From IMG/VR virus record IMGVR_UViG_3300044849_000020, positions 1 through 40,338 of that record: a DNA stretch of 40,338 bases; one strand, written 5' to 3'. The DNA is from a virus (taxonomy: Duplodnaviria > Caudoviricetes). A program made the position numbers and the translations under genes. Positions 1 through 40,338 of the stretch are shown here, one piece after another (within the stretch, counting starts at the first letter, position 1; every line of letters begins with the position of its first letter). The notes below the pieces were generated by a model, which saw nothing but the letters and a program-made list of their open reading frames with translations, did not search any database and was not told where the DNA came from.

Positions 1-285
1 CGCCTCGTGGCGCCCCCTTCTCGCCCGCCTGTATAGCCTGAAGAAGCCGTTCGTGCCGGCCCAGCAGCACCCGGACCATGTTGCAGGGGCATCCGAGCGC
101 GCGGGCGACGTCGTAGGCGCGCATTGGTGACTGCTGTCAGGATCGAGATTTTGGGTCGCATGGTTATATCCTCCGGTATATAGCTTGCTCGAATCTGAGC
201 CCTTCCAGACAGGGGGTAGGTAGGGTAGGGTGGGCGAAGGGTCGAACGCCTCGTGGCGCCCCCTTCTCGCCCGCCTGTATAGCCT
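1..285. repeat. 39-bp exact direct repeat (1-39 and 247-285) upstream of terS
   Basis: CGCCTCGTGGCGCCCCCTTCTCGCCCGCCTGTATAGCCT occurs at both positions; the first copy is at the window edge and may extend further. Confidence 0.95.
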
Positions 286-339
286 ATTTTTGCTCTAGGT
301 GCTATACGCCCCAGTAGACAATTGGGGTAAGTGGCAGCA

Positions 340-597
340 ATGGCAAAGTTCGAGAAAGGGCACAAGCCTCTTGGCGGTCGCCCACCGGGCAGCAAGAACA
401 TCCTGACCAAGACGGTCAAGGAGAACCTCGTCGCAGCGTTCGAAGGCGCCGGCGGGCTGAAGGAATTCATCAAGTGGGCCAAAGCCAACCCCAAGGAGTT
501 CTACCCGCTGTACGTCAAGCTGTTGCCGACTGAACTCAAGGGCCCCGGAGAAGACGGTCGCCTCGTCATCGAGATTGTGCGGCTGGGAGACAAGTAA
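340..597 (+). CDS. terS: terminase small subunit
   Basis: F-x-KG...GGRP-x-GSKN N-terminal motif; directly abuts terL; ATG at 340. Confidence 0.8.
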   Translation: MAKFEKGHKPLGGRPPGSKNILTKTVKENLVAAFEGAGGLKEFIKWAKANPKEFYPLYVKLLPTELKGPGEDGRLVIEIVRLGDK

Positions 598-1929
598 ATG
601 CCCCGGGTCCGCCTGCCTAACATCACGTTGCGCAACTACCAGAAGCCGGTGTGGCGCTTCTACGAGGGCGGCGGACTCAAGGGCGTTTTGGCGTGGCACC
701 GCCGCGCCGGCAAGGACGAACTGGCGCTGTCCATCATCGCCGTCAAATCGCAGGAGAGGGTGGGCAACTACCACTGCGTGTACCCCTATCAGGACCAAGT
801 GCGCCGCGCCGTGTGGGATGCCGTTACAAACGGCGAGAACCGCATCGACAAGGCATTCCCACCGGCCATGGTCGAGCGCAAGCTGGACGGCCCGATGACC
901 TTGCACCTCAAGAACGGCAGCACGGTCAACTTCATTGGCTCGGACAACCCGAACGCTCTTGTGGGCTCGAACCCGCTGGGCATCGTCATTTCGGAATTCG
1001 CGCTGTGCCGGCCCGAAATTCTCGGCTTCCTGCGCCCGATCCTCGCGGAGAACGGAGGCTGGCTCCTGCTCATTTCGACGCCACGCGGCAAGAATCATTT
1101 CTACCGCATCATGCAGCTTGCCAAGAAGGAGCCCGGCTGGTTCGCCGAGGAATTGCCGGCCACCAGCACCGATGTGTTCACGCCCGAGCAGCTGCAGACC
1201 GAACTGCGCGAGTACGTCGCGCAGTATGGCGAGGAGCAGGGCACCGCGCTGTTCAATCAGGAAATGCTGGTCAGTTTTGCCAGCGGGCAACTTGGCAGCA
1301 TCTACGGCAGCTTGATCGAGCGGGCTGAGCGCGAGGGGCGGATTACCCGGGCGGCGTATGACCCGACCATCCCGGTCGTCACGGCATGGGACTTGGGCAT
1401 GCGTGACAGCACGGCCATCTGGTTCCTGCAAGTCGGCGCCGGGCAGGTGCGGGCGATTGACTATTACAGTTCCAACGGCCGCGGGCTGGATCACTACATC
1501 CACCTCGTGCGCTCCAAGCCGTACATCTATGCCGAGCACATCGCCCCACACGACATCGACGTGCGCGAACTGGGCAGCGGGCGCAGCCGCCGTGACATCG
1601 CATCCGACCTCGGGATCGACTTCACCATCGCGCCCAAGCTGTCGGTGCAGGATGGCATCAATGCCACGCGCATGTTGTTGCCTCGCATGTGGTTCGACAA
1701 GGATAACTGCCAGTCAGGGCTCGACGCCCTGATGAACTACCGCAAGGTGTGGGATGACAAGCGCGCAGCGTGGAGCGACATGCCTTACCACGACTGGTCG
1801 AGTAATGGTTCGGATGCGCTTCGCATGTTCGCGGTGAGCACGCCGCTGCTCACGCCGCAGGAATACAAGGCGCCTGATCGCTACGCAAGGCACCGCAAGG
1901 CAGGATCAGCGTCATGGATGGCCGCCTGA
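598..1929 (+). CDS. terL: terminase large subunit
   Basis: LRNYQ adenine-binding motif, Walker A HRRAGKD, Walker B-like GIVISE, ISTPRG coupling motif, RNase H-like nuclease AWDLG..D and HD..S...DA.R. Confidence 0.95.
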   Translation: MPRVRLPNITLRNYQKPVWRFYEGGGLKGVLAWHRRAGKDELALSIIAVKSQERVGNYHCVYPYQDQVRRAVWDAVTNGENRIDKAFPPAMVERKLDGPMTLHLKNGSTVNFIGSDNPNALVGSNPLGIVISEFALCRPEILGFLRPILAENGGWLLLISTPRGKNHFYRIMQLAKKEPGWFAEELPATSTDVFTPEQLQTELREYVAQYGEEQGTALFNQEMLVSFASGQLGSIYGSLIERAEREGRITRAAYDPTIPVVTAWDLGMRDSTAIWFLQVGAGQVRAIDYYSSNGRGLDHYIHLVRSKPYIYAEHIAPHDIDVRELGSGRSRRDIASDLGIDFTIAPKLSVQDGINATRMLLPRMWFDKDNCQSGLDALMNYRKVWDDKRAAWSDMPYHDWSSNGSDALRMFAVSTPLLTPQEYKAPDRYARHRKAGSASWMAA

Positions 1930-1934
1930 AAGGC

Positions 1935-2111
1935 GTGGTGGCAGTTGACTCACTCTCGCTGGAGAATCTGGAGCGGGCTGAACGCCTGATGGAAGAGCAG
2001 GGTATCCTGCCCGACTGCAGGTACATCCAGCATCCGGACAGCATGGGCAGGATCATCGAAATGGATTTGGAGACGCTGCTCTCGTGGGCACGAACGGAAC
2101 GGGGAGACTGA
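1935..2111 (+). CDS. small hypothetical protein
   Basis: Fills the terL-portal gap; start uncertain (GTG 1935/1938). Confidence 0.55.
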   Translation: MVAVDSLSLENLERAERLMEEQGILPDCRYIQHPDSMGRIIEMDLETLLSWARTERGD

Positions 2112-2114
2112 GCA

Positions 2115-4277
2115 ATGGCCGCTGAAGACAACATGGATTACGAGGATGCCGACGACCTTGCGCGGGAAGCCCGGAAGAACCTGCAGGAGTGGGAGTCCGC
2201 TTTCGGCGGATGGGTCGAAGAGGCGCGTGTCTGCTACGCCATGCTGCACGGCGACCAGTGGACCGCGGAGGATGAAGAGACCTTGCGGGCACAGCAGCGC
2301 CCCACGGTGACCATGAACCGCATCGCTGCGATGATCCGCGGCGTGTGTGGTCTCGAAGTCTCACAGCGGCAGGAAGTGCGCTACCTCGCCCCCGAACTGG
2401 GGGACATCGCTTCGACCGAAGTGCAGAACGCCGCCGGCAAGTGGGCGCGGGAGCAATGTGACGCCGAAGACGAGGAATCTGAAGCCTTCCGCGACCTCGT
2501 GACTACCGGGATGGGTTGGACCGAGACCCGCGTGGATTACGACGAAGACCCCGAGGGCAAACTTGTCGTTGAGCGAATCGACCCGCTCGACATGCGCTGG
2601 GACGCACTGGCCGTGAAGAAGGGGTTGGCAGACAGCCGCTGGCGGGCGCGGCTGAAGCGCATGACGATCAAGGACGTCAAGAGCATGTGGCCCGACAAGT
2701 CCGATGACATCGCGGCATATGTCGAGAGCACGGAAGGCCGTGACCTCGCGCCGCACGTCAACAAGGCCGGCGATCAATATGCGGATGACCATGAAGGCCG
2801 CCCGGTGCTGCGCGACGAGGCAGTGCTGGTGCAGTATCAATACTGGACCTACACCTTTTGGGCGAAACTCAGCATGCCTGACGGCCAGATTGTCGATATG
2901 CCGGCGGACCGGGCCGACCTGATGAAGCAGGAGGGCGTGCCCCTTGTGGAACTGCAGCGATTCCGCAAACGCGAATACCGGCAGGCCATCCTGTGCGGTC
3001 CTGTGATCCTCGAAGACGTCAAGCTGAATTGCAGCAACTTCACGCTGGTGGTGATGACCGGGGTGCGCGACCGCAACAAAGGCTACTGGTACGGGCTGGT
3101 GCGCGATATGGTTGACCCGCAACGGTGGGCCAACAAGTTCTTCAGCACCTACATCGACATCATCGCGTCCAACGCGAAGGGCGGCGTGATGGCCGAGACG
3201 ACCGCGGTGGAAGACCCGCGCAAGTTTGAAACCAGTTGGTCCAATCCTCGCGCGACGGTGTGGCTGAAGGCCGGCGGACTGGGCAAGATTCAATCCCGCG
3301 AGGCGCCGGCCATCCCGCAGGGCATCGGGCAGGTGATGGAGTTCGCCATCAACTCGCTGCCGCAGGTGAGCGCCATCAACCTTGAATTCCTTGGCACCAC
3401 GAACCGCGACCAAAGCGGCGTGCTCGAATACCATCGCAAGCAGTCGGTGGCCAATTCGCTCGCCGAGTTCTTCGCGGCCATGCGCCAGTACCGCAAGATG
3501 CAGGGCCGGGTAATGCTGGAACTCATTTATACCTTCCTCGCGGACAATCGGCTTATCCGCATCGTTGGCAAGGACGGCGAGCAGTACGTCCCGCTGATGC
3601 GGCAGGCCGATGTCAAGTACGACGTCGTTGTGGACGAATCGCCATCGTCACCCGACCGCAAGATGCAGACTTGGCTGGCGCTGGAGCAGTTGCTGCCCAT
3701 GGCCCTGCAGGCTGGGCTGCCGGTTCCCCCGGGCATTCTCGACTACTCCCCGCTGCCTTCCTCGCTCTCGCAGGAATGGAAGAAGATGCTGTCCGAGAAG
3801 CCCCCGCTGCCCCCTGAAGTCATGCAGCAACAGCAGCAGATGGGGGAGGAGCTTCAGCGCCTGCAGCGCGAGAACCAGCAACTCAAGGACAAGCGGCAGC
3901 TGCAGGAAGCCGAAATGGCCATGCGCACGCGGGAATCCGAAGCCAACATGGCGCTGAAGGAGCGCGAGGCTATGTTCGAAATGCAGCAGAAACAGCGCGA
4001 GGCCGAGTTCGAAATGCGGCAGGCTGAGCGCGAGGCGGAGCACGAACTCCGCCTTGCCGAATTCAAGGCCCGCAACGAAATTCGCATCAAGGAGCACAGC
4101 GCCGTGCTCGATGCCGTTGTGGCCGAGCAGCAAAACGACACCACGAAAGTCCGGTTCGAGAAGCAGAACGGAAAAGTGGTCCGTGTGACCGATGGCGCCG
4201 GTCGTGTCTTCGCCATCGAGCGCGACGAGAACGGCAAACTTATCGGGCTGCAGCCTGCAACCGAAACAATCCAGTGA
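2115..4277 (+). CDS. portal protein, P22-like, with long C-terminal coiled-coil barrel
   Basis: GDQW...RP..T.NRI, G.GW, YGLVR.M.DPQR..NK and YDVVVDE.P motifs; E/Q/R-rich helical tail; follows terL. Confidence 0.92.
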   Translation: MAAEDNMDYEDADDLAREARKNLQEWESAFGGWVEEARVCYAMLHGDQWTAEDEETLRAQQRPTVTMNRIAAMIRGVCGLEVSQRQEVRYLAPELGDIASTEVQNAAGKWAREQCDAEDEESEAFRDLVTTGMGWTETRVDYDEDPEGKLVVERIDPLDMRWDALAVKKGLADSRWRARLKRMTIKDVKSMWPDKSDDIAAYVESTEGRDLAPHVNKAGDQYADDHEGRPVLRDEAVLVQYQYWTYTFWAKLSMPDGQIVDMPADRADLMKQEGVPLVELQRFRKREYRQAILCGPVILEDVKLNCSNFTLVVMTGVRDRNKGYWYGLVRDMVDPQRWANKFFSTYIDIIASNAKGGVMAETTAVEDPRKFETSWSNPRATVWLKAGGLGKIQSREAPAIPQGIGQVMEFAINSLPQVSAINLEFLGTTNRDQSGVLEYHRKQSVANSLAEFFAAMRQYRKMQGRVMLELIYTFLADNRLIRIVGKDGEQYVPLMRQADVKYDVVVDESPSSPDRKMQTWLALEQLLPMALQAGLPVPPGILDYSPLPSSLSQEWKKMLSEKPPLPPEVMQQQQQMGEELQRLQRENQQLKDKRQLQEAEMAMRTRESEANMALKEREAMFEMQQKQREAEFEMRQAEREAEHELRLAEFKARNEIRIKEHSAVLDAVVAEQQNDTTKVRFEKQNGKVVRVTDGAGRVFAIERDENGKLIGLQPATETIQ

Positions 4278-4289
4278 GGAGAAGCAATT

Positions 4290-4748
4290 ATGGCAACTGG
4301 TGACACGAAGGTTTACCGCACCCACCTCGACAAGCAAAACGACGGCACGGCCGTTGTGGATTTCAACAGCGACACCGTGAAGATGATGCTGCTGAAGTCC
4401 AGCTACACCCCGGACTACACGACGGGCGACTACGCGGGATCATTCACGGCTAATCAGGTGACGGCCGGTACGGCGTACACGGACGGCGGTGTGACCCTTT
4501 CGGCCGTTCCGTCGATGACCGTATCCGGCTCATTCGCCATCTTCAAGGCAGGCACCATCAGCATCGCGCAGGATGCGGGCGGTTTCGCCACTGCGCGCTA
4601 TGGCCTGCTCTACAAGCGCGCGGCCTTGGGCACGCTGGCCGAGTCGCCGGTGATCGCACTGGTGGACCTTGGCTCTGACCGTGCCAACACCGCCGGGCCG
4701 CTGTTGATCTACTGGACCGGCAACAAGATCATCAAGTGGCAGTATTGA
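4290..4748 (+). CDS. putative virion structural protein
   Basis: GGAG RBS; D.DT.K.MLL...YTP and GT.Y..GG.TL pattern recalled from small proteins preceding phage fibre genes. Confidence 0.6.
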   Translation: MATGDTKVYRTHLDKQNDGTAVVDFNSDTVKMMLLKSSYTPDYTTGDYAGSFTANQVTAGTAYTDGGVTLSAVPSMTVSGSFAIFKAGTISIAQDAGGFATARYGLLYKRAALGTLAESPVIALVDLGSDRANTAGPLLIYWTGNKIIKWQY

Positions 4749-4762
4749 GGAGGAGGTGAACC

Positions 4763-5209
4763 ATGGCCCTGAACCTCAACATCTACCTGCTCGACAGTGC
4801 ATTGCGGGACATCCAGTCGAAGGCATCGACGGTTAGCGGACTGGCGCAGCACATCAAGAACAAGATCGACACTGGGCCGATTCGCTCGGAAGAAATCATC
4901 ACCTTGATGCGCCAGTTCCGGGTCGCCCATGATGCCCTCTCCGTGGCGAAGAATGTGCCCGGGCTGAATGCCTACGCGCAGCAAGAGTTCAACGACGCCC
5001 TTCTCGACTACAAGGCTGAAGTCGAAGCGGTCATGGCGCAGATGGTCTTGTGCTATCAGTGGGTCGATGCCAATTTCCCGAAAGACGCGAATGGCTATCT
5101 CCTGAAAGACAAGATCGTGAACGGCCTCATTGAGAACCGCGAATTCACGCAAGTGCAGACCGCGGGGCTGTCTGCTCAACTCGCCATTCTTCTCGCCGCG
5201 TTCGTGTAA
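4763..5209 (+). CDS. hypothetical protein
   Basis: Strong RBS GAGGAGGAGG; co-linear with the structural operon. Confidence 0.75.
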   Translation: MALNLNIYLLDSALRDIQSKASTVSGLAQHIKNKIDTGPIRSEEIITLMRQFRVAHDALSVAKNVPGLNAYAQQEFNDALLDYKAEVEAVMAQMVLCYQWVDANFPKDANGYLLKDKIVNGLIENREFTQVQTAGLSAQLAILLAAFV

Positions 5210-5225
5210 AAGGAGTTGAGCCGGC

Positions 5226-7481
5226 ATGGCTATCTCCTTCGACTCATTCAGCTATTTCGGTTCCCCCGGTGCGTCCACATGGACGACCAGCACGCTAACG
5301 TGGCTCCACATCCCTGCCGGTGCCCCGAAGGGCGTCGTCGTGGGTGTGAGCACGGGCCTCGCAGGCGCGGCGCTGGCCGACGAAGTTGTGTCGGTGACCT
5401 ACGCCGGTGTGGGCATGACCGAAATGGCGGCGAGCCCGGTGCTGTTCTCGCTGTCCACAGAAGCCATCGCCACCCATGCTTTCTTCTTGGGTTCCGGCGT
5501 CCCGGCGGGCACGGCTACCGTCGTCGTCACGACGTCGGGCACGGCGCTTCGAAAGGTGGGCTGGTCTATCGGCATCGCTGCAGATGCTGCAGCCACTGAA
5601 CTCCAGACCTCGCGCGGCGCCTCGGGCGCGACAGGCAGCACCTCCGTTACGCTCACGTTGGGCGGCAACACCTGCGTCGTGGGCCTTGTCGCCTCGAACA
5701 CCAATAACGTCAGTTCGCATGCTGCTCCCGCGGGCTGGACCGAGCGCGGCGACGAAGACATCGGGACCGATTTCGGGTATCACCAGACCTACAACACCGT
5801 CTCCAACGTGGACGTGGTGGCGTTCTACGACCTTGGCGCGGCGTTCACGGCGAACATCGCCTATGCCATCAAAGAGGCCGCGGCGGCGGGTGGAACGACT
5901 GTCACGGCGACGGCCGCCACTGTGCTCAGCATCGGCGGCACGGGGGCTTTGCTCTCGCCTTCGAATATCGCCGGCGCCAACGCAACCGTGGTGGCTGCAG
6001 GGCAGACGGCCACGATCACCGAGCCTACTGTCATCCCGGCAACCGCCGGTGTGGTCGTTGCCATTGGGCAACAGGCCACACTCGCCGAGCCCACCGTCAT
6101 TGCTGCAACCCCCGGGGTGGTCGTCGTCGCGGGACAGCAGGCCACGTTGCCCGAGGCCGCATCCATTCAGGCAACCGCTGGTGTGGTCGTCGTCACGGGG
6201 CAGCAGGCCACAATCGTCGTGGCCACCATCATCCCGGCCACGGCCGGTGTGGTCGTCGTCGCGGGGCAAACCGGCAGCATTGAGGAAGCCGGCGCCGCGG
6301 TGACCGTCATGGCTACGGCCGCGGTCGTCACGGCCGGTGGGCAGGATGCCTGCATCGACCAGACACAGGTCTTCAAGGCCCGGCCGATTTGCGACGGGGC
6401 CGACAACACCGCGGTGCCCAGTGTCGCAGGCGCTCACCTGTATGAAATGCTCGACGAGGAGGATTTCGACGACGCGGATTACGTGTCGTTCCCGGTTGCG
6501 CTCGACCATATTGGCAGCATTGACCTGAATTCGATCCCCGATCCGGGTATCAGTACCGGGCACGTCCTGCGGTTCAGGGCGCGTTCACTGGGGGCTACTC
6601 GCTGGCTGCTTGTCCAACTGAAACAAGGCGCCACGGTCATTGCCTCGAAGGTCTATTTCGATGGTGGCGATCCCATCACGGCGGACTGGGCGACTTACAG
6701 CATCTACCTCACCGGCGCCGAAGCTGACGCCATCACGGACTACGGTGACCTGAACATTTCGGCCTCCGACCTGTTCGGCGGGGCGCAGATCAGCTGGATC
6801 GAACTGCTCATTGAGCAGGCAACAAGTGTCGAAGCGACACCAGCTACGGTTGTCGTCGGTGGTGAACAGGCCACGGTGCGCGCGGACACGATCATCGCGT
6901 CGAGCCATGGGCTCGTTGTGGTCAGCGGCGAACAGGCCACCATCAGCGCCGCCGAGACCAACACGGTTGAGTGCTCCCCCGGGGTTTTGCTGGCCGCCGG
7001 GCAAACCTGCACCATCGAAGCGACCAGCGGGCTGCGCAGCCGGCGCCGCAAAGCCCGGTACACGACGCAGATCGAGCCGACAGCCCCGGTTGTACCCGGC
7101 ACGTTGCCTGTGGACCACGGTGCTGCGTTTGGCGCGCTCGCCCCGGCGCTGCCCACGCCTGCACCGGCTCCCGCGCCTCGCCGCCCCATCCTTACGCTCA
7201 AGCGCAAGCCTCCCGGCGAGCCGGCGCCGATGCCGCCGTTCGTCCACAACGTCGTGGCATTTCGCGCGGTGGTCAAGGCTGTGGACGGCCCGACCGAAGA
7301 AGACAAGATCACTGCGCTCATGGATGCGGCCGAGACCGAGCGGGCGCGTGGCCTTCTCGCCCGGCTGGCCGATGCCGTGCGCCATGATCCTGACCTCGCC
7401 CGGGAGCTTGTCAAACGGCTGGCTGACCTCGATGACGAGGAGGATTTGATCCGGTTGTTGCTTCGGCAAACCGCAGCGTAG
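5226..7481 (+). CDS. putative fibre/appendage protein with ~20-aa Thr/Val/Ala repeats
   Basis: RBS AAGGAG; beta-rich N-terminal domain; repeats PATAGVVVVAGQQATI; Pro-rich linker; acidic C-terminus DDEEDLIRLLL. Confidence 0.65.
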   Translation: MAISFDSFSYFGSPGASTWTTSTLTWLHIPAGAPKGVVVGVSTGLAGAALADEVVSVTYAGVGMTEMAASPVLFSLSTEAIATHAFFLGSGVPAGTATVVVTTSGTALRKVGWSIGIAADAAATELQTSRGASGATGSTSVTLTLGGNTCVVGLVASNTNNVSSHAAPAGWTERGDEDIGTDFGYHQTYNTVSNVDVVAFYDLGAAFTANIAYAIKEAAAAGGTTVTATAATVLSIGGTGALLSPSNIAGANATVVAAGQTATITEPTVIPATAGVVVAIGQQATLAEPTVIAATPGVVVVAGQQATLPEAASIQATAGVVVVTGQQATIVVATIIPATAGVVVVAGQTGSIEEAGAAVTVMATAAVVTAGGQDACIDQTQVFKARPICDGADNTAVPSVAGAHLYEMLDEEDFDDADYVSFPVALDHIGSIDLNSIPDPGISTGHVLRFRARSLGATRWLLVQLKQGATVIASKVYFDGGDPITADWATYSIYLTGAEADAITDYGDLNISASDLFGGAQISWIELLIEQATSVEATPATVVVGGEQATVRADTIIASSHGLVVVSGEQATISAAETNTVECSPGVLLAAGQTCTIEATSGLRSRRRKARYTTQIEPTAPVVPGTLPVDHGAAFGALAPALPTPAPAPAPRRPILTLKRKPPGEPAPMPPFVHNVVAFRAVVKAVDGPTEEDKITALMDAAETERARGLLARLADAVRHDPDLARELVKRLADLDDEEDLIRLLLRQTAA

Positions 7482-7522
7482 GCTCAACGCCCTATCTACC
7501 CTTTCCAGTAGGAGAAGACACC

Positions 7523-8464
7523 ATGGCAGACAATCTTCAGGCTTTTTTGGCCCAAACCAGCGACGAACCCGGCGACACCGACACGGGGGGCGTGGACCCT
7601 GCCGCCGCTGGCGATAACACCCCCGGCGAAGGCGCACCGGCCGCAGCGGCTGAAGGCGCCCCCGCCGCGGATGCGGAAGGCGCACCGGCCGGGGGTGAAC
7701 CCGAGGAGGTGGATGACACCCCGCCCGAAGGGCTCGACGCGCGTGGTCAGTCCATCTGGCGCCAAGAACGGGCACGCCGCAAGGAACTCCAGCGGCAGGT
7801 GAATCAGATGAACGACCGCTGGATGGAACTGGTGGGCCGACTGCAGCAGTCCCCGCCGCCGCAGCAGCCCCAGCCGCTCCCGGCGGAAGAAATCGAGATT
7901 CCCGATTTCGAGGATGACCCCATCGGCCATTTGCGCGTCAAGAACGAAATCCTTGAGCGCCAACTGAACGAAGTGAATCAGGAGCGTGTGGTCCGCCAGC
8001 AGACCAGTCAGCAGATCGCGCAGTTCCAGCAGCTTCAGGCCGGCATCGGCCAGATGGAAACCGCCTTCGCCGCGAAGCATGCCGACTACCACGAGGCTGT
8101 GGGATTCATGTACCAGAACGTGGCAAAGATGGCTACGGCCATGGGCTACTCGCCCGCGCAGGTGCAGCAGACCATCAGCCAGATGGCGATGGACATCAGC
8201 ATGCGTGCCCTGCAGGCAGGTCAGAACCCCGCGGAAATGGCTTACAACGCTGCGCGCAATTTGGGGTACGCAGGCCCCCGGCCCACGGGCAGCGAAACGG
8301 AAGAGCGCCACCCCGCTGCGCCCAAGCCCCCCACTTCCCTGTCGTCGGTGGCCGGAAAGCGCGCGGCTCCGGGCACCATGCCGTCATGGGACACCGTGGC
8401 AAAAATGAGCGACGAGGAATTCGACAAATTGTGGCAGGACATGGAGCGGAGTTCGTCTCATTAA
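7523..8464 (+). CDS. capsid scaffolding protein
   Basis: Acidic low-complexity N-terminus, coiled coil, C-terminal KMSDEEF motif; directly upstream of the capsid gene. Confidence 0.85.
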   Translation: MADNLQAFLAQTSDEPGDTDTGGVDPAAAGDNTPGEGAPAAAAEGAPAADAEGAPAGGEPEEVDDTPPEGLDARGQSIWRQERARRKELQRQVNQMNDRWMELVGRLQQSPPPQQPQPLPAEEIEIPDFEDDPIGHLRVKNEILERQLNEVNQERVVRQQTSQQIAQFQQLQAGIGQMETAFAAKHADYHEAVGFMYQNVAKMATAMGYSPAQVQQTISQMAMDISMRALQAGQNPAEMAYNAARNLGYAGPRPTGSETEERHPAAPKPPTSLSSVAGKRAAPGTMPSWDTVAKMSDEEFDKLWQDMERSSSH

Positions 8465-8467
8465 CCC

Positions 8468-8496
8468 TTGCCTAGCTTTCGGCAATCCCCTATAAG
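8468..8496 (+). promoter_or_regulatory. sigma70-like promoter for the capsid gene
   Basis: TTGCCT-17 bp-TATAAG. Confidence 0.5.
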
Positions 8497-8504
8497 GGCA
8501 GCAT

Positions 8505-8670
8505 TCGCCGCGTGGGCGGCGTAAAACAGACCCACGGGGATGCTGGCCCTACCCCTCCCTTCCAAAGAGACCAGCCTCGGTTCCGCCTTCTCCGTTCAAA
8601 GAAGCGATTCGTGCTCTACCGGCGTTACTGGTGGAAAGTGAAATCGCGCTCGGCTGCACGCCGAGTACCT
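8505..8670 (+). promoter_or_regulatory. structured 5' leader of capsid mRNA (five hairpins)
   Basis: Stems 8511-16/8531-36, 8542-46/8571-75, 8587-91/8600-04, 8616-22/8628-34, 8649-54/8660-65. Confidence 0.5.
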
Positions 8671-8695
8671 AGCACCACAACATAGGAGAAGGATC

Positions 8696-9754
8696 ATGGC
8701 GGACACTAGCTATGGCGTAAATCACCCGCTCGCAGTGAAACTGTGGAGCAAGAAGCTGTTCCACGAATCCCTGAAATCGACCTATTTCGGTCGCTTCATG
8801 GGCACTGGCTCGGATAACCTCATTCAGATCAAGTCCGAGACGTCGAAAAGCGCCGGAGACAAGATCACGTTTGGCCTGCGCATGCAGCTGGCCGGGGCAG
8901 GCGTGGCCGGCGACGACACGCTGGAAGGCAACGAAGAATCGCTGGTTACCTACAATGATGCCGTCTACATCGACCAGCTGCGCCATGCAGTGGTCTCGGG
9001 CGGCAAAATGTCGGAGCAGCGCGTTCCGTTCAGCGTTCGGGAAGAAGCCCGCATGGGCCTGCAGGACTGGTTCGCCGGCCGGTTCGACACCGCAATGTTC
9101 AATCAACTGGCTGGGCGTTCGGACCTGACTGACACCCGCTACACCGGTTCGCAGGTTCCCACGGCGCCCACCCTGTCCCTCGTGGGTGGCGGCGAGGGCA
9201 CCGAGGCGTCCCTGTCGGCCACCACGACCCACAGCCTTACCCTGCGCATGCTGGACAAGTGCGTGGCGCGGGCCAAGACCCTGAGCCCGATGATCCGTCC
9301 GATCATGATCGGCGGCAAACCGCACTACGTGGCTTTTATCCACCCGAATGACACCTACCAGCTTCGCGGGCAGACTTCGGCGGGCCAGTGGGCGGACATC
9401 CAGCGCGCCGCGATGGAAGGGGGCAAGATCAGCGACAACCCCATCTTCACGGGCGCATTGGGCGTTTACAACGGCGTGATCCTGCACGAGTCAGCGTATA
9501 TCCCCAACACGGTCGATGTGGCTGCGGGCAACACCGACTATCGCCGCAATATCTTCTGTGGCGCACAGGCGGGGGCAATCGCGTTCGGTCAGGGCCACAG
9601 CGTCAACAAGATGAAGTGGGACGAAGAACTCTTCGACTACGGGAACAAGCTGGGCGTCTCCGCGGGCACGCAGTACGGCCTGAAGAAGACAGTGTTCAAC
9701 GGCGCCGACTTCGCGGTTATCACGCTCCCGGTCTACTCGCCCACCCCGGCGTGA
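8696..9754 (+). CDS. major capsid protein, N4-gp56/DUF4043 family
   Basis: VKLWSKKLF, GD.ITF.L...L.G.GV.GD..LEGNEE.L, IDQLRHAV, NPIFTGALG.YNGV and CGAQA motifs. Confidence 0.93.
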   Translation: MADTSYGVNHPLAVKLWSKKLFHESLKSTYFGRFMGTGSDNLIQIKSETSKSAGDKITFGLRMQLAGAGVAGDDTLEGNEESLVTYNDAVYIDQLRHAVVSGGKMSEQRVPFSVREEARMGLQDWFAGRFDTAMFNQLAGRSDLTDTRYTGSQVPTAPTLSLVGGGEGTEASLSATTTHSLTLRMLDKCVARAKTLSPMIRPIMIGGKPHYVAFIHPNDTYQLRGQTSAGQWADIQRAAMEGGKISDNPIFTGALGVYNGVILHESAYIPNTVDVAAGNTDYRRNIFCGAQAGAIAFGQGHSVNKMKWDEELFDYGNKLGVSAGTQYGLKKTVFNGADFAVITLPVYSPTPA

Positions 9755-9782
9755 TTCCGGCCTGAATTGAGGAGAACGTAAC

Positions 9783-10274
9783 ATGGCTGCATCCACCATC
9801 ACCGTAACCGCCAATCTGGCCCCGTCTGTCAGCCCCCGCGCTGACAACCGTGGCGGGTTGACCGCAGTTTCCTTCCACAAACAGATGGGCGCGACGAAGT
9901 TCGGCACCATTGGCGATGTGATGCTGCTCGCCAAACTGCCGAATCACGCGCGCATCATCGACTTCAACGCCTCAGTGGGTATCCTGAATGCCGCCGCAAC
10001 GGTGGAGGCCATCCTGTACCGGGTGGAATCCATTGGCGCGTCGGGCACGCTGGGCACGCTTGCCGCACTGTCGCAGGTCATGGGTTCGTTCACCATTGCT
10101 GCCGGCGTTACCAAGTTGGCTGGCGCGCAGGTTCACCCGGTCGTCAGCCTGTCGGACGACGCCGCGGTGCAGTTCGCCGTGTTGGCCTTCAAGGTCGCCG
10201 CGACGGCCACCGAGTCGGTCTCTTTCAGCATCAATGGCAACTGCGTGTACGAGACCACCGGGGCTGCCATCTAA
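9783..10274 (+). CDS. putative capsid decoration/cement protein
   Basis: Follows MCP, before the terminator; GDV..L.KLP..ARI.D motif; beta-rich. Confidence 0.65.
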   Translation: MAASTITVTANLAPSVSPRADNRGGLTAVSFHKQMGATKFGTIGDVMLLAKLPNHARIIDFNASVGILNAAATVEAILYRVESIGASGTLGTLAALSQVMGSFTIAAGVTKLAGAQVHPVVSLSDDAAVQFAVLAFKVAATATESVSFSINGNCVYETTGAAI

Positions 10275-10295
10275 GCCCCCCGGCACCCCCCTCTC

Positions 10296-10320
10296 AGGCC
10301 CTTCGGGGCCTTTTTCTTTT
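10296..10320 (+). terminator. rho-independent terminator
   Basis: AGGCCC-TTCG-GGGCCT followed by TTTTCTTTT. Confidence 0.9.
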
Positions 10321-10386
10321 GGCTCTTGTTGCCCCCGCACCGGGCGCATACCCTCCGCATTGCCAAGTGAAAAAAGGAGAAAGGCA

Positions 10387-11739
10387 ATGCTCGACCCGGT
10401 TCAAAAACTGTTCAACGATAGCTTCGAGGCGCACAAGGCTGGGAAGCTGGCGGAGGCCATGAAGGGCTACGACGCCCTGCTGAGCCGCAATCCTTACGAC
10501 TCGACGCTGCTGTATCTGGCAGGCAACGTCTTCCTGCAGCAAGGGCTCAATGGCCGTGCCATCACCTTGCTGGAAGCCGCGGTGCGTAGCGACGAGGCCA
10601 ACAGCAACGCGTGGAATGACCTCGGCTGCGCACTGAAGGCTGAGCACTTCGAAGACGGCGCAAAGCTGGCGTGGGAGAAGTGCGTGGTGACCGGGGGGAA
10701 GACCCACGGCGTGCTGAACAACCTCGCCACCCTGTACGCCGACAGCGGCTACCCGGAGAAAGCCATGCCGTTCATCGAAGAGGCGCTGGCCCTTGATCCC
10801 GAGAACCCGCACGTCAACTGGAACAAGGCGCTGGCGCTCCTGACCATGGGCCAGTGGGCCGAGGGCTGGAAGGCCCATGAATATCGCTACCGGGTCCACA
10901 ACAAGAACGTCGGCCCGCGTGAGTACGCCCCCCTGTGGAATGGCGAGACGGATGGCCTGCTTATCGTCCACGGCGAGCAGGGGCTGGGCGACGAAATCAT
11001 GTTCAGCACCTGCATCCCCGACGTGATGGCCCAGCATCCGAACGTCATCATCGAGTGCGAGCGCAAGCTGGTCAGCCTGTTCTCACGCAGCTTCGGCGTG
11101 CCCTGCTTTGCCACCCCGGAGGATGTGGCGAAGGCCGGATACAAGCCCACCTACCAGATCGGCATGGGCTCGCTGCCTATCCGTTTCCGCAACCGGGACG
11201 AAGACTTCCCGCAGCGCGCCGTGCTCAAGGCGGACCCTGCGCTGGTCGAAGAAGCCCGCGTGTTGCTGGGCAACCTCCCCGGACCGTACATCCTGTTCTC
11301 GTGGATGGGTGGCACCAAGCAAACGCGCGTGCAGCATCGCAGCCTCTCGGCCGCCGCGATGACGGAGCTGGGCAAGGGGATCGGCACCGCCATTTCGGCG
11401 CAATACGGCCAGTACAGCGACATGGAGGCTGACGCCGCGGGGCTCATTCGCCTTGGAACATGGACGGACGGAACTGACTTCGAGCGGCTGGCCGCCATGA
11501 TCGAAGCCGCCGACGAAGTGGTATCTGTCTGCACCACGCTCATTCACCTCACCGGTGCAATGGGCAAACCGGCCCACGTTCTCACCCCACTGCGTGCATC
11601 GTGGCGCTACGGCCAGAAGAGCGGCCCCGGCGCGATGGCGTGGTATCCGCAACACACGCTGCATCGCCAGCTGAGTGAAGGCGACTGGACCCCCGTGATG
11701 GCCGAAACCCGTAAATTCCTTGAGGAGAAATACCTGTGA
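10387..11739 (+). CDS. TPR-repeat GT-B fold glycosyltransferase (GT9-like C-terminal domain)
   Basis: RBS AGGAG, ATG 10387 (the ORF-track start at 9988 is over-extended); TPRs, then W.G, EQGLGDEIMF, GSLP, DF..LAA.I...D.V.SV.T...HL.GA.G, WRYG and WYP motifs. Confidence 0.85.
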   Translation: MLDPVQKLFNDSFEAHKAGKLAEAMKGYDALLSRNPYDSTLLYLAGNVFLQQGLNGRAITLLEAAVRSDEANSNAWNDLGCALKAEHFEDGAKLAWEKCVVTGGKTHGVLNNLATLYADSGYPEKAMPFIEEALALDPENPHVNWNKALALLTMGQWAEGWKAHEYRYRVHNKNVGPREYAPLWNGETDGLLIVHGEQGLGDEIMFSTCIPDVMAQHPNVIIECERKLVSLFSRSFGVPCFATPEDVAKAGYKPTYQIGMGSLPIRFRNRDEDFPQRAVLKADPALVEEARVLLGNLPGPYILFSWMGGTKQTRVQHRSLSAAAMTELGKGIGTAISAQYGQYSDMEADAAGLIRLGTWTDGTDFERLAAMIEAADEVVSVCTTLIHLTGAMGKPAHVLTPLRASWRYGQKSGPGAMAWYPQHTLHRQLSEGDWTPVMAETRKFLEEKYL

Positions 11740-12287
11740 GCCTTGCCACCTGCACTGCTGAGTATCCGCCGGCCATCAGCCCCGGCTACGTCGAACTGAA
11801 CCGCAAGCTGCACGAAGCGAACCCGAACTACGGATCGAACGGCCATCGCAGCGCGCCGATGATCCTCCAGCACGCCATGCTGTGTGGCGCGACGACCGCG
11901 CTCGACTACGGGTGTGGAAAGGGCACACTCGCCCCGGTTTTGCGCGCAAATGGCCTTGAAACTGACGAGTACGACCCCGCGGTGCCCGGCAAAGACAACG
12001 TGCCCCGCCCTGCTGACATCGTGTATTGCGGCGATGTGGCCGAGCATGTGGAACCCGAATACCTGACGGCGTTCCTCGACGACCTCAAGCGGGTGACCAA
12101 GAAGCGGCTCGTCATCGTGGTAGCTACCCGCCCGGCCATGAAGTCCTTGGAGGATGGCCGCAACGCGCACCTCATTGTCGAGCCGCTGGAATGGTGGCTG
12201 CCCAAGCTGCGCGACCGTTTCGACCTCGTTTTCCTGCAGTCCAGCGCCGGGGAATTCACGTTCATCGGAGACGCCCATCATGATTAA
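11736..12287 (+). CDS. class I SAM-dependent methyltransferase
   Basis: LDYGCGKG motif I, YDP, D.V.C.DV.EHV; GTGA overlap with the upstream gene. Confidence 0.88.
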   Translation: MSLATCTAEYPPAISPGYVELNRKLHEANPNYGSNGHRSAPMILQHAMLCGATTALDYGCGKGTLAPVLRANGLETDEYDPAVPGKDNVPRPADIVYCGDVAEHVEPEYLTAFLDDLKRVTKKRLVIVVATRPAMKSLEDGRNAHLIVEPLEWWLPKLRDRFDLVFLQSSAGEFTFIGDAHHD

Positions 12288-12987
12288 TCTGACCGTTGGA
12301 TTCGACCCGCGCGAGAGCATTGCCTATCACGTCTTCTGCCAGTCGCTTATCTCCCGCAGCAGCCAGCCCGTGGCGATCACGCCGCTGGCGCTGAACAACC
12401 TGAAGGGCTACCACGAGGCGCACAAGGACGGCTCGAACGCCTTCATCTACTCGCGCTTCCTGACCCCCTACCTGATGAACTATCAGGGGTGGTGCATTTG
12501 GGCGGACGGCGACATGGTTGTGCTGGATGACATTGCGAAACTGTGGGCCATGCGCGATGACCGCTACGCCGTCATGGTGGTGAAGCACGACTACAAGACC
12601 AAGGCGCCCATCAAGTATCTCGGCAACAAGAACGAAGACTACCCGCGCAAGAACTGGAGCAGCTTGATCTTGTGGAACTGCGGGCACCCGGCCAACCGCG
12701 CGCTGACCCCCTCTTTTGTCGAGACTGCCACGGGCGCGGAACTGCACCGGTTCAACTGGCTGAAGGACGATGACATCGGGGAAATCACCTCCCTGTGGAA
12801 CTGGCTGGCGGAGGAATATCCGCCGAACAATCTCGCCGGCCTTGTCCACTACACGCTGGGCACGCCCTGCTTCCCGGAATACGCAAATTGCGCGATGTCG
12901 GGTTTCTGGTGGCGCGAGTACCAGCATGCCACCGAGCCAGTGACTCAGGCCCGCCCGGCTTCCGGGCGCCCGGCGGTTCTCAGGTAG
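12280..12987 (+). CDS. GT-A fold glycosyltransferase (GT8-like)
   Basis: G.D.RE..AY.V, F..SRFL.PYL, DGD (DxD) motif, RKNWSS, WN.L, HYT.G.P; ATG at 12280. Confidence 0.85.
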   Translation: MINLTVGFDPRESIAYHVFCQSLISRSSQPVAITPLALNNLKGYHEAHKDGSNAFIYSRFLTPYLMNYQGWCIWADGDMVVLDDIAKLWAMRDDRYAVMVVKHDYKTKAPIKYLGNKNEDYPRKNWSSLILWNCGHPANRALTPSFVETATGAELHRFNWLKDDDIGEITSLWNWLAEEYPPNNLAGLVHYTLGTPCFPEYANCAMSGFWWREYQHATEPVTQARPASGRPAVLR

Positions 12988-13015
12988 CCTAATTTTCGTG
13001 AAAGGACTATAAGCC

Positions 13016-13210
13016 ATGCGTAGACGCCAAATGATCCAAGCCGCCAAGGCGGCCCGGCCGGACCCGCAGCGCCCTGTGGACTTTCGGGAGCCCGAGCCGG
13101 TGGTCAAATTCCCCTATCAGTGCCCCGAATGTGCGAAATCCTGTCAGACCTTGGCAGGGCTGAAGAGTCACATGAGGAACGCGAAACATGACCCGGGGAG
13201 ACCTGATTAG
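13016..13210 (+). CDS. small C2H2 zinc-finger protein
   Basis: YQCPECAKSCQTLAGLKSHMRNAKH; RBS AAAGGA. Confidence 0.75.
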   Translation: MRRRQMIQAAKAARPDPQRPVDFREPEPVVKFPYQCPECAKSCQTLAGLKSHMRNAKHDPGRPD

Positions 13211-13802
13211 CCGCATCATCGGAGAGCTTCATCTCGAAACGGCGTCGTACACCGTGCAGGTGATCGACGCCATCAACAGCGCGGTGGCGTTCTATCGCCC
13301 CCAGCGATTCTGGTTCACCGAGGGCACGACCGACCTCCCGCTTGGCACCCAAGGCAGTGTTGTTCTCTCAAGCGAATTTCCCGACAGCATCACCTTTGAC
13401 AACGTGCGCATCGCCGATGACTCTGGCACGTTCGTTCCGATCACCCAGCAGAACTGGGCCGATTTCCAGCTTCACGAATCCATGACGGCCTTGCCGACCC
13501 ATTGGGCGCTGCACCACGGCCTCCTGCACGTATGGCCCTACAACAACAGCACTCGGACGCTGCAGGTTGACTGGCACGGGCTGATGACCATGACGGCCTG
13601 CGATTCATCGTCGTGTGTGTGGACCAACGAGGCGGAAGAGCTTATTCGCCTGCATGCGAAAGTGGACCTGTGCGAAAACTTCCTGCAGGACTTGCCGGCC
13701 GCTGACCGTCACCGTGGGCGTGAGGGGACCGTGCTGAACCAGTTGGTTACCGAGACAATCAACCGTCTCGGCCTCGGAGACAACATGCGGAGCTATCTAT
13801 GA
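13188..13802 (+). CDS. head-tail adaptor (tail tubular protein A-like)
   Basis: T..DL..RI..EL, I..AIN.A, F.F and L..WP motifs; size and position. Confidence 0.75.
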   Translation: MTRGDLISRIIGELHLETASYTVQVIDAINSAVAFYRPQRFWFTEGTTDLPLGTQGSVVLSSEFPDSITFDNVRIADDSGTFVPITQQNWADFQLHESMTALPTHWALHHGLLHVWPYNNSTRTLQVDWHGLMTMTACDSSSCVWTNEAEELIRLHAKVDLCENFLQDLPAADRHRGREGTVLNQLVTETINRLGLGDNMRSYL

Positions 13803-15319
13803 CCATCGAAGCCGCCACCTACATCCATCAGCTGAACGCCCTCTACCCCGAAGGCGCCGCCGACCGGGCGACGGCCGATGACCACTTGCGCCTTATCAAG
13901 TCGGCGGTGCTGGCCACTTTTCCCGGGATCGCGGGGGCCATGACTGCCACGCATGCCGAACTGAACCTGAACGTCGGCAACACCAAGACCATCGGCGCGA
14001 AGCTGGTGCAGTTCTCCCTGTCGATCAGCGCGGTCAAGAGCAGCATCAGCGCCGTCAACACCCGCCAGAACACGATGTCCCAAACGGTCTCGCTTTTGCA
14101 GGCTCAAGAGGCAGCCATGAGCCTGTCGATCCTCGACCTGTGGGCCGCGGTGGGAGGCAGTTCGAGCAGCCTCGCACTTCTCACGGCGGACCTCGCGCGC
14201 ATCAGCGTCACGGTGGTGAACCTGTGGGTCGCGCATAACGCCACCAGCAACAGCGTCTCAATCCTGTCTGCAGCGGTGACCGCGCTCGACGTGCGGGTAG
14301 GCAATACCTCCGTTACGGTCTCGATCCTGAAAGCCAGCGTCTCCGCGCTCAACACGCAGATGACCGCGGCGAACGCCCGGCTGGTCTCCATCAGCGCGCT
14401 TAACACCGGCTACACCGCGAGCCTTCTCGCCCACAGTAACACCATCAGCGTGATGGCCGTAGAAATCGGCGCGCAGTCACTGTCGATCAGCGCCATCAAC
14501 GCCCGGCTGGTCTCCATCAGCGCGCTTAACACCGGCTACACCGCGAGCCTTCTCGCCCATAGCAACACCATCAGTGTGATGGCCGTAGAAATCGGCGCGC
14601 AGTCACTGTCGATCAGCGCGCTCAACACTGCGATCAACCGGCTGAGCGTCACGATTTCCAACCTGTGGGCCACAGTGGATGCGCTGCCGAACGGTGCGCT
14701 CCAGAGCGTGCAGTATTTCCGGAATTCAGCCACGGCCGTCTCGACGTGGACCAAGCCTGCCGGGCTGGTGCGCGCCCGGGTATTTTGCATCGGCCCGGGG
14801 GGCAACGGAGGCAGTCTGGTCTCCGGTGCGCAAGGCGGCGGCGGCGGGGGAGGTTCGGGCGGTTGTTCCATTTCGATGATCGAAGCCGTGTCGCTCAGCG
14901 CCGCGGTGGTGGTGACGGTGGGCGCCCCGGGCTCGGCGACAACTTTCGGCGCTTATCTCACCGGCAACGCAGGGGGTGACGCCGCCAATATCTCGGCGAC
15001 GGCAGTGCATTACTCGCAGGGCGGCGCCGGGGCCGGCGCGGGGACTGGAAGCCTGAACTTCAACGGGGGCGGAGGGGGTTTCGGGTCCGCCATTTTTGAC
15101 ACCACATCAGGGGTCGCCATTGCGGCCGCCGGTGGTGGTGGGGCGGGCAGCTATTTTGGCGGAGGCGCGCGTGGTGCGGTCTCCACAGGTGCTGCCACCG
15201 CGGGGGCGGCTGCAGCGGTCCCGGGCGCCGGGGGCGGCGGGGCCGCGGGCATCACCGCGGGTGCTGCGGCTGGCGGGGCTGGCGCGAACGGCATTGTCAT
15301 CGTTGAGGAGTATTTCTGA
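13799..15319 (+). CDS. tail fibre: N-terminal anchor, Ser-rich coiled coil, Gly-rich tip
   Basis: E.ATYI..L....P, DDHLRLIK..L..TFP anchor; TWTKPAG...GGGGGG...GIVIVEEY glycine-rich domain. Confidence 0.8.
   Translation: MTIEAATYIHQLNALYPEGAADRATADDHLRLIKSAVLATFPGIAGAMTATHAELNLNVGNTKTIGAKLVQFSLSISAVKSSISAVNTRQNTMSQTVSLLQAQEAAMSLSILDLWAAVGGSSSSLALLTADLARISVTVVNLWVAHNATSNSVSILSAAVTALDVRVGNTSVTVSILKASVSALNTQMTAANARLVSISALNTGYTASLLAHSNTISVMAVEIGAQSLSISAINARLVSISALNTGYTASLLAHSNTISVMAVEIGAQSLSISALNTAINRLSVTISNLWATVDALPNGALQSVQYFRNSATAVSTWTKPAGLVRARVFCIGPGGNGGSLVSGAQGGGGGGGSGGCSISMIEAVSLSAAVVVTVGAPGSATTFGAYLTGNAGGDAANISATAVHYSQGGAGAGAGTGSLNFNGGGGGFGSAIFDTTSGVAIAAAGGGGAGSYFGGGARGAVSTGAATAGAAAAVPGAGGGGAAGITAGAAAGGAGANGIVIVEEYF
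14372..14623 (+). repeat. 126-bp (42-aa) tandem duplication within the tail fibre
   Basis: 14372-14497 and 14498-14623 are near identical. Confidence 0.95.
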
Positions 15320-15594
15320 TGACCCGCGACGAGCTTCTGTCCAAGCTGGCGGTGACGCGCGCCCGCAAGATCGTGCTGACGTGGGCGCAATTCACGTCGG
15401 CCGTGGCCGGCGCGGATGATGCATTGAAGGCACAGATTCTCGCCGCTGCGAACATGAGCAACGGCCGCGCGCTGTTCACCATCATCAACGGTTTGACCGT
15501 CGCCAAGAAACTCGAACTCGCGCGGGCTGAAGTCGATGCGGTCGCCGCCGATGACTCACTGACCATCAACGAATTGATCGCACTGCTGGGTTGA
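15319..15594 (+). CDS. hypothetical protein (possible fibre accessory)
   Basis: TGATG coupling to the fibre gene. Confidence 0.7.
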   Translation: MTRDELLSKLAVTRARKIVLTWAQFTSAVAGADDALKAQILAAANMSNGRALFTIINGLTVAKKLELARAEVDAVAADDSLTINELIALLG

Positions 15595-15599
15595 CCACG

Positions 15600-17186
15600 A
15601 TGCCAATCGCCGCATATCAACACTCTCTCGCGTCCCCCGGCTTCGTGCCGGATTTGTCGCACGGGGAACTTCCGCCGCAAGCTTGGACGGATGGCGCCAA
15701 CATGATGTTCAGCCGTGGGGCGCCGCGCACGATCACGGGGTCCATGCCGGCGTATTCCGTCACGACGAGCATCATCCACAACACCAATATCTACAACGCA
15801 ACGAGCAACTACTGGGTCGTCGCCTCGACCTCTGCCATGTATTCGACAGATGGCAACACGGTGCTGGACATCACGCGCCTGTCGGCTTCGACGACGACGA
15901 TTCCCTACACCGGGACGGCTGACCACAACTGGACGTCGGCGGCGTTCGGCAATTACCTCGTCATGAACAACGGGGCTGACGTCCCGCAAAGCTGGCTCGT
16001 GGGCGCTCCTAACGCGCTGGACCTGACCAACTGGCCGGCAGGGTGGATCGCCCAAAGCGTGCGCACCTACCGCAACTATCTGGTCGCCATGGACATCACC
16101 ATCGGCAGCGACCGCTACCCCAGCCTCGTAGCGTGGTCCGATGCCGCGCCATTCGACCTGTTGCCGTCGTCGTGGGTCGCCGCCACCACGAACGATGCCG
16201 GGGACACCAACTTGAATGACACCCCGGGGTGGTGCATCGACGGCCTGACTCTCGGCGGCAGCTTCATCGTCTACAAGGAGGATAGCGTATGGGCCATGAC
16301 CTATGTCAGCGGCGCGACCGTGATGGCGTTCCGCAAGCTGTTCGAGGGCGTGGGCATCTTGTCGCGGCGCTGCGTGCAGGAGTTCAACGGCAAACACTTC
16401 TTCGTGGGCCGTGGCGACGTCTACGTTACGGATGGAGTGCAGCTTCAGTCCGTCGCCACCAATCGCGTGCGGAAGATGCTGTTCGATGCCATCAGTTCCG
16501 GCAGCTATCAGCGCGTCTTCACCGCCATTGACCAGACCCGCCGCGAAATCTGGATTTGCTACCCCACCACGGGAAGCTATCCGGACAAGGCGCTCATTTG
16601 GAACTACGAGACGGACACTTGGTATCCCCCGCGTACACTTGCGCCGACCGCGCACCTCTCTCCGGGCATTGCGGACACCGCGGTGGCCGTGACCACGTTT
16701 GATGCGAGCGCAGGGGTTGCGTTCGATGATGACACCGGCATCTTCGATGATCGGAACTACAATCCTTCGCAAACCGACCTTCTCGCCGCCCGCCCGAGCA
16801 GCACCACGCTCGACCGCATGAACGAAGGCACGACCGAGAATTCTGCGGCCATCACTGGCTACCTTGCTCGCAAGCTGCTTCCGTTCGTTGGGCAGGATGC
16901 CTCCGGCGCCCCCGCACTGTGGTCCCCGCAGATGAAGCTGGTTCGCCGGGTGTGGGTGGATGCCACCGGCACCGGGTATATCTACGTCTATCTCGGGGTC
17001 CACAAGCACGAGTCCGACACGCCGGTGTGGTTCGGGCCTTTCCGCATCGACCTTGCGCAGCAGAACTTCGTGTGGACCCTGCTGCGGGGGTGCTTTTTCT
17101 CCATCAAGTTTGAAACCAATTCGGCCGCGGGCGACTGGGCACTGACCGGGTACAAACTCGATTGGGAGCCGGTGGGAGGCTTCTGA
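15600..17186 (+). CDS. tail nozzle / tail tubular protein B (P22 gp10-like)
   Basis: PGF.PDL....LP..AWTDG.N, V.WSD, G.C.DG, GI....C beta-propeller-like pattern; position. Confidence 0.75.
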   Translation: MPIAAYQHSLASPGFVPDLSHGELPPQAWTDGANMMFSRGAPRTITGSMPAYSVTTSIIHNTNIYNATSNYWVVASTSAMYSTDGNTVLDITRLSASTTTIPYTGTADHNWTSAAFGNYLVMNNGADVPQSWLVGAPNALDLTNWPAGWIAQSVRTYRNYLVAMDITIGSDRYPSLVAWSDAAPFDLLPSSWVAATTNDAGDTNLNDTPGWCIDGLTLGGSFIVYKEDSVWAMTYVSGATVMAFRKLFEGVGILSRRCVQEFNGKHFFVGRGDVYVTDGVQLQSVATNRVRKMLFDAISSGSYQRVFTAIDQTRREIWICYPTTGSYPDKALIWNYETDTWYPPRTLAPTAHLSPGIADTAVAVTTFDASAGVAFDDDTGIFDDRNYNPSQTDLLAARPSSTTLDRMNEGTTENSAAITGYLARKLLPFVGQDASGAPALWSPQMKLVRRVWVDATGTGYIYVYLGVHKHESDTPVWFGPFRIDLAQQNFVWTLLRGCFFSIKFETNSAAGDWALTGYKLDWEPVGGF

Positions 17187-17809
17187 TGCCGAAACCCTAC
17201 GACAGGGGCGACCCTCCTCAGAATGTGGCCGAAGTTCTCCGCTTCCTGCGTGAAGAACTTCAGCGCATTGAGGCGTTCACCCATTTCCCGCAGACCGATG
17301 GCTCGTGGGAAGACTTGCGCTTTCCCGCGCAGGAGCTGGGCATGGGCGCGACCGGCCCTGTGTGGGATACGACGAACATCGGCTACGCATTCAGCAGCGT
17401 GCTGGACAACGCCGTGCAGTGCATCGCGCAGATGCCTCACGCTTGGCGCGAAGGCAGCAGCATTCGGCCGCACATCCACTGGGAGCCGGGCACCGGATTC
17501 TCTCAAGGGGAAGTCGTTATCTGGACGCTGGCCTATCGCTGGCGCAATCCGCAGGCCGGCGATACGGACAGCACCATGACGGCGCTCACCGTGTCCACGA
17601 TGACCGTCACGCCTTCACACACGCTCGCGCTCATGGTGACGGCCTTCCCTGAACTTGACGGAACCGGCAAGGCCATTTCGTCGATTCTCGACATCCAGAT
17701 CACGCGCCTTGCCTCCGCCGATAACTTGGGCGCCACGGCCATCCTCAAGGAGTTTGACATCCACTACCTCGTTGACTCGATGGGCAGCGACCGGGAGCAC
17801 AAGAAATGA
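17186..17809 (+). CDS. putative tail-associated protein
   Basis: TGATG coupling at 17186; FL.EELQRIE helix then a beta domain (Q.PH.W.EG..I.PHIHW). Confidence 0.6.
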   Translation: MPKPYDRGDPPQNVAEVLRFLREELQRIEAFTHFPQTDGSWEDLRFPAQELGMGATGPVWDTTNIGYAFSSVLDNAVQCIAQMPHAWREGSSIRPHIHWEPGTGFSQGEVVIWTLAYRWRNPQAGDTDSTMTALTVSTMTVTPSHTLALMVTAFPELDGTGKAISSILDIQITRLASADNLGATAILKEFDIHYLVDSMGSDREHKK

Positions 17810-18240
17810 GCGTGCGCATTCGCCCTGTCATCCCTGAATTCATCGACGCCGTTTGGCCCGATGCGCTGCCCTATCTGGAAAAGGCGCTGGAGCACAGCAA
17901 CGGGTGGTGGACTTCGAGCGCAATCCTCCGCCGGGTCATGGGGCACGACATGCAAATGTACGTCGGCACGCCGGCCGACAGCACGGAAATCATCGGAGTG
18001 ATGGTTACTCAGATTCTCGTGAGCGATGAAGGCAGGAAGGCTTTGAACATCGTCGCGCTGAGCGCCGAAGCATTCGAGCCGTTTGTGGAGGCAGGGCACG
18101 AAATGTTGAACGCATGGGGCAACGCCCTCGGCGCCGACCGGCTGCTGATGACCGGGCGCCCGGGGTGGAAGGGCCTGTTGAAGAATCACGGCTGGGAAAT
18201 GCTCGGCGTGCAGATGATGAAGGAGTGCAGAAATGCCTGA
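17806..18240 (+). CDS. GNAT-like fold virion-associated protein (T7 gp13-like position)
   Basis: W....P.LEKAL and GRPGW motifs; lies before the ejection genes. Confidence 0.6.
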   Translation: MSVRIRPVIPEFIDAVWPDALPYLEKALEHSNGWWTSSAILRRVMGHDMQMYVGTPADSTEIIGVMVTQILVSDEGRKALNIVALSAEAFEPFVEAGHEMLNAWGNALGADRLLMTGRPGWKGLLKNHGWEMLGVQMMKECRNA

Positions 18241-20017
18241 CAGCGGAGGTGGTGGAAGCACCACGACGATCCAGAAGTCGGACCCGTGGATCGGCGCACA
18301 GCCGTATCTGACCGAGCTTCTGAAGGAAGCACAGGGGCTCTACAACACGCAGGGTGCGATTGCGCCATACGGCGGGCCGTCCGTTGCGACCCTGCCCAGC
18401 TGGTTGTCTGACAGCATCACCTCGGGCATTCAGTCCGCCGGTGCGCAGGCGCCTGACATCCAGACAGCGATGTTCGGCTCGCTGGCGAACGCGCTCAACC
18501 CGTCGGCCACGTCATACCTTTCAGCCAACGCGCAGCAGATCAGCGGCGCCCCGCAGGTGAGCCCGTGGCTCGTCGGCGACACGCAGAACGTCAGCGCGCA
18601 GCAGGTGACCCCGGGGATGACCGTGGGCTCGTGGCAGATCGGCTCCACGCCCAACGTGAACGCCATGATGGTCAACCCCTTGAACTTCAACATCAAAGCC
18701 CCGGGGATGACCGCGGCCCAGCAGGGTTTCGCCAGCATTGCGCCTTCCGGGGTGAATGCCAACAAGGCCATCAATGCCGCGCTGTACGGTCAGGGCATGA
18801 GCCCGTACCTCGACCAGATGGCGCAGGATTTGGTGAACCGGACGCAGCAATCGTTCGGCGACATCAGCCGCGGCGTGTGGGAGAACCTGCAGGAAGAGCA
18901 ACTGCCCGGCATCGAGAATATGTTCAATCAGGCCGGCAGCCTTGGGGCGAGTCGGCAGGCGCTACTCGAAGGGCAGGCCATCGGGCAAACGAACGAAGCC
19001 TTGGCGCGCGAAGCCGGCGAACTCAGCACCAACCTGTCCGGTGAATTGAGCAACCTCTATGGCGGGATTTACGAAGGGGCGCTGGACCGCTCGGCTTCTC
19101 TCGCTTCCCAGCTGGCGGGTCTCGGTTCCGGCGAGCGCACGGCGCAGGCCAACCTCATTCAGCAGGCGCTGGCGGCCAACGCTGGCTTCGGCCAGCAGGC
19201 AGGGCTCGCCAATCAAAGCACCGCGCTGCAGGCGCTGCTGGCGAATCAAGGCATCGGCATGCAAGGTGCGTTGGCGAATCAAGGCGCTGCGCTGCAGGCC
19301 GCGCTGGCGAATCAGGGTGTGGACGTGCAGGCATTGCTGGCGAACCAGCAGGCCGGGCTGCAGTCGCAGGGCATGAACCTTGACGCAATGATGCAGGCAG
19401 CACTCGCCAATCAGGGCTCTTCGCTGCAGGCCGCATTGGCGAATCAGGGTGTGGACCTGCAGGCATTGCTCGCCAATCAGGCCGCCGGCATGCAGTCGCA
19501 GAACACGAACCTTGACGCGTGGCTGCAGTCGGCGCTCGCCAATCAGGGCACCGACCTTCAGGCCCAGCTGGCGAATCAGTCGTCGGGGCTCGAAGCCGCC
19601 GGGCTCGACTACAAGAACCTGCTCGCTCAGATGCAGGCCGGGCAGATGCTGCCGGGAATCTCGCAGTATCCGATGTCCCTGTCGTCGGCGATGCTGCAGT
19701 CTTACAACCCGCTGCTGCAGCAGCAACAGTCCCTCTATGACCTCGCGCGCAGCAACTACTATGAAACGGCCGCAGGGCCTTACGAGGCGCTGCTGCGGTA
19801 CGCGGGCATCGCTTCGCCCTCCGCGGGCTTCGGTAGCGTGGGCTCCACGTCCACCAATCTTGACCCGTACAGCAACCCGCTGAGCGGGGCGCTGGGTGGG
19901 GCCATGTCGGGCTTCGGCCTGTGGAATTCGATTCCCAGCACGATGGCACTGGGGGGCTTCCCGGCTCTGTTGCCGTTTACGCTGGGAGGGGCTTTGTTGG
20001 GTGGGTTGTTCAGTTAA
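18233..20017 (+). CDS. DNA ejection / internal virion protein
   Basis: GGGGSTTT...DPW...QPYL start; Q/A/G-rich with ALANQG repeats; C-terminal GALGGA..G...GG.LLGG hydrophobic segment. Confidence 0.75.
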   Translation: MPDSGGGGSTTTIQKSDPWIGAQPYLTELLKEAQGLYNTQGAIAPYGGPSVATLPSWLSDSITSGIQSAGAQAPDIQTAMFGSLANALNPSATSYLSANAQQISGAPQVSPWLVGDTQNVSAQQVTPGMTVGSWQIGSTPNVNAMMVNPLNFNIKAPGMTAAQQGFASIAPSGVNANKAINAALYGQGMSPYLDQMAQDLVNRTQQSFGDISRGVWENLQEEQLPGIENMFNQAGSLGASRQALLEGQAIGQTNEALAREAGELSTNLSGELSNLYGGIYEGALDRSASLASQLAGLGSGERTAQANLIQQALAANAGFGQQAGLANQSTALQALLANQGIGMQGALANQGAALQAALANQGVDVQALLANQQAGLQSQGMNLDAMMQAALANQGSSLQAALANQGVDLQALLANQAAGMQSQNTNLDAWLQSALANQGTDLQAQLANQSSGLEAAGLDYKNLLAQMQAGQMLPGISQYPMSLSSAMLQSYNPLLQQQQSLYDLARSNYYETAAGPYEALLRYAGIASPSAGFGSVGSTSTNLDPYSNPLSGALGGAMSGFGLWNSIPSTMALGGFPALLPFTLGGALLGGLFS

Positions 20018-20035
20018 TTTTCAAGGAGAGCAGAA

Positions 20036-20608
20036 ATGGCATACGGACAGATGAATCGGCCCACCCTCGCAGGTGGCATGGACCCTTATCAATTCATGCG
20101 GATGATGCAGCAGCGACAGGGCGCTGCTCCGGGCATGACGCCGCAGCAGATGGGCGCCCCCGCCGTGATGCCGCAGCAGCCCGGGCGGATGGTGCTGCCG
20201 CAGCGCCCCGGCGCGATGCCCCCGCCCGGCATGATGCCCCCGAAGATGCCCCAGCCCGGCATGATGCCTCCGCAGATGGGTGCTCCCGGCATGATGCCTC
20301 CGCAGATGGGTGCTCCCGGCATGATGCCTCCGCAGATGGGTGCTCCCGGCATGATGCCTCCGCAGATGGGTGCTCCCGGCATGATGCCTCCGCAGATGGG
20401 CGCGGGTGGCGGCACCCCTGACATCCAGCAGATGATCCAGCGGATGCAGTTGATGCAGCAGCAGATGGGTGCTCCCGGCATGCCGCCGGGGGCGCCTCGC
20501 CCGATGCCCCCGCAGCAAGCCCCGGCCGGCGGCGGCGGCAATTTGGCCCAAAGCGATGCGCTGCGGCAGATGATTATGGCGATGTCAGGCGGAATGGGCA
20601 TCCGCTAA
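20036..20608 (+). CDS. Pro/Met/Gln/Gly low-complexity protein
   Basis: RBS AAGGAG; GAPGMMPPQM repeats. Confidence 0.75.
   Translation: MAYGQMNRPTLAGGMDPYQFMRMMQQRQGAAPGMTPQQMGAPAVMPQQPGRMVLPQRPGAMPPPGMMPPKMPQPGMMPPQMGAPGMMPPQMGAPGMMPPQMGAPGMMPPQMGAPGMMPPQMGAGGGTPDIQQMIQRMQLMQQQMGAPGMPPGAPRPMPPQQAPAGGGGNLAQSDALRQMIMAMSGGMGIR
20255..20400 (+). repeat. 30-bp tandem repeat
   Basis: Four exact copies of TGCTCCCGGCATGATGCCTCCGCAGATGGG (20281-20400) plus a 26-bp partial copy and a degenerate upstream copy. Confidence 0.97.
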
Positions 20609-20624
20609 AAAGGGGTGCAGGATC

Positions 20625-21683
20625 ATGGCATACGAAGACTACTACCCGCTGCTCAACAACCCGTGGCTGAATTTCGGCATGGGGATGTTGGGCGCCAGCG
20701 CCCCGTCGAATGATCCGCGCTCGGCTTCGCTCGCGTGGGCGATGTCGCAGGGCTTAGGCGCAATGCAGCATGGTTTGCAGAATCAGGCTGAACTCGACCA
20801 GCGGGAGGTGTACGTCCAGCGTGTGCGTGAGGAAATGAAGGAAGCCGAGGCCGAGCGCAAACGGCAGCAGAAAGCGCGCGAAGCCATGGCCAAAGCCTTC
20901 ACCCCGCAGTCCACAGTTACCGGGCAGATGGACATCCCCGGGCTGCCGCCGGGCGGGGCCAAGCTGGATGTCATGGTTCCGCCGACTGCCGAGCAGCACC
21001 AGCAGAACGTCTACGCACAGATTCAGCAGATGATGCAGACCGACCCGGAAACGGGGATGGCACTGTGGCAATACCTGCAGAAAAGCGGCATCCCGGGGCA
21101 GTCGCCTCCGCCCGACCGGCAGCAGCAGCCATGGTGGACCCCGTTCGTGCCGAAGGAGCGACTGCCCGAACTGGCCGGCGGCGTGGCGGAGCAGGCAGCT
21201 TTCGGCCGCGCGGCCACGACCCCGTGGTACATGGAGGGCGTGGCGCCGGGTTCGAGCGAATGGACCCGCGCGCAGGAAATCGCCCGCGGCACCCGCCCCC
21301 GGGCATCCGTGCGTGGGACCGGCGGCGAAGCGTCGGAGTCGGAAGGGCCTTTGAACAAGAAGCAGTGGGATGAACGCCTGTCCATTTCGCGCGCCCGGGC
21401 ATCCATCGCCAAGCTGAACGCCGACCGGGCCACGGCCGAGCAGATGGCAAAAACGGACAAGGGTTTCGCTGCGACCCTCGAACTGGCGAATCGCCGCATG
21501 CCCGGCGACGACCCAGCGTGGGAAAAGACGATGGCACGACGTGCCACGCGCACGGCGAAAGGAGAAGCGCCCTCGGCGGCGCAGATTGCCTCGTGGCAGC
21601 AGCAGTATGCAGCGACCAAAGACCCGATGATGAAACAGCGGCTGCGCGAGAAACTGACCAAGGCGGGGTTCCCGCCGAAATGA
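20625..21683 (+). CDS. putative ejection protein
   Basis: L.FG.GML.AS N-terminal segment then coiled coil; position in the ejection cluster. Confidence 0.65.
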   Translation: MAYEDYYPLLNNPWLNFGMGMLGASAPSNDPRSASLAWAMSQGLGAMQHGLQNQAELDQREVYVQRVREEMKEAEAERKRQQKAREAMAKAFTPQSTVTGQMDIPGLPPGGAKLDVMVPPTAEQHQQNVYAQIQQMMQTDPETGMALWQYLQKSGIPGQSPPPDRQQQPWWTPFVPKERLPELAGGVAEQAAFGRAATTPWYMEGVAPGSSEWTRAQEIARGTRPRASVRGTGGEASESEGPLNKKQWDERLSISRARASIAKLNADRATAEQMAKTDKGFAATLELANRRMPGDDPAWEKTMARRATRTAKGEAPSAAQIASWQQQYAATKDPMMKQRLREKLTKAGFPPK

Positions 21684-21694
21684 AAGGCTGAGCA

Positions 21695-24600
21695 ATGGCT
21701 GCCAACTGGTTCTTGGATTACCTCGACCGGGCGCGGATGTTCCCCGGAGAATTCCATGACCCGCTCACCGCCGAGCAATTGAAGACGGCCGCGGGGATGC
21801 CTGCCCGCGCGCCGCGCACCCCAACGCGCGAAAAGCCCGCTGCACCCAGCATGACCGCGCCGAGCGGGCCGCTCGCGCCGATGGAAATCCCCCTCCCGCC
21901 GATGCCGTGGAGCACTGCAATCGAGCGGACCGGGGAGCAGGCTGCCGCCCGTATGGCGTCCCCCCTGATTGGCGTGGCCCAAGGGTTGCAAGACCTCACC
22001 GGCCTCCAGCCTCCGCTGATGGACACGGCGCAAAAGATTCTTGCCGATGCGAACGCACGAGACCTCGACTACTCCCCCAGCTACGCCCAGCGCAGTGTCA
22101 GGGCTGCGGGCGGCACGCTGGGGCAGATGCTGCCGCTGATGGGGATGGGTGGCGGCCCGCTGGCGCAGGCGCTGGTGGGCGCCCCGTGGTTCGCTGCAGG
22201 AGCCTACCCCGAGCAGCGGCAAGACCTCGACCCGATGAAAGCCGCGGCTTCTGCCGCACTGACCGGGGGCATCGAAATGCTGACCCCGAGCCCTGTGCCT
22301 TTCTTGCGCAACACCGGGGTGGCGGGCGCGGTGCGGGGTGCAATTGGCGAAACGGGCGAGGAAGTGCTGGAAGACGTGAAGAACCAGCTTTTCCGCGGGC
22401 AGCGCCCCACCGGCGGGCGCGCACTGGATGTGGCCCGCGAGGCTGCGGGGCCTGTCGGAATCTTGAGCCTGATGGGGCTGGGCGGCCGGCGCCGGCCGAC
22501 TGTTCCACATGAAACACAGGGCGAGCTTCCGCTGACCGGCGGGCGCGGCACGCTGGCGAAGACTGTGGTGCCCAAGCTGGTCGCTCCGGTAGCGACCCGA
22601 CACCACAATCAGACCGTGGGCTCGCCCGAAGGCACCGGCTCGACCACTGACCCCAAGACCGGCAAGCGCATCACCAGCGGCGGCTACGCTGTGGGCGTGC
22701 ATCCCGAACTGACCGAACAGGTGCCGGGCGAAGTCATCACCCCCGAAATCGTGGAGAACTTCATCCGCCGCAACGAGGAGACCTACCGCAAGGACTCGGG
22801 GCTCAAGTTCGGCACTTGGCTCAACACCGACAACAACACGACCTACCTCGATGCGGTGGCGATCATCCCGGACCTCGACACCGCCGTTCAGGTGGCGCGG
22901 AACAACAATGAAATCGCCATTTGGGATTTGAAGAACAAGCAGGAAATCCGCATCGACTATGGCATGGGCGAGCAGCTGCCGTTCGACTTCGGCGGCCAGC
23001 GCGCGACGTTCGCCATGCAGACCCCGGACTGGAAGCCGTACCGCCAGCCGGGCAGCGGAGGTGCCGGGCTGCAGTCCAATCAGCCGGGCGGCCACAGCGT
23101 GAAGATCATGCCGCAGGGCGGGAAGTACGTCATCGAGAACTTCGGGTCAAAGTGGGCCACAGCCCCCACGCTTGAAGCCGCGCGCGAACGTGCGAACCAG
23201 CTGATCGCCGAGTTGCCCACGCCCAAGGGCGCGTCTGTCGCCGCCGAACTGGCCGCGCGGGAGAAGTACCCCGTGGACGTCGAAGCCGACCTCGGCATCT
23301 TGGTCAACCCCGTCACGCTCGAACCGCTGACGCAGAACATGCCGGCGCAGCCGCGGGTGGTTCCCCCGTCGCCCCGCCCGGCGCCAGCTGTGGACCTCGG
23401 GAGCACGGCGCCCGAGGCGCAACTGCTTGAAAGGGCTGCCGCGCAGATCAAGCTGCCCACCGGGCAGAACTACAATCGCCCCCCTGTGGACCCGGAGACC
23501 GTCGTGCCCACCCTGACGGCAGTGCCGGGCGGGCACAAGCGTTTCGGCTTCCCGGTGTGGGACTTCACCGGCCGGCAGGCCTTCCTCGGCAATTTCCTCG
23601 ACCCATACATGTATATTGCCGCCACTGCCGAGCCGTCCGAGCATGACTACAAGCGGACTGACGCCCTTTCGACCCACACCGCTATCCGGTGGCTCAAGCG
23701 CACCGATCCTGACTATCTCAACCTGCTGCTGAGCCGGGCCGTGTCGGCATACTACGGCGACGAAACCGCGCGGGCCATGCTCCAGATGGAAGAGGCTGAC
23801 GCCGACGCGCGCACCAAGGGATTCATCGAAGACCTCAACATCGGGCTGCGGTACGACCGCGCGCCTGCCAGCATCCTCGAACCGGAGCAGCGGACGTTGC
23901 TCCCGCTTGGTGAGGTGCCGCCGCTCACCCTCGCGCCGGGCCTCCCCGAACGCTCCGCCAAAGACCGGGAAATCCGCGATATGGACGCGGAAATGCAGCG
24001 GCGGGAGAAGCAGGAGAGCTTCCCTCAAGAGGTGATGGACCCACGGGCCGCCGCCTTCATCGCCGAGCGGCGTGCGAAGGGCGAGGTTCCCACCAACCTG
24101 TGGGCGATTTATGAAGCCGACAACACTGCCCGGCACACGGATTTCTTTACCCGCGATGCAGCCGAGACCTTCCTGCGGTACGCGCAGCAAAAACCTGAGC
24201 CAAGTGAAACGCAGGAGCAAGCACGCAGCGCCTTTATCGCGCCGCGTTTCACCCGGCCTTACGCTCCTCAAGAAGCTGCTGCTCCGACGAGTCCGGGTTT
24301 CGTATACGAAGGGCCGCCGGGGGGACGCAATATCACCAACGCAGCTGTGAGCGAGTTTTTCGATGCCGCGCGCCACGGCAAAATCAGGAGTGACGCGTCC
24401 AGCCGCTCGTGGAAAAAAGGCAACATGGAGGTGCTGGCGAATCCGAACTACGTGAACATGCTCCTGCACGGCCACACGATTGCCACATATGACCGCAACA
24501 CCGGCGATCTCACGTTGACCGATGCCGGGTGGCGGACCCGGACCACGAAGGACCGGCTGAACGCTATTCTCAAGGCCGTCGGGCACCCGGGCATCTATCA

Positions 24601-27600
24601 ACACCGGTTCAAGTGGTATGTCCGCGACCCCGGCTATGGGGAGCTGTGGCACGGCAGCCTGCTTCTCCGTGGCGTGGTGCGCCGGGACACTGGCACTTTC
24701 GCCCACCAGTTGCCCAGCTATGCGTTCAACCTCGCCACGCCGGAAGAGCCCAGCGCCGCGCCGCCCGAGCAGGCACTGCTTCCGGGGATCGGCCCAGAAG
24801 TCCGCGAGGTGAAGGTGACCGGGAAGGAATCGCCTGTGTTCCGGCAGGGCAAGTCTGTGCTCGCGGGAAGCATCGAACACGACTTCCGTGGGGGAGCACT
24901 GGTGATGGGTCCGCCTAACGACTTCATGCTGAAAGGCGAACGCCGCGCGCAGGCGCCTCACGATCTCATTCGCAGCGTGCTCGACTTCGCCCGGGACAAC
25001 GATGTGCGCACGATCATCCTCCCGTACAGCTTCAAGCCGTTCAACGCCGCCTTCGAATATGAAGCCCTGCAGCGTGGCATCACCCCCGCCCCGATGCCCG
25101 GCGGTTTTCTTGCGCTCGTGCAGAACTACTCGCCTGAATATCAGGCCACTTGGGGTGCCCCGGGCTACACGCACAAAGGCGGGGTCGTGCCCGAAACCTT
25201 CGGCGTGTCGGAGGAATTCTTCCGCCAGAATCTCCCCAAGTTCCGTTTCGGCGAAACGGAATCAGTCCTGTGGGGCGAGACGGAAAACGAGCGCGGCGAA
25301 CTGCTGCTGCAAGGCAAAGCCATGCGCCCCTTGACTGCGCCGCAGACTCGCAGCGTGATGGGCTTGCTGGAAGGGCTTGAGCGCATGGGCCTGCCGCCTA
25401 TTTTTGTGGCACGGCTGAAGCGCATCGGACGGGGCGCCTATGACACCCCGAACAACCTCGCGCAAGTGGATTTCATGAATGACACCATGACCATTTCCGA
25501 GGCCATGCTCGCCCGGCTGAGTCCGGATGAAAGCCCGGCGCCGGTGCTGACGTCCGTGATCCACGAACTGGGGCACCTCGCTTCGCTTCACGTCAGCCGA
25601 GACGGAGTGCCCGACGGCCCTCCGATCCGGTCGCCGCTGTTCCACCTTTCGAGCCCCGGAGTGCTGATGCGCTACGCCCAGCTGGCCCAGCGCAAAATGG
25701 GCGAGGGCGGCAAGCTGTCTGAGAACATCAACATCATCCCGCCTGATGATGTGCGCGTCGGCCCCATCATGCGCGAGGTGCTGAACAAGGGCTTCTCCGG
25801 GCACGGGCTCTTGGGCGAACTGATGACGTATCCCGCGCGGGCAGTCAACCTCTACGAAGACCTCGACCACATGCAGGGTGAAGCCTTCGCTCAGGCGTGG
25901 GCGGCGTACTACCTGCACCCGGAAGACCTTCGGAATGAAATGCCGCTGAGCTACAACATGATGAAGGAACTGGACAACTACGCCCGGAATTCCAAGACCT
26001 TCGAAGAGTGGATGACCAAGCTGGAAGCCGCGCTGCATGTGTCTCCTGAGGCTTCGGCGAAGCGCCGCGAAATCGTGAAGAAAGATGTGCTCGGGCCTTA
26101 TCAGGCTTCCTTCTTCCACAGCAACGTGGCGGGCACCGACATCCAGCAGCCGCTGGCTACCGCCAACCTCGACCCCAATCAGCAGCGGTTCCTCGACCGC
26201 TTCATCCGTGGAAACGAGGAGCGCATCTTCGGCGCGCGGCGTGGCGTGCAGAATGCAGAAGCTATCGACCAGCAGGCCGCCGCCTACGTTGCCGACATGG
26301 ACGCCTTGGCCAAGTCCCTCGACGTGCCGCTGGTGGACCTGATGAAGAAGCGCGGAGGCATTGCGATGTCGGCCGCCGAACTGAAAGCCGGGCAATCGCT
26401 GATGTCCGAAGCCGTGCGGCAAACGAAGCAGGCAGCGACCGCGGCGGCTCAGCAGAACGCCGATGAATCCACCGTCGCGGCTTTCATCGAGCAGTACCGT
26501 GGGCTGCAGGAACTCACCGACGAGTTCTTCCGTGCTCGTGCCGAGTGGGGCCGCGCGGGTCAGGCGCTGCAGCGGCAGGCCATCGACTTCGCCGACGCAC
26601 TGAAGCTGGTATCCAAGGCCGGCGGCATCGGCAACGCCAAGGACATCGCCCTGATGATGTCCACGCTGGATGAATCGCAGCAGGCGGCGTTCGCTCGTGC
26701 GATGAAGCAGAAGACCCCCGGGCAGCAGGCGTGGGGCCTGTGGTACAGCTTCATGCTGTCGAACCCGAAGACCCACATCGTCAACCTCACGAGCAACGCT
26801 GTCTACAACCAATGGCTCGGGCTCGACCGGCTGGTGGCCGCGGGCCTCGGCAAGCTGCATGGCGGCGACAAGGTGTATTTCCGTGAAATGGTGCCCACGC
26901 TTCACGGGCTCGCGCAGGGCACGCTCGACGCCATCCAGCACAGCGCCGACTACCTTGCGACCGGCGGGGAAGGCGGCAAGTGGGATGTGCCCGGCGGGGA
27001 GACACAGCGGCTCGGCGCGACCAACCTGATTCCGAGGTTGATGGGCACGGCCGATGCGTTCTTCCGCAGCGTGGCGTTCCATCAGGAACTGCGCCGCCGG
27101 GCGATGCGGCAGGCCATCACCGAGGGGCTGAAAGGCGACTCGCTGTATCAGCGCGAGGAATATCTGCGCACGCACCCCGACGAGTTCGTGGAGGGCTACC
27201 GTGCCGCCGAACGCTTCGCCCGGAAAGCCACCTTCACCGAAGAACTGGGTCCGTGGACCAAGAATCTCGAACGCATGCGCAGCGCCCCCGGGGCGCCTGT
27301 CGCCGCCGGGATCACGCGGGGCACCGTGCCTTTCCTTCGCACCATCGTGAACCTGACGAAGCAGGGCGCGCGTCACATTCCCGGCGCGGCTTTCGGGCTG
27401 CCCGAGGTGCGGAGCGAGTGGCGGAAGGGTGGCGCTTCGCGCGACGTGGCCGCGGCCGAGCAGCTTACCGGCGCGGGCATCATGGCGTTGGGCTGGCTGC
27501 TGGCGGAAATGGGCAAAGCCACCGGCGCCGAGCCGCCCGACCGCACGGAGGCTGCGGCGTGGCGCATGGAGAACCAGCCGGTCAGCGTCAAGGCTGGCGA

Positions 27601-28318
27601 TCAGTGGGTGGGCCTCAACCGCCTCGACCCGCTCGCCACTGTGTTCGGCATCGGAGCCAGCATGCCGATGATCGCCCAGTCCGAGGATCAGGTGGGCGCG
27701 GCGCTCGAAGCCATCAAGCAACTGTGGTTCAGCAAGACGTGGATGACCGGGCTCTCCGACCTCTTCGGCGCAACGGAGTCATACAGCCCGCAGGAGGGCG
27801 AGTCCAAGCTCGTCAACCTCGGCGCGGGGTGGGCCTCCACGCTGGTGCCTGCGGTGATGGGCGAAGCGGCGCGCAATGTGGACCCCTACGCCCGCAAGCA
27901 GCAGGCCGAAGGGTTCGAAGGAAGGGTCATGGGCCGCGTGCCCGGCCTGCGCGAGCAACTGGCTCCTTCGGTCAACGTGCGCGGCGAGCCCATCGAGCGG
28001 CAGCAGTTCCTCGGCCCCGACTTCTTCTCGCCGTTCCCGACCAAGGACGCCACGCAACACGACCCCGTGCTCGCCGAAATGCTGCGCGTGCATGCCGTGC
28101 CCCACACGCTCAAAGGCACGAGCAAGACGGGCAAGCTGACCCCTGAAATGGCGAGCAACTACCAGATGACCTCGCGACAGATCGCATGGCCTATTCTCAC
28201 CACGTTGATCTACAGTGACGAGTATCTGGACGCGGGCGCCGACGAGCAGAAGGACATGATCGAAGAAGTGCTGAAAAAGGCCAATGCGCAAGCCCGCAAG
28301 GAACTGGAAATGGAGTGA
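21695..28318 (+). CDS. large polyvalent internal virion/ejection protein (2207 aa)
   Basis: Multi-domain; HELGH zincin motif; helical C-terminal region with NP.TH.VN..SN, D.FF, PF.RT..N and RLDP motifs typical of gp16-like core proteins. Confidence 0.8.
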   Translation: MAANWFLDYLDRARMFPGEFHDPLTAEQLKTAAGMPARAPRTPTREKPAAPSMTAPSGPLAPMEIPLPPMPWSTAIERTGEQAAARMASPLIGVAQGLQDLTGLQPPLMDTAQKILADANARDLDYSPSYAQRSVRAAGGTLGQMLPLMGMGGGPLAQALVGAPWFAAGAYPEQRQDLDPMKAAASAALTGGIEMLTPSPVPFLRNTGVAGAVRGAIGETGEEVLEDVKNQLFRGQRPTGGRALDVAREAAGPVGILSLMGLGGRRRPTVPHETQGELPLTGGRGTLAKTVVPKLVAPVATRHHNQTVGSPEGTGSTTDPKTGKRITSGGYAVGVHPELTEQVPGEVITPEIVENFIRRNEETYRKDSGLKFGTWLNTDNNTTYLDAVAIIPDLDTAVQVARNNNEIAIWDLKNKQEIRIDYGMGEQLPFDFGGQRATFAMQTPDWKPYRQPGSGGAGLQSNQPGGHSVKIMPQGGKYVIENFGSKWATAPTLEAARERANQLIAELPTPKGASVAAELAAREKYPVDVEADLGILVNPVTLEPLTQNMPAQPRVVPPSPRPAPAVDLGSTAPEAQLLERAAAQIKLPTGQNYNRPPVDPETVVPTLTAVPGGHKRFGFPVWDFTGRQAFLGNFLDPYMYIAATAEPSEHDYKRTDALSTHTAIRWLKRTDPDYLNLLLSRAVSAYYGDETARAMLQMEEADADARTKGFIEDLNIGLRYDRAPASILEPEQRTLLPLGEVPPLTLAPGLPERSAKDREIRDMDAEMQRREKQESFPQEVMDPRAAAFIAERRAKGEVPTNLWAIYEADNTARHTDFFTRDAAETFLRYAQQKPEPSETQEQARSAFIAPRFTRPYAPQEAAAPTSPGFVYEGPPGGRNITNAAVSEFFDAARHGKIRSDASSRSWKKGNMEVLANPNYVNMLLHGHTIATYDRNTGDLTLTDAGWRTRTTKDRLNAILKAVGHPGIYQHRFKWYVRDPGYGELWHGSLLLRGVVRRDTGTFAHQLPSYAFNLATPEEPSAAPPEQALLPGIGPEVREVKVTGKESPVFRQGKSVLAGSIEHDFRGGALVMGPPNDFMLKGERRAQAPHDLIRSVLDFARDNDVRTIILPYSFKPFNAAFEYEALQRGITPAPMPGGFLALVQNYSPEYQATWGAPGYTHKGGVVPETFGVSEEFFRQNLPKFRFGETESVLWGETENERGELLLQGKAMRPLTAPQTRSVMGLLEGLERMGLPPIFVARLKRIGRGAYDTPNNLAQVDFMNDTMTISEAMLARLSPDESPAPVLTSVIHELGHLASLHVSRDGVPDGPPIRSPLFHLSSPGVLMRYAQLAQRKMGEGGKLSENINIIPPDDVRVGPIMREVLNKGFSGHGLLGELMTYPARAVNLYEDLDHMQGEAFAQAWAAYYLHPEDLRNEMPLSYNMMKELDNYARNSKTFEEWMTKLEAALHVSPEASAKRREIVKKDVLGPYQASFFHSNVAGTDIQQPLATANLDPNQQRFLDRFIRGNEERIFGARRGVQNAEAIDQQAAAYVADMDALAKSLDVPLVDLMKKRGGIAMSAAELKAGQSLMSEAVRQTKQAATAAAQQNADESTVAAFIEQYRGLQELTDEFFRARAEWGRAGQALQRQAIDFADALKLVSKAGGIGNAKDIALMMSTLDESQQAAFARAMKQKTPGQQAWGLWYSFMLSNPKTHIVNLTSNAVYNQWLGLDRLVAAGLGKLHGGDKVYFREMVPTLHGLAQGTLDAIQHSADYLATGGEGGKWDVPGGETQRLGATNLIPRLMGTADAFFRSVAFHQELRRRAMRQAITEGLKGDSLYQREEYLRTHPDEFVEGYRAAERFARKATFTEELGPWTKNLERMRSAPGAPVAAGITRGTVPFLRTIVNLTKQGARHIPGAAFGLPEVRSEWRKGGASRDVAAAEQLTGAGIMALGWLLAEMGKATGAEPPDRTEAAAWRMENQPVSVKAGDQWVGLNRLDPLATVFGIGASMPMIAQSEDQVGAALEAIKQLWFSKTWMTGLSDLFGATESYSPQEGESKLVNLGAGWASTLVPAVMGEAARNVDPYARKQQAEGFEGRVMGRVPGLREQLAPSVNVRGEPIERQQFLGPDFFSPFPTKDATQHDPVLAEMLRVHAVPHTLKGTSKTGKLTPEMASNYQMTSRQIAWPILTTLIYSDEYLDAGADEQKDMIEEVLKKANAQARKELEME

Positions 28319-28325
28319 CAACCCG

Positions 28326-28544
28326 ATGAACGGTGACTTCAAGAATCTGCTGACTCAGTTGGCCACTTTGGTCCTTTCCGGTGCGCTGGGCGGATGGATC
28401 GGGGTGCAGGTGACTCTCGCCGAGCTGCGTATCAACATGGAGAACACCAGCCAGCACATCCATGTGCTTGAAGACATCGCAAGGCAGCACGACGACTTCC
28501 GCGAGCGCATCGCCCGCCTCGAAGTGCTGTGCAAGGAGAAGTAA
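28326..28544 (+). CDS. putative holin-like membrane protein
   Basis: One TM segment plus coiled coil; abuts the endolysin. Confidence 0.5.
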   Translation: MNGDFKNLLTQLATLVLSGALGGWIGVQVTLAELRINMENTSQHIHVLEDIARQHDDFRERIARLEVLCKEK

Positions 28545-28877
28545 ATGACTCTTCGGCAGAAGCAATCAAAGTTTGCCCTTCTGGTGGCCCGTCTCATTCT
28601 CAAGGCGCAGGAACTGGGCTACGAGGTGACGCTGGGGGATGTGTTCCGTGATCCCCGGGTGCATGGCGCATGGGGCGTGAAAGCCGGATACGGCGCGGCC
28701 AAGTCGTTTCACAAGCTGAAGCTGGCTGTTGACCTCAACCTGTTCCGGGACGGGCGCTACCTGTCTTCGACCGCGGCCCACCGGCCGCTCGGCGAATGGT
28801 GGGAAGCGCAAGGCGGAACGTGGGGCGGCCGGTTCCCCACGCCAGATGGAAATCACTACTCCCTCGGGGAAGAATAG
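28545..28877 (+). CDS. endolysin, M15 family (L-Ala-D-Glu peptidase-like)
   Basis: TL..KQ..F, S.H...LA.D and WGG.F...D.NH.S zinc-ligand motifs. Confidence 0.9.
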   Translation: MTLRQKQSKFALLVARLILKAQELGYEVTLGDVFRDPRVHGAWGVKAGYGAAKSFHKLKLAVDLNLFRDGRYLSSTAAHRPLGEWWEAQGGTWGGRFPTPDGNHYSLGEE

Positions 28878-28892
28878 GAAAGGATCACGATC

Positions 28893-29045
28893 ATGCCCAA
28901 AGGAACGCGAGTCCATCGCTGCGTGGACAAGGTGAAGCAGCAGAAAAGCGGCGTCAACCCCTACGCCGTGTGTCAGGCAGCCACGAAGCAAAGTTTCGCC
29001 ACGGGCAAGCCCATCAAGAAGCCCAGCGGGAAGAAGGGGCGGTGA
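28893..29045 (+). CDS. small basic protein (50 aa), absent from the ORF track
   Basis: RBS AAAGGA; MPKGTRVHRCVDKVKQQKSGVNPYAVCQAATKQSFATGKPIKKPSGKKGR; TGATG-coupled to the next gene. Confidence 0.75.
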   Translation: MPKGTRVHRCVDKVKQQKSGVNPYAVCQAATKQSFATGKPIKKPSGKKGR

Positions 29046-29242
29046 TGATGAAGAACGTCGATTGGGGAATGGTGATCGCGCTCGCCGCCGGCGCGCTCAT
29101 TCTCGTCATCATGCTGAACGGCTGCAGCAGCCTTCCCACGATGCAGTATTGCGACAAGGTGAACTACACCCGCAGCGGCAACCTGATTCACCTCGAAGCG
29201 GAATGCCGCGCGCCCATCGGCGACACCATCCCGGGTATCTGA
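29045..29242 (+). CDS. lipoprotein (possible spanin component)
   Basis: Hydrophobic signal sequence with lipobox LNG-C; in the lysis region. Confidence 0.65.
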   Translation: MMKNVDWGMVIALAAGALILVIMLNGCSSLPTMQYCDKVNYTRSGNLIHLEAECRAPIGDTIPGI

Positions 29243-29244
29243 CC

Positions 29245-29604
29245 ATGGCCTATTTCACCCACGCACTTCTCGCCGAGAAAATCGAAGAGCCGCGTGGCGG
29301 GCGGGCCAAGTGGCGCCTGCACGAAGACCTCGTGATGTGGTCCCACATCCTGCAGAAATACATCACGGTGCCCGCTGGTTTCGTGACCGACTTCGCCAGC
29401 GTGCCGCGGCTCCCGTTCATCTATGCGATGACCGGCGACACGGCCCACGCCAGCGCGGTCATCCACGACTGGCTCATTCGTGAGGAGAAGATGGACTGGC
29501 CCACGGCTGCGCTCGTTTTCCGCGAGGCTATGGAGTCGGAGAGCGTTCCGGCGTGGCGCCGCTGGCTGATGTATCAGGCAGTGCGCTTCCCCCGGGATGT
29601 TTGA
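29245..29604 (+). CDS. DUF1353 family protein
   Basis: VP.GF.TD.ASVPR, A.VIHD.L and MY.AVR motifs; ATG at 29245. Confidence 0.85.
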   Translation: MAYFTHALLAEKIEEPRGGRAKWRLHEDLVMWSHILQKYITVPAGFVTDFASVPRLPFIYAMTGDTAHASAVIHDWLIREEKMDWPTAALVFREAMESESVPAWRRWLMYQAVRFPRDV

Positions 29605-29608
29605 CCGT

Positions 29609-29740
29609 TCACAATTTGCGAAGCCACCTGTCAGCCAGCCGACGGATGATGAATCGGGGCGGGGGCTTCAGCAGCCGCATCTTCCGCATCCGGGTGATGA
29701 ACGGCCGCAAGTCCCGGCGGAGCATGGGTGTGGTCTTCAT
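29609..29740 (-). CDS. Arg-rich 43-aa peptide
   Basis: ATGA overlap with the ruvC stop; MKTTPMLRRDLRPFITRMRKMRLLKPPPRFIIRRLADRWLRKL. Confidence 0.45.
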   Translation of the reverse strand: MKTTPMLRRDLRPFITRMRKMRLLKPPPRFIIRRLADRWLRKL

Positions 29741-30213
29741 GCTACGTGCCCCGCGCGCAGCCAATCGGCGATAGCGAGCGCATCGGAGAGGCCATCGTCC
29801 CTTGTGCCCAACGTGATGTCAGGCCATTTGCGCATGACCCACCCCATCGTCTGCTTCTTGTCGCTTGACAGGCTGTGATGCTTCTGCCACTTCTGCGGCA
29901 GCACCAGCTGGTATCCCATGCCCATGCCCCCCAGCACTCCGAGAATGATCCCGAATGACGTGCCAAATGAGAAGGTGCCGACCACTCCCTGCTTGGGCAT
30001 TGCGCCTACCTGCTCCACAGCAACATGCACCGGCGAACCGTAGTGGTTGATGCCGCGCAGTGTGGCGGCGAGCGCACGCGCATCCACCATTTTGCGCCCG
30101 CTGACCAGCCCGGGCATGGTGGGCATCGGCTCCAGCGTGTGGACCACACCCTTGTGGTCGATGGCCGCAATGCCGCCTGAAATACCGGGATCAATCCCCA
30201 CAAAAATCGTCAT
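29737..30213 (-). CDS. ruvC: RuvC-like Holliday junction resolvase
   Basis: GIDPG..GG, VEQV..MP.QG, F.FG...G, P..W.K and DG..DAL.IA motifs. Confidence 0.88.
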   Translation of the reverse strand: MTIFVGIDPGISGGIAAIDHKGVVHTLEPMPTMPGLVSGRKMVDARALAATLRGINHYGSPVHVAVEQVGAMPKQGVVGTFSFGTSFGIILGVLGGMGMGYQLVLPQKWQKHHSLSSDKKQTMGWVMRKWPDITLGTRDDGLSDALAIADWLRAGHVA

Positions 30214-30226
30214 ACTTCACCTCCCC

Positions 30227-32140
30227 TCATGAATACCTGCTGCCACTGAATCCCTCGGCCTCAACCGGCAGGCCGACGGCCCACCCGGGCAACTCGCACA
30301 TCAGTTCCTCGATGTAGGCCACCGTCGGGCCGCCGACGATAGGTACTTCGCATATGGCTTCGTCGTGGACCGTTCCGACCACGGAGTAGCCATGTGCCTC
30401 AAGGCGCAGCAGCGCCCGCGCCATGATGTCCCGCGCAACGGCCTGCGTGGCACCCTGCACCCATTTGCCGCCGTAGCATGACTCCCGGCGCCATTGCTTC
30501 GTCAAGGCGTCCACCCCCATGAAGGACACCGCATCGCCGCCGAACTTTCCGGCCTCGATCCGCGGGTACGGATAGTGGACGAACCGGCCGGAAGGCAGCT
30601 TCATCTTCAGGAAGCGGTCATCGCACACGAAGGTGATGGACTGGAACACTTCGGGGTTCGTCCGGTACGCCACGCCGGGATTCTTCACCGCGGCAACTGC
30701 TGCATCGTTCATCGCGGTCCACAGGCGCGGCACCTTGTGGAACTTGCCGCGGTACGCCCGCACCGCCCGTTCGGCCAACGAGGCATCAGCCTCGATGCCG
30801 TATTTGGCGCATGTGTCAAGGAACTTGAGTGGCCCCATGCCGAAGCCGCAACCAAGCACAGCCTGCTTGCCTAGTTGCCTGTTCGGCGTGATCCGGTCGA
30901 TGGCCTTCGCCATTTCGACGTAGATGTCGGTCCCGCCGGCGAACAGCGCGAGGCCGGGGTCTTTTGCCAGCCACAGCACGACCCGGGCTTCGATGCTCTT
31001 GAAGTCGGCGCCAATGAGCGTGTGGCCCGGGGCGGCAATGAGCATGCCCCTGAGCGCACGCGACACGAACGCCGGTGGCTCCATGTCCCATACCATGCGT
31101 ACCCATTCCTCGTCGCCGGCGAGGATGGCGTGCGCTGCGTCATCCATGACAAGGCCGTTTGCCACGGGGAAATTCTGGGGCTGTATGCCCGCGCCGGACC
31201 AGCGCCCCGTGCCCGCCCCGTGGTACAGGAGGGAGCCCCGCACCCGGCCGTCTTCGTTGGCCCGGTTGAGCATGCTCTCCAGCTTGGCCGTGCTGCTCTT
31301 CGCCAGATCGCGGCGAATCTCCAGCACCTCGCGCACGGCCGGCGGCAGATGCTTACGCCGCAGCGCCGCGCTGATGGCTGCCTTGTCGAAGGACTCCAGC
31401 TGGGGCAGACCATCACGGCACAGTTTATCGTTGACCCAGTTCAGCAGTTCGCCCACCTGCGTGTGGGAAAAGCCGGTAAGCGCCCGCACGATGTTCCCGC
31501 GGAACCCCACAGCGCGCTCCACGAATGCCATGGCTGCACGAACGGCCGCTAGGTCTACTGCTATCCCACGCTCGTTGATTCGAAGCGTCATATCGAAGAT
31601 TTCGGCCTCCAGCGGGGGCAACTCAGGCAGCGTGCGGTGCAGCGCGCGGCAAACCTCGACGTCGGTTGCGCAGTAGTCCGCGAATTCGTTGAGCAGCAGC
31701 CGGTAATCCGGCCAGCGGAGGTGCGGCTCCGTGTGGGGATTGGTCTTGCTGGGGCGCTGCGGCTTCGACAGCTTGCCGATCAGGTAGCTACCGCGCTTGT
31801 TCTTCTGGACGGGCAACCCGAGCGCGTCTGCAGCCTTGCCGAGCCCGCGGGGCAGGGCGCACATGGCCGCCTGTGCGGCCGTATCCACCCATGTGCATCC
31901 GAAGGCCAGCCTCTCGCGGGTCAGGGCGCATCGCTCGAACTCGACGTTGTGGGCCACGATGACCTCGTTGGTGAACATCGGTAGCCCCGTGCCATCGAGC
32001 CACGTCCACGTCTGCACGGGGCCGTCATTCTCCGCCCAGCACAGCACGAGGATGTGCGTGGACGGGTGCTCCCAGTAGCGGTAAGCACCGACCTCGCGCA
32101 CATCGAGTTCGCTGTAGGATTCACTATCCAGATAGATCAT
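30227..32140 (-). CDS. DNA polymerase family A with 3'-5' exonuclease domain
   Basis: Exo LD.E and AHN..FE; TGRWS; motif A DFKSIEAR; motif B RQLGKQAVLGCGFG; motif C VHDE. Confidence 0.95.
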   Translation of the reverse strand: MIYLDSESYSELDVREVGAYRYWEHPSTHILVLCWAENDGPVQTWTWLDGTGLPMFTNEVIVAHNVEFERCALTRERLAFGCTWVDTAAQAAMCALPRGLGKAADALGLPVQKNKRGSYLIGKLSKPQRPSKTNPHTEPHLRWPDYRLLLNEFADYCATDVEVCRALHRTLPELPPLEAEIFDMTLRINERGIAVDLAAVRAAMAFVERAVGFRGNIVRALTGFSHTQVGELLNWVNDKLCRDGLPQLESFDKAAISAALRRKHLPPAVREVLEIRRDLAKSSTAKLESMLNRANEDGRVRGSLLYHGAGTGRWSGAGIQPQNFPVANGLVMDDAAHAILAGDEEWVRMVWDMEPPAFVSRALRGMLIAAPGHTLIGADFKSIEARVVLWLAKDPGLALFAGGTDIYVEMAKAIDRITPNRQLGKQAVLGCGFGMGPLKFLDTCAKYGIEADASLAERAVRAYRGKFHKVPRLWTAMNDAAVAAVKNPGVAYRTNPEVFQSITFVCDDRFLKMKLPSGRFVHYPYPRIEAGKFGGDAVSFMGVDALTKQWRRESCYGGKWVQGATQAVARDIMARALLRLEAHGYSVVGTVHDEAICEVPIVGGPTVAYIEELMCELPGWAVGLPVEAEGFSGSRYS

Positions 32141-32241
32141 CAGTCCTTCCGTCCTTTATTGCTGCCGTTGGGCACCTTGTCATCTGCCACGCGAGCATGT
32201 TCCTCGCTTTTCCCGAGGTCTCCGCACGGCTCCCAGCAGTT
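32140..32241 (-). pseudogene. gene remnant in the leftmost cassette
   Basis: Open frame NCWEPCGDLGKSEEHARVADDKVPNGSNKGRKD* preceded by an in-frame TAG; its stop overlaps the polymerase ATG (TGATG). Confidence 0.5.
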
Positions 32242-32244
32242 CTA

Positions 32245-32331
32245 GCCCAACAGTCCGGTCGAGCCGAGGCCAGCCAGCGGCGTTGGGCTTGTGTTTAGTC
32301 CGTATGGCCCGGCTCACCGCAAGCGTTAGCC
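32245..32331 (+). mobile_element. attC: attC site 1 (87 bp)
   Basis: R'' GCCCAAC, 5-bp spacer AGTCC, L'' GGTCGAGC, CGAGG...CCCG, L' GCTCACC, 6-bp spacer GCAAGC, R' GTTAGCC; unpaired C in L'' and unpaired A give the extrahelical G and T on the bottom strand. Confidence 0.88.
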
Positions 32332-32730
32332 GCCTCGTGTTCCGCCAAGCTCGCGCAGCTTATCGCAAACCAACTGCGGGTCTGTCACGCTTCCGCCCGG
32401 CATCACATCAATGGCTCTGTTCAGCGCAGCCTCCCACGCCTCTCGCCAAATCCGCCACGCCGCCCGGTCGATCACGCTATCGTCGGTCGGTTTGTATGCC
32501 GGGTTCGTGCGCTTGCAAAAAGCCTCAAATTCTTGCCGTTGGTCAAAGTTCACGGCTAACCCTCCATCCGGCGTGTTCGCTCCGCATTCCGCGCACCCCT
32601 CGCCTCGGTGTTCACAAAACCCGCTGCCGGTATATCCACACAGGTTCTTGTTGCTCACGATCACATGGCCGCACGCGGCTCCCGGTGCAGGCATCCCGTG
32701 GCAGTTGCAGGTGTAAGTCGTTTCCATCAT
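32326..32730 (-). CDS. cassette-borne hypothetical protein, apparent two-part fusion (Cys-rich N-half plus helical C-half)
   Basis: RBS GGGAGA; stop TAA lies inside R' of attC1. Confidence 0.75.
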   Translation of the reverse strand: MMETTYTCNCHGMPAPGAACGHVIVSNKNLCGYTGSGFCEHRGEGCAECGANTPDGGLAVNFDQRQEFEAFCKRTNPAYKPTDDSVIDRAAWRIWREAWEAALNRAIDVMPGGSVTDPQLVCDKLRELGGTRGG

Positions 32731-32792
32731 TCTCTCCCTTGGTTAAGTCTGTTGCCCAACAATCCGGTCGAGCCGAGGCCCGCCAGCGTCAT
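32727..32792 (-). CDS. 21-aa linker peptide crossing attC2
   Basis: MTLAGLGSTGLLGNRLNQGRE*; ATG overlaps the upstream TAA and TGA overlaps the downstream ATG. Confidence 0.5.
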   Translation of the reverse strand: MTLAGLGSTGLLGNRLNQGRE

Positions 32793-32840
32793 TAATCCTT
32801 GCCGGTGTTCGTAAGGCCCGGCTCACCGCAAGCGTTGGGC
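32754..32840 (+). mobile_element. attC: attC site 2 (87 bp)
   Basis: R'' GCCCAAC, AATCC, L'' GGTCGAGC, CGAGG...CCCG, L' GCTCACC, GCAAGC, R' GTTGGGC; arms near identical to attC1, central loop divergent. Confidence 0.9.
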
Positions 32841-33046
32841 ACCACGACAGCGCGCCCCCTGTCACCAACCTGAAGGCACAGCCGCAAAAGCTCGGTTCCG
32901 TAATCGACGCGCCACTGATCGCTTGGGTGTTCTAGCAACAGGAACACGACCTTCCCGCGCTCCCCTGACGGGTGCTCAATTGTGTCGCCTACGTGGATGT
33001 CGTTACCTGCGAAATCAGTCCACGGGGCTTTGTTCATCCAGCCCAA
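32792..33046 (-). CDS. cassette-borne hypothetical protein (SH3/YopX-like beta pattern)
   Basis: GGAGG 5 nt before TTG (alternative ATG 33037); D..G.DI.VGD.I motif; reads into attC2 (PNACGEPG). Confidence 0.7.
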   Translation of the reverse strand: MGWMNKAPWTDFAGNDIHVGDTIEHPSGERGKVVFLLLEHPSDQWRVDYGTELLRLCLQVGDRGRAVVVPNACGEPGLTNTGKD

Positions 33047-33068
33047 GGCTACCTCCAGTTCAGCGCCG

Positions 33069-33084
33069 GGGGGCCGAAGCCCCC
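33069..33084 (-). other. GC hairpin with UUCG tetraloop between SSB and the cassette array
   Basis: GGGGGC-TTCG-GCCCCC on the - strand, no U tract. Confidence 0.7.
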
Positions 33085-33095
33085 GCGTCTCGTGG

Positions 33096-33632
33096 CTACC
33101 AGTTGTCGCCTGCGTCCTGCGTCTCGTCGGCGAAGACCGAATCGACATCGACCGAACTGCCGAAGGGCTCTCCGTCGTGGATGAATTGCACGCCGTTGAG
33201 TGCGAGCGCGACACCCTTGGAGGTGGGCTTGTCGAAGACATACGGCGTCACGTTCAGCTTGCCGTAGGCGCCGCCGTAGACCTTCGCCTCGTCGGTAATG
33301 CCGGCCTTGGCCGCGTCGATGACCGGGGGCTTGCGCTTGGTGCGCGCGGTGAAGAACAGCACCCCTGCGCCGAAGCCGTTCACATTGGGCTTCTCGGAGC
33401 CATCACGGATAGGGCGCTTCAGCCCGTGCGGCGGCCGGTTGCCCCACTTGTCCTTAATCAGCTTTTCAATCTGCGCCGACAGGGCCGACAGGTCCGCATC
33501 CTTCTCCACGATCAGGGTGCAGGCGTACATCGGGTCTTTGCCTTCTTCCATGGAAGGCGCAGGGCGGAAAACCTCCGGGAAAGACAAACGGCCTTTCGGG
33601 GTGGTGAAGTTGAAACTCTCGGTGGCGCTCAT
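33096..33632 (-). CDS. single-stranded DNA-binding protein (DUF2815, T7 gp2.5-like)
   Basis: RLSFP.VF.P, P.RDG, VYGG.Y and GV...LN.VQF..DGEPFG motifs; acidic tail ending in an aromatic residue. Confidence 0.9.
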   Translation of the reverse strand: MSATESFNFTTPKGRLSFPEVFRPAPSMEEGKDPMYACTLIVEKDADLSALSAQIEKLIKDKWGNRPPHGLKRPIRDGSEKPNVNGFGAGVLFFTARTKRKPPVIDAAKAGITDEAKVYGGAYGKLNVTPYVFDKPTSKGVALALNGVQFIHDGEPFGSSVDVDSVFADETQDAGDNW

Positions 33633-33635
33633 GGT

Positions 33636-33848
33636 TCACAGTTCCTCAGTAGTGGGATGGGTGGGTACAACACGGTAAAAAGCCTTCCAGAGAACATCAA
33701 TCTCCCGGCGGCTGGTCAACCCGTGCTTGGCGCGCAAGGCGATGAAAGCTGCCTCAACGTCACGGCGCGACGGCACATGGTCTTCCTTGATGGGGACCGC
33801 GCGCCGGTCCAGCGCAACGACCCCGGATGGTTCAACGACAAGAGTCAT
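33636..33848 (-). CDS. hypothetical protein
   Basis: Fills the gap in the operon with tight spacing. Confidence 0.6.
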   Translation of the reverse strand: MTLVVEPSGVVALDRRAVPIKEDHVPSRRDVEAAFIALRAKHGLTSRREIDVLWKAFYRVVPTHPTTEEL

Positions 33849-33850
33849 TT

Positions 33851-34915
33851 TCAGGTTCCTTTCTCGACTTGAAATTCTTCCAGCACGTTGCGCGCCGCCG
33901 GACGTTTATCAGTGCTGGCGACAAGGCGCATCGCGCCGGGGGCGCGCATCACGAGTGAAGCCACGACCTCCGTGCCGACCAGCTTCTCGGCCTGCGCGGG
34001 CGACAGCAGCGTGCGGGGTGCCAGTTCATTCAGCGTGCGGCCGGTCTTCTTCAACTCGCTCAGCGCCTTCCTCTCGTCGATCCAAGCGCGATTCTTGAGC
34101 CCCTGCACCAGCTTGAACCCCGGCACCTCGTGCCCCGACTGCAAACGCCAGATGGCGAACGCCTCGACGCTTTTGAGGTAATCGGCGATGCGCGTGCTGT
34201 TCTCCAGCAGCCACACAATCTGCCCGTCGGTCAGCTGCTGTGGATCAGGCAGCGCCGCCGCCATGCCGGTCGTAAGCTGCGTGCGCCGGTGGAGTTCAGG
34301 GCACGCCGGCTTGCAGGGGCAGAACTGGCACCAGTCTCCCGCGCGGAACGGTGCATCGCTCACCTCGCACGCCTCGATCTCGGCGAGGATGGTATCGCGC
34401 CACACTGCCACTACCCTCGCGGGGTAGACGGTTTCATGCGGGAGGCCGTCACCGACCCGAGGCTGATGGATCACGAACGCCACTTCATCCACGTCATTCA
34501 TGCCCTCGGCGAAAGCCAGCACGGCATACATTTCCAGTTGCGGGTTGTCATCGCCGGGCACGATCACGCCTGCGCCGTATTTGAAATCCGCAACCGTGAG
34601 TCGGCCGCCGAAACTGTAGATCACCGCGTCGGCAGTGCCATGCAGGAGCGGGTTCTCCGGGTCTTGCAGCTTCTTCTCGGCCATCATCACGCCGGGGATG
34701 CTGCGGATGAACTCGACATAAGCCCGGATGTCCGGGTCTTCGGGTGGCTCCCGGTCGTTAATCAGGCAATCGGACGCGATACTGTGGGCCAGCGTGCCTT
34801 CGAGCGAGTACGGCGTGTCCTGCTCGGGCAGATCAAGCTGCTCGGCGAACCGCACGCTCGCCGGGCAGTTGCTCCACCGCGCCCGGGCGCTGGGTGCGAA
34901 TTTGCTGTGGCCCAT
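33851..34915 (-). CDS. DUF2800 Cas4-like PD-(D/E)xK exonuclease
   Basis: HS...PS...RW..CP.S, EGT.AH, GTAD, DFKYG.G, QL..YA, QPR and C.FC..K..C motifs. Confidence 0.9.
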   Translation of the reverse strand: MGHSKFAPSARARWSNCPASVRFAEQLDLPEQDTPYSLEGTLAHSIASDCLINDREPPEDPDIRAYVEFIRSIPGVMMAEKKLQDPENPLLHGTADAVIYSFGGRLTVADFKYGAGVIVPGDDNPQLEMYAVLAFAEGMNDVDEVAFVIHQPRVGDGLPHETVYPARVVAVWRDTILAEIEACEVSDAPFRAGDWCQFCPCKPACPELHRRTQLTTGMAAALPDPQQLTDGQIVWLLENSTRIADYLKSVEAFAIWRLQSGHEVPGFKLVQGLKNRAWIDERKALSELKKTGRTLNELAPRTLLSPAQAEKLVGTEVVASLVMRAPGAMRLVASTDKRPAARNVLEEFQVEKGT

Positions 34916-34917
34916 TT

Positions 34918-35280
34918 TCACTTGACCTTCTTCAACATGTCGATCACCTCTCCGTACTTGCCGGGGTCAATCGCCGACAGCCCCTCGCCGAACTGGGCGA
35001 TGATGTTCTTCGCGGCCGACATCCCGTGAACCTTGGCGAAGCGGTTCAGTTCATCCACCACATCCTGCCGCGTAACCGGGTCCACCGGGATAACCGGCTC
35101 CGGGGGGACATCATCGGGCATGTCGATGATCGCCTGCACCGCGCGGGCGTATCCCTCGTCGGGCGCGGTGGCGAAAGCCTTTTCCATGTTCCGCATTTCG
35201 GGCACTTCCGCCTGCGCCAGTGCTTCCAGCGCGTCGGCGATGCGGTTAAGGGCCTGTTCAACTCCAGTCATGTCGCTCAT
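34918..35280 (-). CDS. hypothetical protein of the replication cluster
   Basis: Small helical C-terminal domain (G...A..II..FG...LS.I....Y) usual upstream of DUF2800. Confidence 0.7.
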   Translation of the reverse strand: MSDMTGVEQALNRIADALEALAQAEVPEMRNMEKAFATAPDEGYARAVQAIIDMPDDVPPEPVIPVDPVTRQDVVDELNRFAKVHGMSAAKNIIAQFGEGLSAIDPGKYGEVIDMLKKVK

Positions 35281-35513
35281 TTCGTTTCGTCCTTCCAGAT
35301 CAGGTACATCGGGTTTGTCGGGTGCTCTTCATAGTGGCCGTGGTACTTGCCGGCGCTGAACTCCAAGGTAGTCGGCGAGTGCAGCCACAGCACGCGACCG
35401 GCGTAGGGGCCGCCCTTGCACACGTAGGGGATGCGCCCGGTCATCACGTCGGGGGTGGGCTCTTCCTGCTGCCCATGGAAAAGCCATTTCAGCCATTCAA
35501 TCAATCTGCGCAT
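35277..35513 (-). CDS. hypothetical protein
   Basis: GGP..G motif; ATGA overlap with the downstream gene. Confidence 0.65.
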   Translation of the reverse strand: MRRLIEWLKWLFHGQQEEPTPDVMTGRIPYVCKGGPYAGRVLWLHSPTTLEFSAGKYHGHYEEHPTNPMYLIWKDETK

Positions 35514-35516
35514 ACT

Positions 35517-35774
35517 TCATTTCTCCATGACCACAAGGTTGCTTTTGATCGCCCAGTCCAGCAGCGGCCCGTCGTAAAAGACCGCGGGGATGGTGGGCAT
35601 CTTCATCCACGCGCGGACATCGAGTTCTCCCTTCACCGTGGTGATCGGGCTGAACTTTCCATTGGCGTAGAACGCCGTGATCGGGGCGAGGTAGCCCCGG
35701 GTTAGGACAAGCAGGTAATCCGACTCGTCTTCCTCGTTCACCGGCGGGGTGAACTCCGGATACGGGAACCACAT
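35517..35774 (-). CDS. DUF551-like hypothetical protein
   Basis: True start ATG 35774; W.......P...YL and V.AWM..P motifs. Confidence 0.65.
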   Translation of the reverse strand: MWFPYPEFTPPVNEEDESDYLLVLTRGYLAPITAFYANGKFSPITTVKGELDVRAWMKMPTIPAVFYDGPLLDWAIKSNLVVMEK

Positions 35775-36526
35775 CACGACTGCCCCACATACAGTGAGGT
35801 CAGCTTCTCGCGCAGCATGGTCATGCCGCCCGAACAACGCTGTACCGGCGTTCCCGTGGCCCGGATCACCTCCTCGACCGCGTGGCTTATTTTCGACGTG
35901 AAGGTGAAGGCATGGTCCACTTTCGACATCGACTTCAGCTTCTGCAGGCTCCCTTCGGAGTCGAAGAACCGCAGATCGAACACTTCGGAGAACTCGCTGC
36001 TGATAAGCCCGGCCTGCATCGGCAGCAGCCCCGCTATCAGCACTGTGGGCTTCCTCGGGGATGCCTTGGCTTGCTGCGCCGGGTGGATGCTCGGGGCCAC
36101 GACTTCGTTTGCCCATTTCTCCACCAGCCCGTTCGAGAACGAAGCCAGCTGCTCTTCAATCTCGGCGCGCATGGCCTCGATCATCAGCGTGGCGATGCGC
36201 CGGCCAATGAGCCGGGCCATTCCGTCCAGCCCGTCCATCCCCGCGAGCGCCGGTGCGGCAAAAGGCAGCGTCACCGCAGTCCGCGGGGGCGTGGGTTGCT
36301 CTTCTGCCATGCCAAGAGGGCCATATGTGAACCGCCCGCCGGTCTTCGACGCCACGCGGCAGATTTTGCCTTGGGCATGGGCCGCCGACAGAACCGTGGA
36401 CAGCTTCCGGCCGTCTTCTATCCACGACAGCTTCTGCGTCTCGGGGTACTTCATCAGTTCCGCTGCGCTCACCATCCGGTTCGCCTGCCGCACTAGGGCT
36501 GCTACCTGTTCAACTTGCGATGCCAT
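35774..36526 (-). CDS. hypothetical protein, wHTH-like N-terminus and DUF2325-like C-terminus
   Basis: RBS AAGGAAG; VLIAGL...D..F.FTS.ISH...G.PV....GG flavodoxin-like pattern. Confidence 0.65.
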   Translation of the reverse strand: MASQVEQVAALVRQANRMVSAAELMKYPETQKLSWIEDGRKLSTVLSAAHAQGKICRVASKTGGRFTYGPLGMAEEQPTPPRTAVTLPFAAPALAGMDGLDGMARLIGRRIATLMIEAMRAEIEEQLASFSNGLVEKWANEVVAPSIHPAQQAKASPRKPTVLIAGLLPMQAGLISSEFSEVFDLRFFDSEGSLQKLKSMSKVDHAFTFTSKISHAVEEVIRATGTPVQRCSGGMTMLREKLTSLYVGQS

Positions 36527-36576
36527 GTTGCTTCCTTTCAGAAATAACCGGGGTAGCCCCCCGGCGGGCGTTCACG

Positions 36577-37401
36577 TCAAAGGTGGGTCTTCAGGGCATC
36601 AGCCAGCACGAACAGCGCCTTGTTCAGCTTCTGGTCCGCGCTGATGTCCGTGATGGCCCGGGTGCGCAAGCGGCGCCCGGACTGTCCGGTTCCCCGCACG
36701 CCGCCCTTCTGCAGATTCTCCTGCACCACGTTGAGCGTGGTCCACATATCGGGGCGGGGCAGGTTTTGCCGGCCCTGCTGGGCATCGAGCCAACGGCGGG
36801 GGCGCAACAGCACCTCGGGCCTGACGTCGATGGTGCTCTCGCGCAGTTCGAGCGCCGCGGTCGCAAAGGCCACCTGCGCTTCCACAGGCAGCATGATGCC
36901 CCGGTACTCCTCGACCTTCTGCAGCACCTTGGACTGTTCATCCAGCACGGAGAACACGCCTTCGATAACGTCGCTCACGTCGCCGACGTGCTTGATGCGG
37001 AATCCGGCAGATTGCCCTTCGACCGGGACGGTCAGGCCGTTGGAGCAGACCAGCCGGTACAGCCCGGCGTCAACGGCGAAGGACGCCGCGCGGTCATGGC
37101 TGTTGGTCAGCAGCACCTGAAAGTAGGAGTCGCCGACCAGCCGCTCGGGGCTTTGCTCCAGCGCCGAACGCTGCACCAGCCGCAGTTCGTGGCGGGTGAA
37201 CTCGCGGCGATCAGCGGAGCGGGTGCGGGACTGGCGCACGGACACCGGGGCCAGCCCTTCTTCAAGGCAGCGGTCCAGAACGTCCCGCGTGCTGATGAAC
37301 GAGTAGCGTTCGGACACGCCGCCGTGAGGGCGCTCGGCAAAGACGCTGGGCGCAATTTCGGCGATGCGGCTGAGGGAGAGGGGTTGAATTTGTGCATACA
37401 T
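36577..37401 (-). CDS. DUF932 (DUF945/YubP-like) family protein
   Basis: APSVFA..PH..VS.RY.FI.T and LL.NSHD...SF...AG.YRLVC.NGL motifs. Confidence 0.88.
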   Translation of the reverse strand: MYAQIQPLSLSRIAEIAPSVFAERPHGGVSERYSFISTRDVLDRCLEEGLAPVSVRQSRTRSADRREFTRHELRLVQRSALEQSPERLVGDSYFQVLLTNSHDRAASFAVDAGLYRLVCSNGLTVPVEGQSAGFRIKHVGDVSDVIEGVFSVLDEQSKVLQKVEEYRGIMLPVEAQVAFATAALELRESTIDVRPEVLLRPRRWLDAQQGRQNLPRPDMWTTLNVVQENLQKGGVRGTGQSGRRLRTRAITDISADQKLNKALFVLADALKTHL

Positions 37402-37412
37402 GGTTGTGATCC

Positions 37413-37682
37413 TTAATGGGAAGTTTCGCGGCCGAGGTAGCTGAGGTTGAACCAGTGCCCGTGGTCAGTCAGCACGATGTAACCCATCACCCCTCCATAG
37501 CAGTAACGTCTCTCGTGCTCGGACCAGAAGAAAGTGTCCCGCAGCGGAAGGTGCTCAGGGGACGCAAGCCGGGCCAGCATGTTGTTGGCTAGGTTGCACT
37601 GCTCTTTTGCGAATTCCGGCGGCAGGCTTTCTTCCTTGTGGTTCGAGGGGTGGTCAAGTTCGATCCAGATGCGGTGGGTCAT
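37413..37682 (-). CDS. hypothetical protein, first gene of the leftward early operon
   Basis: RBS AGGAG before ATG 37682. Confidence 0.7.
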   Translation of the reverse strand: MTHRIWIELDHPSNHKEESLPPEFAKEQCNLANNMLARLASPEHLPLRDTFFWSEHERRYCYGGVMGYIVLTDHGHWFNLSYLGRETSH

Positions 37683-37737
37683 GGCATTGCTCCTAAATGG
37701 GATTTGGCTCGATGGGTGGCTCCCATCGATAAGGCGT

Positions 37738-37766
37738 ATCATGGCACAGAATGAAACTCTTGTCAA
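37738..37766 (-). promoter_or_regulatory. leftward early promoter
   Basis: TTGACA-17 bp-CATGAT with TGn extended -10. Confidence 0.75.
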
Positions 37767-37788
37767 GAACTATATTATGCAGTATGTT
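37760..37788 (+). promoter_or_regulatory. rightward promoter
   Basis: TTGTCA-17 bp-TATGTT in an AT-rich divergent gap. Confidence 0.55.
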
Positions 37789-37822
37789 GACACCTCCCCC
37801 TCGTAGCTATTGGAGAACGAAG

Positions 37823-38053
37823 ATGGAACTTGGTGAATTGGGGCGACTTCTGTCGCCTGATGAAGTGGCGGCGATGCTTGGTGTGCGGCCTGAAACCCTT
37901 AACGTTTGGCGGGCCCGCAAGCAGGGGCCTCCCTACACGAAGGTGAACAGCGTTACGGTCTATCCGGCGGCGTGGCTGGAGAAATACCTCGCCTCGCGGC
38001 GTGTGTGCCCGGAGGAAGGATGCAACGATCCCCTGCCGACGACGGAGGGCTGA
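37823..38053 (+). CDS. AlpA/excisionase-like HTH protein
   Basis: LLSPDEVAAMLGV...TL..WR....GP.Y.K; RBS GGAG. Confidence 0.85.
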   Translation: MELGELGRLLSPDEVAAMLGVRPETLNVWRARKQGPPYTKVNSVTVYPAAWLEKYLASRRVCPEEGCNDPLPTTEG

Positions 38054-38056
38054 GCC

Positions 38057-38326
38057 GTGCGCAACGAGTACACCGTCGTCCCGGCGGCCCCGGGCTTCAA
38101 CGTGCTGCACATCGGCAATGACTCCCGATACTTCGTGGACCCCGTGGTGGCGTGGGTAATCGACGATGCTTTTGTACATCCCGTCACGATCAGCGGGGTG
38201 CAAAGGATCAGTGACCCCGACGGGATTTTCATCCTGCGGCCTGACGGGACGGTGCAATGCGGGATGGCCGCTTTCGTGAGCACCCGCGCGGCCGTCGAAT
38301 TCTACTGTGGCGAAAAAGAGGGCTAG
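38057..38326 (+). CDS. hypothetical protein
   Basis: RBS GGAGG, GTG start; PVVAW.I motif. Confidence 0.7.
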   Translation: MRNEYTVVPAAPGFNVLHIGNDSRYFVDPVVAWVIDDAFVHPVTISGVQRISDPDGIFILRPDGTVQCGMAAFVSTRAAVEFYCGEKEG

Positions 38327-38329
38327 GCC

Positions 38330-40261
38330 ATGACGAACCAAGTGCAGACGAAGGCCCAGCGGGCCAAGGACCCTCATTACCGTGTCAACCCTGACGGCAT
38401 CCCGATGGACCTGAAGCTGCGCCCGCAGTGGGTTCTATGGCGACTCGAAAAAATACCCGGCAGGGCGAAACCCACCAAGGTTCCCTACGTCGCCACGGCC
38501 AAGTGGTTCGAGCGCAAGGCCAGCAGCACCGACCCCTCCACATGGCGCACTTTTGACGAGTGCCTGAAAATCGCGCAGGAGCAGCACCTCGGTATCGGGT
38601 ACATGATGTCAGGGCGCGAGGATTTCTATGCGGTGGACCTCGATGCCGGCCCCGACCTGTCGCCCGAGGCGCAATCCATCGCGGCGCTGTGCGAAAGCTA
38701 CACCGAGCGCAGCCCCAGTGGCGCCGGGCGGCGCATCTTTCTCAAAGGCCTGCTGCCCGAGGGGTTCACCGGGCGCAAGCTGGTGAAAGAGAGGATTGAG
38801 GTATACCGCACCCAACGCTACCTCACCGTGACCGGCGACCGCATCAACGGACACGACACCATCATCGAAGACCCCGCCACCACGAAACTTGTTCTCGACA
38901 TGCTGGGCCGGCGCAACACAGTGGATGTCAAGATTCCCTACGATGCAATCCGCACCGAGGGCGAGCCCCCCGCCGACTGGCGCGAGCGACTGCGCCCCGA
39001 GGTGCGGGCATACCTCGAAGGATTCGGCCCGCTCAACGGCGACCCCAGCAGCGACGATCAGATCGCAATCATGGACCTGCTGACCGTGTGGCCCGACGGC
39101 CCGTGGGTGTTCGACCTCTTCAATTCCAAGACGGTCCACCCCGCACGCGACAACCCCGAGAAGTATGACCGGCGCGACTACCTTCCGCGCACCATCGCCA
39201 AGGCGTGGGCCTACCTCACCGAAGGGTTCAACACGGAGGAGGCGGTCAACGCCGAGGAGCCAGTGACGGGCGAGCCTGTGAAGAAACGCATCTTCAACGC
39301 CCTCGAACTGTTCAACTCCGAGGAAGAAGCATCGGGCCCCGAGCGTGTCGCCGGTCTGCCGCTGGGCGTGGGCCTTTACCTGTTCGCCGGCCCGCCCAAG
39401 GTGGGCAAGTCGTGGGGCGTGCTGCAACTGGGGCTCGACTGCGCCGAAGGTCTGCCGTGGCTAGGCCAGTTCCCCACAGAGAAGTGCCGCGTCCTTTACT
39501 ACGCCTTGGAGGATGGACCCAAGCGGCTGCGCAAGCGCATGAAGGCCCTGAAGTGTACCCCCAGCGCCTTGCTGGAGTTCGCGGTGGATGTGGAAGGCGG
39601 GCTTATGGGCCTGAAGGATGATGTCATCCGCACCGGCTCCAAGGTGGTGATGATCGACACGGCGGCGTGGTTCCTAGGCAGCGGGGATGCACGCCGCAAT
39701 GAGTACCAGAACGACATGCTGCTCTACAAGCCGCTGAAGATGCTGGCCGATCAGCTCCAGATCACGATCATCGTCGTGACCCACACGCGCAAGCCCGGGC
39801 AGCGCGCCAACGGCAGCGACCCTTTCGACGAAATCATGGGCTCGCTGGGCAAGATGGGTGTGGCCGACGGGGCGCTGCTGCTGCGCAAGGTGCAGGGCGC
39901 GAAGGACAAGGTGGAACTGCTCACCCGCATCCGCGACTCGGAAGACGGCGACGGGGAGTTCATCCTCCAGCGCGAAGAAGGTAGCCCACGGTGGGAATAC
40001 GTCGGGACCACAGAAGCTGTGGGCAGCAGCGACCGCAAGGCGGAAATCCTGACCCTGCTGCGCGAATACCCGGGCAGTCGGCCCAGTGAGTTACTGCACC
40101 ACATCGACATCAGCGAGCGGCAACTTTACCGCCTGCTGCGTGACATGAAGCAGGATGGCAGTGTTGATGTCAGTCCAAAGCACACCTACCGAGTATCTGA
40201 TGTTCAACGCGTGACGCCTGCCGCGACTGACAGGACTGACGTCGAATATGACTGGGGATGA
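38330..40261 (+). CDS. primase-helicase (AEP prim-pol + AAA_25/RecA-like helicase + wHTH)
   Basis: QWV.W, K.PY, A....P.TW..F, DLD, E.SPSG.G, E.Y...RY.TVTG; Walker A GPPKVGKS, ALED, IDT, H.RK. Confidence 0.9.
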   Translation: MTNQVQTKAQRAKDPHYRVNPDGIPMDLKLRPQWVLWRLEKIPGRAKPTKVPYVATAKWFERKASSTDPSTWRTFDECLKIAQEQHLGIGYMMSGREDFYAVDLDAGPDLSPEAQSIAALCESYTERSPSGAGRRIFLKGLLPEGFTGRKLVKERIEVYRTQRYLTVTGDRINGHDTIIEDPATTKLVLDMLGRRNTVDVKIPYDAIRTEGEPPADWRERLRPEVRAYLEGFGPLNGDPSSDDQIAIMDLLTVWPDGPWVFDLFNSKTVHPARDNPEKYDRRDYLPRTIAKAWAYLTEGFNTEEAVNAEEPVTGEPVKKRIFNALELFNSEEEASGPERVAGLPLGVGLYLFAGPPKVGKSWGVLQLGLDCAEGLPWLGQFPTEKCRVLYYALEDGPKRLRKRMKALKCTPSALLEFAVDVEGGLMGLKDDVIRTGSKVVMIDTAAWFLGSGDARRNEYQNDMLLYKPLKMLADQLQITIIVVTHTRKPGQRANGSDPFDEIMGSLGKMGVADGALLLRKVQGAKDKVELLTRIRDSEDGDGEFILQREEGSPRWEYVGTTEAVGSSDRKAEILTLLREYPGSRPSELLHHIDISERQLYRLLRDMKQDGSVDVSPKHTYRVSDVQRVTPAATDRTDVEYDWG

Positions 40262-40338
40262 CTGATTTGGGGGGTAAAAGCCGAGTATATGACGAGTCTG
40301 GCTAGGGGGGTGTATGTCAGCAGGGCACAGTGCAGTCA

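Follow-up and report, generated by a model that had tools for sequence, protein, structure and literature searches.

With a probability that we put at about 0.65, the interval between the single-stranded DNA binding protein (SSB) gene and the family A DNA polymerase gene of the phage DNA analysed here (the window, a whole stretch of 40,338 nt; IMG/VR record IMGVR_UViG_3300044849_000020) is a decayed, integrase-less integron-type cassette array, in which the genes lie on the bottom strand of the attC sites, each hairpin precedes its own gene, and the hairpin loop is likely a frame-locked stop/restart signal for whichever gene recombines in front of it. We also put forward, tentatively and at slightly less than even odds, a broader model in which phages run an integron class of their own, with inverted cassette genes and the attC hairpin as the standard translational connector: genes would leave through one exit frame, the next hairpin would give the stop and an overlapping start, and any cassette order would make up one coupled operon with the integrase, or in the present case an essential replication gene, at its end. 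An earlier note on this DNA had described the loop as a built-in stop/restart module. The enrichment of stops and of stop/ATG overlaps in a fixed frame speaks for that proposal; the relay peptide, the reading of TTR as Leu and the coupling to the polymerase, which formed part of it, were not upheld.

The cassette array in the window

The record is a 40-kb linear viral DNA with an estimated completeness of 56%, and a Pfam scan places genes for a P22-like portal, a capsid protein, the SSB and the family A polymerase in the window. The SSB-polymerase interval of ~950 nt, read on the minus strand, is the site of the stop/start relay (Table 1). It holds two full attC sites (32754-32840 and 32245-32331), one collapsed site (32554-32581) and half sites at 32167 and 33041. 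With two full sites 509 nt apart (less than 3 kb) and no integrase, the locus has the make-up of a CALIN, in a record that may be incomplete. A PF00589 search of this record, estimated to be 56% complete, detected no tyrosine recombinase, and the window lacks the intI and attI adjoining the array that define a complete integron. Scanning for promoters and terminators returned nothing within the array, Rfam gave no match over 30000-36000, no Pfam family was found for the cassette ORFs, and only the 81-aa gene among them has a PHROGs match. A RuvC-like Holliday junction resolvase gene (phrog_1770; 29737-30213, minus strand) lies directly behind the polymerase, a DUF932 gene (36577-37401, minus strand) is located in the early region, and a gene for a 2207-aa protein with a Kyanoviridae Gp96 domain (21695-28318, plus strand) closes the virion gene block.

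Table 1. Features of the SSB-polymerase interval and its flanks, in the order of minus-strand reading
Feature	Position	Strand	Basis
Phage ssDNA-binding protein gene (Enc34 type), upstream flank of the array	33096..33632	-	PF10991, E 8e-37
6-bp G+C hairpin past the SSB stop, without a U-run	33069..33084	-	sequence, fold
SD GGAGG (33056-33052), 5 nt, in-frame TTG (33046) in a degenerate R'' half box	33041..33056	-	sequence
81-aa cassette gene, no assigned function	32792..33037	-	19 homologues with variable tails; phrog_19209 over residues 2-66
attC-a (attC2 of the earlier note): R'' 32754-32760, L'' with extra base, 47-nt variable region, L', R' 32834-32840	32754..32840	+ (top)	boxes, fold; geometry per PMC2727003
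TAATG, where the upstream gene's stop and the loop ATG overlap	32790..32794	-	predicted unpaired 13-nt RNA loop, 3 nt behind AAGGA
21-aa frame through the R'' arm (TTG 32759 = Leu), ending in ATGATG	32727..32792	-	ORF reading; ATG in 1/11 sibling sites
134-aa ORF with own SD (GGAG 32737-32734), stop at the TAA of the attC-b R' box	32326..32730	-	homologues
Collapsed attC remnant (R'' 32554-32560, crossover G32575|TT), joining two genes in frame	32554..32581	+	R'' = exact complement of the R' box at 32325
attC-b, sibling of attC-a (82% identical, 83 nt); predicted crossover G32325|TT	32245..32331	+	sequence comparison
Short cassette body, likely a 3' gene remnant	32174..32244	-	27/31 nt match to L028 cassette junction
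Truncated attC: R' box 32167-32173 and about 14 nt of arm	32138..32173	-	sequence; L028 match
Family A DNA polymerase gene, downstream flank of the array	30227..32140	-	PF00476, E 6e-16

The site attC-a has R''/R' and L''/L' as inverted box pairs and an extra base on its R''-L'' arm, which identifies it as an attC site, with a predicted crossover at G32834|TT. Its hairpin fold has z = -4.5 and -5.7 on the two strands, and equal stability was reached in 0 of 200 shuffles. According to the accessible part of PMC2727003, the strand polarity of attC is set by the extra base together with the conserved G that follows the AAC in R'; therefore the plus strand is the top strand here and all genes lie on the bottom strand, for which reason the R''/R' labels of the earlier note are correct. 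The canonical gene cassette, a top-strand ORF with attC at its 3' end, is not what is found.

The upstream gene reads into attC-a exactly as had been described. The homology of the 81-aa gene to its 19 relatives stops at the AAC junction, beyond which the tails vary, and its own 15-aa tail, from the Asn onward, is encoded by the neighbouring attC and ends as PNACGEPGLTNTGKD at TAA 32794-32792 (minus strand), in the loop. The loop ATG (32792-32790) opens the 21-aa frame, as claimed, and the TGA of this frame (32729-32727) sits in ATGATG and overlaps both ATGs of the 134-aa ORF, so that stop and start overlap, in the manner of translational coupling, at TAATG (32794-32790) and again at ATGATG (32730-32725). 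The statement that the box frames are consistent holds for four of the seven codons, which fall in ORFs whose translation is plausible (Asn at 32834 and 32575, Leu at 32759 and 32559), and fails for the other three: TTG 33046 lies upstream of ATG 33037, where the homologues begin, and is a possible start codon or untranslated, not Leu; the frame of TTG 32250 has no upstream start; and AAC 32167 is Asn only in a 33-codon frame that has no ATG and matches the 3' end of an L028 gene. One further box codon, AAC 32327-32325, had not been included; the gene there stops at the box TAA.

In the 134-aa ORF two cassette genes, a Cys-rich one and one of 75 aa, are fused in frame. Homologues of its C-terminal half are stand-alone proteins of 61-72 aa, and the gene of this second half is a separate cassette in the viral locus L028. 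At the other end of the array, the first cassette appears to have lost the remainder of its own attC and to keep only the degenerate R'' half box. In several distant relatives the SSB gene is likewise followed by a hairpin-plus-SD spacer. We observed that the hairpin and GGAGG at 33041-33084 resemble the spacer found before the polymerase gene of distant relatives; the array may have been inserted between the old polymerase SD and the polymerase start, which would provide the first cassette gene with an in-frame TTG. Our search for close relatives of the window phage with DNA context found none. Distant polymerase loci have the SSB gene upstream in 40/80, with a gap of less than 100 nt in 13, and no attC-like pattern occurs in the SSB-polymerase gap of these 40.

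Towards the polymerase the chain of overlaps breaks. The site attC-b has the boxes and folds weakly (z -1.8 and -0.9), and its loop carries the AAC-frame stop and no ATG. The AAC frame of the truncated attC ends at TGATG (32142-32138), overlapping the polymerase ATG, and a possible weak GTG start at 32190 would give 16 codons up to this overlap; no ATG-started ORF in the ~185 nt between links the 134-aa gene to the TGATG, and the polymerase start has its own purine-rich leader. The continuous coupling to the polymerase that had been proposed is thus not seen, and the array as it stands gives no demonstration of the proposed absence of polarity on the polymerase, because attC-b has no loop ATG and no ATG-started frame reaches the TGATG. 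The half site at 32167 had also been considered as an attI or a bare genomic target, and this was dropped because it matches an attC arm, not the attI-like junction, of L028.

Stop and start codons in attC loops

Degenerate patterns recovered at least 283 viral sites in at least 180 loci and at least 140 sites in at least 91 loci of bacterial and archaeal genomes, and the same patterns gave no false attC site in 2.2 Mb of reversed sequence; the site finder misses many sites, calling one in L028, where more are visible by eye. Among the matches listed, the longer ORF is on the bottom strand in 211/270 and 187/260 viral flanks and on the top strand in 92/133 and 103/128 genome-site flanks, and an SD plus ATG stands behind the 283 viral sites 96 times on the bottom versus 6 times on the top strand. 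The frame of the upstream gene could be called, by a heuristic of our own, in 135 of these 283 viral sites among the matches listed. In this set, 60 of the 135 upstream genes read past the box, all with AAC as Asn, and 36 of the 60 stop in the loop; genes in the xAA frame stop in the box in 48/49 cases, and those in the ACx frame stop before it in 22/23.

Families were counted with one site each at 80% identity and loops of at least 35 nt. Among the matches listed, the loops of 76/116 viral families have an AAC-frame stop (shuffles 34.8 ± 4.0, maximum 45), 32/116 have a stop overlapped by an ATG (7.0 ± 2.9, maximum 15) and 27/116 have an SD plus ATG (7.3 ± 2.6), and a plain ATG is weakly raised (74/116 versus 60.5 ± 3.7). 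Among these listed matches, neither the two remaining frames nor the top strand nor the 56 genome families had an excess of stops or overlaps, with the exception of one genome top-strand frame at the upper edge of the shuffle range; when all 198 viral sites listed are taken, the top strand has a small AAC-frame overlap excess (12 versus 5.2 ± 2.1, maximum 12). In a hold-out set of 50 new families, less than 80% like any earlier viral or metagenome site, the AAC-frame stop is present in 41/50 (shuffles 18.3 ± 3.0) and is overlapped by an ATG in 22/50 (5.0 ± 1.8). Single-linkage clustering of the listed loops at 70% leaves 35 clusters, with stops in 19 (11.5 ± 2.2) and overlaps in 6.4 (2.5 ± 1.5), and at 62% nearly all families merge; harsher clustering weakens the AAC-frame effect without reversing it. 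In viral loops shorter than 35 nt among the matches listed, site length is strongly phased (53/85 in one class modulo 3), and the AAC frame stops within the site in 70/85.

The enrichment and frame bias anticipated by the earlier note are therefore present in both the discovery and the hold-out set: stop, stop-overlapping ATG and SD plus ATG are enriched in viral attC loops on the bottom strand only, the stop and the overlap only in the AAC=Asn frame. This excess overturns, at the family level, a chance origin of the loop signals, and judged on these statistics the stop/restart signal genuinely recurs across phage attC sites.

It might be argued that the AAC-frame stop alone is selected, since it spares the upstream protein a long junk tail, and that the loop starts are ordinary SD-led starts at which ATGA is a by-product without reinitiation. 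Many loop starts do have their own SD, an A after ATG is a common start context, and 78 of the 128 AAC-frame loop stops among the matches listed have no overlapping ATG. Yet given a loop stop, an ATG overlaps it in 50/128 cases in the AAC frame versus 19/91 in the other frames among the same matches (p = 0.005, the sites not being independent), many overlapped starts have no SD, and at some attI-like junctions (L545, L547) the same AAC-frame stop adjoins the intI start. We consider selection for the stop alone unlikely.

A fuller version of the relay, in which the 21-aa peptide is selected and needed for the next gene and the coupling continues to the polymerase, seems to us decidedly unlikely. 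Both overlaps in the window are exact, the predicted unpaired loop would expose AAGGA and UAAUG, and short attC ORFs have been reported to aid downstream translation (Jacquier 2009, as given in the accessible part of PMC8876359). Relays of the overlapping kind also occur elsewhere, five in five families among the matches listed, with L032 sharing the TGATG/ATGATG layout, and 6/10 siblings of attC-a have a TTG overlapping a TGA at this position. What weighs against it is, in the first place, the distribution of the ATG. Viral and metagenome scans gave 15 distinct junctions, the two of the window included, of which 11 share the attC-a loop type; the AAC-frame stop is identically placed in 10 of these 11, the eleventh lying at a contig edge, yet the loop ATG occurs in the window only (1/11), the others having TGAAG (6) or TAAAG (4). 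No match to attC-a was found in 50,697 annotated phage records. In the wider family an ATG stands in the TTR=Leu frame in 7/20 distinct sites, so this frame is in use there and the ATG of the window is nevertheless private; the relay here is, by alignment with siblings that have AAG, a private one-base variant.

In the second place, relays are rare. The 66 viral sites among the matches listed with an ATG at or near the AAC-frame stop comprise 40 long frames, of which 2 leave the locus at its edge, together with 5 overlap relays, 2 near relays, 16 short frames without a relay and 3 ending in the loop. The 22 coupled hold-out sites contain no relay and 20 frames that are long or reach past the locus edge, so that a relay peptide is not the rule. 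The form TRATG is itself uncommon (3 versus 47 ATGA among the matches listed). Hand-over to the next gene's own start takes place at the background rate, in 4/29 frames with a loop ATG versus 25/259 without (p = 0.51, among the matches listed). The first hand-over, the stop/ATG in the loop, thus looks selected, and the second, which defines a relay, does not, because the loop overlap is enriched and the next-start hand-over is at background; a conserved leader peptide is not what the siblings and these frames display. TTR=Leu is likewise no fixed reading of R'': the second arm in long loop-started frames among the matches listed is read as GTT=Val in 23, TTR=Leu in 13 and TRR in 4, and the frame is fixed on the entry side only. 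The 21-aa peptide of the window is probably made at some level, and it is likely dispensable, because an SD of its own precedes the next gene and the chain stops short of the polymerase at attC-b.

Returning to the frame-locked stop/restart model, each cassette on the mRNA opens with the hairpin that belongs to it and closes within the AAC of the box that follows. The incoming hairpin supplies, as the statistics indicate, a stop in the AAC=Asn frame; the ATG overlapping this stop, nearly always as ATGA, is enriched and may let the terminating ribosome reinitiate. Reinitiation would usually start the cassette's own gene, with the second arm coding for its N-terminus, and translation of the arms would unwind the mRNA hairpin, shorten untranslated gaps and limit polarity.

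Mobility of the cassettes and the integrase

In 6 of 17 pairs of viral loci sharing the downstream side, an identical attC and downstream gene follow upstream DNA that is unrelated, and the two loci diverge at the R' box; as counter-cases, attC identity is below 0.7 in 6/17 of these pairs, and the attC is identical in 1/6 pairs sharing the upstream side. Other contigs from run X2 stop matching the window at 32327 and 32576, which are predicted crossover points, so that breakpoints of both kinds place the cassette boundary at the G|TT of the R' box. A joint skipping a cassette was not found in the contigs of two DNA runs from which the window may derive, contigs being assemblies that drop rare variants. 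Tyrosine recombinases are encoded by 11/49 viral records with such sites; the 8 best of these matches all score best on the integron integrase model, and 5/8 exceed the TIGR02249 cut-off as partial sequences. Integron integrases over this cut-off were found in 3/50 further records, and the carriers of such integrases include all three viral records with near-identical siblings of the window sites. An attC lies within 1.5 kb in 7/11 integrase loci, its bottom strand always being the intI strand, and the cassette genes are therefore read towards intI. Shuffling in the window may be done in trans by the integron integrase of the host or of related phages.

L028 (1-4700, record G001; also G002 and G003) is a complete phage-borne integron, in which a long bottom-strand cassette row is followed by an attI-like junction and intI on the same strand, and a second tyrosine recombinase gene lies behind intI. 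It has attC-a, one cassette gene and one junction in common with the window. At L545 and L547 the final cassette gene enters the attI-like junction with its AAC read as Asn and has its TAA directly or two bases before the ATG at the intI start, which suggests that the integrase itself may be translationally coupled at these junctions. In the virus Rctr41k an IntI-like gene ends a gene row, and no upstream sites were called by the finder, which misses many.

Some observations might be taken to mean that the hairpins are relics without activity, or inverted repeats that arose by chance, with a coincidental codon pattern: three of the five junctions in the window are degraded, and the record has no integrase. 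This we regard as highly improbable, since near-identical sites accompany other genes in other contigs, breakpoints fall exactly at the crossover, integrases are present in sibling records, no false site was found in 2.2 Mb of reversed sequence, and the frame-specific excess recurs in the hold-out set.

Relation to known integrons and significance

The phage sites share with integron attC, as described in the accessible part of Bouvier et al. (2009, PMC2727003), the R''/L''/L'/R' boxes, the extra base on the R''-L'' arm, the conserved G after the R' AAC on the bottom strand, the crossover at R' and, in related records, an integrase gene on the bottom strand. They differ in that the genes are on the bottom strand, and the site precedes its gene and codes for parts of two proteins; the phage array is also read towards the integrase. 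In the current view, integron cassettes point away from the integrase and are expressed from Pc, and expression of a downstream cassette depends on translation of those upstream of it, according to the accessible part of PMC11511950. The same source reports that attC deletion altered downstream expression in a minority of cases in class 1 arrays, which counts against our preferred explanation.

Phage CALINs (Qi et al. 2023, PMC9892861, accessible part) likewise have at least two clustered attC sites in a phage without an integrase; their example TJE1 differs in having its genes on the top strand. In TJE1 (L559, HQ225832; 77-280 and 318-1046), of canonical orientation, we observed that orf1 and orf2 nevertheless read into attC, with the AAC of R'' as Asn and the stop inside the site. 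The accessible part of that paper contains no discussion that we found of gene versus site strand or of loop codons. Short ORFs in attC, and ORF-11 and ORF-17 in attI1 (Jacquier 2009; Hanau-Bercot 2002; through the accessible parts of PMC8876359 and PMC11511950), help the next cassette by termination-reinitiation, and the 21-aa frame of the window has the same arrangement. These known cases are top-strand and from class 1 integrons, and are termed anecdotal in the accessible part of PMC11511950; the phage signal, in contrast, sits on the bottom strand in a locked frame, occurs widely, and in most cases opens the gene itself and not a short peptide. Both phage CALINs and attC-borne short ORFs have already been published, and a literature search that included the accessible part of bioRxiv 10.1101/2022.09.11.507474 and covered subscription journals thinly found no description of phage cassette genes that lie on the bottom strand and carry loop signals locked to one frame.

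If the model is true, stop and start codons written into a recombination hairpin would be a natural answer to polarity in shuffled operons. It would also explain why many small phage proteins vary in their N- and C-terminal tails, a point of importance for annotation, and site-specific recombination would be a source of the mosaicism of phage accessory genes.
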